A DNA stretch of 64,000 nt from NCBI GenBank assembly GCA_016215455.1, contig JACRJP010000004.1:91787-155786 (forward strand), written 5' to 3'. The DNA comes from Candidatus Tayloriibacteriota bacterium. GTDB lineage: Bacteria; Patescibacteriota; Minisyncoccia; Phycocordibacterales; PALSA-1337. Shown here piece by piece: positions 1 to 64,000 of the stretch; the stretch's first letter is position 1; every line of letters starts with the position of its first letter. Both the position numbers and the translations under genes were made by a program. Under the pieces are notes generated by a model that saw only the letters and a list, made by a program, of their open reading frames with translations, had not been told where the DNA came from and did no database searches.

Positions 1-1
1 A

Positions 2-97
2 AAGATCGGACAATTCACCGGTATACTCATGAAAGATCTCAAAGGCAAAGCTGACGGAGCGGTAGTAAAAGAGGTTGTGGAAAGTTTGTTTCAATAA
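2..97 (+). CDS. 3' end of a GatB/YqeY-domain protein (partial, runs off window start)
   Basis: In-frame translation ...FTGILMKDLKGKADGAVVKEVVESLFQ* resembles the YqeY/GatB C-terminus. Stop at 95-97. Confidence 0.35.
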   Translation, partial: KIGQFTGILMKDLKGKADGAVVKEVVESLFQ

Positions 98-100
98 CTA

Positions 101-130
101 TTGAATAAAAAAATAGTCGTAGTGTATAAT
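101..130 (+). promoter_or_regulatory. sigma70-like promoter (TTGAAT-N18-TATAAT)
   Basis: -35 TTGAAT at 101-106 and -10 TATAAT at 125-130, read directly. Drives the G+C-richer segment 131-400. Confidence 0.5.
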
Positions 131-156
131 GGCGACAGACTTACCACCCTGTTCCT

Positions 157-396
157 ATGGTTATGATTCCTTGCATACAGCCAAGTCTGTTTCTGCCGGG
201 TCAAATTCAACCGTCTCAGCCCTATGTGCGAATACAGCGGGCACCGAGGCCAACGGATCAATCACCATCAGTGATTCTTCAAGCCATAATCAATGGCACA
301 AGAGAACTACATCCTGATGATCCTTGGATCGTCAAATACGCTTTTGCAGTCGGGGGTCAAACCCAGATAGAAGTTCTACGTGGTGACAGCGACTAG
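157..396 (+). CDS. small hypothetical protein (G+C-rich islet). Start uncertain; C-terminus EVLRGDSD
   Basis: 79-codon ORF downstream of the promoter at 101-130. C-terminal motif is shared with ORF 568..690. No homolog recognised. Confidence 0.3.
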   Translation: MVMIPCIQPSLFLPGQIQPSQPYVRIQRAPRPTDQSPSVILQAIINGTRELHPDDPWIVKYAFAVGGQTQIEVLRGDSD

Positions 397-435
397 ATGC
401 CACCAAACGTGAGATTTTTATTTATACAACCATCA

Positions 436-464
436 TTGACACCATATATCTAAGATGATATAAT
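436..464 (+). promoter_or_regulatory. sigma70-like promoter (TTGACA-N17-TATAAT)
   Basis: TTGACA at 436-441, 17-nt spacer, TATAAT at 459-464. Predicted TSS ~471. Confidence 0.55.
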
Positions 465-567
465 TGTGTTAGTGAAAAATTCATCCTCGACTGCTCATCG
501 AAGTGAAAGCCTTCATTGGAGAGTCCTATTTGCCGAGCTCAAAGCTGCGGCGGAGGGGTCTCCTCTG

Positions 568-690
568 ATGTCCATCGAGCCCAACCTTCCACTCTTAAGT
601 GGTCTCCCCTTTGGAACAGTTTCCATCGATGACCGCGCCCAGGTGGACTGGGTGATTGCTGAAGAGGTGGCTCGTGGGGATTGGGATTAA
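568..690 (+). CDS. 40-aa hypothetical micro-protein MSIEPNLPLLSGLPFGTVSIDDRAQVDWVIAEEVARGDWD
   Basis: ATG at 568 with SD GGAGGGG 8 nt upstream, after a ~97-nt leader from the 436-464 promoter. The track ORF 466..690 would start upstream of the predicted TSS. C-terminus EVARGDWD is paralogous to 157..396. Confidence 0.35.
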   Translation: MSIEPNLPLLSGLPFGTVSIDDRAQVDWVIAEEVARGDWD

Positions 691-706
691 CATCCCCAAC
701 AACACA

Positions 707-740
707 ACGGCGGACTTTCACAAGTCCGCCGTTTCTGCCC
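707..740 (+). terminator. hairpin terminator-like structure
   Basis: AACGGCGGACT-ttcaca-AGTCCGCCGTT followed by a T-rich tail. Sits between the micro-ORF and the convergent histidine kinase gene. Confidence 0.4.
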
Positions 741-767
741 CTCAATTTTCTCACATTGTCGAAACTT

Positions 768-2456
768 TTATTTCACACTCGGTAACTCAACATAGAATTG
801 AGAACCCTTTCCTTCTCCTTCTGATTCTGCCCAAACACGACCTTTGTGAGCGGTAACAATTTCTTTTGCAACGAAGAGACCAAGACCAGTACCATGAATA
901 TTTGTCTTATTCGCATTATATGCTCGAGTAAATTTCTGAAAGAGTGATGCGATTGTTTTCTCTGACATTCCAATACCGGTATCTTTGACTGAGAAAAGTA
1001 ATATATTCCCTTTTATCGCATCATGCTTCTTCTCAAGAGAGACGGTAACTGAACCAGTCGGAGTGTACTTAACCGAGTTATCGATGAGGTTAGCAAATAC
1101 TTGTTTCAACTTATCAGGATCAGCATTTACTATAAATTCATCTTCAGTACTTACATTAAACTTTAAGGTAATACCGGCTTTTTTAGTATTTGGTTCAAGT
1201 TCAGCAATGACATCACTTACCATCGCTCGAATATCATGCGGAGCAAAATCATACTTCATCGTACCAAGTTCAATACGAGAAATATTGAGATACCCTTCAA
1301 CTACATTTGCGAGAGTTTTAGTTGATTCAAAGATACGAGAAAGTGGCTCACGAGCAACTGCTGAGATCTCACCGTAGTCACCGTCGAGAATGAGTGAAGC
1401 GTATCCCCGCATTGCCGCCAAAGGACTCTTCAATTGATGTGTCGCAAACGATACGAATTCTGATTTTTGTTTATCGAGTTCGAGGAGGTGGTTGTTGGCT
1501 TTTTTGAGATCGCTTGCAAGTTTTTCAATACGCTCACGCTGTTGTACTTCCGCCAAAACAGATCTTATTAAAAAGGCACCTAAAATAATGACCAATATAA
1601 CTGTAGCAGAAAGAATTACATTAAATACAGAACTATCTTCGATAAAAAATAGAGAAAAAACCAGAAGTGCTAATATAAAAACGAGAAATTCAGTTGCAAA
1701 TATTTTAGGATTAACAAACAGCTTAAATCGAACGATAGAATAGGCTAATACAAGTAGAAATACTAGCATTCCTATTGGTCCCCAGAGATTAAACTCATAA
1801 ATCTTAGTCAGCTCTCCCGCAAAATTCGACAAAAAGAATCCAAACAGAAATAGAGTAGCTCCTATAGTAAGTATCAAACCTTCTTTTTTAATATTCTTAC
1901 TTCGAATCATTTGGAACTTTCTTAATCCAATAATAGCAGTGAAAGTAACCAACACAGATTCAAGTACATATATTAAATTCCACAAAATACCGGTATTACC
2001 CTGACATTCGGTTATATCATACTCAAGAATATTAACTGATGTAGGAAGAGCTACAGCTAATAGACCAAGCCCAATGAGAACTGACCAGATCAAAGGATAT
2101 GGCAATTTCTGTCTTTCATATGCAATGACATAAATAAATAATAATGTAAATACAAAAATAGCTATTTCAAATAAAGCCGTTAACTGCCAAGCAAACATCA
2201 AAATAGAATGATAGGAAGCAACCCATTGTACAAGAATATTAAGAATCCAAAGTGAAAAAGAAAAAGCAATTCCCACAAAAAGTCTACTTTTTAGACTGTT
2301 ATCCTTTATCAAAATATAAATCCCGAGAACAACTGAAAGAATCAATATCGGTATATAAGAATAAAACAAAAGACTTGGAGCCGTTGAGAAATCAAAAATC
2401 CAAAAATGAGGATTTTCAGAACCACATATCTGTAAACCTGATTCAAAAAATTTCAT
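768..2456 (-). CDS. sensor histidine kinase, multi-TM N-terminus
   Basis: About 8 N-terminal TM helices. HisKA region ELDKQKSEFVSFATHQLKSPL and HATPase_c region DTGIGM...GTGLGLFVAKEI. No response regulator adjacent. Confidence 0.85.
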   Translation of the reverse strand: MKFFESGLQICGSENPHFWIFDFSTAPSLLFYSYIPILILSVVLGIYILIKDNSLKSRLFVGIAFSFSLWILNILVQWVASYHSILMFAWQLTALFEIAIFVFTLLFIYVIAYERQKLPYPLIWSVLIGLGLLAVALPTSVNILEYDITECQGNTGILWNLIYVLESVLVTFTAIIGLRKFQMIRSKNIKKEGLILTIGATLFLFGFFLSNFAGELTKIYEFNLWGPIGMLVFLLVLAYSIVRFKLFVNPKIFATEFLVFILALLVFSLFFIEDSSVFNVILSATVILVIILGAFLIRSVLAEVQQRERIEKLASDLKKANNHLLELDKQKSEFVSFATHQLKSPLAAMRGYASLILDGDYGEISAVAREPLSRIFESTKTLANVVEGYLNISRIELGTMKYDFAPHDIRAMVSDVIAELEPNTKKAGITLKFNVSTEDEFIVNADPDKLKQVFANLIDNSVKYTPTGSVTVSLEKKHDAIKGNILLFSVKDTGIGMSEKTIASLFQKFTRAYNANKTNIHGTGLGLFVAKEIVTAHKGRVWAESEGEGKGSQFYVELPSVK

Positions 2457-2485
2457 ACTCTTATATTATATCCTATATTTACAAT

Positions 2486-3409
2486 TTACCCATTGATCAA
2501 GAAACTTCCTACGATAATAACAACAACAGCAATACCTTTGTTAACCAAAGCTCTCGGCGAAACATCTTCTTTTAGAATTTTAGGGAAAGCATATGTCAAA
2601 ATTATTCCAATAATAAATACGAAAAGTGGCTGATAAGCACTGACCACAAGTACAAGTCCAACTTGAACTATCAAGAAAGCATAAGCTGTACAAGCATTAC
2701 CCACCAAAACAAAGACTTCACCAAGAAAATTCAACGAAAGTATCGGAAATGAATTGAATCTGAAAAGATTTAAGAAATCTCTTCTTAAGGATCCGATAAA
2801 CACAAAGAGAAAAACGCCAGTAAACAAAATTCCAATATGCTCCCATAGTAATCCCAACCAAAAATCATTTTCCCCTATGGCCCCAATTTTAAATAAAATA
2901 GCATGAAATATAAAACAGATACTGGAACCAGACATCAATATTAAAGGTCTCCAATTTATTTGAATCCTATTCGAGAAATTAATATCTCTTTTCATACTTA
3001 TGATCATGGCGCCAAAAAGAATCACAATTACCCCTACAGATTGGGTCACCGTGATTGTTTCTTTAAAAATAAAATATCCGAATATAAGTGCTATTACAGG
3101 AGATAGTTGAAACAACGGGACAATTTTTGATGCTTCTTCTTTTTGTAAAGCTAACAAATAAAGCAACATACCCACTGCACTCAATATACCGCCCAATAAC
3201 AAAGCAGCACCATCAAGTAGATCTACCAAAATAAACTGCGGTCTTAGATAAATCAATATAGGTATAATAACTATCGAAAACAAACAAGAAAATATAATAA
3301 GAGCACCAACGCCTCCACCCCTTAAGTGTCGACTCAAAATATATTTATCGATATGATTTACAAAACTCCATAGTAGAGGACCGCACAAGGCTAGAATAAA
3401 CCAGAGCAT
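2486..3409 (-). CDS. EamA/DMT-family transporter (10-TM membrane protein)
   Basis: Two repeated 5-TM halves and overall hydrophobicity typical of the drug/metabolite transporter superfamily. Confidence 0.55.
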   Translation of the reverse strand: MLWFILALCGPLLWSFVNHIDKYILSRHLRGGGVGALIIFSCLFSIVIIPILIYLRPQFILVDLLDGAALLLGGILSAVGMLLYLLALQKEEASKIVPLFQLSPVIALIFGYFIFKETITVTQSVGVIVILFGAMIISMKRDINFSNRIQINWRPLILMSGSSICFIFHAILFKIGAIGENDFWLGLLWEHIGILFTGVFLFVFIGSLRRDFLNLFRFNSFPILSLNFLGEVFVLVGNACTAYAFLIVQVGLVLVVSAYQPLFVFIIGIILTYAFPKILKEDVSPRALVNKGIAVVVIIVGSFLING

Positions 3410-3588
3410 ATTAAAAAATTAATTATCTTCAGAAAGAGACTCTACTACCGTAAAATTACCAAGGATAACTGAATCATAAAAAGTAACCCCGATACTCAAG
3501 ATAACTAACAAAACTATAGAAAAAGAAAGTATTTTTGTTGCTTTATCCATAAAGGATTTTATGATAAAATCTTAGTAACAATTATACC

Positions 3589-4893
3589 ATGAGAATCCTG
3601 TTTATCTCAAATGACCTGATTGCCGGACACCTAGCTCAACTACTAAGAAATGAAGGGCATGATGTCCTCCTTTATATATCAGAAAAGAAGCGTCGAAATA
3701 ATTTTAAAAACTTAGTATCAAAAACCAATAACTGGAAAAAATCATTATCATGGGTAGGAAAAGAAGGTCTTATCATATTCGATGATATAGGGTTTGGAGA
3801 GGAACAAGATACTTTAAGAGCTCAAGGATACCGAGTATTTGGGGGTAGTAAACTAGGAGATAAACTTGAGATAGACCGCGCATATGCTCAAGATATCTTT
3901 GAAAAATCAGGTATTCAAAAAATACCGACCGTTAACTTTGACACAATCGACGCGGCGATTAATTACGCAAAATTAAATAAAAATGCTTGGGTTATTAAAC
4001 AAAATGGAAGTTCTAGTAAATCCCTTAATTTCGTAGGTCACTTCCCTGACAGCAGAGACATAATTGATGTACTTGAACGATATAAAATCTTAGGTTTAGG
4101 AAAAAAAGAAATTATTACTCTTCAAAAACGTGTGTATGGGATCGAAATTGCCATCACCCGATATTTTAATGGAACACATTGGGTCGGACCTTCTCTTATC
4201 AATATAGAACACAAACGATTTTTCCCTGGAGATATTGGTCCGACGACAAGCGAAATGGGTACTCTAGGTTGGTATGATTATGATGAAAATAATAAACTCC
4301 ACCAAGCAACACTTAAAAAATTAGAATCTCATCTCAAAGAAATAAATTATCGCGGGTGTATCGATATTAATTGCATAGTAGACGAAGATAAAGTATATCC
4401 TCTCGAGGTAACAGCTCGTATCGGGTCTCCTATCATTCATCTCCAATCTGAATTAAACATAACTCCATGGAGTGATTTAATTAGTGCAATAGCCGATGGA
4501 AAAGATTTTGATGTAAAAGTAAAAGATGGTTTTGGTATTGTTGTTGTAGTCGCTCTTCCCCCATTTCCTTACAGTAAATATATCAAGGAACAATCATCTA
4601 TTGGTTCTAGAGTATATTTTGAAGAATTTTCTGAGGATGATTTTAAACATATACATTTTGAGGAAATCGCTTGGAATAAAAAAGAAAAAGTGCACTACAT
4701 ATCTGATAACCGAGGCTATGTACTATACGTAACTGGACAAAGTACGACTGTACCAGAAGTACAAGAGAAGACCTATGATCTAATCAAAAGAATCCATATA
4801 CCGAAAATGTTCTACAGAAATGACATCGGGCTACGTTTTAATAACGAACAAAAAGCTTTATTACAAAAATGGGGTTACCTAAAGATAATTTAA
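3589..4893 (+). CDS. PurD-like ATP-grasp ligase (phosphoribosylamine-glycine ligase family, divergent)
   Basis: Collinear with PurD: ATP-grasp region GYRVFGGSKLGDKLEIDRAYAQDIF...AWVIKQNG, FPGDIGPTTSEMGTLGWY, C-terminal RNDIG. The N-terminal GGREHA motif is absent. Confidence 0.5.
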   Translation: MRILFISNDLIAGHLAQLLRNEGHDVLLYISEKKRRNNFKNLVSKTNNWKKSLSWVGKEGLIIFDDIGFGEEQDTLRAQGYRVFGGSKLGDKLEIDRAYAQDIFEKSGIQKIPTVNFDTIDAAINYAKLNKNAWVIKQNGSSSKSLNFVGHFPDSRDIIDVLERYKILGLGKKEIITLQKRVYGIEIAITRYFNGTHWVGPSLINIEHKRFFPGDIGPTTSEMGTLGWYDYDENNKLHQATLKKLESHLKEINYRGCIDINCIVDEDKVYPLEVTARIGSPIIHLQSELNITPWSDLISAIADGKDFDVKVKDGFGIVVVVALPPFPYSKYIKEQSSIGSRVYFEEFSEDDFKHIHFEEIAWNKKEKVHYISDNRGYVLYVTGQSTTVPEVQEKTYDLIKRIHIPKMFYRNDIGLRFNNEQKALLQKWGYLKII

Positions 4894-4902
4894 TAAATAT
4901 CT

Positions 4903-5253
4903 CTACAAATGCTCCCTTAGATGTCCGTTGATTCTCTGTACGAGATCGAAAGCACCTTCATATAAAGCAATCTCACTAAGTTCGGTAAACGTATCATGTG
5001 CTTCATCAACATGACCTGTAGCTAGATGGAGTTCGGCCATATGAAGTGCGCATTCAAGATTTGCTCGACCTGGGGCTACGGTATTCTGTTCTGCGATAGT
5101 CTCGCATTGCGCCGCATAGGTTGCTATGAGTTTTTTGAATTGATCTGACTCATTTCCTCCAGCAAGAAAACAAGCAATGACATCTTCGCGTGTCACTTCT
5201 TGTTCTGGATTTGACATGAAATCTATAGACTCGGTCATACTCTCAGTATACAC
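4903..5253 (-). CDS. hypothetical protein
   Basis: 116-aa acidic ORF; no recognisable motif. Confidence 0.4.
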   Translation of the reverse strand: MYTESMTESIDFMSNPEQEVTREDVIACFLAGGNESDQFKKLIATYAAQCETIAEQNTVAPGRANLECALHMAELHLATGHVDEAHDTFTELSEIALYEGAFDLVQRINGHLREHL

Positions 5254-5348
5254 TTTTTAAATAAAAAACCACCACCATACGTACGATCAGCCTTGACCGG
5301 TAATAAAACTTAATGTACTTTTTAAATAGACAATAAGGCGCTCTAGCT

Positions 5349-5966
5349 ATGGTGAAAATCTACATCACACGTCATGGCCAAAACGAGGATAATGCTCAAG
5401 GTATCCTCAATGGTCACCGAGATCTGCCGCTCACCGTCCTTGGTGAAGCACAAGCACGCAAACTTGCAAACGAGATTAGGAAGGTAGGATTCGTGTTTGA
5501 CACCGTCTATACCTCCCCTCTATCACGTGCAAGTAGAACAGCAGAAGTAATTTGCGAGGCTTTGGATCTGAATAGGCCTGTAGTCTTGGACTCACTCATC
5601 GAACGTAACTTCGGTATCATGACAGGCAAACGAATTGCCGACATTGAGAAGTTGTGTGCTCCGGACATCATCAAAACGGACATCATTACCTACTTCCTGT
5701 CACCAGAAGGAGCAGAGACCTTTCCAGATCTGCTCAAACGAGCACGGCGAGTGTTACGTCAGATCCAAGAACAACACTCATCGGGAACAATCCTCCTCTC
5801 CACTCACGGTGATTTTGGTAAAATGCTGTATGCGGCATACTACCGTCTGCATTGGCGAGAGATACTCACCAAATTTCACTTTGGAAACTGTGAACTCCTT
5901 TTACTGGCTGAAGGAATAAGTTTGGACGCATCACGCGTGGTGCGTATCGAACAACACAACCATTAA
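5349..5966 (+). CDS. histidine phosphatase family protein (phosphoglycerate mutase-like)
   Basis: N-terminal RHG motif (IYITRHGQNEDN) and catalytic His region STHGDFG. Confidence 0.7.
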   Translation: MVKIYITRHGQNEDNAQGILNGHRDLPLTVLGEAQARKLANEIRKVGFVFDTVYTSPLSRASRTAEVICEALDLNRPVVLDSLIERNFGIMTGKRIADIEKLCAPDIIKTDIITYFLSPEGAETFPDLLKRARRVLRQIQEQHSSGTILLSTHGDFGKMLYAAYYRLHWREILTKFHFGNCELLLLAEGISLDASRVVRIEQHNH

Positions 5967-6019
5967 GAACACTTTCGCAAAAATCTGGACTACCGATCGA
6001 GGTGGTTCTTTTTATTTTA

Positions 6020-6048
6020 TTGACACAATACATATTTCAATGTAATAT
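6020..6048 (+). promoter_or_regulatory. sigma70-like promoter (TTGACA-N17-TAATAT)
   Basis: TTGACA at 6020-6025, 17-nt spacer, TAATAT at 6043-6048. Same architecture as the other G+C-islet promoters. Confidence 0.5.
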
Positions 6049-6089
6049 ACTTTCAGCGGTTCATCTCATTACAGAAACTCACTACAGTC

Positions 6090-6455
6090 ATGCCGAAAAT
6101 CGTCTTCAACATTCCCCACAATACAACACTCGTCCCCGCAGATCTCCTGGGTGCTGGAAAACAGATCATTCATCTGGTCGCAAAGGCCTGCTCCACGGAC
6201 GAGCGTCAGCTCACTCAGTTTGACGTGGACTGGATCGTGAACCCTCTTCCCCACGGCTCCATTGCCGGTATGGGAATCGAACTCTATACGATCGGCTTCC
6301 CTGATCGCAGGAAGAAGCTCGAGAACCTCGACGTGCTCAGGAAACTCAAGGCGGACATCATCGGGGTCTTGCGGGAAATTGTGTCGGGTCTCCCGCCCAT
6401 CAAGGATGACGATGGCTTCCTCTGGGTGCAGTTTACCGACGGACCTCATGTCTGA
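6090..6455 (+). CDS. hypothetical protein (G+C-rich islet)
   Basis: 121-aa ORF ~40 nt downstream of the promoter. The overlapping minus-strand ORF 6069..6476 was rejected because of promoter orientation. Confidence 0.4.
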   Translation: MPKIVFNIPHNTTLVPADLLGAGKQIIHLVAKACSTDERQLTQFDVDWIVNPLPHGSIAGMGIELYTIGFPDRRKKLENLDVLRKLKADIIGVLREIVSGLPPIKDDDGFLWVQFTDGPHV

Positions 6456-6539
6456 GGTCCTCGATATGGTAGTCAACTACCCGAGTGATCAGACTCGCAG
6501 CAATACAACTTTACACCACGCCCTGATCAGCGTGTGTTT

Positions 6540-6962
6540 TTATTTAACTACCATTTGAGAGATTCGCTCCTTTATCTGATCTTTTACGTTTCTTGTAAAA
6601 TCAGTATCCTGTCCTTTTGGATCGGGAAGACTCCATCGAATCATCTTTGGAGATTGTGCCAAATATTCAGGTAGGTCTTCAGTTGGTTCCATGATTACAA
6701 CCACCGTATCTACAGTATTAACCATCTCTTCTGTTAATTGTTTGCGCACTACCATTGAAAGATCAATCCCTTCTTCATTCATGACATCAAGAACTGGTCC
6801 TATGCGTCCAAGTGGAACTATTTTACTGATAGGTTCTTCAGGTCCACTCAACTGCGTTCCAGCGGAAAATACTTCGTGCTGTGTTCCAAATTTCTTTCGA
6901 AATAGAGCTTCGGCCATCTGACTTCTTCCAACATTTCCTTTACAAACAAAAAGAATTTTCAT
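6540..6962 (-). CDS. low-molecular-weight protein-tyrosine phosphatase / ArsC-type arsenate reductase family
   Basis: P-loop CKGNVGRS (CX5R) at the N-terminus; size 140 aa. Confidence 0.75.
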   Translation of the reverse strand: MKILFVCKGNVGRSQMAEALFRKKFGTQHEVFSAGTQLSGPEEPISKIVPLGRIGPVLDVMNEEGIDLSMVVRKQLTEEMVNTVDTVVVIMEPTEDLPEYLAQSPKMIRWSLPDPKGQDTDFTRNVKDQIKERISQMVVK

Positions 6963-6972
6963 ATTAAATATA

Positions 6973-7305
6973 TTATTTCTTCACCACAACCTGCCATTCA
7001 TCATGGTATACAATCTCACCGATCGTATGTGGGTCAATTTCTTCCATTTTGATATTTGATAGATACTTCTGATGGACTTTTAGTAAGGTGCTTTCATACT
7101 GTACTTTACCTTTTTCGGTAAGAAAAAAACGATACTCACCCTCTGGTAACGATGGCTTAGGCATCCATTTTCGTGCCTCCCATGCTTCGTCTACCAAACT
7201 CTCAGGTAGGAGTCTTTTACCAGCAGAGAAAATACCTTCTCCATTTGATGTGTATCGATACAAAGTTTTGTATGTAGTCATGATTGTAATACTACCACTA
7301 TCCAA
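6973..7305 (-). CDS. hypothetical protein
   Basis: 110-aa ORF tightly packed between flanking minus-strand genes. Confidence 0.4.
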   Translation of the reverse strand: MDSGSITIMTTYKTLYRYTSNGEGIFSAGKRLLPESLVDEAWEARKWMPKPSLPEGEYRFFLTEKGKVQYESTLLKVHQKYLSNIKMEEIDPHTIGEIVYHDEWQVVVKK

Positions 7306-7615
7306 GCAAATCCCGAGCTATGGTAAGTAGCGACTCTTGATTATCAAGTAGCTCATCAGGAACTTGATAATAATTCATACCGACTACCTTACCATCGGAC
7401 TTGGTATACGAGAATTTAGTCCATCCAAGTCCAACAAGTCTTTCTGCATGTTCCCCCTTTGCCTTAAGATACAATTGATTACCAATAATTGCGGCAAAAG
7501 GAATCTTGTTCGAGTATATACACCATCCACTCATCATATGTCTCGAAGTGACTTCAGGCAGATCATTAAAAATGTCATAAACTATGAAGTCGTGATATGA
7601 GAGATCTTTTTTCAT
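7298..7615 (-). CDS. TfoX N-terminal-domain-like protein
   Basis: Approx. 100-aa pattern ...GWTKFSYTKSDGKVVGMNYYQVPDELLDN... resembles the TfoX_N fold. Weak. Confidence 0.35.
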   Translation of the reverse strand: MKKDLSYHDFIVYDIFNDLPEVTSRHMMSGWCIYSNKIPFAAIIGNQLYLKAKGEHAERLVGLGWTKFSYTKSDGKVVGMNYYQVPDELLDNQESLLTIARDLLG

Positions 7616-7622
7616 ATATAAC

Positions 7623-8153
7623 TCACTTCACCCAATCAAGTTTAATGACTGAAGCATTTGGATATGCAGGTAGATCATAGAAGAGTTCAGGATCTGTTCC
7701 CTTTCTGATAGTTTCAATTATTCTCCCAACTCCTGCATGAGCAACCATGAGAACATTCCCTTCGTACTGATTCCATTCTTTCAAAAATGAATTAACTCTT
7801 TCATCGAACGCTTTAGGGTCTTCTGCATGTTCAGCTCTTACCAACATTTTTGAAGATATTTCAAAGGTAGGAGTTCCTGTAAGACTTCCCATATCATATT
7901 CTGTAATACGTGGATCGATATCTATTTCCTTATCATACCCAATTGTTTGAGCAACAATCTTTGCAGTCTCATGAGCTCGTATGAGTGGTGAACTAATGAT
8001 TTTCTGTATATCCAAACCCATTTCTTTAATCTTCTGACCCTCAGCTTTCGCTTGTTCTATCCCCTTACTTGTTAGAGGAGAGTCATCTTTTTGTCCTGCA
8101 AAAACATGCTTTAAGTTTGCTTCACTTTCTCCGTGTCGAATAAAATAAATCAT
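7623..8153 (-). CDS. histidine phosphatase family protein (second copy)
   Basis: MIYFIRHGESEAN RHG motif; catalytic His in MVAHAGVG. Confidence 0.7.
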   Translation of the reverse strand: MIYFIRHGESEANLKHVFAGQKDDSPLTSKGIEQAKAEGQKIKEMGLDIQKIISSPLIRAHETAKIVAQTIGYDKEIDIDPRITEYDMGSLTGTPTFEISSKMLVRAEHAEDPKAFDERVNSFLKEWNQYEGNVLMVAHAGVGRIIETIRKGTDPELFYDLPAYPNASVIKLDWVK

Positions 8154-8209
8154 GGTGGTCGAAATTAATTATATTGTGTTGTAGTATACCAGAAACGATA
8201 ATTGTCGTG

Positions 8210-8950
8210 CTATTTTTCCGTTATAAGTACAACATAAGGTTGTTCTTGTTCACATAATCTCCAAAAATCCTCACCTAGGATAGCGACCCCTTCTTTTGTA
8301 GGATAAAGCTTTTCCCAAGTTATCTTCTTAAAACCCGCTGCTCGAGCAGCATCAGTATATTCTTCTATAGAAAATTGAGTGAGCAAGGCTGTAAATTTAA
8401 CTTCATTAGTTTTTGGCTTTAAAAAATTAACTTCAACTTTCCCATCTTTTATTTTGAAAATTCTATTTGCAATTACACAATCAAAAGCTTTAAACGATGG
8501 ATTAAAAATGACTGACAAAAATCTTCCACCTTCTTTAAGTACTTTATAAGTCGAATCAAAAAAGTTTATAAGATAGTTTGCATCTGGAGCATATGACAAA
8601 ACCATAACAGATAGGCATTCATCAAATAATTCACCTGTATGAAAAGTAAGAGGATCGTCTACACTATATGTAATTCCAAGAGGATACTTACTTTCATCAT
8701 TCTTTGCTAGAGCAATTAAATCGGAAGCTTTATCGTATCCCCAGACCTTTGCTCCAAACTCTTTTGTTAATTTTCTATCAAACAAACCGTCCCCACAACC
8801 AACATCCAAAAGATACTTACCTTTTATATCCCCAAGTAGTTCAACAACTGTCGGATAGTGCAAGTAATTTCGTATAGGATCTCCATCTACAAAAGATGCA
8901 TACTTATCGCTAATCGTATCAAATTGTTTAACTTCATTATGCATAATCAT
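8210..8950 (-). CDS. class I SAM-dependent methyltransferase
   Basis: Motif I LLDVGCGDGLF; acidic motif II; 246 aa. Confidence 0.65.
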   Translation of the reverse strand: MIMHNEVKQFDTISDKYASFVDGDPIRNYLHYPTVVELLGDIKGKYLLDVGCGDGLFDRKLTKEFGAKVWGYDKASDLIALAKNDESKYPLGITYSVDDPLTFHTGELFDECLSVMVLSYAPDANYLINFFDSTYKVLKEGGRFLSVIFNPSFKAFDCVIANRIFKIKDGKVEVNFLKPKTNEVKFTALLTQFSIEEYTDAARAAGFKKITWEKLYPTKEGVAILGEDFWRLCEQEQPYVVLITEK

Positions 8951-9004
8951 TTTATGAAATGTGGTCTCTTTGCTTGGATTCTAGACCAAACAAGGAGCAA
9001 CTTA

Positions 9005-9331
9005 TTACCTAAACGCAACACTTTTTATTAAATTAATCGCAAACAAAACAGCTGGAACAAAAAACACAACAAAAAGAAAAATATAGTAGGTTAACATTCT
9101 AATATCCTTCGATTTGTATGGTCTATTTTTATGATAAGCAATTTTTTTATAAGCTAATTTAAAAAATATATAACTCATAACTAAAAATCCCGCAAAAAGA
9201 ACACCAGCATAAGCCAACTTAATAAACAAAGGTTGATCATCAATCAAATACCAAAAATTACAACGTGGTACTAGCTCTCCACGAAACTCGACCAAAGTAT
9301 TACAAAAAGATACAGGGCCCATATTTTTCAT
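9005..9331 (-). CDS. small membrane protein (hypothetical)
   Basis: Two predicted TM helices; AT-rich. Confidence 0.35.
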   Translation of the reverse strand: MKNMGPVSFCNTLVEFRGELVPRCNFWYLIDDQPLFIKLAYAGVLFAGFLVMSYIFFKLAYKKIAYHKNRPYKSKDIRMLTYYIFLFVVFFVPAVLFAINLIKSVAFR

Positions 9332-9438
9332 ATATTAACACAGAAACAAGGTCCCCATCTTCACCACTGTGCACAATCTCAAACAGTGATATATCTTGGA
9401 CGAGCCGAGAACAACAGGTTTACTGAATGATTAGAAAA

Positions 9439-10161
9439 TTAAATTAAAATTCCAATTTTCTTTAAAATCCCTTGTTTAACAATATTTGTGAATTTGGGTA
9501 GGCTTATTTGTGTGTAAAAACTTTCCCATCTTCTTTCTCCCCCTTTCTTATTTATAGAATATCCAGCAAATACATCAAAAAGTCCGTATTGGTTGTCTGA
9601 AAATGCGAATGGTGTTGTGGGTCCAAATTCATGTAAAACATAATTACGTATGTTATATAGGTGTTGTGCTACTACATCTATATATTTATCTATATTTTTC
9701 AAATTTCTATCTAGAGTTTGGTAGGATGGACCATAATCAGTATACCGACTCTCCTTAAACAATTCATGATATACCCTTTGATATCCACCTCCCGCTTCAT
9801 CTCTAATTTTTAGATTATCTAACAAATACAATTTATCAATTTTCTCTAATCGTCTCAGGAAAGATTTGAAATCGTCTATCAAATTATTGTTCTCTTCAAC
9901 TGCATCAATTAAAATAAACAAAAGAACGGGACGGAGTCTGTTTTCATCCTTGGCAATCTGAGTATCTAGTGATTGATAAAACGCAATTGAAAACAGAAAC
10001 CGTGTTGCATAATCTTCATTAAGCCCATTTAATGTACTAACAAATACTTCTCTATCAGAAAAGCCTACATCCTTAAAAAACTCTAGACAAGTACTTATAT
10101 ACCTCTCCTTTATATCAGATTCCATATTCTTGAGAATTGTATTTCTTAGATCTGTCACCAT
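9439..10161 (-). CDS. hypothetical protein (AT-rich, next to tRNA-Glu)
   Basis: 240-aa K/N/D-rich ORF; no recognisable domain. Confidence 0.45.
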   Translation of the reverse strand: MVTDLRNTILKNMESDIKERYISTCLEFFKDVGFSDREVFVSTLNGLNEDYATRFLFSIAFYQSLDTQIAKDENRLRPVLLFILIDAVEENNNLIDDFKSFLRRLEKIDKLYLLDNLKIRDEAGGGYQRVYHELFKESRYTDYGPSYQTLDRNLKNIDKYIDVVAQHLYNIRNYVLHEFGPTTPFAFSDNQYGLFDVFAGYSINKKGGERRWESFYTQISLPKFTNIVKQGILKKIGILI

Positions 10162-10213
10162 GTTCTGTACTATTATTCATAGGTATTACTATCTGCCACC
10201 TCCAGCAAATCTG

Positions 10214-10285
10214 TGACCCTACAGGGAATCGAACCCTGCTTTAAGCCTTGAGAAGGCCTTGTCCTAGCCGATAGACGATAGGGCC
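10214..10285 (-). tRNA. tRNA-Glu (anticodon CTC)
   Basis: Reverse complement folds as a cloverleaf: acceptor GGCCCTA/TAGGGTC, T-loop TTCGATT, anticodon loop TTCTCAA. CCA is not encoded. Confidence 0.7.
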
Positions 10286-10336
10286 ATATGTGCCAACATG
10301 GCACCACACATAAGCAACGACATAATATCCTGCTTT

Positions 10337-11707
10337 TTAGGGCTTAGCAAGCCATTCTTCATCGTGTCGTACGAGAAGTTCCTTTGCTCTATCACCCTCT
10401 TTAAGTAATGCTCGAGCAACACGTTCCATACGAATTGATTGTGAACCTTTTACAAGGACAACATCTCCTGGTGTTACAAAACTCTTGAGAAAATCTGCGG
10501 CTTCAGATGACCGTTCGAATGAATGTACTCGTGACGGATCCATACCAGCATCAAGTGCCCCTTGAGCAATTCCCTTTGAACGCATACCGACCACAACAAG
10601 TACATCAGCAGATGCTTTTGCAATTCCACCAGCACGAAGATGCTGTGGGACTGAATGTTTTCCAAGCTCCATCATATCTCCAAGAGCTGCAATCTTACGT
10701 CCTTGTGTACGAAGACCTGCAAGTTCAGCAAGTGCTTGATCCATTGCATCAGGTGATGCATTGTAACTATCATCAATGAGAGTAACTCCATTGATACCCT
10801 CAAGTATATTCATTCGACCTCGTGGAGGTTCATGATTATCAAAGGCTTTTACAACAGCCTCCAACGATATACCTCGAGCGAGAGCTACAGCAATACCACC
10901 GAGTACTGGGTACACATGCTGAAGACCAAGAACATGTACTAAATGAAGAGGTGCTGAAACTCCTTTGTAACTTACCATGAGTTTCATCCCTGCTGGAATA
11001 TTCCGACCATGTTCCACCCTATACACAGTCTCAATATCAGACGCAACAACATCAGCTTTTGAGATAACAGGCTTTTCTCCATGAAGAATATCTTGTTGTA
11101 ACGGTTTCTGAATACCAAACGTCACAATGGAAGCACCTGCTTTTACTGCTTTTTCCTTCTGAGCCATGACGATTTCATCATCAGCAGAAAGTACAGCAAC
11201 TCCTCCTTTCTTTACCCCCACAAGAAGTTGAGATTTTTCATTTGCCAGAGCTTCTGGAGTTGGAAAGAACTCAATATGAACAGGAACTTTACTAATCTTT
11301 GTAAGGACAGCAACATCAGGTCGTATCCATCGAACAATGTTCTTGATATCACCTGGATGATCTGCTCCGACTTCAACGATGAGAGTTTTAGGATAGTCTT
11401 CTTTAAGGAAAATGAGTTCAAGACCTGAGAGAAGAATTGAAAGCCATCCTGAAAGACTTCCCCATGCATTATCCTGACCGAGAATAGTGAGTGGGACACC
11501 GAGCTCGCTATTAAAACTCTTCTGATTTCTACGGATTGAGTGTGGAATGCTACTTGTTCCTGTTAGAGCGGTATAGATAGCATCTTTAGTTGATGTTTTA
11601 CCAACACTTCCCGTTACTGCAATTATCGTAGGTTTATACTTCGCCAAGATGATACGACATTCAACTTCAAGAAGAATAACAACGATTTTCTTAAGGAAAG
11701 ACTTCAT
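10337..11707 (-). CDS. murF: UDP-N-acetylmuramoyl-tripeptide--D-alanyl-D-alanine ligase
   Basis: Mur ligase P-loop TGSVGKTSTK plus the central and C-terminal Mur ligase domains. Located in the dcw cluster. Confidence 0.85.
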   Translation of the reverse strand: MKSFLKKIVVILLEVECRIILAKYKPTIIAVTGSVGKTSTKDAIYTALTGTSSIPHSIRRNQKSFNSELGVPLTILGQDNAWGSLSGWLSILLSGLELIFLKEDYPKTLIVEVGADHPGDIKNIVRWIRPDVAVLTKISKVPVHIEFFPTPEALANEKSQLLVGVKKGGVAVLSADDEIVMAQKEKAVKAGASIVTFGIQKPLQQDILHGEKPVISKADVVASDIETVYRVEHGRNIPAGMKLMVSYKGVSAPLHLVHVLGLQHVYPVLGGIAVALARGISLEAVVKAFDNHEPPRGRMNILEGINGVTLIDDSYNASPDAMDQALAELAGLRTQGRKIAALGDMMELGKHSVPQHLRAGGIAKASADVLVVVGMRSKGIAQGALDAGMDPSRVHSFERSSEAADFLKSFVTPGDVVLVKGSQSIRMERVARALLKEGDRAKELLVRHDEEWLAKP

Positions 11708-12105
11708 GATGTGTAATTATTTAAAAATATCTTAAATTCTTCAAGTGTCGTAAACGTACCTTTTTCTTTGATTACTGGTGCAAATTCTTTGACAATCGCA
11801 TCAAGTTCTTCTTGAGAGACCTCAAGGAGAACTTTAGTCTCAATTGGCACGTCACAACGCCACACCTTCATGTAACCATACAGTGTGCCTGAGCCTACGA
11901 AAACATCAAGATCGTGTTTGTCTTCACTCTGATACCCTTCGATGTATCCATAGTCAACAGGATACGTCACACCCTTCAAAGGATACTTCTCCCAAACAGG
12001 ATCGTTATCAATTTCAAATGATTTATAACTCCCTTTCGGATTCTCTATCACAATCGACAGATCAGATGTGTGTACTGTATGCGGCATGACATTAATTATA
12101 TACAA
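11704..12105 (-). CDS. family I inorganic pyrophosphatase-like protein (short)
   Basis: PPase core pattern YPVDYGYIEG...DKHDLDVFV (cf. YPxNYGFI...DGDPLDVLV). Stop overlaps the murF start (ATGA). Only 133 aa. Confidence 0.5.
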   Translation of the reverse strand: MYIINVMPHTVHTSDLSIVIENPKGSYKSFEIDNDPVWEKYPLKGVTYPVDYGYIEGYQSEDKHDLDVFVGSGTLYGYMKVWRCDVPIETKVLLEVSQEELDAIVKEFAPVIKEKGTFTTLEEFKIFLNNYTS

Positions 12106-12166
12106 ATTCCCTTATAAAGACAGGTATGTTAGTGTTGGAACGGATCACTCACAAAAACTCTTTACC

Positions 12167-12928
12167 ATGGAAGTCTATAGCGTCTCTCAAGTAGATTGGA
12201 CGTTGCAACTTACACCGTCAACCGATTCTCCGATTATCATGAGTGTTCCTCATGATGGACTTCCTCGAAGCGACTTCGAGGGTCTTTTTGTCCCACGAAA
12301 TTCTGGTCATCACTGTCGTGATATGTATGTCTGGAACTTTGTAAGAGACATACTCACTCATCATCCATCATATGGAATACGAGGTCTTTTACCTCGAAAA
12401 TTCGTTGACTACAATCGAGCTTGGCCACAAGCGATAAACTACTACCCTCTCACGCAAGCAGAAGCACACACAGCACTCGATGATGAGCGTTTAGTCACAG
12501 CCTGGGAAACATATCACAGAAGCATCGAATCCAACCTATCTCGTTGTATTTCAAAATTCGGTGTAAAGAGAACTCTTCTCATCGACATGCACGGATTCAT
12601 CAAACAACCCGAGTATGCTCCCCATGAAGGCTTTGATCTCATTCTAGGGACTGGAAACCGCATTACGATTCCCTACGGTAATCCAGATGAACAATTAGCC
12701 AACTACATGACTGAACGTGGGTATCACGTGTTCTTGCCTCAACCTCAATCTATTGGACCTCTCGAGGATGTTTACGCTGCGGATTTTACAACCCGACATC
12801 ACGCAGAAACTTCACGAGTCAATGCAATTCAAATTGAGATCGCGAATAAGTTTCGGACAAAGCACGGCCGTGATGCAGGTATCAAACTGGCACAATGCTT
12901 TGCTGAATTCTTTGCCACGATATCATAA
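12167..12928 (+). CDS. N-formylglutamate amidohydrolase (FGase) family protein
   Basis: SVPHDG and LIDMHGF motifs typical of pfam05013. ATG at 12167 chosen; the track ORF extends to 12068 but overlaps the convergent gene. Confidence 0.45.
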   Translation: MEVYSVSQVDWTLQLTPSTDSPIIMSVPHDGLPRSDFEGLFVPRNSGHHCRDMYVWNFVRDILTHHPSYGIRGLLPRKFVDYNRAWPQAINYYPLTQAEAHTALDDERLVTAWETYHRSIESNLSRCISKFGVKRTLLIDMHGFIKQPEYAPHEGFDLILGTGNRITIPYGNPDEQLANYMTERGYHVFLPQPQSIGPLEDVYAADFTTRHHAETSRVNAIQIEIANKFRTKHGRDAGIKLAQCFAEFFATIS

Positions 12929-12958
12929 ACAGCACATAGGTTGTATTTTTATTTACAT

Positions 12959-14665
12959 CTATCTATCAGGTGGTACTTCGTAATAATTAATAAGAAACTT
13001 ATTAATATCCATAACAGGTGCAGTAAGAGTTTCAGAGGCATATTGTGCTCCCTTTGGATATACCTGATACATGAAAACAAGAAATTGCGGATTATACGCT
13101 GGGAAATAATTAAAGAACGAGTGTAGGTAGCGATCTTTGTAGTAACCACCTGCCCCACGCTCTGCTATCTGTGCTGTTCCTGTCTTTGCAGCAACAGTAT
13201 AGTGTTCATTTTTATACACTCCCTTACGAAGGGCCTCATCTACCACTCGAATGAGCATCCGAGTAATTTCTTCTGATGTTTCTTTCTTAATGACCCGAGC
13301 GCCCTCAGAATATTCGATCTCTTTGACTGATCCTCCATCATATTCAATACGTTGTACAAGGTGTGGTGTAATGAGGGTACCTCCATTTGCAAGTACAGAG
13401 AGAGCTCGGACAGTTTCAATTGGTGTTGTTGCAATACTCTGACCGAAACCCGCTGATACATGGTCAATATCCTGATTTGTTTTCAAACTATTAATACCGA
13501 CAGCTTCATTTGGTTGATCGATACCTGTCTTTTCACCGAGACCGAACCCAAGAAAATATTTTGTCATGGTTTCATTACCAAGACGCTTAACAATGAAGGC
13601 AATACCGGTGTTAAGTGACTGACTCAAAATTTCTTGCATCGGCACAACACCACGACCCTTGAAGTCGAAGTTTGAAATCTTTTTACCATCAACTTCCACG
13701 AAACCCTTGTCATCATACGTTGTAGCAGCAGTGATGACCCCAGCATCGAGACCAGCGGCAACGGTCAAAGGTTTCAAGATCGATCCCATTTCGTACACAT
13801 TCTCAACAAGAGGATTTGAATACACACGCGGGTCTTCTGATTCCTTTCGATCATTCGGGTTAAAACCTGGCAAAGCTGCCATTGCATAAATTTCACCCGT
13901 CTTTGGATTAATGACAATTGCCCCAATGGTATCAGGACTCCATTGTGCTTTTGTCTTCACAAGTACTGACTCAACATAACTCTGCACCGAAGGTTCAATC
14001 GTCGTCACAATATCACCTTGTCCTGATCGATTATTAAACACACTTGAAGTGATACCTGAAAAAAGTTCAGCAAAAAAGTTTACATACACTTCTTTGTTAT
14101 TTCTCGAAAGAGTATCTTCATAATATCGTTCGAGTCCATAACGTCCTGCAATGACATCTCCTTTATACCCAATGAAACCAATAGAATGTGCTGCTATACC
14201 GTTCGCAGGATAGGTACGCCATGTATCCTTATACGTCCTCACACCAGGAATCTTCGCAGCTTCAAGCGCAACAGCTGTATCACGATCAACGCGTTTTGCA
14301 ATCTCTTCGTATGGATCTTCTTTACGAGCTGCCTTTTCAAGAAATTGCTCTTTATCAAGAGAAATAAAAGTTTTCAATTTTTCATATACCACCTCAGTGT
14401 CGGTAATGAGCTTTGGAATAATCGCTACTGTTGCTCCATCTTTAATTCCTGCAGCAGTCACTCGAGTTCCATCTTTTACTTCAAAGAAAATAGACCCACG
14501 ATCAAATGTTGCATTGATAGGTCGAGCATACTGTCGATCTGCTTTCTCACGATAGAGATCCCCCTTAACAATCTGAATGAGATAAAGGTCACCGATAATA
14601 ACAAGAGCCGCGAGAGCAATTCCCACGGAAAGAATACGTATACGGATGTGATACTTAGAGTTCAT
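12959..14665 (-). CDS. ftsI: penicillin-binding protein (FtsI/PBP3-type transpeptidase)
   Basis: N-terminal TM anchor; transpeptidase SxxK (GSILKP), SxN and KTG-type motifs. Sits between ftsL and murF. Confidence 0.85.
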   Translation of the reverse strand: MNSKYHIRIRILSVGIALAALVIIGDLYLIQIVKGDLYREKADRQYARPINATFDRGSIFFEVKDGTRVTAAGIKDGATVAIIPKLITDTEVVYEKLKTFISLDKEQFLEKAARKEDPYEEIAKRVDRDTAVALEAAKIPGVRTYKDTWRTYPANGIAAHSIGFIGYKGDVIAGRYGLERYYEDTLSRNNKEVYVNFFAELFSGITSSVFNNRSGQGDIVTTIEPSVQSYVESVLVKTKAQWSPDTIGAIVINPKTGEIYAMAALPGFNPNDRKESEDPRVYSNPLVENVYEMGSILKPLTVAAGLDAGVITAATTYDDKGFVEVDGKKISNFDFKGRGVVPMQEILSQSLNTGIAFIVKRLGNETMTKYFLGFGLGEKTGIDQPNEAVGINSLKTNQDIDHVSAGFGQSIATTPIETVRALSVLANGGTLITPHLVQRIEYDGGSVKEIEYSEGARVIKKETSEEITRMLIRVVDEALRKGVYKNEHYTVAAKTGTAQIAERGAGGYYKDRYLHSFFNYFPAYNPQFLVFMYQVYPKGAQYASETLTAPVMDINKFLINYYEVPPDR

Positions 14666-14984
14666 TCGACAACGTAAGCTGTCCTAGAGAGCCTTTTTTA
14701 ATATAACTTAAATGATTCGCCTCTTTGAAACCTCGATCAAATGCCAATTCGAGTGTCACAGTATTCTTGAGAGCAAGATATGAAGATTCAAGATCAGCAA
14801 CACGTGATGTTGCAATACGTAACTCCTTTATCATCGCCTCACGCTCAACAACATTTACAATCGCCTTCTGAAGAAGATATCCGTATGAGATAGCGCTTAC
14901 TGCAAGAAGTGCACATAGTGTATAGAAAATACGCTCTCGGTAGAGATGAACTTTTGAAATTGTTGTTGCTACTGCTTTTGTCAT
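14655..14984 (-). CDS. ftsL: cell division protein FtsL-like
   Basis: 109 aa with a single TM and a coiled coil, between rsmH and ftsI. Confidence 0.5.
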   Translation of the reverse strand: MTKAVATTISKVHLYRERIFYTLCALLAVSAISYGYLLQKAIVNVVEREAMIKELRIATSRVADLESSYLALKNTVTLELAFDRGFKEANHLSYIKKGSLGQLTLSNEL

Positions 14985-15009
14985 ATATAAAAATTGAACT
15001 AACTAAAAA

Positions 15010-15930
15010 TTACATAACTATCTTTTCAATAATACGGAGCTTTGCACTTCGAGCTCGCGGATTATGCATAATCTCTGCATCAGATGGCACCAAAGGCTTT
15101 TTCATCATAAGTGTCCCCTTTCCTTCATCTGATTTCTCACGAAAAAAGTTTTTAACAATACGATCTTCGAGACTGTGGAAAGAAATAACTGCCATACGTC
15201 CACCTACACTCAATCGATCAAACCCAGCAGCAATACCTTGTTTGAGAGCTCCAATTTCATCATTCACCGTAATACGGAGAGCTTGAAATGTTCGAGTTGC
15301 TGGATGAATCCGTCCAACATGATAGCTTCGTGGAGTTGCCTTCTTTATGAGTTCAACGAGCTCAAATGTTGTTGCAATCTCTTTTTCTTTACGAGCTTCA
15401 CATAGTACTCGAGCAATGCGTCGAGCGTACCGTTCTTCTCCGTACCCATAGATGATGTCTGCAATATTTGACTCATCCCATGTATTGACGATCTCCTTTG
15501 CAGTAAGATCTTCTGGAGTAAGTGTTGCAGCGTCTTTGAATGTCATGAGAAGTGGTTCGTCTCGCTTGAAACTAAAACCTCGTCCTGATGTTTCAAATTG
15601 ATCTGACGAAAGTCCAAGATCAAGCATGAAAGCATCGATATGCCCTATACCCTTTTCATCCAACTTTGTAGCAATATTTCGGTAACTATCTTGGATAAGA
15701 GTTACCGTAAGACCCTTTGCTACAGCATTTGCCAATCGCTCAGTACTTCGAGCTAACGCTCCCGCATCACGATCAAATCCAATAACATGCCCTTTGGTAC
15801 CAATCTTTTGAGCGGCCAAAAGAGCATGTCCAGCACTTCCTAGAGTTCCATCAACGTAGATGGCTCCAGGACGGAGGTTAAGACCTTCGATTGATTCATG
15901 TAAAAGAACGGTAGTGTGAATGTACTCCAT
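15010..15930 (-). CDS. rsmH: 16S rRNA (cytosine1402-N4)-methyltransferase
   Basis: MraW family signature ...VDGTLGSAGHA... and the SAM-binding fold. Confidence 0.9.
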   Translation of the reverse strand: MEYIHTTVLLHESIEGLNLRPGAIYVDGTLGSAGHALLAAQKIGTKGHVIGFDRDAGALARSTERLANAVAKGLTVTLIQDSYRNIATKLDEKGIGHIDAFMLDLGLSSDQFETSGRGFSFKRDEPLLMTFKDAATLTPEDLTAKEIVNTWDESNIADIIYGYGEERYARRIARVLCEARKEKEIATTFELVELIKKATPRSYHVGRIHPATRTFQALRITVNDEIGALKQGIAAGFDRLSVGGRMAVISFHSLEDRIVKNFFREKSDEGKGTLMMKKPLVPSDAEIMHNPRARSAKLRIIEKIVM

Positions 15931-15931
15931 A

Positions 15932-16405
15932 TTAGAGCATTCCTACCTGACCCAACTTTTCTGCGAGTGCATCAGCTTGCTTCTCGACTACCTTCTTGTA
16001 CTCGAGCCAAGCCTTTTCATTCCAGATTTCTGCACGTGTCTGAACTCCAATGACTACTGTCTTGTTTTTAAGTCCAGCACGTTCCTTAAGAAAATCAGGA
16101 ATGAGAATGCGACCTATCGAATCGATCTCTGCTTCAACAGCTCCTCCAAGAAGAAAGCGGTTGAAACTTCGACTGTCTGCCGACAACATTGATGATTCAG
16201 AAAGCTTTCCCGAAATCTTTTCCCATTCCTTCATCGCGAAGACGAAGATACATGAGTCAAGACCAGGAGTAAGCACAACCTTCTTCCCCATTTCTTGGCG
16301 GAACTTAGAAGGCATCGATAAACGATTCTTATCGTCGATGGTGTGGGTGTATTCTCCGATCAGCATATGCGCGCAAGTGAGAAGAAATCTTTTATACCAC
16401 TTCAT
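15932..16405 (-). CDS. mraZ: transcriptional regulator MraZ
   Basis: Two DXXXR-type MraZ repeats (IDDKNRLSMP / IDSIGRILIP). First gene of the dcw cluster. Confidence 0.85.
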   Translation of the reverse strand: MKWYKRFLLTCAHMLIGEYTHTIDDKNRLSMPSKFRQEMGKKVVLTPGLDSCIFVFAMKEWEKISGKLSESSMLSADSRSFNRFLLGGAVEAEIDSIGRILIPDFLKERAGLKNKTVVIGVQTRAEIWNEKAWLEYKKVVEKQADALAEKLGQVGML

Positions 16406-16500
16406 CCCACTTAAGTAATATTATATACCACTCTATCCCACACACCAACATATCGCACCACCCTATTATGGGGATTACCTGTGTATAAGTTACAAAAGTA

Positions 16501-16526
16501 AAAACAGCCGTGTGTGGCTGTTTTTG
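16501..16526. terminator. bidirectional rho-independent terminator hairpin
   Basis: AAAAACAGCC-gtgtgt-GGCTGTTTTT with an A-run and a T-run on either side. Lies between the upstream small gene and the mraZ promoter region. Confidence 0.5.
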
Positions 16527-16591
16527 AAAATAATAAAAATCACTCTAACGTGGTGACGGGACGGCATGTAGGTTTCATGCAATTTTTCGAT

Positions 16592-16819
16592 CTAGAGGAT
16601 CTGGGTTATTTTGATGTGAAGGCCAACCCCAACAGCCCCAAATAGAATTGCGAGGGTCAACCATAAAACCCACAGTATAGGTTCGAAACCAGACTTCCGC
16701 TTACTGAACGGAACCGGATACTTGTAGGAGAAGAAGCTCATGCTGCCCATAATGGCGGCCAAAATATAGAGGAAGGTATACGGTGTCATACAGATCTCCG
16801 TTTCTTTTAATTCTACCAA
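16592..16819 (-). CDS. small membrane protein (hypothetical)
   Basis: 75 aa with 2 TM helices. Confidence 0.3.
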   Translation of the reverse strand: MVELKETEICMTPYTFLYILAAIMGSMSFFSYKYPVPFSKRKSGFEPILWVLWLTLAILFGAVGVGLHIKITQIL

Positions 16820-16951
16820 CCAGACTTTTTTGAGGAGCTGGTTTTTGTGATACTCGTGGGTAACGAGGTGGCCTTAGACATAACTTATGTCGGAGGGCTA
16901 TCTGAGTAATATTATACAACAGATATATGATATAGGTCAATATATCATGAA

Positions 16952-18412
16952 TTATTCCTTCTCTTTCGGTCTCATAAGTGGGAATGTCTGCAACTCTCGA
17001 AGTGGCTTATCAACAAAGAAAGCAAAGAGTCGTTCGCCAAAACCGAATCCGCATGTTGGTGGCATACCGTGTTCAAGCATTTCAACAAATTCCCAATCAG
17101 CCATCATTGCTTCAGTGTCACCTGCATTAATAAGCTTCTGTTGTGCTTCAAAACGCTGTCGCTGATCGATAGGATCATTGAGTTCAGAATATCCACGACC
17201 AAGTTCACTTCCTGCGATAATAGGCTGGAACATTTGCACCACATCTTTACCTGGAACAGTTTTTGCAAGAGGACCAACAATGAGTGGGTGGTTAATGAGA
17301 AAAGCAGGACCAGTAATATTCTTACGGCAATATTTCCAAAGAGTATCGATCAATCGTTCTTTATTATCCCCTTCATACTTCACCTTGAGATCATCGAGCT
17401 TCTTCTTCATATCTTTCTCTGTTGCTGAAACAACATCGATACCCGTCTGCTTCTTTATTTCTTCAACATAGTCAATCTTCGTCCATTCATTCATGAGATC
17501 AAATGTGTGACCTCGAGTTGTGAATGATGTTGTACCAAATACTTCCTTTGCAATTGTTCGATAAAGATCCTGAACAAGAGCCATACCCATTTCATAGTCA
17601 GCATATCCCCAATAGAATTCCATATTAGTAAATTCCTGAAGATGATCAGGGCTTGAACCTTCATTACGATATACTCGGCCAATTTCAAATGTCTTTGGAA
17701 AACCAGCAGACATCAAACGCTTTTGCCAAAGTTCACCAACAGAAATGCGAAGATACACATCAAGATCATAGTCATTGTGATGTGTTTCAAATGGAGTAGC
17801 TTCTGCTCCACCTGTTGTTGTTTCAAGAGTTGGAGTTTCAACTTCAAGAAAACCTTGTTTCTTCAAAAATTCACGCGTAACATCCCAGAATTTTGACTTC
17901 TTGATCAAAAGATCACGGAGCTCGGGGTTCATGAGAATATCGAGATAACGCTTACGGTACCGTTCATCAGTATCCTGAATACCATGCCATTTGTCAGGCA
18001 AAGGAGCGATTGATTTTGTAGCAATCGTCCATGATGTCATGAGGAGACTTTGTTCACCTCGTTGAGTTACAAAAACAGTTCCTGTGACTGAGATAAAATC
18101 ACCAATATCAATACCTGCTGCAAAGAGATCAAAAAGTGTAGCATCGAGAGAGTCTTTTTTGACAACTACTTGGAATTTATCAGTACCATCATATAGAACA
18201 ACGAATTGAATCGCGCCCTGACCTCGAATAGCCATGATACGTCCTGCAACTGATATAGACTTCTGGCTTTTTTCAAGTTCAGCAAACTGAGCACGAAGTT
18301 CGGCAAGAGAAAGATCTCTCGGCACACGTGCCGGATATGGATGCATACCTGCCTTCTCGAGAATCTTTAACTTCTCAAGACGCGTTGCACGGAGTTCATC
18401 GAGAGATGCCAT
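16952..18412 (-). CDS. lysS: lysine--tRNA ligase (class II)
   Basis: N-terminal OB anticodon-binding domain; class II motifs FEIGRVYRNEG and GGAEATPFETH. Confidence 0.9.
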   Translation of the reverse strand: MASLDELRATRLEKLKILEKAGMHPYPARVPRDLSLAELRAQFAELEKSQKSISVAGRIMAIRGQGAIQFVVLYDGTDKFQVVVKKDSLDATLFDLFAAGIDIGDFISVTGTVFVTQRGEQSLLMTSWTIATKSIAPLPDKWHGIQDTDERYRKRYLDILMNPELRDLLIKKSKFWDVTREFLKKQGFLEVETPTLETTTGGAEATPFETHHNDYDLDVYLRISVGELWQKRLMSAGFPKTFEIGRVYRNEGSSPDHLQEFTNMEFYWGYADYEMGMALVQDLYRTIAKEVFGTTSFTTRGHTFDLMNEWTKIDYVEEIKKQTGIDVVSATEKDMKKKLDDLKVKYEGDNKERLIDTLWKYCRKNITGPAFLINHPLIVGPLAKTVPGKDVVQMFQPIIAGSELGRGYSELNDPIDQRQRFEAQQKLINAGDTEAMMADWEFVEMLEHGMPPTCGFGFGERLFAFFVDKPLRELQTFPLMRPKEKE

Positions 18413-18433
18413 ATAAATAGAGGGGTGATTGAA

Positions 18434-18907
18434 TTATTCAATCGATAGTATCTTGTAATTTACTTTGCCTTTTGGAGTATTGAAACCAACAGTATCACCC
18501 TTCTTCTTGCCTATAAGAGCCTGTCCGAGTGGTGAGAGATTTGAAACCTTACCTTCAAGCATGTTTGCTTCTTCAGAACCAACAATCTTGTATTTCTTAT
18601 TTTCTGACTCACCTTCCTTAACAACTTGTACAGTAGAACCGATACCGACTGTATCTCCTTGTCGATCTTCTCCGATAATAATAGCAGTTTTTAGGATAGC
18701 TTCGAGGTGATTAATACGATCTTCTACCTCTGCCTGTTCTGAACGAGCTTCATGGTATTCAGCATTCTCTGAAAGGTCACCAAGCTTTTTTGCGTATTCG
18801 AGACTTTCTGCAACTTCCTTGCGCCGAGTGGTCCGAAGTGTGTCGAGTTCTTTCTTAAATTCTTCAATCTTTTCTTTGGTAAGATATTGTTTTTCTTCGT
18901 TTGCCAT
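18434..18907 (-). CDS. greA: transcription elongation factor GreA
   Basis: N-terminal coiled coil and C-terminal FKBP-like domain ...GDTVGFNTPKGKVNYKILSI. Confidence 0.9.
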   Translation of the reverse strand: MANEEKQYLTKEKIEEFKKELDTLRTTRRKEVAESLEYAKKLGDLSENAEYHEARSEQAEVEDRINHLEAILKTAIIIGEDRQGDTVGIGSTVQVVKEGESENKKYKIVGSEEANMLEGKVSNLSPLGQALIGKKKGDTVGFNTPKGKVNYKILSIE

Positions 18908-18974
18908 TGTGATCGCCTAATAACGGGTTATAAGGCTATCATCATACCTAAAAAAACGTGTAAAGTAAAGTGTA

Positions 18975-20681
18975 TTACTTGAAGTATTCAGGGGTATTTA
19001 TATTCATCCAATCGAAAAGTCCACGTGTAGCTGCTGCTGCTCCAATGAGATTGTGACGGCTCCCCTTCTCCAACACAACTGTAAATGCATAACGAGGGTT
19101 CTGATATGGGAAATATCCTGTAATCCATGAGTTAACATTTTCTTTGGTAATACCGAGTTCAGCAGTACCTGATTTACTTGCAATTTGAACATACGGAACA
19201 TTCAATGCCTGACTTGTTCCTTCTGTTGTCGACAACATCATACCTTCATTCACAATCTTAAAATAACTCTCAGGGATATCGATCGTACTTGCAACACTAC
19301 GAGGAGTATCTTTAATAATACTTGGATTCAATAGACTTCCATGATTTGCAAGAGCCGCAACCGCTCGTACTGCCTGCACAGGAGAAACTTGGAATCCATA
19401 CTGACCAATTGATGTATGGTACGTGTCACCCAATCTCCATGATTCTCCATTAAAATGAATCTTTTTCCATTCAGGAGTTGGAATAGTCCCCTGTGCACCA
19501 TTTGAGAAAAATGGAGCTTGTATTTTTTCACCAAAACCAAATAGACGAATATAATCATCAATCTTAGTGATGCCCAATCCTTTTTGATCCTTATACCCAC
19601 CACCGATAGCATAAAAATAGACGTCAGATGAAACTGCAATTGCATGACGCATATCGACATATCCATGAGCTTTCCAGTCACGAAAGATTGTTTGAATTGT
19701 AGGATCATACTGATTGGGAATCGAAATAGATCCTGTACTCAATATTTTCTTTGCAGGATCAATTAATTTTTCATTCAAAGCAGCGAGAGCAAGATACGGC
19801 TTGAGAATAGATCCGGGAATGTATAATCCATCGATGACACGATTAAGAAATGGTGTCCTCTTATCCTTCATATACTGACTAATTTTTTCTCGATCATCTC
19901 CGAGCGACATCACCATCGGGTCATATTCTGGATAGCTCGTCATTGCAATGATTTCACCAGTATGTACATCCATGATGACTCCCGAACCTCCCGAAAACCC
20001 CACCTTCTCAGACGTATCACGAATCACTTCATACAACTTTGACTGAATACGCGAATCGATCGACAGTGTCATATTCTCGCCTTGTTGTGACGGTCGAATG
20101 ACATTCTGACTTTGTACTCTTCCCAGTGCATTTGTTTCGATAAGACGAAGACCGTTCTTGCCTTGCAATTGCGCATCAAAAAACTTCTCAACTCCAGCTA
20201 CACCAATAAAATCTTCACGGTAATAAAATCCCTGTGCATCTTTGGTAGGATACTGAACATATCCTAATGTATGTGCAAGTCCCGGAGCCTTTTTATACTC
20301 TCGAGTTGTTACATCAATATTTTCGGTGCCTGGAGCGTTCCATGCAAGCTCAATACCATTACGATCAGTGATGACACCACGAGAAGCAAATATAGGTGTG
20401 TGTTTGAGACGATTATTCTCACTTCGATCAAGGAAAGCTTCTCCTTGTTTAATCTGTAAAAAACCAACGCGACTAGCATATCCCAAAAGAATAATAAAAA
20501 ATATAGCCCCTACCACAAACACGGTCGTGGTTGAAATTGGTGATTCAAGACGCCCTTCAAATTGATCAGTATCAAATTGTGGAAGATTGTGAGCATCAAT
20601 AAAAATCTCATCAGGATGCACTTCACCTCCCTTCCGTCGTCGAAATAATGTAGCAAAAAATCTCCGAAAAGTATGGATCAT
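18975..20681 (-). CDS. mrdA: penicillin-binding protein 2 (elongasome transpeptidase)
   Basis: TM anchor; transpeptidase motifs SxxK (GSILKP) and KSGT. Adjacent to mreBCD. Confidence 0.85.
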   Translation of the reverse strand: MIHTFRRFFATLFRRRKGGEVHPDEIFIDAHNLPQFDTDQFEGRLESPISTTTVFVVGAIFFIILLGYASRVGFLQIKQGEAFLDRSENNRLKHTPIFASRGVITDRNGIELAWNAPGTENIDVTTREYKKAPGLAHTLGYVQYPTKDAQGFYYREDFIGVAGVEKFFDAQLQGKNGLRLIETNALGRVQSQNVIRPSQQGENMTLSIDSRIQSKLYEVIRDTSEKVGFSGGSGVIMDVHTGEIIAMTSYPEYDPMVMSLGDDREKISQYMKDKRTPFLNRVIDGLYIPGSILKPYLALAALNEKLIDPAKKILSTGSISIPNQYDPTIQTIFRDWKAHGYVDMRHAIAVSSDVYFYAIGGGYKDQKGLGITKIDDYIRLFGFGEKIQAPFFSNGAQGTIPTPEWKKIHFNGESWRLGDTYHTSIGQYGFQVSPVQAVRAVAALANHGSLLNPSIIKDTPRSVASTIDIPESYFKIVNEGMMLSTTEGTSQALNVPYVQIASKSGTAELGITKENVNSWITGYFPYQNPRYAFTVVLEKGSRHNLIGAAAATRGLFDWMNINTPEYFK

Positions 20682-20686
20682 GGACC

Positions 20687-20959
20687 CTATTGTACCTTAA
20701 ATGTTTTACTTCGAATATATTCAACAAAAAGATACGCAATCACGGCAAAAGTTACCCCCGCATACATTTCAAAAAAACCACCTCCTGGTACACCATATAG
20801 TCCATCAAATACAATACCAAGAAATACTATCTCAAAATATTTTCGTATAAAAATAATAGCAATGAGTCCACAGGTTACTGTAACCCACCATGGAGCAAAA
20901 ACTAACACGATAATAAATACTATAAATATACCTATTCGAGGAAACCAAGATAATTTCAT
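20687..20959 (-). CDS. mreD: rod shape-determining protein MreD-like small membrane protein
   Basis: 90 aa, 3 TM helices, positioned between mreC and pbp2. Confidence 0.4.
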   Translation of the reverse strand: MKLSWFPRIGIFIVFIIVLVFAPWWVTVTCGLIAIIFIRKYFEIVFLGIVFDGLYGVPGGGFFEMYAGVTFAVIAYLFVEYIRSKTFKVQ

Positions 20960-20960
20960 A

Positions 20961-21737
20961 CTATTTTTTAACTGTTACCCATCGCATCTGTTGAATATTG
21001 ATTGGAGTCTTAAAATAGATCGCAACAAAAGCTCGAGCAGGATCAGTTGTCACATATTCAACAACACCAAATAGCCCTTCATACAATGCAGGAATAGTTA
21101 CCGGATCACCAGGAACAATTTTAAATTCACGAGGAACAATAGCTTCATATACACCTCCTCCTTTTCCAATAGCAGTAGCTCGCACTGAATCCTTTCCCAA
21201 CAATACCTCATATGTCTGATCAGGAGATGAGAACAACACCACCTTTGAACTATGTTCATAGACATCAACCACTCTACCAATGAGTGTTGATGAGGCGTAC
21301 ACATCTTTATTCACCTGTATTCCTTCAGCAGAACCTGCATCGATGATGATCGTATCGTATGGAGATTGTGGAGGTACACTTAAAACTGCAGCAAGTATTT
21401 CTTGATGAGTATTTTGTCGACCAAACATTTCTTTGAGTCGAGTATTCTCTTCACGCAAAAGAGAAATCTCTGCCCGAAGAGTTTCTGGTGATGATGACGC
21501 AAGATCAGAAGGAACTGGGTCACGGATGATTTGAATTTGATGCTGTACTGCTAATAAAGGAGTGAGTACTCGCAACAACAATCCTGTAAAAAATCTTGGG
21601 AAGATAATGTGTACGAGAATGAAACAACCAAGAATGGTTGCCACTATAACCGTAGGTCGATTATTTCGTTGTTGTTCTCTATTACTTTGTCGCAGGTAAT
21701 TCATCTTCGTTTTGTATGAGAGACTCTCGATATTCAT
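20961..21737 (-). CDS. mreC: rod shape-determining protein MreC
   Basis: N-terminal TM, coiled coil, C-terminal beta domain. True start is probably an internal Met to avoid the 56-nt overlap with mreB. Confidence 0.75.
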   Translation of the reverse strand: MNIESLSYKTKMNYLRQSNREQQRNNRPTVIVATILGCFILVHIIFPRFFTGLLLRVLTPLLAVQHQIQIIRDPVPSDLASSSPETLRAEISLLREENTRLKEMFGRQNTHQEILAAVLSVPPQSPYDTIIIDAGSAEGIQVNKDVYASSTLIGRVVDVYEHSSKVVLFSSPDQTYEVLLGKDSVRATAIGKGGGVYEAIVPREFKIVPGDPVTIPALYEGLFGVVEYVTTDPARAFVAIYFKTPINIQQMRWVTVKK

Positions 21738-22743
21738 CGATGTTTTCTAGTATAACACCCGTACCACGTGCAATAGCAGTCAAAGGGTCCTCAGCGATAT
21801 GAACAGGGATTCTCAAAGTATCAGCAAGAAGCTTATCGAGACCTTTAATGAGTGCCCCGCCACCAACAAGATGGATACCTCGATGCATCACATCAGAGAG
21901 AATTTCAGGAGGGGTTGTTTCAAGAACTTCTTTAGTTGCCTCAACAAGAAGTTCAATTGATGATGCCATAGCTTCACGAATATCAGAGTCAGTTACCACC
22001 ACCTCTCGAGGAAGACCAGTAATGAGATCACGACCACGGATCGAAGACTCCATTGGTTCACCTGATGCTACGGTACCAATTTGCATCTTAATATATTCTG
22101 CGGTTTTTTCTCCAATGAGAATTTTAAATTCATTACGAATATACGAAATGATATCAGTGTTCAGCTTATCACCTGCAACTCGAAGATTCTTTGAACGAAC
22201 TATACCGCCAAGAGAAATCACTGCAATATCGGTCGTCCCTCCTCCAATATCAACGATCATTGAACCAACTGGTTCATGAATAGGTAAACGAATACCAATT
22301 GCACCAGCCATAGGTTGCTCTACGATGTACACCTCGCGTGCTCCTGCATTCTTTGTTGCATCACGCACAGCACGAATCTCTACGTTTGTAACACCACATG
22401 GTACTCCGACAACCACTCGTGGACCAAGCATTTTCTTAGAAAAAGATTCTGCTTTCTTGATAAGGTATGCAAGCATTTCTTCTGTCACTTCAAAATCTGA
22501 GATCACTCCATCAACAAGAGGTCGCACTGCAACAATGTGAGCAGGAGTTCGTCCTAACATATCTTTTGCTGCTTGACCCACAGCAACTACACGACCAGTT
22601 TTCTGATTAACTGCAACCACCGAAGGTTCATTCACCACAATTCCCTTTCCTCGAACATAGACAAGAGTATTGGCAGTACCGAGATCGATCCCGATATCAT
22701 TTGAAAGTGATGTGCCAAATTTTGTCTTGAAGAAATCAAACAT
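21682..22743 (-). CDS. mreB: rod shape-determining protein MreB (actin homolog)
   Basis: GIDLGTANTLVYV phosphate-1 motif; DIGGGTTDIAVISLGGIV. Confidence 0.9.
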   Translation of the reverse strand: MFDFFKTKFGTSLSNDIGIDLGTANTLVYVRGKGIVVNEPSVVAVNQKTGRVVAVGQAAKDMLGRTPAHIVAVRPLVDGVISDFEVTEEMLAYLIKKAESFSKKMLGPRVVVGVPCGVTNVEIRAVRDATKNAGAREVYIVEQPMAGAIGIRLPIHEPVGSMIVDIGGGTTDIAVISLGGIVRSKNLRVAGDKLNTDIISYIRNEFKILIGEKTAEYIKMQIGTVASGEPMESSIRGRDLITGLPREVVVTDSDIREAMASSIELLVEATKEVLETTPPEILSDVMHRGIHLVGGGALIKGLDKLLADTLRIPVHIAEDPLTAIARGTGVILENIDEYRESLIQNEDELPATK

Positions 22744-23983
22744 AATTAAGGAATTCTGTACGAGTTTTTATATCTGCTGTTTCATTTGTTCGAGCCTTTA
22801 CCTCAACTGAATCAGTTGCCATGAGCTTTTCACTCACCACCACTCGAAGTGGAAGACCGATAAGGTCGGCATCAGCAAACTTTTCACCTGGACGAAGATC
22901 ACGATCGTCATACAACACCTCAATACCCTTCGCCGTCAAATCAGAATAGAGTTGTTCTGCATATGCAGCCACCTTCCCTTCTTTATCAAAAATACCAATG
23001 AGATGCACCTTAAATGGTGCAATAGATTCAGGCCACACAAGCCCCTTATCATCAGCAAATGTCTCAGCAATCGTACCCATGACACGTCCTGGGCCAATAC
23101 CATATGAACCCATGATGACAGGTTGCTTTACTCCCTTCTGATCAACATAACTTAATTCAAGTGCATCTGAAAATCGAGTACTAAGATTGAAAATATTTCC
23201 AACTTCTACTGCTTTCTTTTCAATAAGGTCTTCTCGACGAACGCCAAGATCCTTGAGAACTTCGTCATTGAGGACCTCTTTGTTAACCGCAATCTTCTTC
23301 TTTTCATCAATATAGATAAGATCTTCTCCTGCATCAGTTATTGTCTGAAACTCATGAGAGTATTTTGAGAATGAACCACCTGAAGCAAATGTGACGTATG
23401 TTACTGCACCAAGTCCTACTCGTTCAAATATTTTAATATATGCTTGTTTAACTTTTTCATAGAAAGCATCGTGTTGTGCAGTATCTGCAGAGAATGAATA
23501 CAGATCCTTCATAACAAATTCTCGACAACGCATGATACCTGACTTCGCACGAGTTTCATTACGAAACTTTGTTTGGAATTGATAGACATAGCGAGGCACA
23601 TCACGATATGACGCAATGTAATCTTTCATGAGAGCAGTAAGTTCTTCTTCATGAGTTGAACCGAGACCTACTTCTGTTTCATTCTTGAGTTTTGTTTTAA
23701 ACCACACATCGAGTACAGCATCGTCCCAACGTCCTGTTTTTTCCCAATTCTTTTTGTCTTGTAGAGCGGTGAGAGTGATCTCCTGACTACCGATAGCATT
23801 CATCTCTTGGCGAATAACTTCAATGATTTTGTTAAGTGTTCGAAGACCTAGAGGAAGAAATGAATACACACCTGCCATTTCTTTGTGAATAAAGCCTGCT
23901 CGAATGAGTAGTTGTGCATTTTTTGATACCTCATCCTTTGGGGCATCCTTACGAGTTTTTGTGAAGAGATGTGATTGTTTCAT
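22736..23983 (-). CDS. proS: proline--tRNA ligase (short bacterial-type lacking the editing insertion)
   Basis: Class II motifs; N-terminus collinear with ProS. 415 aa, i.e. no INS editing domain. Confidence 0.85.
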   Translation of the reverse strand: MKQSHLFTKTRKDAPKDEVSKNAQLLIRAGFIHKEMAGVYSFLPLGLRTLNKIIEVIRQEMNAIGSQEITLTALQDKKNWEKTGRWDDAVLDVWFKTKLKNETEVGLGSTHEEELTALMKDYIASYRDVPRYVYQFQTKFRNETRAKSGIMRCREFVMKDLYSFSADTAQHDAFYEKVKQAYIKIFERVGLGAVTYVTFASGGSFSKYSHEFQTITDAGEDLIYIDEKKKIAVNKEVLNDEVLKDLGVRREDLIEKKAVEVGNIFNLSTRFSDALELSYVDQKGVKQPVIMGSYGIGPGRVMGTIAETFADDKGLVWPESIAPFKVHLIGIFDKEGKVAAYAEQLYSDLTAKGIEVLYDDRDLRPGEKFADADLIGLPLRVVVSEKLMATDSVEVKARTNETADIKTRTEFLNYV

Positions 23984-24046
23984 GGCGTAATAATAACCGA
24001 TTTTAACGATTTGTAGATACTTGACACGATAGTAATGTATGTCTAT

Positions 24047-25168
24047 CTATTTCCAGAGATTCCAAACATCTTTGAAGGTAACAATGAGCATGAGAAGGAG
24101 GAGGAGACCGAAACAAACAGCATTCACGGTATTTGCAATCTTGGGGGAAATATTTTTGCGACGAATTGCTTCGATGGTGACAAAGAGGATGCGTCCTCCA
24201 TCAAGTGCAGGAAATGGGATGAGATTAAGTACTCCAAGGTTGATTGAGATGAGAGCAGTAAACATACAAAGGTATGCAAAGCCGAGTCCAGCTGCATCTC
24301 CAACAAGTCCTGCGATACCAACAGGTCCTGTGACTGAACTAAGATTTGCTTCTCCACGAAAAGCATTTACAACGAGATCAAAAAGACCTGTTGCAGTGCC
24401 TATAATAAGATGTACGGTAAATCTCCCTCCTTCATATATTGCATAGTGAGCGGGTAGAGAAAGTGTGCCGACTTCATCCATTGAAATACCGACAGCGTAT
24501 TTATCAGCAATGATTCCCCTTTCAGCAACTACATTCTTCTCAACAATCTCCTCTCCTCTCTTAATAGAAAATGTAACCGGCTTTCCTTCACTTGTAGCAA
24601 TTTCTGTACGAATAGCTTCTATATCGAGTGTATCCCCTTTGATCTGAGTTGCACCTGAAGTAAAGCCGACAATGACATCACCTCCCTTAAGACCTGCGCC
24701 CGCAGCTGGAGATCCTGGATTCACCAGTGATACAATAATTCGACTATCTTGAAAATGAGTTGGATACTTTTCTGCATATGATTCCTTTGAACTAGCAACA
24801 CCCGCCATGAAAGCAAATGAAATGAGTATCCAAGCGAATATAAAATTGAAGAGAATTCCTGCAATCAATACAATCACCTGCTGCCATCGAGGTTTAGCAA
24901 CGAGACTCCGATTCTTATCAGGACCTTCAAGACTTTCTGAATCAGGACTTTCTCCAAAGATTTTTACAAAACCTCCAAATGGAATCCAATTCAAAGAGTA
25001 CACCGTCTCACCATATTTTTTACCAAACATTCTTGGAGGAAAACCGAGTCCGAACTCATCAACACGAATACCAAACTTTTTTGCAGCAAGAAAATGTCCA
25101 AGCTCGTGAACAAAAACAAGTATTGCGAGAACTATGAGAAACAGGATCGTTGTGGTGAGTGCGTGCAC
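24047..25168 (-). CDS. rseP: RIP site-2 zinc metalloprotease RseP (M50) with PDZ domain
   Basis: HELGH zinc motif in TM1, central PDZ, C-terminal LDGG motif. Confidence 0.85.
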   Translation of the reverse strand: MHALTTTILFLIVLAILVFVHELGHFLAAKKFGIRVDEFGLGFPPRMFGKKYGETVYSLNWIPFGGFVKIFGESPDSESLEGPDKNRSLVAKPRWQQVIVLIAGILFNFIFAWILISFAFMAGVASSKESYAEKYPTHFQDSRIIVSLVNPGSPAAGAGLKGGDVIVGFTSGATQIKGDTLDIEAIRTEIATSEGKPVTFSIKRGEEIVEKNVVAERGIIADKYAVGISMDEVGTLSLPAHYAIYEGGRFTVHLIIGTATGLFDLVVNAFRGEANLSSVTGPVGIAGLVGDAAGLGFAYLCMFTALISINLGVLNLIPFPALDGGRILFVTIEAIRRKNISPKIANTVNAVCFGLLLLLMLIVTFKDVWNLWK

Positions 25169-25180
25169 AAATAAATGAAG

Positions 25181-25732
25181 TTAATTTAATATTTCTTTTT
25201 CTTTCTTCTCATACAGAGCGTCGAGAGCTTTGTTAGCTTCATCAACCAATTTCTGTGCATCAGTCTTGTGGCGGAATACATCATCCTTACCCAAAGAACC
25301 ATCTTTTTCCTTTGTCTGAAGATCCTTCATGACATCATCTCGATTTCCTCGAATACGCTTCTTTGCTTCTTCCAACTTCTCTTTAGCTGCTTTTGTAATC
25401 TGAACACGTCGTTCTGCAGTAAGTTCGGGGAAAATCACTCGAAGTCCCTTATCATCCACTGTTACTGAAACACCAGTATTAGAAGCAATAATAGCCTTCT
25501 CAATATTTTTTGCCTGTGTCATATCCCAAGGAACAATACGAAGACAACGAACGTCTTCGTTGGTAATACTTCCTAATTCTTGAATAGAAAGAAATGATCC
25601 ATATGACTCTATCTTGATACCATCAAGTACTGCAGCTGAGGCTCGGCCTGTTCGAATATTAGAAAACTCCTTCTTGAGCCATTCCTCTGAATCTTTGATA
25701 TGTGTCTTGAATTTTGAAAAGTCGTATGCCAT
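25181..25732 (-). CDS. frr: ribosome recycling factor
   Basis: Full-length RRF pattern (183 aa, ...IRTGRASAAVLDGIKIE...). Confidence 0.9.
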   Translation of the reverse strand: MAYDFSKFKTHIKDSEEWLKKEFSNIRTGRASAAVLDGIKIESYGSFLSIQELGSITNEDVRCLRIVPWDMTQAKNIEKAIIASNTGVSVTVDDKGLRVIFPELTAERRVQITKAAKEKLEEAKKRIRGNRDDVMKDLQTKEKDGSLGKDDVFRHKTDAQKLVDEANKALDALYEKKEKEILN

Positions 25733-25749
25733 ATGATTGTTGTGTGGAG

Positions 25750-26460
25750 TTAATTATATAGACTAATGGCAATATTCTCAAGGAGAAGCTTCACTGATGA
25801 ACTTCGATCTGAAATATATGATTCTGTTTCGAGGAGAAGCTTGAGTATTTTATTTTCACTCAATGTACGTTGTGCTGCTCTTGTACCACTCAATGCTCGG
25901 ATAATAGCGGCAACAAAAGCTTTAGCATCTGATCGTGTTGCCTTTTCATCTGAAATATCTTTAGCAATCTGTGCAGCAATATCGAGTCGATCTTTCAAAG
26001 TATTCTTTGGATCAATAAATTTTGAAACTAGAGCCGAAAAGAGATGCTCATCATCCTTACAGTGTTCTTCTCGTAGATCAATATGGAGAGCACGACTTCG
26101 TAACGTTGGTAGTACAACATGCAAACTTGGAACGATAATAAAAAAGTGACTACCTTCTATCGGCTCTTCAAATATTTTGAGGAGTGAATTCTGTGCTTCG
26201 ACCGTAGCGCCATTCATAGAAATGACGGTCACTCGCTTCCCTGTTGCATCAAAGCTTTTTACTTCATGAAGATGTTTAATACGACGACTATCATCAATCG
26301 AAAGGGTCTCAATTTCTTCAAAACGAATATCAGGATTAGCAGCAATCGTCATTCCAAGTTCATTTTCAATGAACATACGAAGTAAAGGAGTAACAACCGT
26401 ATGCTCGCCGGTAATGATATATGCGTGATGAAGACTATCTTTTGAGAATGGGAGTTTCAC
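25750..26460 (-). CDS. holB: DNA polymerase III delta'-like subunit
   Basis: HHAYIITG start, NSLLKIFEEP and LPTLRSR motifs of delta'. No Walker A. Confidence 0.55.
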   Translation of the reverse strand: MKLPFSKDSLHHAYIITGEHTVVTPLLRMFIENELGMTIAANPDIRFEEIETLSIDDSRRIKHLHEVKSFDATGKRVTVISMNGATVEAQNSLLKIFEEPIEGSHFFIIVPSLHVVLPTLRSRALHIDLREEHCKDDEHLFSALVSKFIDPKNTLKDRLDIAAQIAKDISDEKATRSDAKAFVAAIIRALSGTRAAQRTLSENKILKLLLETESYISDRSSSVKLLLENIAISLYN

Positions 26461-26476
26461 TTCGTTAGTATATCTC

Positions 26477-28171
26477 TTACCTCTTCACATCAGCAATACC
26501 TCGACAGTCATACACCGTTGCAGATACTGAACGATCTATCTCTTGATATACCACTTTACAAGAATCTAAATATCGTCGATAGACACTCGCAGGGTCTATT
26601 CTCGGTACATTTATTTCTAGATAATGTTCTTTATACGTATTGAGAGTGGTAATCTTCTCATTAATATCAAAAGCAGGATCAGTATAGAGACGCTTACGGT
26701 ACTTCCCTATTTCCTGAATCTCATTTCCTCCATTGTCGTTATACACCGTGACGTATTGTATGCTTGGATCATTTTTAATAAACTCAGTGACTGCTGGTAA
26801 AAGACCAGACGCAGAACCATATATATTTCCAAACATGTATTCTTCAATAAACACAAGGTTGTATACCAAACTTAGAGGGATAAGTACGAGGAGCATTTTT
26901 GCACGAAGATGTGACTTAAAAAATGCAATAACAACAGCACTAAGAGAAATGACCCACGACACCGCTAGAAAAAGAAACGACATATAGAATCCCAAAGGAC
27001 CAGATCCACCTGAGAATGGATAGAGAAAATTCCATTTGAATGACAAAACTCTCGAGATCCATGCAGCTTTTGGATGTAGTGCTGGAACGGAGTGAGAAAA
27101 GAACATAAGAGCACCTACGACAATAGCAAGAATACTCCCCACCACCAAAAAGGTTCGCGTATGTCTATACGAATCACTCTTCCACATAGTAACTACTGCA
27201 ATTGCAGAAGTGACACAAAGTGGAATGATTGCAAATTGTAAGTATCGATCAAGAGCACCGATTGAAAAATCAAAAAGAATTAGATAGAAGATACAACCAA
27301 AGATAAGGTAGAACAAAAATGGCATGACCTCATGACGTCGTTCTTTCGACAAACACACCAGTGACAGACAAAGAAAAGGAGAAAGATACAAGATTACTTT
27401 AACAAACTGAATAGCTGTCTGCATCCAATTCCTATCAGCACGAATGAAATGTTCCCAATATGCTACGGCGGTTGATAAATTGAAAAATGAGAAAAGACTC
27501 TGTGCGAGTATCAAACAGATAATTAAAATAGCCACTCCTCCTAATCCATACGCTCCATATTTCACAATATCACGTCGAGTGATGTGTGTTCGTTTACTCC
27601 ATATATAGTCTGCAATGATAGCGGCAATAGCAAGGACAAAACTTACCTTAATAAAGAAACCGAGGAGACATGCAAGAAGAAGTAGACCCAACCACATCAA
27701 TCTCTTGCGACCAACTGAAGCCTGCACCTTATAATACGCAATCAAAGCACTCAAAAAAAAGAACGGCATGATCTGTCCATCAGTATCAACCATAAGTGAT
27801 GCAAGCACCGAGAAAAACGAAAGGGTGAAGAATACACTTCCCACTGTGGCTATCGTCCTTCCAAAACGCATACGAAGAAGATAGTACAGGAGGAGCACAT
27901 TCACCACGCCGAATGAAAGTGGTACAAAACGAAAATCAACATCATACCCAACAACAGCCCCTGCAACACGATACACAAATTGTGATAATGGCGGGTGTGG
28001 AATTTCCGTATCACTCACAATAGCTGGATTTACAATTTTCGGCCATTTATATTCATCTTGATGAAGAGGTAGGCTCGTGCCTGGCAAACGAATAACTATA
28101 AACACTACAACAAGTAGCACAAGAACTACTTTTTCATGATTTCGGAACCATTGCGTTATTGTTGATATCAT
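26477..28171 (-). CDS. polytopic membrane protein, probable ArnT/PMT-like (GT-C) glycosyltransferase
   Basis: About 12 TM helices with a large C-terminal soluble domain. Co-operonic with a GT2 and a methyltransferase. Confidence 0.4.
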   Translation of the reverse strand: MISTITQWFRNHEKVVLVLLVVVFIVIRLPGTSLPLHQDEYKWPKIVNPAIVSDTEIPHPPLSQFVYRVAGAVVGYDVDFRFVPLSFGVVNVLLLYYLLRMRFGRTIATVGSVFFTLSFFSVLASLMVDTDGQIMPFFFLSALIAYYKVQASVGRKRLMWLGLLLLACLLGFFIKVSFVLAIAAIIADYIWSKRTHITRRDIVKYGAYGLGGVAILIICLILAQSLFSFFNLSTAVAYWEHFIRADRNWMQTAIQFVKVILYLSPFLCLSLVCLSKERRHEVMPFLFYLIFGCIFYLILFDFSIGALDRYLQFAIIPLCVTSAIAVVTMWKSDSYRHTRTFLVVGSILAIVVGALMFFSHSVPALHPKAAWISRVLSFKWNFLYPFSGGSGPLGFYMSFLFLAVSWVISLSAVVIAFFKSHLRAKMLLVLIPLSLVYNLVFIEEYMFGNIYGSASGLLPAVTEFIKNDPSIQYVTVYNDNGGNEIQEIGKYRKRLYTDPAFDINEKITTLNTYKEHYLEINVPRIDPASVYRRYLDSCKVVYQEIDRSVSATVYDCRGIADVKR

Positions 28172-28812
28172 TTTTTTTCAGCAACAAACAACATCTGACC
28201 TGCAAAAGGTTTTATCGGAGAATTAAGATACGCTCGAATAATCAATGGGTGTACCGGTATTATTGAAGGACGAGATCTCAAAGAGAAAGGCAAAAACTTT
28301 GGCTTCATAAGTTTGATATCAAAGTGATGAGATATCAAGAAACTTTCAAGTGCCCCGTGACTGAACACTTTTTTGTGAGTAGGATCATCAAAATAACTAC
28401 GATACGCGTAATAATAATTCGGCTGCATCAAAATAAGAATACCTTTATCTTTCAACACTCGACGTATTTCTGATATGGTCTGAGTGAGTTCATCGTCAGA
28501 TAAGTGTTCAAGTAAATTACTTGCGTGTACCACATCCACAGAATGATCAAGGATTTGTTGAAACTCAAGAACACTTGATTGAATTTGAATTACCCCAGGA
28601 GCTGCATAGTGTGATAGTTCCGGAGAATGATCAACTGCATATCTTTTACCTGTTGTGACAACATTATTAATAAAATCACAATACCCCGCCCCAAGATCAA
28701 GAACGGTTGCATCAGATACGATGAAAGGAGTGTGGTGACGCACAATTTCTTTCCACACGATTGCACGTGAAGGATCGGGAACAAATCGTGAAGCGTAATA
28801 ATCGTCTTTCAT
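28168..28812 (-). CDS. class I SAM-dependent methyltransferase
   Basis: Motif I VLDLGAGYCDF. 4-nt overlap with the downstream gene. Confidence 0.6.
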   Translation of the reverse strand: MKDDYYASRFVPDPSRAIVWKEIVRHHTPFIVSDATVLDLGAGYCDFINNVVTTGKRYAVDHSPELSHYAAPGVIQIQSSVLEFQQILDHSVDVVHASNLLEHLSDDELTQTISEIRRVLKDKGILILMQPNYYYAYRSYFDDPTHKKVFSHGALESFLISHHFDIKLMKPKFLPFSLRSRPSIIPVHPLIIRAYLNSPIKPFAGQMLFVAEKK

Positions 28813-28813
28813 G

Positions 28814-29530
28814 TTATATTTTTCTAAATCTCATTTTAGTAATGAGCCACATCATTCTAAAACCAAGTTTTGCTGCCTTCCATATATCTCCAGTATACAT
28901 TGATTCCCCAATACGCTGACGATACATGACGGGGACTTCAATGGGTTTAAACCCGCGACGAATCGTCCATACCATAAATTCTGGAGAGAATTTACCTCCC
29001 CCATCAGACGTAGCAAAAAGATCTTGAATTTTAGTAAGTGCAGAACGAGAAATGAGCTTATACGTACAGCCCACATCTGTAAAAGTTGAACCGTTATGAA
29101 GTACCTCCAAAAACTTTGCGACAAACCAATTTCCAAAACGAACAGGAAATGGCATAAAAGCACCTGACCAAATAGCTGCACGTGATGTGCGTGTTCCAAA
29201 TACGACTTCATAATCATTACTGTAGACCAGAAGCTTTTCTATATCTTTTGCATCAAACGTACCGTCAGCTTCACACATGACAATGAGATCACCTGTTGCT
29301 TCCTTGAGACCTCGCATGAGAGCATGTCCATAACCTTGATGCTCAGTCTCTCGAATATGTATCGCTTTAGTTTTCTGAATCTCAGCAGCGGTATTACCAC
29401 GAGCATTATTATCAACAGCAATTACTTCATCCACAAAGCCAGTATTGAAAAAGTCCTGGATGACTGCTGCAATGCTTTTTTCTTCATTATATGTAGGTAA
29501 CACCACACTGACCTTCTTTTTGTGATACAT
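28814..29530 (-). CDS. family 2 glycosyltransferase (polyprenyl-phosphate sugar transferase-like)
   Basis: VVLPTYNEE, DxD-type acidic motif (MCEADG), GT2 fold. Confidence 0.8.
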   Translation of the reverse strand: MYHKKKVSVVLPTYNEEKSIAAVIQDFFNTGFVDEVIAVDNNARGNTAAEIQKTKAIHIRETEHQGYGHALMRGLKEATGDLIVMCEADGTFDAKDIEKLLVYSNDYEVVFGTRTSRAAIWSGAFMPFPVRFGNWFVAKFLEVLHNGSTFTDVGCTYKLISRSALTKIQDLFATSDGGGKFSPEFMVWTIRRGFKPIEVPVMYRQRIGESMYTGDIWKAAKLGFRMMWLITKMRFRKI

Positions 29531-29558
29531 AGAAATTTACACACATACTACCATTAAA

Positions 29559-29594
29559 CCTACTTCTTTGAAATAATTGTCTTCTTATATGTAA
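29559..29594. repeat. direct repeat copy 1 (remnant 3' end of the mreB-like gene)
   Basis: 36-bp match to 30166-30200 with 2 mismatches. On the minus strand it encodes ...TYKKTIISKK* like the intact gene end. Confidence 0.7.
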
Positions 29595-29637
29595 TGAAGA
29601 CTCTCTTTAGAAAATGGATGGCCATTCTAGAATAATA

Positions 29638-29666
29638 TTGACATACTTAAATAGTAGTGTTAATTT
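29638..29666 (+). promoter_or_regulatory. sigma70-like promoter (TTGACA-N17-TGtTAATTT)
   Basis: TTGACA at 29638-43, 17-nt spacer, extended -10 GTGTTAATTT. Confidence 0.5.
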
Positions 29667-29773
29667 AGGTATTAAGCTCTTGAATAAACCCGAGGGCGGA
29701 AGATACCTGTAAATTGTATTGAATTATAGAGCTCTGGTATATCCTTCCGCCTCATAAGCGGAAAGGAAGAACT

Positions 29774-30073
29774 ATGAGCGAAGTCGCTCCTCACATCACG
29801 TGCACCATTCTTTGGAATGGTGGGTGGGATGATTACCTCGTTGATATCAGTGAGACCACTGATGCCCCTGCAACTGGAATTGGTCCCGATTGGTGGAAAC
29901 ATCATCCAAACGGAACCTTTACCACACCAGGTGGTTGGTGGATCCTGTGTCGTTACTTGAACTACGACCAGTTCAACGGTAATCCTGCCATACCCAACCC
30001 CCAAAAAGGCAGGGGTGTATATCCTGACACCAAAGGGATACGCATCCTCAAACATCTTGGTGGAGGCGATTAA
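29774..30073 (+). CDS. small Trp/Gly-rich hypothetical protein (G+C-rich insert)
   Basis: 99-aa ORF with RBS GGAAAGGAAG 4 nt upstream. Preceded by a structured leader. The overlapping minus-strand ORF was rejected. Confidence 0.4.
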   Translation: MSEVAPHITCTILWNGGWDDYLVDISETTDAPATGIGPDWWKHHPNGTFTTPGGWWILCRYLNYDQFNGNPAIPNPQKGRGVYPDTKGIRILKHLGGGD

Positions 30074-30165
30074 ACAACTAACCGAGGGCCTCGTATGCCA
30101 GCCGGATAAATCAGCACGGTCACACCATTCGGGATGTGATCATTTTTATTTTTAAACTTTATAAC

Positions 30166-30200
30166 CCTACTTCTTTGAAATAATTGTCTTCTTATACGTA
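30166..30200. repeat. direct repeat copy 2 (functional 3' end of the mreB-like gene)
   Basis: Matches 29559-29594. Confidence 0.7.
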
Positions 30201-31180
30201 TCGAGGTGATCGAGTGCAATACCAGTTCCCTTTACCACACAAAAGAGTGCATCATCAGCAAGACGAGCCTTTACTCCAGTTCGTCGATACACAAGTTCAG
30301 GAAGGTTACGGAGAAGTGATGAACCGCCAGTCATAGTAATACCCTGATCGATAATATCAGCAGCAAGCTCGGGTGGAGTTTCTTGAAGGACATCTTTGAT
30401 CGCCTTGATCATATCCCGAAGTTCTTTATTAATCGCCTTTACGATTTCATTTGTTTTAATCTCTGTTGAACGTGGAAGACCTGAAACAAAATCACGTCCC
30501 TTCACTGTCATGACAAATTCTTCTTCAAGTGGAATAGCTGAACCAATTTTAATTTTAATTTGTTCTGATGTCTTATCACCGATAGCAAGATTGAATGTCT
30601 TCTTTATATAATCAGCAATAGCAGCATCAATACGATCACCAGCACATTTTACTGATGTACACGCCACAATACCTCCAAGTGAAATCACCGCAACATCAGT
30701 TGTACCTCCTCCGATATCAACTACCATGTGTCCAACTGCTTCTTGAATAGGGATACCGGCACCAATAGCTGCGAGAATCGGCTCCTTAACCACGTACGCA
30801 TTTTTGGCCCCTGCCTTAAGTGCAGCTTCAATCACCGCACGACGTTCAGTCGATGTAATACCAGCGGGTACTGACACCATGACATCGGGTTTGAAAATAT
30901 TCCACTTCCCTAAGGCTTTATCAATAAAATAACGAAGCATCGCTTCAGTCACACGATAGTCAGCAATTACCCCATCACGCATCGGTCGATATGCAATGAT
31001 ATTTTCAGGAGTACGCCCAATCATCTCTTTGGCATCAAGACCTACTGCCAAGATCTTCTTATCATGTTCAGACACTGCAACAACCGAAGGTTCATTCAAA
31101 ACAACCCCTTTTCCAGGAACAAAAACAAGAGTGTTTGCTGTCCCAAGATCAATACCGATTTTTTTACTCCAGAGTGACAT
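30167..31180 (-). CDS. MreB/Mbl-family actin-like protein (second paralog)
   Basis: GIDLGTANTLVFV, DIGGGTTDVAVISLGGIV; 337 aa. Confidence 0.8.
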   Translation of the reverse strand: MSLWSKKIGIDLGTANTLVFVPGKGVVLNEPSVVAVSEHDKKILAVGLDAKEMIGRTPENIIAYRPMRDGVIADYRVTEAMLRYFIDKALGKWNIFKPDVMVSVPAGITSTERRAVIEAALKAGAKNAYVVKEPILAAIGAGIPIQEAVGHMVVDIGGGTTDVAVISLGGIVACTSVKCAGDRIDAAIADYIKKTFNLAIGDKTSEQIKIKIGSAIPLEEEFVMTVKGRDFVSGLPRSTEIKTNEIVKAINKELRDMIKAIKDVLQETPPELAADIIDQGITMTGGSSLLRNLPELVYRRTGVKARLADDALFCVVKGTGIALDHLDTYKKTIISKK

Positions 31181-31205
31181 AGCGCCACTATAACATATTT
31201 ACAAA

Positions 31206-32033
31206 CTATATAACAAAATCTGGTTGCTGCGCTCTTCGCTCCACTTCTTCGTTGAAAAGTCTCGCTATAATATCAAAAGGGACCTCCTTAAAATCAGGAC
31301 CAATTTCATTCGACATAGTATGAAAGACGAGTTCGGGGAAATTTAAATATTTGTCGCTATAATTCACCTTACCTACAAAAAAGCTACCTGGTCGTAAAAA
31401 TCTACCAACCGTAGCCTCTTTTAATTCAGAGTGCTGAGCAAGTATCTCACCACAACAATCTTTCATTTTCATCAAAGTTTGATCATCAATCGTTTTCATA
31501 TATGAACCGATAATCTTCGAATCGAAATCATACCCGGTGTCAGCTCTTCGCTCTTCTTCAGTAACGCGAATAGTTTCAGATAGAATATCCTCTAATTCTT
31601 GACCACTTATTTCAAGATCTCTAAATCGTATCCCGTCATCATGCTTTGCTCGATCAGAAGGAAGAGTAGCAAGATGGACTTTTTTAAATACACCATCTAT
31701 AAATTCTTCAAAAGTAGGAGGTGCTGGATGGTTGAGAAATGTAGAGTTGGATACCAATCTATCGTAGCCATCTCCACGACGTGACATTTGTCTTAAAAAA
31801 TAATCAAGCCCACCGTGTGTCGCTCGTGACGGAACTTCGGAAGACCAATCGAGTGAGCCTTTAAGACCCGCAATCTTGTCTCGTATTTGGGTAAGACGAC
31901 GTACTGACATATGAAAAGACGCTATTCCTTCCTGAAATTGTGTAAGAAATGCATCGCGAAGCTCTCGAATCTTTTCTGCACGAGCATCAGGGATGACAGG
32001 AGCTTCGGATTCAGCAGATGGAAATTCATTCAT
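31206..32033 (-). CDS. hypothetical protein
   Basis: 275-aa acidic ORF co-directional with the mreB paralog. Confidence 0.45.
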   Translation of the reverse strand: MNEFPSAESEAPVIPDARAEKIRELRDAFLTQFQEGIASFHMSVRRLTQIRDKIAGLKGSLDWSSEVPSRATHGGLDYFLRQMSRRGDGYDRLVSNSTFLNHPAPPTFEEFIDGVFKKVHLATLPSDRAKHDDGIRFRDLEISGQELEDILSETIRVTEEERRADTGYDFDSKIIGSYMKTIDDQTLMKMKDCCGEILAQHSELKEATVGRFLRPGSFFVGKVNYSDKYLNFPELVFHTMSNEIGPDFKEVPFDIIARLFNEEVERRAQQPDFVI

Positions 32034-32062
32034 GGTAATAAAATTATAGCATACAGCATTTT

Positions 32063-33136
32063 TTAACGAAGCATCTCCAAAAAATCAACGCTAGACACTT
32101 TCACACTCTGAGGAACAACATGAATTTTCTTGTCTATACCAAGAAGTTCTGCTAATCCGTTCACTGTACGAACAAAATTCAAACCATTCAGCAAAAGATT
32201 CTTTTCATGCTCATCAATCTCAGTACCCAAAGAAAGTTTTATGAGAATCGCTACAGTTTTATCCATCACACGATTATCACCTGGATATCGTGCATCGACC
32301 AAAGAATATGAGATTTTATCTTCTTTTTGATACACAACGACATTATCCTGTCCTGCAAGATCGAGTATTTCTCCAGTGTCTTCTGTATAGATAATTATTT
32401 TCTTAATTAATTCCCGTAACAATTTGTGTACATTTTCGTCAGTTTCAGACGCACTAAGAAGAGCTCGTAATGAATCCGAGGATTGAACACTAAGAAATTC
32501 TTCTTTATCCAATTTTTCTTCTGTACCTTGCTCAAAAACTAAACGATCAGTTATCTTCTTGTATACGTCAGCGCGTACCCCTTCTTTTTCAGCATATCCC
32601 GTAACAAGAGAAAGGCGATCAGGATCATTCATAGCCTCCACTCGTTTCTGTATTGTGATAACACTCCACGCTTCATTAATTTCAGGTATTACACCTTCTC
32701 TACAAACAACCTTCAATATATCTTGGGTAACAGGAATTTTGATTAAAGCCTCTTTTTGACCAGGAACATGCTCAGCTCCAAAATACTGTTTGAGTTGTTG
32801 ATGATAAACCCCCTCTCTTTTAAGAAAATCTTGTACAGCAGATTTTACCTCTTCTTCCAATGAATCAGCAGGTAATCCGTGTGTCATATTCCATTCAAGT
32901 ATCCCTCTCAGTGCCTCTGTCGCAACTTTCACCACAACACCTTGATGCTCTGGTATGTCGTATACAATATGCTCTCCACCTTTTGCTATAAATTTTGGTT
33001 GATATCTTGTAACTAAATCATGCTCAACCGCATTAAGAGTAAATCTTTCTTCCTCAGGAACAGTTCTCTCAACCGCCGTAGAATCTGTTTCTGTCAGAAT
33101 GTCGTTAGGGGTAGTTTTGAGAGTTTCAGGACTCAT
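32063..33136 (-). CDS. hypothetical protein
   Basis: 357 aa. The N-terminal KGGEHIVYDIP is Gly-loop-like, so it may be an atypical kinase-like fold. Speculative. Confidence 0.45.
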   Translation of the reverse strand: MSPETLKTTPNDILTETDSTAVERTVPEEERFTLNAVEHDLVTRYQPKFIAKGGEHIVYDIPEHQGVVVKVATEALRGILEWNMTHGLPADSLEEEVKSAVQDFLKREGVYHQQLKQYFGAEHVPGQKEALIKIPVTQDILKVVCREGVIPEINEAWSVITIQKRVEAMNDPDRLSLVTGYAEKEGVRADVYKKITDRLVFEQGTEEKLDKEEFLSVQSSDSLRALLSASETDENVHKLLRELIKKIIIYTEDTGEILDLAGQDNVVVYQKEDKISYSLVDARYPGDNRVMDKTVAILIKLSLGTEIDEHEKNLLLNGLNFVRTVNGLAELLGIDKKIHVVPQSVKVSSVDFLEMLR

Positions 33137-33210
33137 CCGCCTATTCTAACAGAACATCATCCCAGGTAACAGTCAGCTAGATATACACATTTTATTGACT
33201 AGATTTATAT

Positions 33211-33226
33211 ATAGCATATATGCTAT
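33211..33226. promoter_or_regulatory. perfect 16-bp palindrome ATAGCATATATGCTAT in the promoter region of HTH-murA
   Basis: Self-complementary 16-mer 33 nt upstream of the ATG, overlapping -35-like TTGACT (33195-33200) and a TATACT -10-like box. Confidence 0.5.
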
Positions 33227-33258
33227 ACTACTAACCATACGTACAATAAAAGGAATCA

Positions 33259-34791
33259 ATGAAAAATTCAAAGAAAACAAACAATCCCCTCGTGAATATC
33301 GGTAAGATGATTAGCCAACTTCGTGAAGATCGTCGCATGACACAGTCTGAGCTTGCTAAGAAAATCGACACCACTCAAAGTGTTGTCGCTCGTATTGAAA
33401 CAGGTGAACAAAATATTAGTACTGAAACACTTTCAAAAATAAGTGCGGCACTTGATCGTGAAATTGTTACCATTGCTCCAAAAGGTATGCTCAACTTTCG
33501 TGTTGAAGGTGGTCGTAAACTTTCAGGAACTATCGTCGTTCGACCATCTAAGAATGGTACAGTAGGTGTAATGTGTGCATCTCTTTTGAATAAAGGTACG
33601 ACAACAATCAAAAATGCTCCGAAGATCGAAGAAGTGTATCGAATTGCTGAGGTACTCGAAAGTATTGGAGTGAACGTAGAATGGAAAGGTAAAGATCTCC
33701 TTATCACTCCTCCTAAAAAGATTACCATCGACAAAATCGATGTAGAAAATGCTGCCAAAACTCGCAGTGCCATTATGATCATGGGTCCCCTTCTCCATGA
33801 ATTCAAGAAGTTTAATCTTCCTCAGGCTGGAGGTTGTCGACTTGGATCACGAACAGTAAAACCCTACTTTTATGCTCTTGAACGAGTGGGTGTAAAGATT
33901 GAAACGGAATCAGATCACTATGCAATTTCACACAATGGTCTCAAAAAAGACAGTGAGATCATCATGTATGAATCTGGTGACACTGCAACTGAAACAGTTC
34001 TCATGGCTGCTGCACGAATTCCAGGAAAGACTGTTATCAAATTTGCTTCACCGAACTACCAAGTACAAGATGTCTGTTTCTATCTCGAGGCCTTGGGAGT
34101 GAAGATAGAAGGTATTGGAACGGCGTACCTCACTGTTTACGGCAAAGAGAATATCGATACAAACATTGAATACTCTGTAACTGAAGATCCAATTGAGGCT
34201 ATGTCACTTCTTGCAGTAGCAATTGTTACCAAGTCATCTATTACTATTGAGCGCTGCCCTATCGACTTTCTCGAACTCGAACTCTACAAACTCGAAAAGA
34301 TGGGTTTCAAATATAAAATAGTACGACGTTATACAGCAGCAAATGGATCCGCACATCTCGCCGACATTACCACATTCCCTTCACAACTCGTGGCACTCGA
34401 GGAAAAAATTCACGCAATGCACCCTGGTATTAACATGGATAACCTCCCTTTCTTTGCTATCATCGGTACACAAGCAGAAGGTCAGACATTCATCCATGAT
34501 TGGAGTTTTGAAGAACGAGCTATCTACTACAAGGAACTTGATAAGATGCGTGCTGATACGATTCTTGCCGATCCACACCGCTTCTATGTCAAAGGCCCTA
34601 CAAAGCTCAAGGCAACAGAAATTGTCTGTCCCCCAGCACTACGCCCTTCAGTGATTATTCTCATTGGTATGCTCGCAGCTGAAGGAACATCAATCCTTCG
34701 TGGAGTCTATAACATCAATCGTGGCTACGAAGACCTCGCTGAACGACTCAATTCTATTGGTGCAAAAATCGAAACATTCCGAGATTTGTAA
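33259..34791 (+). CDS. murA: XRE-type HTH domain fused to UDP-N-acetylglucosamine 1-carboxyvinyltransferase (MurA)
   Basis: Residues ~10-70 read as an HTH_XRE (QSELAKKIDTTQSVVARIETGEQNIS). Residues ~77-510 are collinear with MurA, with the catalytic Cys in GGCRLGSR. SD AAAGGAA precedes the ATG at 33259. Confidence 0.8.
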   Translation: MKNSKKTNNPLVNIGKMISQLREDRRMTQSELAKKIDTTQSVVARIETGEQNISTETLSKISAALDREIVTIAPKGMLNFRVEGGRKLSGTIVVRPSKNGTVGVMCASLLNKGTTTIKNAPKIEEVYRIAEVLESIGVNVEWKGKDLLITPPKKITIDKIDVENAAKTRSAIMIMGPLLHEFKKFNLPQAGGCRLGSRTVKPYFYALERVGVKIETESDHYAISHNGLKKDSEIIMYESGDTATETVLMAAARIPGKTVIKFASPNYQVQDVCFYLEALGVKIEGIGTAYLTVYGKENIDTNIEYSVTEDPIEAMSLLAVAIVTKSSITIERCPIDFLELELYKLEKMGFKYKIVRRYTAANGSAHLADITTFPSQLVALEEKIHAMHPGINMDNLPFFAIIGTQAEGQTFIHDWSFEERAIYYKELDKMRADTILADPHRFYVKGPTKLKATEIVCPPALRPSVIILIGMLAAEGTSILRGVYNINRGYEDLAERLNSIGAKIETFRDL

Positions 34792-34822
34792 AAAGTCTAT
34801 CTGAGTTTGCTATACTGTAGCT

Positions 34823-36733
34823 ATGAACGTCATTGAGGTTATACCGATCGCCCGAACCATTGGTACTGAGACCCTTTCCTATTTCACCGGAGAGAATATT
34901 CCCCTTGGAGCTCTCGTTAAGGTTCCTCTTCGTAAAAAGAAGATCAATGCAATTGTTGTCGCTACTCATCCAGTGAGTGATGTTAAGTCACATGTAAAAA
35001 CAGCTGACTTCAGTATGAGAAAAATCGATGAACTTACTTCAACGAAATTTCTCTCTCCTGAATTCATGAAAGCGGTACAAAAAACATCAACATATTTTGC
35101 GGCACCAATTGGATCAATCCTCACTCAAACTGTTGCAGGAGGACTCTTTTCATATCCTGATAAGATTGTGCCGAAACTCCCTCAACCTTCAACCTACTCA
35201 CCGATGGATCGTTTTGTTGTTCAAGGAGATGATCTCGAACGTAGCTCGCATCACAAAAGTCTCATCCGACAAGAATTCGCCCGCAAACGCTCAGTAGTCA
35301 TTCTCGTACCAACTGTCGAAGATGGGACGTATATGCATAAGCTTATCGAAAAAGGTATTGAAGAATACACTGTTTTCCTTCATGCGGGTATTACAAAAAA
35401 AGCCCTCAAAGAAACTTTGCATAAAATTCAAAACGAACCACATCCAATGGTTATTTTTGCTACAGGACCTTTCCTTGCTCTTCCTCGCACCGACATTGCC
35501 ACAATCATTATCGAACGTGAAAATGGTAAAGGGTACCGTACACCAAAACGTCCATACATTGACTATCGAGTATTCGCAGAATTTCTCGCTTTCGAAAGCA
35601 ACGCTCGTTTGTATGTTGGTGACATACTTCTTCGCACCGAAACTCTTGAACGACAAAGTCGAGGTGAATTCGTTGAATCACCTCCTTTCAAATGGCGATC
35701 TCTTTCAACAGCAGAAGATTCTTTAATCGACATGCGACCTGATCGAAATAGAGATGCCCCTCTTGAGAAATTTAGAATTCTCTCACCTCTTGCCGAGACA
35801 GTCATTCAAACAACTCGAACACAGAGTGAACATATGATAATTTACGCAACCCGACGAGGAGTTGCTCCCATGACCGTATGTGGTGATTGCCAAAATATCG
35901 TGACGTGCCGAAAGTGTAGTGCCCCTGTCGTCCTTCATGAGCCAAAAGCACAGGTTCAAGGTGATAGTGTTCCCTTTTTCCTTTGCCATCGCTGTGGTGA
36001 TCGACGTGGAGCAGATGAAACATGTTCAGTGTGTGATAGCTGGAAGCTTGGTACTGTTGGTATTGGTATTGATCTCATTGCAAAAAAGCTACGTGACAAA
36101 TTTACTGACATAAAACTATACATCATCGACGCTGATACAACTCCAACAGAAAAAGCAGTCAAAGAAACCATTGCAAAATGGCGTGCTGCGCCAGGAAGTA
36201 TTCTATTAGGTACTGATATGATGCTATCGTACCTCCATGAACCTGTACACAATGTCTTGATTGTCTCACTTGATTCTCTTTTCTCGCTCCCTGATTTTCG
36301 TATTCAAGAAAAAATAGTGTATACCCTCACTAAGCTCCGTACCCTTGCTACCTCAACGTTTATCCTCCAAACACGAAAACCTCATGAAAAAGTTCTTGAA
36401 TATGCACTCAAAGGAAATCTTGCAGACTTTCATCGTCTTCATATAGCTGAACGCAAACAATTCAATTACCCACCGTTTTCTGTTCTCATAAAAATTACTC
36501 TTGAAGGTAAGCGTGATCAAATTGTAAAAGAAATGGAAGAATTACAATCATTCCTTGCACCATTCGAGATCGAAGTATTTCCTGCATTTACCCACACAGT
36601 TCGAGGTAACCACGTACTTCACGGTCTTCTCCGCATTCCTCGCGAACAATGGCCACTCCCTGAACTCGTAACAAAACTTCAATCACTTCCACCATATGTT
36701 GCCCTACGAGTTGATCCAGAAAGTTTGTTGTAA
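34823..36733 (+). CDS. priA: primosomal protein N' (PriA)-like, helicase motifs degenerate
   Basis: C-terminal Cys-rich zinc region CGDCQ...CRKC...CHRCG...CSVC. The N-terminal 3'-DNA-binding region is conserved, but there is no GxGKT Walker A and no DEEH box. Confidence 0.65.
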   Translation: MNVIEVIPIARTIGTETLSYFTGENIPLGALVKVPLRKKKINAIVVATHPVSDVKSHVKTADFSMRKIDELTSTKFLSPEFMKAVQKTSTYFAAPIGSILTQTVAGGLFSYPDKIVPKLPQPSTYSPMDRFVVQGDDLERSSHHKSLIRQEFARKRSVVILVPTVEDGTYMHKLIEKGIEEYTVFLHAGITKKALKETLHKIQNEPHPMVIFATGPFLALPRTDIATIIIERENGKGYRTPKRPYIDYRVFAEFLAFESNARLYVGDILLRTETLERQSRGEFVESPPFKWRSLSTAEDSLIDMRPDRNRDAPLEKFRILSPLAETVIQTTRTQSEHMIIYATRRGVAPMTVCGDCQNIVTCRKCSAPVVLHEPKAQVQGDSVPFFLCHRCGDRRGADETCSVCDSWKLGTVGIGIDLIAKKLRDKFTDIKLYIIDADTTPTEKAVKETIAKWRAAPGSILLGTDMMLSYLHEPVHNVLIVSLDSLFSLPDFRIQEKIVYTLTKLRTLATSTFILQTRKPHEKVLEYALKGNLADFHRLHIAERKQFNYPPFSVLIKITLEGKRDQIVKEMEELQSFLAPFEIEVFPAFTHTVRGNHVLHGLLRIPREQWPLPELVTKLQSLPPYVALRVDPESLL

Positions 36734-36781
36734 ATAAGGTGTTTCATAATGACAAGGTAGTTTGATTTAAACTCATTTTCA

Positions 36782-37348
36782 TTGTATAGTATTTTCATGG
36801 TAGATATCATCCAAAATGGTAATCCAATACTCCGCGAAGTCGCGCATCCAGTCTCCCTTGAGGAGTGTGGTTCTTCACGTATCAAGAAAGTCATCTCGGA
36901 TATGCGCGAAGCATTAGCCTCACAAAGTGACGGCGTTGCAATTGCTGCGCCTCAAATCGCTCAATCACTACGAATATTTCTTGTATCAGGTAAAGTTCTC
37001 AAGGAAGCTAATCCAGAACTCTATAAAGACCTCCCTGATGAAATAGTTTTCATTAATCCTGAAATTACAAAACTCTCAAAAGAAACTCAGATTCTTGAAG
37101 AAGGCTGTCTCAGTGTTCGATGGTTATATGGAAAGGTAAAACGCTCAAAAAAAGCATCGATCAGAGCATACGATGTGACAGGTAAGAAATTTGAACGTGG
37201 AGCAAGTGGTCTTCTTGCTCAGATATTCCAACACGAAGTGGATCATTTAAACGGTGTGCTCTTTATTGATAAGGCATTTGATATTGAAGAGGTTCTTCCT
37301 GAACATATCGAAGCTCGAACAAAAAACAAGAAAAAGTTGTCAGAATAA
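36782..37348 (+). CDS. def: peptide deformylase
   Basis: Motifs GIAAPQI, EGCLS, QHEVDHLNG. Confidence 0.9.
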   Translation: MYSIFMVDIIQNGNPILREVAHPVSLEECGSSRIKKVISDMREALASQSDGVAIAAPQIAQSLRIFLVSGKVLKEANPELYKDLPDEIVFINPEITKLSKETQILEEGCLSVRWLYGKVKRSKKASIRAYDVTGKKFERGASGLLAQIFQHEVDHLNGVLFIDKAFDIEEVLPEHIEARTKNKKKLSE

Positions 37349-37362
37349 GCTACAATACTCTC

Positions 37363-38193
37363 ATGATTCCTTTTGTCTATTTCGGCAGCTCGCAGTTTTC
37401 AGTTTTCATACTTGATGAACTTGAGAAATTAGGTTTTCTTCCAACTCTCATCGTCTCTACTCCTGATAAGCCACAGGGACGTAAACTTGTCATGACTCCG
37501 ACTCCTGTGACACTCTGGGCTCGAACACGAAAAATTCCTACATTTACTCCAGAGAGTCTCAATAGTGCAGCAATCAATCATATCAAAGACATTGGTGCGG
37601 ATATTTTTATTGTTGCTTCATACGGAAAGATCCTTCCAAAAGAACTCATTAATCTTCCTAAATACAAAACGATTAACGTACACCCTTCTTTGCTTCCAAA
37701 GTACCGAGGACCATCTCCTCTTCAATCAATGATTCTTGCTGATGATAAGGAAACGGGTACTTCAATTATGATAATTGATGAAAAGATGGATCATGGTCCA
37801 CTTCTTGGACAAGCAACACTTACTATATATGACTGGCCACCACTCCTGGAACTCAAGCGTCAGATGGCAGTTCTTAGTGTACAAGTACTCGCTGAAGTAT
37901 TACCTCAATGGATTGCTGGAACACTTACCCCTAAAGAACAAGATCATTCTCAGGCGACCTATACAAAGAAAATAACCAAAGAAGATGGTCGCATTGATCT
38001 CAAAGAAGATCCGTACTATAACTTTCGGAAAATTCAAGCATATAGTGGCTGGCCTTCAGCATTCTTTTTTACTGAACGACATAACAAAAAGATACGCGTC
38101 AAAATTACGAGTGCTCGCTTTGAAAAAGACAAACTCATCATCGACAAAGTTATTCCCGAAGGAAAAGGAGAGATTCCATTTCGAGACCTTTAA
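37363..38193 (+). CDS. fmt: methionyl-tRNA formyltransferase
   Basis: Formyl-transferase N-domain (SYGKILP...NVHPSLLPKYRGPSP) with the C-terminal domain. Confidence 0.9.
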   Translation: MIPFVYFGSSQFSVFILDELEKLGFLPTLIVSTPDKPQGRKLVMTPTPVTLWARTRKIPTFTPESLNSAAINHIKDIGADIFIVASYGKILPKELINLPKYKTINVHPSLLPKYRGPSPLQSMILADDKETGTSIMIIDEKMDHGPLLGQATLTIYDWPPLLELKRQMAVLSVQVLAEVLPQWIAGTLTPKEQDHSQATYTKKITKEDGRIDLKEDPYYNFRKIQAYSGWPSAFFFTERHNKKIRVKITSARFEKDKLIIDKVIPEGKGEIPFRDL

Positions 38194-38195
38194 TC

Positions 38196-38396
38196 TTATT
38201 TACTACGAATTGTATCGTTAGAACTCTTTGCAGAGGAACTTCCTATCTCACGGAGCACTTCTTCTTCAATTGCAAGATTATCTCCAATCGCTTGTGCCTT
38301 GTGAGTAAAGTAATAAAGAACTGTCCAAAAAGCCATGAGCGCTGTGAGAAGAATACAGAGCGGTGAACTTACTTTTTGAACCAAAAATTCTTTCAT
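38196..38396 (-). CDS. small membrane protein (hypothetical)
   Basis: 66 aa with 1 TM. Confidence 0.3.
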   Translation of the reverse strand: MKEFLVQKVSSPLCILLTALMAFWTVLYYFTHKAQAIGDNLAIEEEVLREIGSSSAKSSNDTIRSK

Positions 38397-38414
38397 GAAA
38401 TTTGAGTATAGATA

Positions 38415-38801
38415 CTAAGATTGTACAACATCATCACTTCCAAACAAACCCTTAATCATTGATTTTACTTTTGCTCCACCTTTTCGCATCATTGATACTT
38501 TCTTATCTTTCAAGCCAGTGAGCTTACTCATTACTTCATCTCGTACCATATCAATCGCTGAATAGAGATCTGTTGTTTCTTTTGCAACGTATATTTCTTG
38601 TCCCTTGAGATGGACTCGTACTTCTGCACGGAAGATATCACCGTGCTTATGGTGACTTGATGTCTTACCTACTTCCACATGACACACAGTATCAGGAGAA
38701 TGACGATCAATGAATTTTGAGACGCCTTCGAGTTTCTTGCTAATGTAATCTGAAATTGCTGGAGTTAATTCAATATTTGAACCTTTTACGTTAATGTTCA
38801 T
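38415..38801 (-). CDS. hpf: ribosome hibernation-promoting factor (HPF/RaiA family)
   Basis: MNINVKGSNIELTPAISDYI... sigma-54 modulation protein/S30EA family pattern. Confidence 0.85.
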   Translation of the reverse strand: MNINVKGSNIELTPAISDYISKKLEGVSKFIDRHSPDTVCHVEVGKTSSHHKHGDIFRAEVRVHLKGQEIYVAKETTDLYSAIDMVRDEVMSKLTGLKDKKVSMMRKGGAKVKSMIKGLFGSDDVVQS

Positions 38802-38877
38802 ATGTGTTGTAGATTAGCGTGTAATGAAACTCTTACTTCTTTAGTATACCTCGAGAAGAGCATGGTTCAAAATGGTT

Positions 38878-38906
38878 TTGACACATGTATAAAGATGGTG
38901 TATAAA
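38878..38906 (+). promoter_or_regulatory. sigma70-like promoter (TTGACA-N17-TATAAA)
   Basis: TTGACA at 38878-83, 17-nt spacer, TATAAA at 38901-06. Confidence 0.5.
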
Positions 38907-38934
38907 GTGGTCCAGACATATCCACATATCTCGT

Positions 38935-39453
38935 ATGAATTTCCCTGAAGAAACATTTTTCAAGGGGAAGTTCTATGTAATAACTCCCCTTTCAGTCTAC
39001 GAAATCGTTACCAGAGGACTCTGGAGCGGTGTTACGGCACATAAGATTGCAACGAGAGAACCTTATGACCTACAGCAACGTCAATTGGGTCAACCGTTAT
39101 ATGGTGGGATTTTTCTCGCCATTACACGAAATGGTATTTTGAAATACGGAGGGTGCACCTATACAGGACCGTTTCAAAAACCAGGACAAAAAGCTCCTGT
39201 ATTTGATCAAGTTTCTCGAAAACGTCGAGGAACCTATAGCGACACAGTCGTTGCGCTATGCTTTGATCTTGACCAAGCTTTTACGTGTCACGATATTTAC
39301 CCAAAAGAGAGTTTTGATCCTCGTTGGGAAGAATCTACACGCGAAGTGCTCCAGAAAATTGGACATGAGCATCCATTCATTGGACTCTGTCTCACAGGAC
39401 CTGAAGCACTCCCTCTCCACATTCATCCACCGCGGCTTGCGCATGGAATGTAG
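38935..39453 (+). CDS. hypothetical protein (G+C-rich islet)
   Basis: 172-aa ORF ~30 nt downstream of the promoter; no SD. Confidence 0.4.
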   Translation: MNFPEETFFKGKFYVITPLSVYEIVTRGLWSGVTAHKIATREPYDLQQRQLGQPLYGGIFLAITRNGILKYGGCTYTGPFQKPGQKAPVFDQVSRKRRGTYSDTVVALCFDLDQAFTCHDIYPKESFDPRWEESTREVLQKIGHEHPFIGLCLTGPEALPLHIHPPRLAHGM

Positions 39454-39459
39454 GACTTT

Positions 39460-39705
39460 TTATATATCTTCAGGTGTATCGATACTAATAATTTTTGATG
39501 GAGAATGATGTCCGCTTACAATTCTCAATCGAGTGTTTGGATATCTTTCACGAAATAGTTCAAGGATGCGAGCGTTTGCACGATTTTGCTCTGCCGGTTC
39601 TCGTACCGACACTTTATAGTGGTCAGAGGTAATCTGTTCAACAACCTCCTCTTTAGCTTGAGTAATAGCTCGAACCTTGATGTACATACACCTATTATAC
39701 CCCAC
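39460..39705 (-). CDS. DUF167/YggU-family protein
   Basis: 81 aa with the ...KVSVREPAEQNRANARILELF...IVSGHHSPSKII pattern. Confidence 0.55.
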   Translation of the reverse strand: MGYNRCMYIKVRAITQAKEEVVEQITSDHYKVSVREPAEQNRANARILELFRERYPNTRLRIVSGHHSPSKIISIDTPEDI

Positions 39706-39768
39706 CCATCTTGTACCGCTTCACTTTTTACTAAAATTTGTTATGATAGCGCTGTGCTTGAATACATT

Positions 39769-39844
39769 CCGCGGTAGCTCAGTTGGTAGAGCAATCCCCT
39801 GTTAAGGGATGGGTCCTAGGTTCGAGCCCTAGCCGCGGAGCCAA
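39769..39844 (+). tRNA. tRNA-Asn (anticodon GTT), CCA encoded
   Basis: TCCGCGG acceptor, GCTC/GAGC D-stem, anticodon loop CTGTTAA, T-loop TTCGAGC, 3' GCCA. Confidence 0.9.
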
Positions 39845-39928
39845 CGAAAAAGACTTGATTTATTCAGGTCTTTTTCTATATACCCAGACTAGTTTCGAAC
39901 TTTTTGATATACTATTAACAAAAATGAC

Positions 39929-40420
39929 ATGTCAAAACTTCAATTAGAAATTGAACGAAAGTTTCTTCTCTCAAAACTCCCTGATGTTAGTGCAATTACA
40001 GCGATTCCCTACGAACGCTATTTCTTAGAACGAACTAAAGAAGTCGAGGTTCGTATTCAGAGAAAAGGAAATATCTTCACGTATCAGAGAAAAGTAGAGG
40101 TACCAGGAATTGGAAGAGAACGTTCCGAAGACCACGAAATCTCTGAGGAAGAATTCAATAAGCTCAAAATCACAGCTTCAAAAGCAATTCTTCGCACTCG
40201 ATACGATCTCTCCCCCATGATCGCCATTCAGGTATATCATGGAGACCATGAAGGACTCATTCGCTACGAAGTTGAGTTCCCGACATCAGAAGATGCTACA
40301 AAATTTCAACCAGAGCCATGGATGGGAAAAGAAATTACCGATTCACCCTTGGGCCGTGATGGTAAACTTCTAGATCTTAGCCCAGAACAATTTACCGCCG
40401 AACTAGCAAGATATTCTTAG
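39929..40420 (+). CDS. CYTH-domain protein (CyaB/thiamine-triphosphatase-like)
   Basis: Hallmark N-terminal EIERKFLL and downstream acidic motifs. Confidence 0.7.
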   Translation: MSKLQLEIERKFLLSKLPDVSAITAIPYERYFLERTKEVEVRIQRKGNIFTYQRKVEVPGIGRERSEDHEISEEEFNKLKITASKAILRTRYDLSPMIAIQVYHGDHEGLIRYEVEFPTSEDATKFQPEPWMGKEITDSPLGRDGKLLDLSPEQFTAELARYS

Positions 40421-40427
40421 TCTTTTA

Positions 40428-40596
40428 TGTGTGTACATTTGAATGTTGTAAACTGTGTAAGTGACATAAGATAATTCACTTCTTTTTTCATTACATCAAT
40501 ATCTTCTACCACCTCACTCCACTCAAAAGTTCGAAACGCGTGTAGCCAAGCGAGCTCGTAAAAAATCACCTTACAATTAAGGTGATTTTTTATTGG
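40428..40596 (+). repeat. intergenic repeat element copy A ending in a terminator hairpin (40561-40590)
   Basis: Shares TGTGyACATkTGAA..., ACCACCTC..TCAAArGTTCGrAAAC and a terminal AAAATCAyCTTAC-loop-GTAAGrTGATTTTT hairpin with copy B. Confidence 0.5.
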
Positions 40597-40648
40597 CTCA
40601 TTTAAATTTTCCCAAACTGTTTAGTTGTGATCGAAACACTATCACTTT

Positions 40649-40677
40649 TTGACATAATATGATTATCGTGTTAATTT
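40649..40677 (+). promoter_or_regulatory. sigma70-like promoter (TTGACA-N17-TGtTAATTT)
   Basis: TTGACA at 40649-54, spacer 17, GTGTTAATTT. Nearly identical to the 29638 promoter. Confidence 0.5.
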
Positions 40678-40705
40678 GCTTTTAGATCCTCAACCTCGAA
40701 ATCAA

Positions 40706-41491
40706 ATGAAGACCCCTCTCGTTCTCGCCGCGCTATGCACCCTTTTCGTCGTCAGTTCCTGCTCCCCCAAAAAGGAAGAACTAGCAACACGCTCGGACAA
40801 CACCCAGCCAAACATGGTCGTAATTAGCATCGACTCGACTAGTGCATTTGTCCATCCTCAGAATCTCTACGCATGGCTTGATGCTCATAGACCTGAACAA
40901 GTCTACGTCGGACAAATAAACCTACTTAAGATAGGGACAAACTCATACGCGGTCACAGCACCCCATGTGATGACCTCACCATTACTTCAGTTCCCCTTTC
41001 CTAACTCAGAAGAGCTTGGTCAGTGGACGAACTCCGCAGATGGACGTGAAATTTCATTTGCCCAGCTGCGCGATTGGAAAAAGTTTGGTTTCAGTGTTGA
41101 GCCTGTCGAAGCACAGGCGCCGACAATCAACGCACCCGCTTCAATCAAGACGACGATGTTCGTCAGTGCAGAAGAAGGTGTTCGAGACATGGATATGCCA
41201 GGGACACTCAAAATACTTTCTTCTCCTGAACACATCAAACTCTTAGGCGAGACGATGGATCCGGGATCAGCTTTTACAGATCGTCTTCTGAGAAGGGCGC
41301 CGACCAAGCCAGTTCTGGCAATGATCATCCCTGAACAGTATCGAAGATTTTTGCGAGGAAGCTCAGGAGCATTCGTGTGGCAAAACGGGCATCCTGTTGG
41401 AGTGTTCGTCGCGGCATATTTCAATGAAGGAATGCCACCCGTGACCTACATTGAACCCCTGCTTGATTCTGTGGCTGTGACAAAACCCTAA
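40706..41491 (+). CDS. lipoprotein (hypothetical, G+C-rich)
   Basis: Signal peptide with lipobox LFVVSSC. ATG at 40706 chosen because the track start 40676 lies inside the promoter. Confidence 0.5.
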   Translation: MKTPLVLAALCTLFVVSSCSPKKEELATRSDNTQPNMVVISIDSTSAFVHPQNLYAWLDAHRPEQVYVGQINLLKIGTNSYAVTAPHVMTSPLLQFPFPNSEELGQWTNSADGREISFAQLRDWKKFGFSVEPVEAQAPTINAPASIKTTMFVSAEEGVRDMDMPGTLKILSSPEHIKLLGETMDPGSAFTDRLLRRAPTKPVLAMIIPEQYRRFLRGSSGAFVWQNGHPVGVFVAAYFNEGMPPVTYIEPLLDSVAVTKP

Positions 41492-41518
41492 CCCCGTCAA
41501 TCGACGGATTTTTTATTT

Positions 41519-41625
41519 TTGTGCACATGTGAACGATATAAGATACTTCACCACCACCTCCATTCAAAGGTTCGGAAACACATGTGCACAAAATCATCTT
41601 ACTTAATTGTAGGATGATTTTTAGT
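41519..41625 (+). repeat. intergenic repeat element copy B ending in a terminator hairpin (41591-41622)
   Basis: See copy A. Confidence 0.5.
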
Positions 41626-41649
41626 TGACCAGAACAATACTAGAATTTA

Positions 41650-41677
41650 TTGACATCTATATCCCAAGATGTAATCT
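41650..41677 (+). promoter_or_regulatory. sigma70-like promoter (TTGACA-N16-TAATCT)
   Basis: TTGACA at 41650-55, TAATCT at 41672-77. Confidence 0.45.
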
Positions 41678-41798
41678 TAAAAATAGAAAACTAGTTTAGG
41701 CTGAACCAATGAGTGCATTTTAATAAAGTGCTTTCATTGGTTCAGCACTAGACAGTGGAATGCAGTCCACAACATAAAAGGAGGACTTCTCTGCACGG

Positions 41799-41915
41799 AT
41801 GTCCAAAAGGATACCTTTGTGTTCAAAAAAGTGTCTACGGCGCGAAGCGGTTGCAGGCTCATGCTCTGTGACGTCACTACCCAAATCCTTTGACGTACCG
41901 ATGATGTAATCGTTG
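41799..41915 (+). CDS. candidate 38-aa Cys-containing micro-ORF
   Basis: ATG 13 nt after the strong SD AAAAGGAGGA. Downstream of the promoter and a 13-bp inverted-repeat hairpin. May instead be non-coding. Confidence 0.2.
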
Positions 41916-42116
41916 GTAATAGTTGGGAGGCAAAGACAAGAAAGCCTTAATTTCTTGGAGAGTGGAGAACTGTCGCAAGAGGTACACTCCCATACTCGAT
42001 GCTCAGCATGAAATGGCTGGGCAATTTTTATATCTGATACTCACAAGCACATCCTGAAAATTTAATTGGCTGGACTAAGACTAAAAACAATTTCAAACTT
42101 TGGTATAATAAACGAC

Positions 42117-42518
42117 ATGAAAATTGATCCTCGACTTCACCACTACTGTCAGAATATAACAAAAGGAAATCTTGATACGGTTGTTGAAATGTACCAACTT
42201 CTCAATTTCAAAGTAGTCTACACTCCCCCAAACGGCGATTGGATCATGGTAGGTCAAGATCAACTTCGTTTTGCTATTCAAATAACTCAAGTGGAAGATA
42301 CACCCATTGTTGATATTGATATAAAAAGACGAACTCATATCGCTTTCCTCTCGGATAATCCTCAAGAAGTTATTTCAAAAGTTGAAGCTTGGGCAAACAA
42401 TAAAAATATCAAATTCAGACAAGGTGGATGGTCCGATAAAGAAAAATACTTTGACCTACCTGATATTTTCGTCAACTTTGTAGTTGAGGTGATGCACACA
42501 TCTATTGAAGAAAAATAG
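42117..42518 (+). CDS. hypothetical protein, possibly VOC/glyoxalase-like
   Basis: ATG at 42117 preceded by a TATAAT box. Weak beta-alpha-beta-beta-beta pattern only. Confidence 0.35.
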   Translation: MKIDPRLHHYCQNITKGNLDTVVEMYQLLNFKVVYTPPNGDWIMVGQDQLRFAIQITQVEDTPIVDIDIKRRTHIAFLSDNPQEVISKVEAWANNKNIKFRQGGWSDKEKYFDLPDIFVNFVVEVMHTSIEEK

Positions 42519-42555
42519 TAAATTTATTTCAAAAAAGCATAGAACAATTTAAAGA

Positions 42556-44082
42556 TTAATTAGATTTATTGTACTTAGAATTATTAAGGACTTTCCAGAT
42601 CTCAACCATAGCTAAAGTATCCAAATGGCAATAATCCTTAAGTGCCTGTATTTTCATATCTCTTTCCTCTTTGGAATATTCCCCTGAAACAATTCGATTC
42701 CATGTATCTGAAGCTGTACCACCTTCTTGGATATGCATATTTTTATAAGACAAATGTGGTACTAATGCTGGTAGAACATATTTAATTGAAGCGCTTCCCT
42801 TAAATTTAGGATGATCATACATTGTGGTCTTTCCGAAAAACGGAATAATCAAATCTACCACTCGATCATTAACCTCCTCCATGAAAGCTTTATATTCTGG
42901 TAAACCTTCCCCAAGCTGTTCATTGATACTTTTTTCAAACCTCTGACTCCACACGATCACACTACCTATTTTAGGGAGATGTTTTTGCAATGCTTCAGCA
43001 AAATATTTATCGGGACAACCCTGTTCTGTATAGATAAAATCACAATGTGTTAATTCATCGCCATATGAGTTAATGACATGGAGTGAAAATTGAAATGGAA
43101 TCTGTTGATATGGTTTGTGTCCGCTATATTTAGGTATTGCAGATGGGTATGTTTCGTAATCAAGGAAAGCCAAGGGGTATTTCATTGTTTCTAAAAACTC
43201 TGAAATACCAGCACTATCGATATATTCTTTATCCGATTGCGCTGTGTCTACCTGTCTTCGCTGATTATCTGATAATTCAAAGTCGCTAGGCACATCGTGA
43301 ATACTTAGAATATTATTATCTACAAGCTCTGTGAGTTTCTTCTTAGTTATTCTAGCTATTGCATGGACCGGATATTCAGGCAGGTCGGGATTAGAATATT
43401 CTGAAGTGGTGCAATGAGAATTCCATCCTTTAAGAATGCAGTCACAGTGGCCAGCTGGCTCTTTGTCACTTACAAGTAGCTCATACACACCTTCCATCTT
43501 TTGTTTTACTTCCTCAAGTTTTTCATTCGCCTGATTAGTAACATCCTCGATTATAAAAAGTCCCTTGAGATTAATATCTCCAATTCGAACATACTCCTTG
43601 TTGAGCCGAATAAGATTGAGTGTTCCTATTTCAATACCGAGATCATTTAAAATGTTCTTCTGAAAGGCGATGTCGATTAAGTAATCTTCTGTTTTACGAC
43701 CACCGCCTTCCTCAGAAGATGTTGATGATTTAACCTCATACAAATCGTAGAGGTTTGTGGCACTATTCCATACAAAAATATCTGAAGCTGTTATAAACTT
43801 TTCAGTAGAAAATACCGGCTGATAAATGACAGCTGTTTTGTCTGTCATAAGCTTTTTAGTTTGCTCTGTGTCATCTCGAGACTCGACAAGTACCCCATTA
43901 GGAAAGAGACCTCTAGCTAGCTCGTCAATTTGGTTACCCGTATCAATGATATTCAACTCAAAAGAAGAAAGTGGATACTTCCTATAAATATCTGGTTTAT
44001 GAATCTTGAGCCATGCATTCTTAGCGCAATCGAGGCATGTTAGGAAATTAGTTTTTGAGAGGAGGGTCATAGGAATTACCAA
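42556..44082 (-). CDS. DUF2779-family protein (predicted Cas4-like PD-(D/E)xK nuclease N-terminal half + RNase H-like exonuclease C-terminal half)
   Basis: C-terminal motifs LAFLDYETYPSAIP and YQQIPFQFSLH. N-terminal Cys cluster C..C ... GHCDCILKGWNSHC. Last gene of the RM-linked operon. Confidence 0.6.
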   Translation of the reverse strand: MVIPMTLLSKTNFLTCLDCAKNAWLKIHKPDIYRKYPLSSFELNIIDTGNQIDELARGLFPNGVLVESRDDTEQTKKLMTDKTAVIYQPVFSTEKFITASDIFVWNSATNLYDLYEVKSSTSSEEGGGRKTEDYLIDIAFQKNILNDLGIEIGTLNLIRLNKEYVRIGDINLKGLFIIEDVTNQANEKLEEVKQKMEGVYELLVSDKEPAGHCDCILKGWNSHCTTSEYSNPDLPEYPVHAIARITKKKLTELVDNNILSIHDVPSDFELSDNQRRQVDTAQSDKEYIDSAGISEFLETMKYPLAFLDYETYPSAIPKYSGHKPYQQIPFQFSLHVINSYGDELTHCDFIYTEQGCPDKYFAEALQKHLPKIGSVIVWSQRFEKSINEQLGEGLPEYKAFMEEVNDRVVDLIIPFFGKTTMYDHPKFKGSASIKYVLPALVPHLSYKNMHIQEGGTASDTWNRIVSGEYSKEERDMKIQALKDYCHLDTLAMVEIWKVLNNSKYNKSN

Positions 44083-44396
44083 TTTCTTGGAATAACCGGA
44101 GGTTCTTTCGGATTCACAAGTCTAGTAATTTCTCTTCCATCAAATGATTCTTTTAAGACCTCAACGCTAGATATATTGCTTAGGTATGTTGAAACAACAT
44201 GCGCCCCGTGTGGAACATGAATATCTGCATATCCCAAAAGAAAGTCTTCTTCGTGGTAATGATTCTTCTTCTTTTTTGGAAAAATATCATATGGGGCAAT
44301 ATCGCGAGTTACAAATTCTCCCGTTGTTTCCTTTTGAAAATTAATCCTGATCATTTGTTGAGATTGGATGGCTGAGATTATAATTTGTTTGTGCAT
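44076..44396 (-). CDS. hypothetical protein (106 aa) within the defense operon
   Basis: Overlaps the downstream gene by 7 nt and lies 3 nt from the upstream gene; no recognisable domain. Confidence 0.4.
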   Translation of the reverse strand: MHKQIIISAIQSQQMIRINFQKETTGEFVTRDIAPYDIFPKKKKNHYHEEDFLLGYADIHVPHGAHVVSTYLSNISSVEVLKESFDGREITRLVNPKEPPVIPRNW

Positions 44397-44399
44397 AAA

Positions 44400-45371
44400 T
44401 TATTTTTTTAAGTATTTCTTATAAGCTTCAATTATACTCTCAGCATAAGTGTGTTTATCGGATATTTTCATAGGAAATATATTACTAAAAGTACTCCAAT
44501 CGAATGAAACTTCTTTATTGACCTTAATAGCTTTCATAAAATTATTGAAGTTTTTACGATTATACCCCTGAATATCTCTTACAACTTTAAGTACGTCTTT
44601 GTGGTGATATTTATATTTTGCTAATGCCTCTGTGATTTCTGGTATTCTAACACTTCTTCCCTCATCTGATAGATTAACACCCTGACTCAATGAAATTTTA
44701 TCGTTGGATTGATTATTAATCCCAACAACCATATCAGAATCCTTTATTCTTTTTACATTTTCCAATAAAACCTTAACATTAACTAAAACGCCTTTATTCT
44801 CTTTTAATTGGACTTGCTTTGAATGTACCTCAATCACTTTTTTCATATAACTTTTAACCTCTGACGAAGCATTTTTTAATGAAGAAGTATTTTCAATAAA
44901 ATCAAAATCGGTATATGGTATCTCCGTTGCAACAGGTAAGATATACCAACTTTTATCTTTAATAAGGCTCTTACTAAAATATTTCTGGATAAAATCTTTA
45001 AAGAGGATAATATTTGATTGAATGAGCATATAATCTACTAAATCAAGTCCTTTGTGATAGTGAACGATTTTACATCTTTCTTTATATAGTAATTTTGTAC
45101 TTTGATACCAGTCATCACTATATCTATTACCCAGATTACTCTTGACACATTCAAGACATTCGTCAAAAGGTTTGCTTTCGTCTTTTTTTCTATTATAAAT
45201 CTTTGCCCATTTTTTATTTATAATTAATGCCTTCAAAGCATTTTCCCAAGAATTGACAATCAGAATAACTACGGATTCTGTTCTGTATTTTATTAAAGGC
45301 TTATTGTAGAGTTCAATTGCAAGTGTAATCGATTCTATAGATTTTGATAACAAATTTTCTGAAATAGTCAT
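44400..45371 (-). CDS. hypothetical protein with HEPN-like Rx4H motif
   Basis: 323 aa, very K/N/I-rich, with KERCKIVHYH (R-x4-H). 4-nt overlap with the RM gene stop. Confidence 0.45.
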   Translation of the reverse strand: MTISENLLSKSIESITLAIELYNKPLIKYRTESVVILIVNSWENALKALIINKKWAKIYNRKKDESKPFDECLECVKSNLGNRYSDDWYQSTKLLYKERCKIVHYHKGLDLVDYMLIQSNIILFKDFIQKYFSKSLIKDKSWYILPVATEIPYTDFDFIENTSSLKNASSEVKSYMKKVIEVHSKQVQLKENKGVLVNVKVLLENVKRIKDSDMVVGINNQSNDKISLSQGVNLSDEGRSVRIPEITEALAKYKYHHKDVLKVVRDIQGYNRKNFNNFMKAIKVNKEVSFDWSTFSNIFPMKISDKHTYAESIIEAYKKYLKK

Positions 45372-48300
45372 AAAATATTATCTATTTCTTTCATGGTTTT
45401 TTCAGTTTCCACAAGAGCAACAATCATCTTCTGATAATGTTCTAGATCTTCACTTGAAAGAAGTCTGTCACGTCTATCTTTAAGCCATTTTTGAGCAGGC
45501 TGATATCCGCCAATATAGAAATTCCAAGCAATTTTTGGAACGCCACCAAAATATTGCTTTTCATTTATATAAACCTTACCATCTTTATATTTCGGATATT
45601 TTGCTTCAACAGTATCGCTTCCTGCTTCGGGAAATGTCGTGAGGAGGTTTTTGAGTTTTGGTGATTCCAAAAGGTGAAACTCGCGCAATTCCCTACCCAA
45701 AATAACAAGTGCTTTAAATGAGGCTACGTCCTTCGGGTACGGCACTCGAGGAAAATCAATTTTAAGAAATTCTTTGTATTTTTCTCGATAACTTGGTGAG
45801 TGTAGAACTGCGTAAATATAGTCGAGGATATCTTCAGGGATGATTTTTCCAACAGTTTTTTCTATTTCTTCAATAATTTCTTTATTTAGATTTGGAACTT
45901 TTGACCCATCTTCAGCATAAAGATAAAGTGGGTAAATTTGTTCTGCACCCAGCATGCCAGGTCTTGACCACGATCTTCTATCAATGATGTATTTGGTAAT
46001 AAAACAAGGAGCAGATTCTTCTTGAACAAAGCCTCGTTTTGCAATAAATCCTAGGTTATCTTTAAGCATGTGTCTCATTACTTCAGACCTTGGGCGAGAA
46101 AAAACGCCCTCGCTTTTTAATGAGTATAGTGTATGTCTAACATCGAAAGGTCGATAGAGTATTTCTGAGGAATCAGCAACAATATTTTTAATATCATTCC
46201 TAACAGCGGTCACCTGTTTCTTTTCTACATTATTTCTTTGAGTTATTTCTTCATCTGTTTTTGTTTGAAAGGATTCACGCAACTCATTAATTTCTCTCGT
46301 TGAGAACTTAATCAAAAGATCATCTTTTGCTGAAGTAGCTCCTGAAGAGTGTATGGGAAATAAATTTGAAACAGAAAATCCCTTATTATAATTTCCTTCG
46401 CCTGAAAAATCTTTAGGTGTAAAAAAGTAGTTAGGATGAACACACTTAAGAAAATTCCATTTGAAGTTCTCTAGACTGCCTTTGTTAAGTGACTCAAACT
46501 TATCTTCTCGCTTACCATACAGATCTTTATGGTACACCTCCCCCAACCCTTTCTTCTTTCCTTCATTCTTGACAAAGATATCTATCGAAACTCCCTGCAT
46601 GATATTAAACACATTTTCATCCCTACCACCATCAGGAGCTTTTTCTTTTTTCTTTGAATTTCCATGTAAATTAACAATATAGATTGAATCAAAAGTCTCT
46701 AGTAGATGTTTTCTCATCTGCCGGTGGGTAACACCGTCGATGAAGGAGTTGTTTGTGATCATCGCTACAATACCGCTTCCGTTCTTTTCAATCAGACTCT
46801 CAGATAATCGAATAAATTTTATATAGTCATCAGAAAGTTGTTGTATATTTTTTTCATTCAAATCCTTTTTATACTCTTTAATCAAATCCTGTATCCATTC
46901 TCCCTTATTCTGAGAACTGACGCTATACGGCGGATTCCCCATTACCACCATGATCGGTAACTCATTCTTTACCTTATTCGCCTGATTAGATTCCTCTGTG
47001 ATAGCCTTTCCGAGCCCGATGTCGAAAAGTGTTTTTTCTTCAATTTCAGCTTTTTCTAGAGAGTTTGTCAGATATACACCAAGACGAGTATTTTCTATTT
47101 TTGCACCAGTCTCAGCAATCGTCGAGGAAAGCTTGAGATGTGCAATCGTATACGATGCCATCATCAACTCGAAACCATGCATGCGTAGCAGGAGATCTGC
47201 ATTCACGTACGAAGACCAACGACCTTCCTGTCCCTCGAAAGATTTCTTAATGTGAAGTATAACTTCATTGAGGAATGTACCTGTACCTGTAGCTGGGTCG
47301 AGAATCTGAACCCTATGAATCGGCACTTTATGTCGCTTACCTTGGATCTCTTTGAGAATATCTATTTTTGACGCATCAGCTAGACCTTGTGGTAGATCAA
47401 ACTCTTTTTTCAAAATGTCATCTACTGTTCGAACAATAAATCGGACCACTGGTAGAGGTGTATAGAACACGCCCATTTTCTTACGTTCAACTGAATCATA
47501 TTCTTGAAGGAAGTCTTCATAGAAGTGAATGATGGGGTCACGACTGCTGTCCTTATCAACTTTGTAGTAATTATGAACAATGGCTTGCACATCAGCGTGA
47601 TTAAACTCCTCACAGAGTTCATTCACAATATATTCGATACGTGGATCAAATGAAGATCCGGCTATGTGGTCAAAGAAGTGACGTAGAAATGGATTTGAGG
47701 CAGGAACAAGGTCTCGTGCTTCTTGGCGTGAGAAATTGTCTGTTGTTTTATCATAGTACCTTGCTACAAAGAGACCGTAGACAATTGTCTGAGCGTACAT
47801 GTCAGCAAACTTTGCATGATCAAGATCAGCAAGGAGAAGTTTCTTGATAACCTCATATACACCGAGCAAGTTTTCATTCTTAGGATTCTTTTCATCTTCA
47901 AGAAACTTCTTTACGTTATCTCGAATACGACGAGCCTTACCAGCCATAACTTTTGAGAGCACAGTACCGGATTTGATCGGCTCTTTAGATTCTTTTATGA
48001 AATCTCCAATTGTATCGGCTAAAAGTTGAAACGGACCCTCAAAAGGTTCCACACTGTCTTTGTGTAGCTTTCCAACAATGATTGGATCACTGTAGCGAAT
48101 CCCATTTCTGAAAAAGCGAAAATCAAGACCATTGGTGAGTATAATGTTCGAATAGCCGTAGTAGCGAGTCATCTGCTCACTTTTCTCTATCTCATCAAGC
48201 GAGACATTAATATCTTTTGCCTCTGCATAAGCAATAACAGTCTTTCCTTTGAGAAACACGAAGTCAGGAGCACCATGCTCGCTACGTTTAGGCTCATTGA

Positions 48301-48424
48301 TTACATTCAATCCCGTTGTCTGTTCAAAAAGCTCCTTGAGAGCGGGACGGTAAGAGTGTTCACGTGCATGTCCGCTACTGTAGGTCTCTATTACTTTTTG
48401 AATGAATGTTGCAACTGGAGTCAT
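45368..48424 (-). CDS. Type IIG restriction-modification enzyme (fused PD-ExK endonuclease + gamma-class N6-adenine DNA methyltransferase + C-terminal TRD)
   Basis: N-terminal nuclease motif APDFVF...IAYAEAK. MTase motif I ILDPATGTGTFL and motif IV NPPYS. ATG at 48424 preferred over the GTG-initiated extension to 48520. Confidence 0.8.
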   Translation of the reverse strand: MTPVATFIQKVIETYSSGHAREHSYRPALKELFEQTTGLNVINEPKRSEHGAPDFVFLKGKTVIAYAEAKDINVSLDEIEKSEQMTRYYGYSNIILTNGLDFRFFRNGIRYSDPIIVGKLHKDSVEPFEGPFQLLADTIGDFIKESKEPIKSGTVLSKVMAGKARRIRDNVKKFLEDEKNPKNENLLGVYEVIKKLLLADLDHAKFADMYAQTIVYGLFVARYYDKTTDNFSRQEARDLVPASNPFLRHFFDHIAGSSFDPRIEYIVNELCEEFNHADVQAIVHNYYKVDKDSSRDPIIHFYEDFLQEYDSVERKKMGVFYTPLPVVRFIVRTVDDILKKEFDLPQGLADASKIDILKEIQGKRHKVPIHRVQILDPATGTGTFLNEVILHIKKSFEGQEGRWSSYVNADLLLRMHGFELMMASYTIAHLKLSSTIAETGAKIENTRLGVYLTNSLEKAEIEEKTLFDIGLGKAITEESNQANKVKNELPIMVVMGNPPYSVSSQNKGEWIQDLIKEYKKDLNEKNIQQLSDDYIKFIRLSESLIEKNGSGIVAMITNNSFIDGVTHRQMRKHLLETFDSIYIVNLHGNSKKKEKAPDGGRDENVFNIMQGVSIDIFVKNEGKKKGLGEVYHKDLYGKREDKFESLNKGSLENFKWNFLKCVHPNYFFTPKDFSGEGNYNKGFSVSNLFPIHSSGATSAKDDLLIKFSTREINELRESFQTKTDEEITQRNNVEKKQVTAVRNDIKNIVADSSEILYRPFDVRHTLYSLKSEGVFSRPRSEVMRHMLKDNLGFIAKRGFVQEESAPCFITKYIIDRRSWSRPGMLGAEQIYPLYLYAEDGSKVPNLNKEIIEEIEKTVGKIIPEDILDYIYAVLHSPSYREKYKEFLKIDFPRVPYPKDVASFKALVILGRELREFHLLESPKLKNLLTTFPEAGSDTVEAKYPKYKDGKVYINEKQYFGGVPKIAWNFYIGGYQPAQKWLKDRRDRLLSSEDLEHYQKMIVALVETEKTMKEIDNIL

Positions 48425-48715
48425 ATTACACAATACTTTACCATTTTTGTGGCTAAAAATAAAGATTTTACAATGCAGACACACCCCAATTCTGTTACTA
48501 TTACAAATATGACTTTCCACACAAAGGAGTCCGAAACTTATTGAGTGATCTTAAAAAATCTCTTTTACGGAAGATGGAAGAGATGACATAACAACCAAGG
48601 GTGAGATGAAGCACTGGCACGTTTTCCATGTAATAGCTCGTAAATACTAGCACCACTGTAGGTTACATTCTTTGCTTCAATTTCATGTGATAAAATATAC
48701 GTAACCACTTTTCCC

Positions 48716-49693
48716 ATGACACCCGAAACCCCTTACGATCTCCCAAAAATTCTTTTTAAGAATACCCCTACCCTTTCTCAACATGAAAAAGATCATGAAT
48801 TCAATGAAAAACGACTCCTTCTCGTCCCTATCATTGAAAAATATCTCACTGAAAATGAACGATTTCGCGATAAAGAGATTAGTGTAAATTTTTCTGAAAA
48901 TGGAGTATCGTCACTTGTAGCAATACTCGAAACACCTGAAGAAAAATTAGTCCTCAAGATTCCTCTCACTCACACACCATCTGAAGGTGAAAATTATTTT
49001 CTACAAACCTGGGAACAATATGGGGTTGTTGTACCTCACGTGATCGAAGAAGGTGATCTTGAAGGTCACCCCTATACCCTCATGCAGCATATCGATGCTC
49101 CAACGTTAGCAACCTCTCACACATATAATGAACTTATCGCGGAAAAGAAATTCGTAAGTATTGGCCAAACACTACGTATGATGCATATACCCCAAACAGA
49201 AGGATATGGACGTGTGTACAATGGACAAGCTGAACATACTACATTCGAAGAATGGCTTCAAGGCACTCAGATCCAGGAAAAAATCAACTACACAAGAGAA
49301 CACAAACTACTTGCTGAACAAGAAGAGTTTCTTCCTCATGCATATACACTACTCACCAATCACACTCTAACAGAAAAACACAGCAGACTATGCCACAATG
49401 ATTTTGCTGCCTATAATATTTTCGACACAGAGCCTCTGACCGTATTCGACCCAGACCCTCGACTTAATAATAACTATATTGATCTTGGTCGTAGTATTGT
49501 GATTGCAATAGCCCATAGCGGACTATCGGAAACAGCTGAACAACTCATCGAAGGATACTTCGGTACTGACGTCCCTGATATGGAGATACTCAGAGCATCA
49601 ATTCTTCTTAACAGTTGTATAAAATTCCCTCAGTGGCATGCAACAGGAAAATTAAAAAATATCCAACGAGTACTCGATTATTTGCGTGCGTAA
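48716..49693 (+). CDS. phosphotransferase (APH/choline-kinase-like) family protein
   Basis: Brenner motif LCHNDFAAYNIF and downstream D-x-D/G. Confidence 0.6.
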   Translation: MTPETPYDLPKILFKNTPTLSQHEKDHEFNEKRLLLVPIIEKYLTENERFRDKEISVNFSENGVSSLVAILETPEEKLVLKIPLTHTPSEGENYFLQTWEQYGVVVPHVIEEGDLEGHPYTLMQHIDAPTLATSHTYNELIAEKKFVSIGQTLRMMHIPQTEGYGRVYNGQAEHTTFEEWLQGTQIQEKINYTREHKLLAEQEEFLPHAYTLLTNHTLTEKHSRLCHNDFAAYNIFDTEPLTVFDPDPRLNNNYIDLGRSIVIAIAHSGLSETAEQLIEGYFGTDVPDMEILRASILLNSCIKFPQWHATGKLKNIQRVLDYLRA

Positions 49694-49813
49694 GGTATTT
49701 TTATTACCTCCCCTCACCTATTCTTTACATAGCAATTTAAGAAATTGTATAAATTGCTTTTCTTGATGGTACATGTAATATCATGTCTAGACCTTTAACA
49801 CGTGAGGTGATAC

Positions 49814-50296
49814 ATGCAACCAACATTAGATTCGATTCGACACGTCTTTTTTGAGGCGATGGCAAGCGGCTGGGCACAAGATGTTCAGCTAACCACGATA
49901 TCAGGATTTCCTGGCTCAAAAGCAATCTCTTTCGCTCTTGGAGAATTTCGACTGATCGACTGCTACATGGTTACTCCGCATTCTGAAAAAAGCGCAGGTG
50001 TAACCACAATCTGGCATCTGGACCAGCCGGTCTGGATCATGCATTATGGCGGCTGGTATGCAAAGCTGGCCATCCCCTTTCTCAAGGCATGCTTGCATCG
50101 GGCATATGTCGAAGAACGCCATTTTTACGGCGGTCGCGGACCAGACTTTGTTCGTGACGAGCGATTCGTGTATGTGAATCGAATCGAACGTAACGATTTT
50201 GGAGATTTTGCGGGCGAAGAGAGAATCTTCGACCTCAGTGAGCAGTGCTTTGGTTACCACTGGTATCGAGGGATGTCACTTACCAACAGCAGGTAG
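49814..50296 (+). CDS. hypothetical protein (G+C-rich)
   Basis: 160 aa with SD GAGGTGA 5 nt upstream. Confidence 0.45.
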   Translation: MQPTLDSIRHVFFEAMASGWAQDVQLTTISGFPGSKAISFALGEFRLIDCYMVTPHSEKSAGVTTIWHLDQPVWIMHYGGWYAKLAIPFLKACLHRAYVEERHFYGGRGPDFVRDERFVYVNRIERNDFGDFAGEERIFDLSEQCFGYHWYRGMSLTNSR

Positions 50297-50323
50297 TGGA
50301 ACCTAGCACCTTCAATTGACTCA

Positions 50324-50356
50324 AGCCGTCCGGCAACCCTGGACGGCTCTTTTTAT
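50324..50356 (+). terminator. rho-independent terminator
   Basis: AGCCGTCC-ggcaaccct-GGACGGCT followed by CTTTTTAT. Confidence 0.6.
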
Positions 50357-50385
50357 ACACCAACTATCATGCTACGATTGCCACA

Positions 50386-50883
50386 ATGGAAACTAAAAAA
50401 GCTTTAGGTGTTGATATTGGTAATGTCATCATCAACAATCGTCTCAATGATCCCGAAGTCAACAAAGTAGACGAAAATGTATACGCAGCCTTCCCTCCTT
50501 CAGAGGGAGTATTCGATGCATTAAAAACTCTCAATCAATATTTTGATGGTGAAGTCTACTTACTCTCAAAATGTACTGAATGGGCACAGGAACAAATCTT
50601 GCTATGGCTTACAGCGCATGATTTCTATACCAAAACAGGAATCATGGAACATAATGTTCACTTTGTACGACAACGACATGAAAAAGACGGTGTTTGTCGA
50701 AAATTAGGCATCACTCACTTCATCGATGATCGACTTGAAGTTTTAAGTCATATGATTGAATCAACTCCCCACCTCATTCTCTTTCAACCCAACAATGAAG
50801 AGGTGAAAGAATTTGAACAATTCCTTCCAAAAGTTACGGTAGCTACTACCTGGACTGAGGTAGTTAAGAAAATTACTACATAA
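50386..50883 (+). CDS. hypothetical protein (possible degenerate HAD-like nucleotidase fold)
   Basis: LGVDIGNVII aligns where the HAD DxDG motif sits, but the second Asp is lost. Weak. Confidence 0.4.
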   Translation: METKKALGVDIGNVIINNRLNDPEVNKVDENVYAAFPPSEGVFDALKTLNQYFDGEVYLLSKCTEWAQEQILLWLTAHDFYTKTGIMEHNVHFVRQRHEKDGVCRKLGITHFIDDRLEVLSHMIESTPHLILFQPNNEEVKEFEQFLPKVTVATTWTEVVKKITT

Positions 50884-50890
50884 CACACAA

Positions 50891-51280
50891 CTATCCCTGA
50901 AACTCGATTTCAAACGGATACATTCCCATTCCGCACGAACCCTGAAGTGTACCGAGCTTGCCGTCGCCAATATCAATATCAGTTATTCCAGACTGAGGCA
51001 GGACCCTACTGATATTCATACTTGGAATTCTCACCGATGATGAACAATCAAAAGTTCCCTTTGTAACGAATCGAATAACAGTTGGGATACCAGCCTTAGC
51101 ACTACTCTTTCGAGGTTGATACCCACCTCGAGCCGTGATTTCGATAATCTGCTTCCCATCAACAATACTGACATTGTTTGCAGACACCGTCTGTCCAAGA
51201 TCATTACGACCATTCGTGAGTAAAAAAGCCCCTCCGATGAGAATCACTGCTACTACAATTGAGATGGTAATTGCTTTCAT
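50891..51280 (-). CDS. cupredoxin-like secreted/membrane-anchored protein
   Basis: N-terminal TM; C-terminal GSCGMGM Cys/Met cluster typical of Cupredoxin_1-type copper-binding domains in cop operons. Confidence 0.45.
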   Translation of the reverse strand: MKAITISIVVAVILIGGAFLLTNGRNDLGQTVSANNVSIVDGKQIIEITARGGYQPRKSSAKAGIPTVIRFVTKGTFDCSSSVRIPSMNISRVLPQSGITDIDIGDGKLGTLQGSCGMGMYPFEIEFQG

Positions 51281-51294
51281 TGTTCTTAAGTATA

Positions 51295-52314
51295 CTAGAA
51301 ATTAAACAGGGGCGGTATGAGTCCAATCACGACCAAGCTATTGATAAGATTAAAGAGGGCAAACATGATCACAATCAGTCCAGCAGTCTTGAAAAAGATT
51401 CCAGCCTTTGAACTTTTTTGGATACTAAATGAACTGAAACTAATAAGTGCCAGAACTGGGAGCGTGCCGAGTGCGAACGCAAGCATTGTAAGCCCTCCCT
51501 GCACAAAAGAACCTGTGGTGAGAGTGTAGAGCTGCATTGATTGTGTAAATCCGCATGGTAAGAAAAATGTAGCAATACCAACAAGGAGTGGTGTGAGTGT
51601 GTGATTAAATTTCGACACACCATGAGCATGCTTCGCAATAAACTTCGGCATTGATGGCTGTAACTTTTTTGCCCAATGGAATGTATCAAGAAGATTAATA
51701 CCGAGAATGAGCATAACAATACCGATAATGAAGCTTAGGATAAAAGTAGCCGATGTATTAAGTGTGAATGCTGATCCAATAGCACCTATCACTCCTCCGA
51801 GAATAAAGAATGCGACTATTCTACCACCATGGAACATAAGCTGGGGTCGTACTTTATCACCTTCTTTTGCAAAAGTTGCCGACATTGAAAGCACAAGTCC
51901 ACCAACCACCGCCATACATGTTGAAAGCGAAGCAATAATCCCTACTACAAACGCTGTCCCATACGTAACATTACCCGCACTCACAAGATTCACTATTCCC
52001 ATCTTTTGAAGTGCTACAAAGAGAACCACGAAACCTAACGCTATAGGGACCGCTATGTTAAAATCACTCCATTTTGTAGTATGTTGTTGTGTTGCAACTG
52101 ACACAGTATACCCATGAACCTTCAGTGGTAGAGAAAGTTCGTCTGCAATCTGTTCTGGTGTTGTATCACCAAAATCTCCAGTAACTTCTACTGAATGATT
52201 CTTTAAACTCGACTTTACATGAGTAATATTTGAGAGTTCACCTAATTCACTTTCGATCATAAGTACACAAGCATTGCAGTGCATACCATGTACATGAAAA
52301 ATATGTTTTTGCAT
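51295..52314 (-). CDS. HMA domain fused to DsbD_2/CcdA-like transmembrane thiol-disulfide transporter
   Basis: N-terminal GMHCNACV metal-binding motif; 6-8 TM helices with LSTC and LPCG Cys motifs. Confidence 0.6.
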   Translation of the reverse strand: MQKHIFHVHGMHCNACVLMIESELGELSNITHVKSSLKNHSVEVTGDFGDTTPEQIADELSLPLKVHGYTVSVATQQHTTKWSDFNIAVPIALGFVVLFVALQKMGIVNLVSAGNVTYGTAFVVGIIASLSTCMAVVGGLVLSMSATFAKEGDKVRPQLMFHGGRIVAFFILGGVIGAIGSAFTLNTSATFILSFIIGIVMLILGINLLDTFHWAKKLQPSMPKFIAKHAHGVSKFNHTLTPLLVGIATFFLPCGFTQSMQLYTLTTGSFVQGGLTMLAFALGTLPVLALISFSSFSIQKSSKAGIFFKTAGLIVIMFALFNLINSLVVIGLIPPLFNF

Positions 52315-52319
52315 ATCAA

Positions 52320-54569
52320 TTATAATTTTTTAGCTTTAATACGAAGTGAATTTGATACGACCGATACCGACGACATCGCCATAGCAAATCCTGCAAATAT
52401 AGGGTTTAATAGCCATCCGAAAAACGGATACAAAGCTCCAGCAGCGAGTGGTATACCAACTATGTTGTAGATAAATGCCCAAAAAAGATTCTGTTTGATT
52501 CCTCGCATAGTAATCTTTGAAAGCTTAATTGCCTTAACAAGCTTTGAAATATCGCCACCAAGAAGTGTGATACCTGCGGATTCAATCGCCACATCAGTTC
52601 CAGTCCCCATAGCGATCCCGACATCAGCTTGAGCAAGTGCAGGAGCATCATTTACTCCGTCACCGGCCATAGCGACCACTCGACCTTGTGATTGAAGATC
52701 CTGAATTTTCTTCAGCTTATCTTGTGGAAGAACGTGAGCAACAACATCATCGATACCGACGAGGGATGCAATGTATTTTGCAACTTTCTCATCGTCGCCA
52801 GTAAGCATGACCACTTTAATGCCAAGTGCGTGGAGATTCTTAATCGCCTCGATGGATTCAGCCTTTACCTCATCAGCAACCATCACAAAACCAAGAACCT
52901 TTTCTTTATTAGCAAGAATGACCGGCGTTTTTCCTTGAGAAGTAAACTCATCAAGCTTTGTGGTATCGAAAGAAAGTCCAAGATCACGTATGAGCTTTAC
53001 ATTACCAACAAAGTATTCCGTACCACCAATCATTCCCTTGAGACCCTTACCTTGTATACCTTCGAAATTTGAAACATCTGATGTGAAAATATTTTTCTCT
53101 TGTGCATACTTCACAATTGCATGTGCGATGGGATGCTCTGATTTCTTTTCAAGTGAAGCGAGTATTGAGACAAGCTCTTCATCTTTTAAATCAGAGAGAT
53201 TCTGTATATCAACAAGAGTTGGTTTGCCTTTAGTGATCGTTCCTGTCTTATCCACCACCACAGTGTTCACCTTATGAAGCTTTTCAAGTGTAGCTGCATC
53301 TTTAATAAGAATACCTTCTTTGGCTCCTTTGCCGACCCCCACAATGATAGCCGTTGGTGTTGCAAGACCAAGAGCACACGGACAGGCGATGACAAGAATT
53401 CCCACAAATGATACAAGACCAAAAGAAAGCGCTTGAGGAAAGCCCAAGTACTGAGAGCCAATCATAAGCCAAGCTCCGAGAGTGAGGAAAGCAATTACCA
53501 AAACTATAGGTACAAAGATTGATGATATTTTATCCGCCAATGCTTGAATAGGTGCTTTACTACCCTGAGCATCCTCAACCATCTGTATAATCTGTGCAAG
53601 AAGTGTTTCAGATCCAACTTTTGTTGCCGTAAATGTAAATGAACCACTTGTATTAAGCGTTCCAGATACAACACCGTCTCCAATCTTTTTCTGTGCAGGC
53701 ATTGGTTCTCCTGTAACCATTGATTCATCAATAAATGAAGTTCCTTCAGTAATTACGCCATCAACAGGAATCTTTGCACCTGGTTTTACAATAATGAGAT
53801 CCCCGTGCTTCACTTCATTAACTGAAATCTCTATTTCCTTTCCTTCTCGAATAACCAAAGCAGTCTTTGCTTGAAGATTAAGAAGTTTTTCAATAGCATC
53901 ACCAGTTTTTTTCTTTGATCTAATTTCTAAATATTTTCCAAGAGTAATAAAACCAATTACAACTATGGTTACATCAAAATAGGTGTATTCGGGCACCTTA
54001 AGTAAAATACCCAGAAACGGAATGAGGGTAAGGGCGATACTGTATACGTATGCGGCGAGAGTACCAAGACCGATAAGAGTATCCATGTTTGCGACCCCAT
54101 GTCGGATAAATCTTGTTACTCCAAGTAAATATGGTTTGCCAACCCAGAATAAGGCGACTGTCGCAAGTATCATGCCAATCGTATTAAATAGCGACATCGG
54201 TATGGGAAGATTCGGTACTCCTACAAATATTTTTGAAGCAATATCCCACATCATGAGAGCAAATACCGCAAACGTAACAGGCAACATAAACTCTGTCTTA
54301 TGTTTGAGTTCCTCTAGAGTGTTCTCCTGTGTATTTACATGATCATGTTCAGACTTTTCAGTTGTCGATAGTGAATACCCTAGTTTACCTATTGCATCAT
54401 TCATAGCATTAATCGAAACGTGTTCGTGATCGTATTCTACTTTTGCTTTTTCAGTTCCATAGTTAACTGCAACGGATTTTATGTGAGGAAGAGCAGACAG
54501 CTGTTTTGTAATCACAGATGCACAACTCGCACAATGCATTCCCTCTATTTTAAAAGTTTGAGTAGTCAT
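52320..54569 (-). CDS. copA: copper-translocating P1B-type ATPase
   Basis: N-terminal HMA GMHCASCA; CPC (IACPCALGLATP), DKTGT, GDGVNDAPAL. Confidence 0.9.
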   Translation of the reverse strand: MTTQTFKIEGMHCASCASVITKQLSALPHIKSVAVNYGTEKAKVEYDHEHVSINAMNDAIGKLGYSLSTTEKSEHDHVNTQENTLEELKHKTEFMLPVTFAVFALMMWDIASKIFVGVPNLPIPMSLFNTIGMILATVALFWVGKPYLLGVTRFIRHGVANMDTLIGLGTLAAYVYSIALTLIPFLGILLKVPEYTYFDVTIVVIGFITLGKYLEIRSKKKTGDAIEKLLNLQAKTALVIREGKEIEISVNEVKHGDLIIVKPGAKIPVDGVITEGTSFIDESMVTGEPMPAQKKIGDGVVSGTLNTSGSFTFTATKVGSETLLAQIIQMVEDAQGSKAPIQALADKISSIFVPIVLVIAFLTLGAWLMIGSQYLGFPQALSFGLVSFVGILVIACPCALGLATPTAIIVGVGKGAKEGILIKDAATLEKLHKVNTVVVDKTGTITKGKPTLVDIQNLSDLKDEELVSILASLEKKSEHPIAHAIVKYAQEKNIFTSDVSNFEGIQGKGLKGMIGGTEYFVGNVKLIRDLGLSFDTTKLDEFTSQGKTPVILANKEKVLGFVMVADEVKAESIEAIKNLHALGIKVVMLTGDDEKVAKYIASLVGIDDVVAHVLPQDKLKKIQDLQSQGRVVAMAGDGVNDAPALAQADVGIAMGTGTDVAIESAGITLLGGDISKLVKAIKLSKITMRGIKQNLFWAFIYNIVGIPLAAGALYPFFGWLLNPIFAGFAMAMSSVSVVSNSLRIKAKKL

Positions 54570-54574
54570 ATTTC

Positions 54575-55135
54575 TTATATGTTATACCAACTACTTCTAA
54601 TACCTTTTAAAGTCGTTATACCATTTGTCAAAAATGCTTCGACCGCATCTGCATTATTGAGGATTTCAGCACGACTTGATTTTTCTCTCGTCTCTTTTGT
54701 CATTACAATTCCATCTTCATGATGAGCGATAATGGCATTCAAAAATCTTAAATCAAATTTCTCATCTGCAGGACCGAGGTTTGCTACAATAGGATCACGA
54801 ACAGTTTTTGTGTCGCTATACCATTCTTTCTTCCATTCATATAGCTCAACGATAGCTTTTGGCTCATCTGCAAGAATATTTTGTGCAAGAGTCTTCATTT
54901 CAGGACGTGAAGTGTTTTTTGAAAGTTGTTCGGCAAGAAGCATTGCACCTCTGTGGTGTGCAATCATGGCATTTATATATCGAAGATCAAAAGTCCTATC
55001 TGCCTGTCCGAGACTCATATTGTTCTTTTCATACATTGATAGTCTATATTCGGGTGTGATGTAGTATCCAAAAGCGATACCCAGAACAGTACCAGTAACT
55101 ACTAAACCTAATGCTAAGTATATTGATATTTTCAT
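54575..55135 (-). CDS. DUF305-domain protein (copper-resistance associated)
   Basis: Duplicated IAHHxxAxxM-type motifs (YINAMIAHHRGA / FLNAIIAHHEDG) after a signal/TM. Confidence 0.75.
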   Translation of the reverse strand: MKISIYLALGLVVTGTVLGIAFGYYITPEYRLSMYEKNNMSLGQADRTFDLRYINAMIAHHRGAMLLAEQLSKNTSRPEMKTLAQNILADEPKAIVELYEWKKEWYSDTKTVRDPIVANLGPADEKFDLRFLNAIIAHHEDGIVMTKETREKSSRAEILNNADAVEAFLTNGITTLKGIRSSWYNI

Positions 55136-55141
55136 ATTATT

Positions 55142-55414
55142 TTATTTTCTTTTTAATTTATAGACCTTAAGAACTTCGCTTTTTGCTTTGTCGACTTGAC
55201 CTGAAGACATCTGATGATGAACACAGTGACCTAGGTGATTCTCCATCAACACGTCCTCAACAGAAGAAAGACTTTGTTTGACTGCTGATGTTTGAGTAAT
55301 AATGTCGATACAGTACTTCTCATCTTCAACCATTTTTTGAAGTCCTCTAATCTGTCCCTCAACAATTTTTAATCGACGAATAGCTTTTGATTTGATATCT
55401 TGTCTCATACCCAC
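55142..55414 (-). CDS. csoR: CsoR/RcnR-family metal-sensing transcriptional repressor
   Basis: 90 aa with the conserved C...H...C metal ligands (YCIDII...HLGHCVHH). Confidence 0.8.
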   Translation of the reverse strand: MGMRQDIKSKAIRRLKIVEGQIRGLQKMVEDEKYCIDIITQTSAVKQSLSSVEDVLMENHLGHCVHHQMSSGQVDKAKSEVLKVYKLKRK

Positions 55415-55423
55415 ATGATACCC

Positions 55424-55897
55424 CTAGGGGGTATTAGAGTCAAGTCTAGATTTCGTAGTAATAGTCTTTTCAAAATAAGTTGCAACAATAGAAGTCGCAC
55501 CGAAGAAAAAGATGATTAAAAGACCCATAAAAACACCTCCAGCGATGTCATCCTTACCCCGTTGAAATATAAAGAGATATATTTCTCCTACAACAGCAAA
55601 GCCAACGAGAGATGTTGCACAGTATCGTATGATCCGAGTAGCTTTCATACCTGCTACTGAAAACAGTGTGTTGTGTCGAATATATCCAAGTAATAGAAAC
55701 TTTTGATACAACATCATAAAGAATGGAATAGACGCTATGTATGCACATAGTAAAAAAGGATCATTAAAATACACTTCAAAGAATGTGGCGTGTACATTCC
55801 TTCCTTCAAGATGAGGTTCATAGAGCATGAATATAAAGGCACTAATACCAATACCTATCAAAGCTACTTGGGACAATAATACGAGAATTCTCTTCAT
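55424..55897 (-). CDS. membrane protein (hypothetical), first gene of the cop operon
   Basis: 157 aa with 4 TM helices. Confidence 0.4.
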   Translation of the reverse strand: MKRILVLLSQVALIGIGISAFIFMLYEPHLEGRNVHATFFEVYFNDPFLLCAYIASIPFFMMLYQKFLLLGYIRHNTLFSVAGMKATRIIRYCATSLVGFAVVGEIYLFIFQRGKDDIAGGVFMGLLIIFFFGATSIVATYFEKTITTKSRLDSNTP

Positions 55898-55916
55898 AAT
55901 TTCATAATATCATAAT

Positions 55917-55945
55917 TTGACAAAATATTATGTTTATCGTAATTT
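55917..55945 (+). promoter_or_regulatory. sigma70-like promoter (TTGACA-N17-TAATTT)
   Basis: TTGACA at 55917-22, spacer 17, TAATTT at 55940-45. Confidence 0.5.
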
Positions 55946-55979
55946 GTTTTTAGAACACTTCACAGAACCACATATTCCC

Positions 55980-56339
55980 ATGTACGAAGGACACACCACA
56001 CCAGAGAACGTCGCTCTAGCAGAACGTTTAATGGATGACTATCATTCAATGGAACTCCCGGCGGAGCCGATTCCTTGGAAAGAAGCGAGTGAATTTCAAC
56101 ATCGTTGTCATCTATGTAGCCATTTCGCTTCTAGCACGGACCGAAGACCAGCACACCCAGAGAACGGGAACATCTTTAATCTCACTCATCTCTGCCTTAG
56201 ATGCGGTCGCCGATGGTGGCAATACAATAGCGTCTATCACCTCTGGCAACACGTGACAGACCCCGTTGAGTGGGATACTCTTCGCAGGCAGCAAATCATG
56301 CTCAATGGAGGTTTTGGTCTTCCCGGAGCAGATCAGTAG
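55980..56339 (+). CDS. hypothetical protein with CxxC...CxxC zinc-ribbon-like motif (G+C-rich)
   Basis: CHLCSHF...CLRCGRRWW. Start reset to the first ATG downstream of the promoter; the track ORF starts at 55917 inside the -35 box. Confidence 0.4.
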   Translation: MYEGHTTPENVALAERLMDDYHSMELPAEPIPWKEASEFQHRCHLCSHFASSTDRRPAHPENGNIFNLTHLCLRCGRRWWQYNSVYHLWQHVTDPVEWDTLRRQQIMLNGGFGLPGADQ

Positions 56340-56495
56340 CTCATTCTGCAACTTGATTTTTTATTATCGACACAAGTTGCCATACTTCTCCCATAAATAC
56401 CACTGATACAAATTACAAATTGGTTTGCATGAATAGTGGGTGTTGTAAATAAAAAGTCTCGAGACAGTGCCCGAGAACACTAGCGAGGAAGTAGC

Positions 56496-57320
56496 TCACT
56501 CCGGCGCAGGAGAACCTCCGTTCTTCTTGCCGATGTCAGACCGTGCCGCCGCAGAAACAATCGCAGCCCGTTCTTTGTTGGTAATCACACCTCCAGAGTT
56601 GAGATAGTTTGCGAGATCCGTCACGCATGACACGTAATCGCCATGATTGGCAACACCGACCGCACACTGGTCGATGAGGTCTTGCACTGTTGCGCCGCCG
56701 GAACCGACGACCACTTGAATCGTCACGCTCGCGAGTCGCACACCACCAGAACCGGCGCCCTTCTCTACCGCATACAGCGTGTAGTCATAGGTAGCGTTCT
56801 GCGTGGGATTAAGCCCGTAGACCGCGAACCCGATGTTCTGCGACTGTTGGACGATGTTGTAGGTATTCGCCAGCACCGTCTGATCTCCGGCTTCGATGCC
56901 GCCACCATTAGGCGTCGCGTCGTTGCCGAAGGAGTTGTCGGTCCAGGTCGTGAGAACGTTGAGTGCGTTGTAATTGACACCCACCGAGGGATCGAGATCG
57001 ACCAGAAGATAGTAGTCGAGCTGGCCGACCGGTCCGTTTCCGGTCCGGATCGAAAACTCGAAATTCCAAGCAGCACGAGTTATGCTCGAAGGAGCAAAGC
57101 CGACTGGCATGTAATACGTATCGTCAACGTGGGTGGTGTCCCCTGTCGTGCGATTCTTAGCGCGCAAAGCGACGGTGACGTCGTTCTGAGTTTCGGCGTT
57201 CCAACCGACATCAGGGTTCCCACCACCGAAAATTGCCGTGATCACGGCATTGAAGTCGATGGCAAAGGCCGCTGAGGTGGAGACGAGTGCTGCAATGAGC
57301 ACTGAGGTGAGACGCTTCAT
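56496..57320 (-). CDS. secreted hypothetical protein (markedly G+C-rich)
   Basis: Signal peptide MKRLTSVLIAALVSTSAAFA. Gly/Thr/Asn-rich mature part; G+C by eye is far above the flanks. Confidence 0.5.
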   Translation of the reverse strand: MKRLTSVLIAALVSTSAAFAIDFNAVITAIFGGGNPDVGWNAETQNDVTVALRAKNRTTGDTTHVDDTYYMPVGFAPSSITRAAWNFEFSIRTGNGPVGQLDYYLLVDLDPSVGVNYNALNVLTTWTDNSFGNDATPNGGGIEAGDQTVLANTYNIVQQSQNIGFAVYGLNPTQNATYDYTLYAVEKGAGSGGVRLASVTIQVVVGSGGATVQDLIDQCAVGVANHGDYVSCVTDLANYLNSGGVITNKERAAIVSAAARSDIGKKNGGSPAPE

Positions 57321-57501
57321 AGACGTTTATAGACTGTGTGTTTCTGTATGCCGTACTACTCACTCTACTTGTTGCAATGAGCAAACGGTCCAAAACAAAA
57401 TTATCACACAAAATACAATCTGTCGAGATTTACCTATGAAATACTTAGATTCAGGGTTATGATATGCTCAATGTATGAGAACAATAAAGTAATATATCGC
57501 T

Positions 57502-58524
57502 ATGATGTCATTCTTTATCCAAGCACCAAAATCTTTACGTATTATATTTTCGATACTCTTCCTATGTCTCCTATTTTCTGCTGGATGGTTGACTGGCACA
57601 TGGTACGACAATTATGTTGTCCATACACTAACACAAGACACTCCTGTACGTGAAAATTCTCCTGACTTTAAATATATCAACCCTCTTCTATTTGTCGATA
57701 ACTCTCGAGAAGATTTTCCTGAGTACAGTTCTCTTGAAGAAGAGATAGAAAACTACACAAAAAAAGCTATAGCCGTAGGTGATGCCAAAAAAATATCAGT
57801 ATATTTTCGTGATCTCAACTCATCACACTGGGGCGGAGTGAACAAAGATGAACTCTACGCACCATCAAGCATGCTCAAGGTCGCAGTACTCCTCAGTTAT
57901 CTTAAATTATCAGAAAAAAATCCAGACACTCTTTCAAAAAACATACTGTATCAACGTAAAGATACCTATGGTGAATACTACACACCAAAATATCTTACCA
58001 ATGGCAACCATTCAACACTTGAGCTATTACAAAATATGATTATTGAGTCAGATAATTCTGCCATGTCAGCACTTGTTGCTCTACACCAAGATGAAATCAT
58101 TAAACTCTACCAAGATCTACAACTCCCTGATTTACTCGAAAGCGCTGATGATTTTATGTCAGTAGAAGATTATTCATATATATTCCGAGCTCTTTATAAT
58201 TCAACATATCTAAAACGAAATTTTTCTGAACAAGCTCTCAAACTTCTTACATATACAAAATTTGATAAAGGGATAGTTGCCGGTGTCAGTGCATCAACAA
58301 CAATTGCCCATAAATTTGGAGAGCATACCCTTACCGATACAACAGGAAAAATTATTGAACGCCAACTACACGATTGTGGCATCATATATTACCCACAAAA
58401 ACCTTACCTTCTCTGCGTCATGACAAAAGGTGAAGATTTTAAGAATCTTGAGACTGTTATTGCAAAAATATCAGAAATGGTATTTACCTTTACAAAAAAC
58501 ATCAATATTCGGGATACTCTTTAA
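57502..58524 (+). CDS. membrane-anchored class A beta-lactamase-like serine hydrolase
   Basis: N-terminal TM; SxxK (SSMLK), SDN (ESDNSA) and KxG-like (HKFG) motifs. Confidence 0.55.
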   Translation: MMSFFIQAPKSLRIIFSILFLCLLFSAGWLTGTWYDNYVVHTLTQDTPVRENSPDFKYINPLLFVDNSREDFPEYSSLEEEIENYTKKAIAVGDAKKISVYFRDLNSSHWGGVNKDELYAPSSMLKVAVLLSYLKLSEKNPDTLSKNILYQRKDTYGEYYTPKYLTNGNHSTLELLQNMIIESDNSAMSALVALHQDEIIKLYQDLQLPDLLESADDFMSVEDYSYIFRALYNSTYLKRNFSEQALKLLTYTKFDKGIVAGVSASTTIAHKFGEHTLTDTTGKIIERQLHDCGIIYYPQKPYLLCVMTKGEDFKNLETVIAKISEMVFTFTKNINIRDTL

Positions 58525-58601
58525 AAACCAATTATTCAACCAGGTAATTTTGATAGCTAATGAGAACATGTCATAATGACAGTACGTAATACAATAATCA
58601 T

Positions 58602-59021
58602 ATGAAAAAAATACTCACCATATCATCATTCTTTGCAATTATTGCTGGAATCATACTTGTCATCGGGGGTGTCTGGGGCATCTTTTTTACTTACAAAAAT
58701 ATTACACAAGAAAAAATAGTAACTCCAGCAGACGCAACTATTTCACAACAACCAGTACGTGGACCTTTTACACTGAAAGCACAAGCTGACATTATTCGAA
58801 AACACGTACTTGCAACAACTGGAGGAAAAACATATGCCGAAATGTCACGTGAGGATGCAAATCGCAATCTTTGGATCACCGCAACAACTCTTACAACCGC
58901 ACTCAATCTAGGTATCTTAACCTATGTATTCTCTGGTCTCATTCTCCTATTTGGTTGTGTATCAATCTGGACTGGTGTCATTTTTTACGCATTACGATCT
59001 CGAAAAAACAATTTTGCATAA
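58602..59021 (+). CDS. membrane protein (hypothetical)
   Basis: N- and C-terminal TM helices; 139 aa. Confidence 0.35.
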   Translation: MKKILTISSFFAIIAGIILVIGGVWGIFFTYKNITQEKIVTPADATISQQPVRGPFTLKAQADIIRKHVLATTGGKTYAEMSREDANRNLWITATTLTTALNLGILTYVFSGLILLFGCVSIWTGVIFYALRSRKNNFA

Positions 59022-59043
59022 GATAGAAGTCACGAAAATCCTC

Positions 59044-59559
59044 ATGAGAACACAAACGATTCGAGTCAACGACCGCATGCAAAAAGAGTACAGCTATGAG
59101 TTGACTGAACCTACTGGTAAAAACTTCGATCCGCAATTCAAACCTCCTCTCACACCACAACAGATGCTTGAACTTGGAGTATTCGGGGGTGTATACATGC
59201 GTGACTGTACCAAAGAATTTCCAGAAAGCTGGTTTACTTCTGCAAAATTTCAGGATAAGAATTCATACAAACCAAATCCAAAACTCAACTATTTTGGTGT
59301 AAACGCATCACAACCACTTTCTGTATGGCGAGCAAAAGGATGGATTTACAAAGATGATCCTCGTGGATGGTTTCAATGGTATTGTCGTTATTACCTTGGT
59401 CGACGATGTCCTGATGATACACGCCAAATCAAGCGCTGGCTTGCAATGCGTCGACATATCATGCAAATCAAAAATAATTGCAGAGCAGGAGATATTAACT
59501 GTCGCCGAAAGCAACGACAAGCGCTCCTTCACTGGGCATACGATAGTAGAAATTTGTAG
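59044..59559 (+). CDS. hypothetical protein (basic, Trp/Cys-rich C-terminus)
   Basis: Internal ATG at 59044 chosen to avoid overlap with the upstream gene. Confidence 0.35.
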   Translation: MRTQTIRVNDRMQKEYSYELTEPTGKNFDPQFKPPLTPQQMLELGVFGGVYMRDCTKEFPESWFTSAKFQDKNSYKPNPKLNYFGVNASQPLSVWRAKGWIYKDDPRGWFQWYCRYYLGRRCPDDTRQIKRWLAMRRHIMQIKNNCRAGDINCRRKQRQALLHWAYDSRNL

Positions 59560-59571
59560 TGTCTAAGAAGC

Positions 59572-60189
59572 TTATGAAACCTTCTTAATCTTATTTTCAT
59601 CGGCGACTCTCCATAATATCTTGGCAGCATAGGTACGATATGGAGCCCATGATTTTGAGAGTTGTACCATCTTCTTTTGACTTGGTAATTTTCGAAGACC
59701 GTAAATATACATAATCCCCTTCTGAAGACCGAGGTCTCCTGTAGAAAAAATATCTTCACGACCAAGGGAGAACATTAGGATCATTTCTGCTGTCCAAGGA
59801 CCAATACCTTTTACTTTCGTTAATGTTGTAATAACTTCATCATCTTGAAGATGATGAATATTTGTAAGATTAAGATGGGCTTGTTCAACCGCCTGAGCAA
59901 GACTTTTTATAGCTATGATTTTTGCATTTGAAAAACCACACTCGCGGAGTGCTCCATCATTTATTTTAAGCACATGAGGAGCTATGAACTTTTTCTTCCC
60001 TAACAACTTTTCTAATCTACCAAATATTGTATCGGCAGCCTTGCCTGATAATTGTTGTGAAGCAATCGCTCGAACAAGATCACGAAACACGTTATCTGAT
60101 ATTTTAATCGTATCAATCTTGTGTACTAAAGAAGCCCTGTACAGAATCGGGTCCGTCCTTTTGAAATGTTGCTGGGCTTTATGATACAT
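59572..60189 (-). CDS. HhH-GPD DNA glycosylase (AlkA/3-methyladenine glycosylase II-like)
   Basis: Helix-hairpin-helix VKGIGPWTAEM followed by the catalytic Asp (STGD). Confidence 0.7.
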   Translation of the reverse strand: MYHKAQQHFKRTDPILYRASLVHKIDTIKISDNVFRDLVRAIASQQLSGKAADTIFGRLEKLLGKKKFIAPHVLKINDGALRECGFSNAKIIAIKSLAQAVEQAHLNLTNIHHLQDDEVITTLTKVKGIGPWTAEMILMFSLGREDIFSTGDLGLQKGIMYIYGLRKLPSQKKMVQLSKSWAPYRTYAAKILWRVADENKIKKVS

Positions 60190-60194
60190 ACTCT

Positions 60195-60707
60195 TTACAC
60201 CTTATCACTCGCATAGCGTTTTTTACGATACCAATATACCGCATATATAAGAATAAGGAATCCTACGTTCGTAAAAAATATAATTGGTGTTGACCAGGGT
60301 ATTCCATTAATCGGAGTAAATGCAAATGGCCATAAATATGGTGTAGGGAAAAATTCTGTCGAATGTGTAAAGAGATCAAGAAATATATGAAATGGCCACG
60401 CAAGCATTTCCCATATTGGTCGTTTAAACAATGCCCATACAATACAAAATACGAGTATGAATATAACAAAGCTGTGTGTGATGTCATAAAGACCACTCAC
60501 ATACTGGGGAATCTCAGCAAGATCGGGTTTACCTGAACGTATGTGCCAAGTACCCGTGAAGGCCGAACGAATAAGTCTTTCTAAGAAAAGAATACCGAAT
60601 GAAAGAAAATCGGGACCAATACCGAAAACAAAACTCGCCCAAAAGCTTTTTTTATTTTTTCTACCAAAAATAATACCTCCCCAAAGTCCGTGTGAAAGAA
60701 TATCCAT
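60195..60707 (-). CDS. membrane-bound metal-dependent hydrolase (DUF457/YdjM-like)
   Basis: MDILSHGLWGG N-terminus and His-rich TM helices. Confidence 0.5.
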   Translation of the reverse strand: MDILSHGLWGGIIFGRKNKKSFWASFVFGIGPDFLSFGILFLERLIRSAFTGTWHIRSGKPDLAEIPQYVSGLYDITHSFVIFILVFCIVWALFKRPIWEMLAWPFHIFLDLFTHSTEFFPTPYLWPFAFTPINGIPWSTPIIFFTNVGFLILIYAVYWYRKKRYASDKV

Positions 60708-60737
60708 GAGAGAAGTATAGCAAAAAATATTAAAAAA

Positions 60738-60766
60738 TTGCCTTTATTAAAAGAAAAGCGTAATCT
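60738..60766 (+). promoter_or_regulatory. sigma70-like promoter (TTGCCT-N17-TAATCT)
   Basis: -35 at 60738-43 and -10 at 60761-66. Confidence 0.45.
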
Positions 60767-60798
60767 GTGACTAGAAAACAACTTTACAGTCTTAGGGT

Positions 60799-61356
60799 AT
60801 GGAACCAGACCTAAAACAATTTCACACATGGCACCTCATTCGGGCCATACTGTTACGAGCAAGTGCTCAGTATCACAGTGCAGGAATATCATCAGGTCGA
60901 TCTCATGCTTCATATGTCTATGACGCATGGGCACTCACCTTCCCTTACTCGGGACCCCAACTTCTCGATACTCCCATCGAAAAACTCAGGGATGAGTTAT
61001 TGCAACGTGATCCGCTAATCAAAAATGGCCAACAAGTTTTTTGTTTTGACCTCAGAGGACTTAGCTCAGCTGAGATTACGGCAGTGACAATACACTGCAT
61101 GGCGGAATGTCATTCGTATCTCTCAACCGACGGATATCATCTACATGATGCCGTTACCGCAACGGACACTGTCATTGATTTCTTTGGAAAAGTTCGCGCA
61201 GACTTAGCCGGATTTATTCCTAGAAATCTCGAAAAGAGACGTCGTCACCTTAACCCTTCTGAAATTCCAGAACTCAAAGGCTTAGTCGAGGAACTCAATC
61301 ATCGCCGGGATCTCATCGTCATTGACCCCTACAAAGGCATTCAACCCAAGAGCTGA
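60799..61356 (+). CDS. hypothetical protein (G+C-rich islet)
   Basis: 185-aa ORF ~30 nt downstream of the promoter. Confidence 0.4.
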   Translation: MEPDLKQFHTWHLIRAILLRASAQYHSAGISSGRSHASYVYDAWALTFPYSGPQLLDTPIEKLRDELLQRDPLIKNGQQVFCFDLRGLSSAEITAVTIHCMAECHSYLSTDGYHLHDAVTATDTVIDFFGKVRADLAGFIPRNLEKRRRHLNPSEIPELKGLVEELNHRRDLIVIDPYKGIQPKS

Positions 61357-61362
61357 ATACTC

Positions 61363-61749
61363 TTATTTTTTATTCTCTTCCGGATTAAGATCGAGACACA
61401 CTGAGTTTAAACAATAACGTTTGCCTGTTACTGTTGGACCATCATTAAATACATGCCCGAGATGTGAACCGCATTTTGCACAAACCACTTCAATTCGCTG
61501 CATTCCATGACTTTGATCGATAATTTCTTTGACTGCACCTGGTAATGCCTGATCAAAAGAAGGCCAACCTGTACCACTATCAAACTTAGCTGTTGAAGGA
61601 AATAGTGGACTACTACACACCTTACACATATATGTACCTGATTTCTTCTCGTGAAGAAGCTTGCCACTAAAAGGCGCTTCGGTTCCCTTCTCACGGAGTA
61701 CATGATATTCCTCGGGTGTTAATTTTTGTTTAAGTTCTTGTTCGTTCAT
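61363..61749 (-). CDS. msrB: peptide-methionine (R)-S-oxide reductase
   Basis: GTGWPSF, CxxC zinc pairs, catalytic RYCINS-like region. Confidence 0.9.
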
Positions 61750-61761
61750 ATAAAAATTATA

Positions 61762-62415
61762 TCATAGCGACTTATCTACCTTTTGTTCTTCTAAAAACTT
61801 CTTACCATGTCCAACATGTGTATTAATAAGGACTCCTTTCTTACACAATGGACAGTTTGCAGCTTCATACGAAACAACCTTGAATTCAGCAAGAGAATCG
61901 ATGGGAACCCCCAGATCTTTTGAATTGACCAATTCTGGATCTTTATTAACCATGACACATATCGCCTCGATAATTCCACCAGCCTTCTTAACACTCATCA
62001 CGGTTTTTTCTATAGATCCTCCAGTGGTCGCAAGGTCTTCAATAACCAAAATTCTTTTCCCTTGTACAAAAGCATCATACCCTCGAGTAAATATTTGATT
62101 TTTCGCAGCATCTTTTTCGGTATACACACCAAGTACTTCTCTACCAGTAAACTTTGATAAAGAATGCGCCGTCCATTGAGATAAGATAATTCCCCCGAGA
62201 GCAGGGGCAACGACAACATCAATATTTCGATCTTTATATTTAAGAGCAAACATTTCTCCTACTTGTGCCACAGCACTCGTATGAGGAAAAAGCATATCTT
62301 TATTAACATATGTATCAAAATGTCGACCTGATGTGCCAACAAAATGGTCAGGACCTACAATAGCACCCACACTTCTCAAAATTTCTATAACATCTTTCAT
62401 AGCAATAGACTTCAT
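61762..62415 (-). CDS. type I phosphoribosyltransferase (orotate PRTase-like)
   Basis: PRPP-binding motif ILVIEDLATTGGSI. Confidence 0.6.
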   Translation of the reverse strand: MKSIAMKDVIEILRSVGAIVGPDHFVGTSGRHFDTYVNKDMLFPHTSAVAQVGEMFALKYKDRNIDVVVAPALGGIILSQWTAHSLSKFTGREVLGVYTEKDAAKNQIFTRGYDAFVQGKRILVIEDLATTGGSIEKTVMSVKKAGGIIEAICVMVNKDPELVNSKDLGVPIDSLAEFKVVSYEAANCPLCKKGVLINTHVGHGKKFLEEQKVDKSL

Positions 62416-62951
62416 TTTAACAACTGTGCAAATCTCTTTTGTAATTTCTCAAGTTTGGGCGCGATAACAATCTGACAATATGGAGCATCTGCATGATTGT
62501 CATAGTATTCATGATGATAATCTTCAGCTTCATAGAACTCGATAAGCGGTACAATTTCAGTTACAACTGGTTTTTCATATGCTTGTGCAGCATTCAGTTC
62601 TTTGACTAAAGATTCAGCTTTTTGTCGCTGTTCATCACTGGTATAAAAGATAGTAGAACGATACTGGGTACCAACATCATTTCCCTGTCGATTGAGTGTT
62701 GTTGGATCATGTGTATTAAAAAATACCGCAAGTAAATCATCGTAGGTAATGATCGTAGGATCATAGATAATTTTAATTCCTTCGGCATGACCAGTATTAC
62801 CGTTTGAAACTTGTTCATATGTTGGATTTTTTATCGTCCCTCCAACATACCCTGGTTTCACTGACTGAACCCCCTTAAGCATCGCAAAGACTGCTTCAGT
62901 ACACCAAAAACATCCATTAGCAAACACTGCGGTTGTGAGATTAGTCTCCAT
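62412..62951 (-). CDS. msrA: peptide-methionine (S)-S-oxide reductase
   Basis: GCFWCTEAVF active-site motif. Confidence 0.9.
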   Translation of the reverse strand: METNLTTAVFANGCFWCTEAVFAMLKGVQSVKPGYVGGTIKNPTYEQVSNGNTGHAEGIKIIYDPTIITYDDLLAVFFNTHDPTTLNRQGNDVGTQYRSTIFYTSDEQRQKAESLVKELNAAQAYEKPVVTEIVPLIEFYEAEDYHHEYYDNHADAPYCQIVIAPKLEKLQKRFAQLLK

Positions 62952-63080
62952 GAGATAAGTATAACAAAAAATAATTCCAACAACTCTTTTTACACTACTT
63001 CATCAAAGATATTTACACATATGATATTATGTGGTACTCTACCAACCAGGTCAGAACAACATCATACACAGTCGAATCGA

Positions 63081-63452
63081 ATGAAATCGCCAGTTCTTAT
63101 CATCCAGACATCACAAACGGGTTTGGCCCTGACAAAGAAGAGCTTGAAAAAAGCTGGGTTAATTGAAGACCAAGACTTCGTGATCACCGATAATCCGACA
63201 TCTCTGGAATCACAAGTGATCGCCGATACGCCACAACTACTCATTACGGGGATGTTTAACGGCAACAGCATCGCTGCAACGGCCTTTGTCCAAAAGATGA
63301 AAAAGGTGAACACGAAGCTTAAAGTGGGAGCCTTTTCATCTGGGGATATTCTCTCCGGAGAACCCTATGATGTGGTGCTTCACAAAGGCATCGGGGTGAA
63401 TTTTGCACAAACACTCGTCGATGCGGTGAAAAATTTCTTGACCGCCAAATAG
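63081..63452 (+). CDS. hypothetical protein (G+C-rich); start uncertain (track 63021)
   Basis: ORF MKSPVLIIQTSQTG... downstream of a TTTACA-N17-TACTCT promoter-like site. Confidence 0.3.
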   Translation: MKSPVLIIQTSQTGLALTKKSLKKAGLIEDQDFVITDNPTSLESQVIADTPQLLITGMFNGNSIAATAFVQKMKKVNTKLKVGAFSSGDILSGEPYDVVLHKGIGVNFAQTLVDAVKNFLTAK

Positions 63453-63481
63453 TTTCAAGGCGCGAATCAAGGCTTTTTATT

Positions 63482-64000
63482 TTATCCAATACAATCCAAT
63501 AATTCCTGTCTGCCCTCTTTCGTTTTTGAACTACACGGAACAATATGAGCCTGAGGGAGAAGATTGGCAATAACTTTCATAGCTGCTACTTTCTCATTAC
63601 CGCTTAATTTATCAATCTTATTCGCAGCAACAATAACTTCTACCCCGTCATTTTTAAGCGTTGTATATACTTCTACATCTTGAGGTGAAGGACCAACAAC
63701 AGCATCAAGTACTAATACAATTTTTCGTTGTGGTAAAGGAAGTGAAAGATACCAAACAATTAACTTCTCGAGAGCTTGTCGTTCAACCAAAGGAATATTT
63801 GCAAAGCCATAACCAGGAACATCAACAAAATAATATTTTTTATTTACCAAAAAAAAGTTGATCTCTTGTGTCTTACCTGGTGTCTTCCCTGTCTTTACCA
63901 AATCTTTCTGACTCAATAAAGTATTCATGAGACTTGATTTACCGACATTTGAACGACCAATAAAACCTGTATGAGGCATATCAACAAGAGGATCAGTTCC
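63482..64000 (-). CDS. engB: ribosome-biogenesis GTPase EngB/YsxC (5' end probably beyond the window)
   Basis: G1 GRSNVGKSSLMN, G3 DVPGYG, G4 NKID. Reading frame stays open to the window edge. Confidence 0.75.
   Translation of the reverse strand, partial: GTDPLVDMPHTGFIGRSNVGKSSLMNTLLSQKDLVKTGKTPGKTQEINFFLVNKKYYFVDVPGYGFANIPLVERQALEKLIVWYLSLPLPQRKIVLVLDAVVGPSPQDVEVYTTLKNDGVEVIVAANKIDKLSGNEKVAAMKVIANLLPQAHIVPCSSKTKEGRQELLDCIG

What the first reader, a model, noticed from the sequence alone, without database searches (positions are those of the whole stretch)
42556..48520. Tightly coupled four-gene defense operon: Type IIG RM enzyme + HEPN-like protein + 106-aa protein + DUF2779 nuclease
Four minus-strand genes are packed with 4-nt and 7-nt overlaps and a 3-nt gap, i.e. 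they are translationally coupled. Their codon usage is extremely A+T-rich (K/N/I-rich proteins) compared with the flanks. The first gene is a fused endonuclease-methyltransferase (PD...EAK plus DPATGTGTFL/NPPY). The last is a DUF2779-type protein with a Cas4-like Cys cluster and an exonuclease-like FLDYETY/IPFQFSLH module. RM enzymes normally act alone. A hard-wired RM+HEPN-like+nuclease cassette suggests a composite anti-phage system (RM plus an abortive-infection/nuclease back-up) that I do not recognise as a described type.
Basis: partly seen in the sequence, partly recalled or inferred. Interest (0 to 1): 0.8.

Follow-up and report, generated by a model that had tools for sequence, protein, structure and literature searches.

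The report
RM–HEPN pair stacked on WYL–DUF2779 pair
A candidate-phylum (Taylorbacteria) genome carries a small anti-phage island. A restriction enzyme with an embedded HEPN RNase, which is a known pairing, sits directly in front of a small WYL sensor-like protein and a double nuclease (DUF2779). That second pairing recurs from these bacteria to proteobacterial plasmids and has not been characterised.

Summary
The four minus-strand genes exist as described. They are:
- A, a DrdV/MmeI-like Type IIG restriction-modification enzyme
- B, a DUF3644 HEPN protein (PADLOC candidate PDC-S19) with an invariant Rx4H motif
- C, a 106-aa stand-alone WYL-fold protein
- D, a DUF2779 protein with a Cas4-like 4-Cys PD-ExK nuclease and a DEDDy exonuclease

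They are not a hard-wired four-part system. DNA homology to other contigs breaks exactly at gene boundaries. A-B occurs alone, A-B-C occurs without D, C-D occurs without A-B, and D occurs without A, B or C in 20/20 genome loci. The full array recurs once (L034).

Two pairings are robust:
- **RM + DUF3644.** Seen in 9/9 contexts of close homologs, and already described in the literature.
- **WYL + DUF2779.** C lies 4-7 nt upstream of D in 7 of 11 C contexts, while D diverges to 40% identity. Annotated WYL proteins also flank DUF2779 on 4 of 14 plasmids from other phyla.

D sits among ever-changing defence genes (Type III RM, Gabija, Shedu, PDC-S06, GmrSD).

Tight spacing is normal in this genome, and only B is compositionally odd.

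Verdict: a modular defence-island stack. The RM-HEPN part is known. The WYL-DUF2779 pairing is the interesting, untested lead.

The parts
45368..48424 (-). Gene A: single-chain Type IIG/IIL restriction-modification enzyme (1018 aa from the ATG at 48424; the ORF is open back to the GTG at 48520)
   Evidence: PADLOC REase_MTase_IIG 6.7e-270. Pfam Type_ISP_C 2.8e-72, N6_Mtase, Eco57I and MmeI_Mtase, with no helicase domain. PDB sequence hits are DrdV 7lo5 and the MTase-TRD parts of LlaBIII and LlaGI.
48212..48271 (-). A: N-terminal PD...EAK endonuclease motif (residues about 52-71)
   Evidence: APDF at residue 52 and EAKD at residue 68. Read from the sequence.
46655..47545 (-). A: gamma-class N6-adenine methyltransferase core (motif I DPATGTGTFL, motif IV NPPY)
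   Evidence: Pfam N6_Mtase/Eco57I stretches. Motif positions 376 and 497.
45389..46363 (-). A: C-terminal target-recognition domain (Type_ISP_C)
   Evidence: Pfam PF18135 at residues 720-1044 of the 1050-aa ORF. DNA homology to L021, L034 and L035 is interrupted in roughly 45.9-46.6 kb. I read that interruption as a TRD or specificity swap, which is an inference.
44400..45371 (-). Gene B: DUF3644-type HEPN protein (PADLOC PDC-S19), 323 aa
   Evidence: Pfam DUF3644 87.5 bits (cut-off 27.6). PDC-S19 7.8e-41 over residues 2-320. The N-terminal fold matches the HEPN toxins HpeT/SO_3166. Lies in or next to RM genes in 9/9 contexts of close homologs.
45060..45077 (-). B: HEPN catalytic motif R99-C-K-I-V-H104 (Rx4H)
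   Evidence: R99, C100 and H104 are invariant in 22 homologs of 45-85% identity. The motif aligns to R-D-N-S-I-H in the divergent L026 DUF3644.
44076..44396 (-). Gene C: stand-alone WYL-fold protein, 106 aa, no HTH
   Evidence: AF2 model with pLDDT 83.6: a helix plus a 5-strand barrel. The top 27 Foldseek PDB hits are all WYL domains, including PafBC, BrxR, CapW, DriD and WYL1. Pfam and PADLOC WYL hits are only marginal, E about 0.004-0.005. The family is tiny: 26 clusters among 1.84 billion representatives, and the hits are stand-alone proteins of 77-124 aa apart from one 1932-aa protein with 11 short matched stretches.
42556..44070 (-). Gene D: DUF2779 dual nuclease, 504 aa
   Evidence: Pfam DUF2779 4e-36. 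No PADLOC hit. More than 4000 homologs, the top 120 at 69-92% identity and all of those named by their source from Patescibacteria.
43396..44070 (-). D: N-terminal Cas4-like PD-(D/E)xK nuclease with four Cys
   Evidence: C15, C209, C211, C220, D97, E112, K114 and Q137 are invariant in 23 sequences that go down to 43% identity. The Cas4 relationship of the family comes from PMC13621843 and PMC3985635.
42595..43173 (-). D: C-terminal DEDD(y) 3'-5' exonuclease-like domain (the DUF2779 Pfam region)
   Evidence: D304, E306, D406, Y480 and D484 are invariant. Pfam PF11074 covers residues 306-432. The family is placed in the 3'-5' exonuclease clade in PMC3985635.

Best explanation
The locus is a modular stack inside a defence island of a Candidatus Taylorbacteria (Patescibacteria) genome. 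It is made of two separable two-gene modules that are probably co-transcribed.

Module 1 is A plus B. A is a single-chain Type IIG/IIL enzyme that methylates host DNA and cuts unmodified DNA. B is an RM-embedded DUF3644 HEPN protein. It is predicted (inference) to be a latent RNase that acts as a second line of defence when restriction is bypassed or inhibited, by analogy with PrrC-EcoprrI and the validated DUF3644 proteins HEC-08 and Ishtar.

Module 2 is C plus D. C is a WYL-only protein. It is predicted (inference, from the ssDNA-binding WYL domains of DriD and CapW and from WYL1-Cas13d) to sense a nucleic-acid signal. Because it has no HTH, it would act by protein contact rather than as a transcription factor. 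D is a Cas4-like plus DEDDy double nuclease, predicted to chew DNA ends with both polarities.

Shown here: domain identities, intact catalytic residues, the recurrence of each pair, and the separability of the pairs.

Inferred: the enzymatic activities, the sensing role of C, and any hand-over between restriction-made DNA ends and D.
For: - **Domain identities.**
- **A-B as a unit.** L035/36 carry only A (71%) and B (71%), inserted between yebC/ruvC and ruvB. DNA homology to the window runs from 48406 to 44400, that is from the A start to the B stop. DUF3644 lies inside or next to RM genes in 9/9 contexts: IIG in four, Type I in four, and a split MTase/ResIII arrangement in one.
- **C-D as a unit.** C lies 4-7 nt upstream of DUF2779 in 7 of 11 distinct C contexts (window, L027, L028, L029, L030/31, L032/33, L034). 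Across these, D ranges from 91% down to 40% identity and the gene upstream of C changes each time. L027 homology spans 44417..42557, which is exactly C plus D.
- **WYL-DUF2779 pairing outside the CPR.** On plasmids of other phyla an annotated WYL protein is the immediate neighbour of DUF2779 in 4 of 14 loci inspected: A. butzleri, Rhodoferax, Diaphorobacter and Sphingobium. The Sphingobium case is a 172-aa HTH-less WYL+WCX protein upstream of D, in the same order as here. A 97-aa WYL protein lies three genes upstream in A. cryaerophilus.
- **Stacking.** The whole array recurs in L034, with B 85%, C 89% and D 83% identical and a non-homologous downstream flank.
Against: - D lacks any C-like ORF in 20/20 genome loci at 65-83% identity. 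C is therefore dispensable for D.
- C also occurs without D: inside Type I RM operons next to a DUF3644 (L026) or an unknown 293-aa protein (L022), and next to a 186-aa protein (L025). C may partner with more than one effector.
- The WYL assignment of C rests on a 12-sequence AF2 model and sub-threshold HMM hits. hhalign to two plasmid WYL proteins found nothing.
- No activity, expression or phenotype data exist.
Confidence: 0.6

Rival explanations
1. One reading: A, B, C and D form one integrated four-component anti-phage system (RM plus Abi plus nuclease back-up) that works only as a set.
For: - The same order A-B-C-D recurs in L034 at about 79% DNA identity with different flanks.
- A parallel architecture exists in L037: HsdR-HsdM-HsdS-DUF3644-DUF4268-DUF2779.
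- No internal terminator or strong promoter was predicted.
Against: - Every sub-combination exists on its own: A-B, A-B-C, C-D and D.
- Homology breakpoints sit at gene boundaries.
- D is found without A, B or C in 20/20 loci.
- Junctions of 10 nt or less are found in 42% of same-strand pairs in this genome.
Confidence: 0.12
2. D, with or without C, is a DNA-repair or DNA-damage-response nuclease of reduced genomes rather than a defence gene. It lies next to defence genes because the site is an insertion hot spot. C would then be a damage (ssDNA) sensor like DriD or PafBC.
For: - D is far more conserved (65-92% across Patescibacteria lineages) than the few shared housekeeping genes seen (46-62%). 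This is unlike fast-evolving defence effectors.
- A DUF2779 homolog is quasi-essential in JCVI-syn3.0 (PMC13621843).
- RmuC is the upstream neighbour in L003 and L016.
- PADLOC has no model for D.
- WYL regulators such as DriD and PafBC control damage regulons (PDB hits).
Against: - D is flanked on both sides by defence-type genes in many loci. Upstream: Type III RM, HerA-like, Ppl-like, PDC-S06, Gabija, GmrSD. Downstream: Shedu SduA_C, NERD, a trypsin-like protease, an FtsK-like ATPase.
- No conserved housekeeping synteny was seen.
- D homologs sit on 30 plasmids among IetA-like, MzaB-like, NACHT-HEPN and PDC-S26 genes.
Confidence: 0.18
3. C belongs functionally with the HEPN protein B, as a WYL accessory of a HEPN RNase like WYL1 with Cas13d. 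D would then be merely the next, independent gene.
For: - C is adjacent to a DUF3644 protein in four contexts and in both orders: B-C in the window, L034 and L021, and C-DUF3644 between hsdM and hsdS in L026.
- A-B-C is kept without D in L021 at a uniform 77-78% identity.
Against: - A-B exists without C (L035/36).
- Five of nine DUF3644 contexts have no C.
- C is adjacent to D more often (7 of 11 contexts), and with non-HEPN genes upstream, such as Trypsin_2 and unknowns.
Confidence: 0.1

Closest known systems
PDC-S19 / DUF3644 HEPN proteins embedded in R-M operons (EC042_2821 family of Anantharaman et al. 2013, PMC3710099; PADLOC candidates of Payne et al. 2024, bioRxiv 10.1101/2024.01.29.577857)
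   Same: B matches PDC-S19 models over its full length and Pfam DUF3644 above threshold. It has the Rx4H motif and sits immediately after an RM gene. Close homologs sit inside Type I or IIG RM operons in 9/9 contexts.
   Different: The host RM here is a single-chain Type IIG enzyme, whereas the candidates were derived from Type I RM, BREX and DISARM. PDC-S19 is defined as a single-gene candidate with no WYL or DUF2779 partner. No member close to B has been tested.
HEC-08 and Ishtar (experimentally validated DUF3644-HEPN defence proteins)
   Same: An N-terminal DUF3644 HEPN domain whose Rx4-6H histidine is required for HEC-08 defence. Ishtar has a HEPN domain plus a C-terminal domain of unknown function.
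   Different: B gave no PADLOC HEC-08 hit and has no zinc-ribbon C-terminus. The C-terminal half of B is poorly modelled, so its relation to the Ishtar C-domain is unknown.
PrrC-EcoprrI and RloC (RM-linked latent anticodon nucleases)
   Same: An RNase with a HEPN-type active site encoded inside an RM operon. This is the paradigm of an RNase held latent by the RM enzyme and released when phage blocks restriction. It is the best model for how B may work.
   Different: PrrC and RloC carry an ABC-ATPase domain and B does not. No physical link between A and B has been shown.
WYL-domain regulators and accessories: BrxR, CapW, DriD, PafBC, and WYL1 of Cas13d
   Same: The C model superposes on their WYL domains. 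They sit next to defence or damage-response genes. DriD and CapW bind ssDNA. WYL1 modulates a HEPN RNase.
   Different: C is WYL-only: 106 aa with no HTH, RHH or WCX domain. It scores below the Pfam WYL threshold and belongs to a very small family.
DUF2779 / solo-Cas4-like nucleases (MMSYN1_0389 of JCVI-syn3.0; RNase H-like family F.17)
   Same: The same two-domain architecture of a Cas4-like PD-ExK nuclease and a DEDD exonuclease, with catalytic residues conserved.
   Different: D keeps all four Cas4 cysteines, whereas MMSYN1_0389 keeps two. D lies in a defence island and is preceded by a WYL gene. No cas genes or CRISPR array occur in the window.
DrdV / MmeI-type Type IIL/IIG enzymes
   Same: A single chain with an N-terminal PD-ExK nuclease, a gamma N6A methyltransferase and a C-terminal TRD. 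The best PDB sequence match is DrdV (7lo5).
   Different: The TRD is of the Type_ISP_C kind shared with LlaGI and LlaBIII, but without their helicase. Specificity is unknown.

Membership tests
Type IIG/IIL restriction-modification enzyme | Endonuclease, methyltransferase and target-recognition domains in one polypeptide | tested here: met
   PD...EAK motif at residues 52-70, N6_Mtase/Eco57I in the middle, Type_ISP_C at the C-terminus. PADLOC REase_MTase_IIG 897 bits.
Type IIG/IIL restriction-modification enzyme | Gamma-class N6-adenine MTase motifs I (xPxxGxGxF) and IV (NPPY) | tested here: met
   DPATGTGTFL at 376 and NPPY at 497.
Type IIG/IIL restriction-modification enzyme | No helicase/translocase domain (this separates it from Type ISP) | tested here: met
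   No helicase family among the Pfam hits. The LlaGI and LlaBIII matches cover only their MTase-TRD parts.
Type IIG/IIL restriction-modification enzyme | Site-specific methylation and cleavage at a fixed distance | not testable with these tools
   Needs biochemistry or methylome data.
DUF3644 HEPN / PADLOC PDC-S19 | Match to the family profile above threshold | tested here: met
   Pfam PF12358 87.5 bits against a cut-off of 27.6. PDC-S19 7.8e-41 over residues 2-320 of 323.
DUF3644 HEPN / PADLOC PDC-S19 | Conserved HEPN Rx4-6H motif | tested here: met
   R99 and H104 are invariant in 22 homologs.
DUF3644 HEPN / PADLOC PDC-S19 | Four-helix HEPN fold | tested here: inconclusive
   The model has a mean pLDDT of only 63. 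The N-terminal part hits HEPN toxins with TM (target) 0.6-0.75, but E is only about 0.03.
DUF3644 HEPN / PADLOC PDC-S19 | Embedded in or adjacent to RM/BREX/DISARM genes | tested here: met
   9/9 contexts of homologs at 46-85% identity, plus L026. Distant plasmid homologs at 26-31% identity can be solo.
DUF3644 HEPN / PADLOC PDC-S19 | RNase activity or an anti-phage/anti-plasmid phenotype | not testable with these tools
   Shown only for HEC-08 and Ishtar in the literature.
HEC-08 | C-terminal zinc-finger/zinc-ribbon domains after the DUF3644 domain | tested here: not met
   No HEC-08 model among the PADLOC hits of B at E <= 0.1. No zinc-ribbon Pfam hit.
Ishtar | C-terminal beta/alpha domain of the Ishtar type | tested here: inconclusive
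   Residues 137-241 of the B model have pLDDT below 50. No Ishtar sequence was available for comparison.
HEPN-MNT toxin-antitoxin | Adjacent minimal nucleotidyltransferase antitoxin | tested here: not met
   The neighbours are an RM enzyme and a WYL-fold protein. No NTase hit was found.
WYL domain proteins | Match to the WYL profile above threshold | tested here: not met
   Pfam WYL 17.5 bits against a cut-off of 21.8. PADLOC WYL E about 0.005.
WYL domain proteins | Sm/SH3-like five-strand barrel of the WYL type | tested here: met
   Model pLDDT 83.6. The top 27 Foldseek PDB hits are all WYL domains, E down to 3e-4, TMq about 0.6.
WYL domain proteins | N-terminal HTH/RHH DNA-binding domain (transcription-factor type: BrxR, CapW, DriD, PafBC) | tested here: not met
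   C is 106 aa, consisting of one helix, the barrel and a short tail.
WYL domain proteins | Binding of ssDNA, RNA or a nucleotide ligand | not testable with these tools
   Needs binding assays.
DUF2779 (Cas4-like + DEDD exonuclease) | Match to PF11074 above threshold | tested here: met
   124.5 bits against a cut-off of 23.3.
DUF2779 (Cas4-like + DEDD exonuclease) | PD-(D/E)xK triad and Cas4-type cysteine cluster | tested here: met
   D97, E112, K114 and C15, C209, C211, C220 are invariant in 23 sequences.
DUF2779 (Cas4-like + DEDD exonuclease) | DEDD(h/y) acidic residues | tested here: met
   D304, E306, D406, Y480 and D484 are invariant. Their assignment to the Exo motifs is by position only.
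CRISPR-associated Cas4 | Linked to cas1/cas2 and a CRISPR array | tested here: not met
   No array in the 64-kb window. No cas gene appeared in any D neighbourhood that was read.
Known defence systems in PADLOC v2 | C or D matches a component model | tested here: not met
   D has 0 families. C has only marginal WYL hits.

The most novel reading that the evidence does not exclude
A WYL-only (or WYL-containing) sensor plus the DUF2779 double nuclease may form an undescribed defence module that is widespread from Patescibacteria to proteobacterial and campylobacterial plasmids. It would be docked behind changing first-line systems, here a Type IIG RM with an embedded HEPN. The WYL protein would detect ssDNA or DNA ends produced by the upstream system and license DUF2779 to destroy the invader's DNA from both ends. 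In reduced genomes this would stand in for RecBCD/AddAB-type post-restriction degradation.
Probability: 0.25. Interest if true: 0.7.

Novelty: new variant of a known kind. Interest (0 to 1): 0.48.

Why it matters
The RM-HEPN half only adds a Type IIG example from the candidate phyla radiation to a known theme.

The other half is more useful. DUF2779 is a large, uncharacterised family with more than 4000 homologs found here, and one member is quasi-essential in the minimal cell JCVI-syn3.0. This analysis shows three things about it:
- It is embedded among rapidly changing defence genes.
- It stays unusually conserved itself.
- It is repeatedly paired with WYL proteins across phyla.

This gives a concrete, testable hypothesis for its function and for what an HTH-less WYL protein does. 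It also points to a marker gene for finding defence islands in Patescibacteria, whose immune repertoire is poorly known.

Tried and rejected
- **Mobile-element borders.** No direct repeats matching tRNA-Asn (39768..39843) or other att-like repeats flank the cassette, and no integrase is present.
- **Phage origin.** D and C have no relatives in IMG/VR. D has none in the GenBank phage collection.
- **Metagenome scan for C.** It returned only 2 loci, so the C survey rests on 11 contexts.
- **Unknown partners of C in L022 (293 aa) and L025 (186 aa).** No Pfam or PADLOC hit and no hhalign relation to the B family. The genes upstream of C in L027, L028, L029 and L032 are also unannotatable.
- **hhalign of the C profile against two plasmid WYL proteins.** No significant match.
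- **PDB sequence search with D.** Nothing found.
- **Compositional 'foreignness' of the whole cassette.** Rejected, because only B deviates.
- **Translational coupling as evidence of function.** Rejected as weak, because such spacing is common in this genome.
- **Rfam and CRISPR checks of the window.** Only two tRNAs and no arrays.


Full report
**Observation**

ORF listing confirms four consecutive minus-strand genes at 42556..48520. A/B overlap by ATGA, and B/C are 3 nt apart.

Two start codons need correcting:
- A probably begins at the ATG at 48424 (1018 aa).
- D probably begins at the ATG at 44070 (504 aa). Homologs are 497-500 aa and align from residue 1-4. This makes C/D a 5-nt gap.

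- Only B is compositionally deviant (GC 0.283, GC3 0.24). A, C and D have GC3 of 0.29-0.33, against 0.325 +/- 0.09 for other genes.
- 42% of same-strand neighbour pairs in this compact genome are 10 nt or less apart.

C is 100% identical to a hypothetical protein of a Candidatus Taylorbacteria MAG.

**What the four proteins are**

*A.* A is a single-chain Type IIG/IIL RM enzyme. PADLOC gives REase_MTase_IIG at 897 bits. Pfam gives N6_Mtase, Eco57I, MmeI_Mtase and Type_ISP_C, with no helicase. The best PDB relatives are DrdV and the MTase-TRD parts of LlaBIII and LlaGI.

*B.* B is a DUF3644 protein. This family was recognised as HEPN in 2013 (PMC3710099).
- It matches PADLOC PDC-S19 over its full length.
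- R99-x4-H104 is invariant in 22 homologs.
- The N-terminal part of a mediocre model hits HEPN toxins.

*C.* C gives only sub-threshold WYL HMM hits. A good AF2 model (pLDDT 83.6) is a helix plus a five-strand barrel, and its top 27 PDB matches are all WYL domains: PafBC, BrxR, CapW, DriD and WYL1. It has no DNA-binding domain. Its family is tiny: 26 clusters in 1.84 billion representatives, and the hits are stand-alone proteins of 77-124 aa apart from one 1932-aa protein with 11 short matched stretches.

*D.* D is a DUF2779 protein. Four Cas4-type cysteines, a D-ExK triad and DEDDy residues are invariant down to 43% identity. This agrees with published fold assignments (PMC3985635, PMC13621843). 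PADLOC has no model for it.

**Is the cassette conserved?**

I surveyed the neighbourhoods of each accessory gene.

*D.* 20 genome loci carry D at 65-83% identity, from Taylor-, Falkow-, Yonath-, Morani-, Nomura- and Saccharibacteria among others. None contains A, B or C, by tblastn or by a C HMM.

*C.* There are 11 distinct contexts:
- A-B-C-D (window, L034)
- A-B-C followed by a convergent EF-G gene (L021)
- hsdR-hsdM-C-DUF3644-hsdS (L026)
- hsdR-hsdM-C-293aa-hsdS (L022)
- helicase/S24-C-186aa (L025)
- five X-C-D arrangements with different X (L027-L033)

*B.* There are nine contexts, all in or next to RM genes:
- IIG in four
- Type I in four, including an Ignavibacteriaceae genome
- one split MTase/ResIII locus

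Three of the nine also have DUF2779 within two genes (window, L034, L037).

*DNA homology.* DNA-level homology to the window ends exactly at gene borders:

| Locus | Window span | Genes covered |
|---|---|---|
| L035 | 48406..44400 | A-B |
| L021 | 48464..44067 | A-B-C |
| L027 | 44417..42557 | C-D |
| L001 | 44058..42584 | D |

The array is therefore a mosaic of modules, not an indivisible unit. It has nevertheless persisted as a whole in at least two lineages (window and L034).

**Two robust pairings**

(i) *RM + DUF3644.* This was already described by Anantharaman et al. in 2013, and Payne et al. in 2024 derived PDC-S19 by 'guilt-by-embedding'.

(ii) *WYL + DUF2779.* In seven contexts C lies 4-7 nt upstream of D, while D diverges from 91% to 40% identity and the gene upstream of C changes.

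There is independent support from other phyla. D homologs occur on 30 plasmids. In 14 plasmid loci inspected:
- An annotated WYL protein is the immediate neighbour in four: A. butzleri, Rhodoferax, Diaphorobacter and Sphingobium.
- The Sphingobium case is an HTH-less 172-aa WYL+WCX protein upstream of D, as here.
- A 97-aa WYL protein lies three genes upstream in a fifth locus.

**D lives in defence islands**

In 10 of the 15 D loci with upstream sequence, the co-directional upstream genes are RM or defence genes:
- Type III Mod/Res
- HerA-like
- Ppl-like
- PDC-S06
- PD-T7-5-like plus PDC-S50-like
- Gabija GajA/GajB
- EcoRI-family MTase plus GmrSD/HNH
- a helicase-REase
- RmuC

Downstream genes include Shedu SduA_C, NERD, DEDDh and PolB-type exonucleases, a trypsin-like protease and an FtsK-like ATPase.

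Plasmid neighbours include IetA-like AAA+ proteins, an MzaB-like protein, a NACHT protein with a DUF4145 HEPN domain, and PDC-S26.

Yet D itself is unusually conserved, at 77-78% identity where shared housekeeping genes are 46-62%. A homolog is also quasi-essential in JCVI-syn3.0. A repair role therefore cannot be excluded.

**Mechanism (inference)**

- A restricts unmodified DNA.
- B is a latent HEPN RNase coupled to the RM enzyme, following the PrrC-EcoprrI paradigm. HEC-08 needs its Rx4-6H histidine, and Ishtar causes plasmid loss.
- C senses a nucleic-acid signal, as the WYL domains of DriD and CapW bind ssDNA and WYL1 modulates Cas13d. Lacking an HTH, it would act on a neighbouring nuclease by contact.
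- D degrades DNA ends with 5'-3' (Cas4-like) and 3'-5' (DEDDy) activities.

Whether restriction products feed D is speculation.

**Verdict**

The 'hard-wired novel composite system' reading is only partly supported. The RM-HEPN part is a new member of a known kind. The WYL-DUF2779 pairing, and DUF2779 as a conserved resident of variable defence islands, are the new leads. They are worth a proper survey and a simple genetic test.

Noticed in passing
window 42556..44070 and loci L001-L020: The DUF2779 protein is 65-92% identical across many Patescibacteria lineages: the top 120 of more than 4000 homologs are at least 69% identical. The few housekeeping genes shared between the window and the same loci are only 46-62% identical. 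This points to either very strong constraint or frequent horizontal transfer.
   Followed up: partly
L006-L010 (upstream of D); also plasmid locus L059 6029..8430: An EcoRI-family adenine methyltransferase and a GmrSD_N/DUF262(+HNH) protein recur together. Variable defence genes (Ppl-like, PDC-S06, PD-T7-5-like, Gabija) are slotted between this pair and DUF2779. The same MTase+DUF262 pair sits next to a DUF3644 gene on a Dietzia plasmid.
   Followed up: partly
window 56001..57320: A GC-rich patch (0.52-0.57, against about 0.40 for the window) holds two overlapping ORFs on opposite strands: 56496..57320 (-) and 56643..57275 (+). The minus-strand ORF has no Pfam hit, the plus-strand ORF was not scanned, and there is no Rfam hit in the patch.
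   Followed up: partly
window 44400..45371 (protein B residues 72, 75, 100): C72 and C75 (a CxxC) and C100, which lies inside the Rx4H motif (RCKIxH), are invariant in all 22 B homologs. This may be a metal site next to the HEPN active site.
   Followed up: no
L037 8001..11523: A parallel architecture in a Type I context: hsdR-hsdM-hsdS-DUF3644-DUF4268-DUF2779. DUF4268 occupies the position that the WYL protein has in the window.
   Followed up: no
L021 and a sister contig; L025 2567..3409 and 9468..10277: Bro-N domain genes, typical of phages and mobile elements, lie next to the A-B-C cassette or near C in other contigs. This hints at how these cassettes may move.
   Followed up: no
window 45900..46600: DNA homology between the window's A gene and its relatives in L021, L034 and L035 is interrupted within this stretch, at or just before the target-recognition domain. 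This would fit a change of specificity by domain replacement.
   Followed up: no
window 27001..28000 and 2001..4000: Unusually high AT skew (0.31 and 0.22-0.25). The stretches overlap, respectively, a PMT_2 glycosyltransferase gene (26477..28171) and a region that includes an EamA transporter gene (2486..3409).
   Followed up: no
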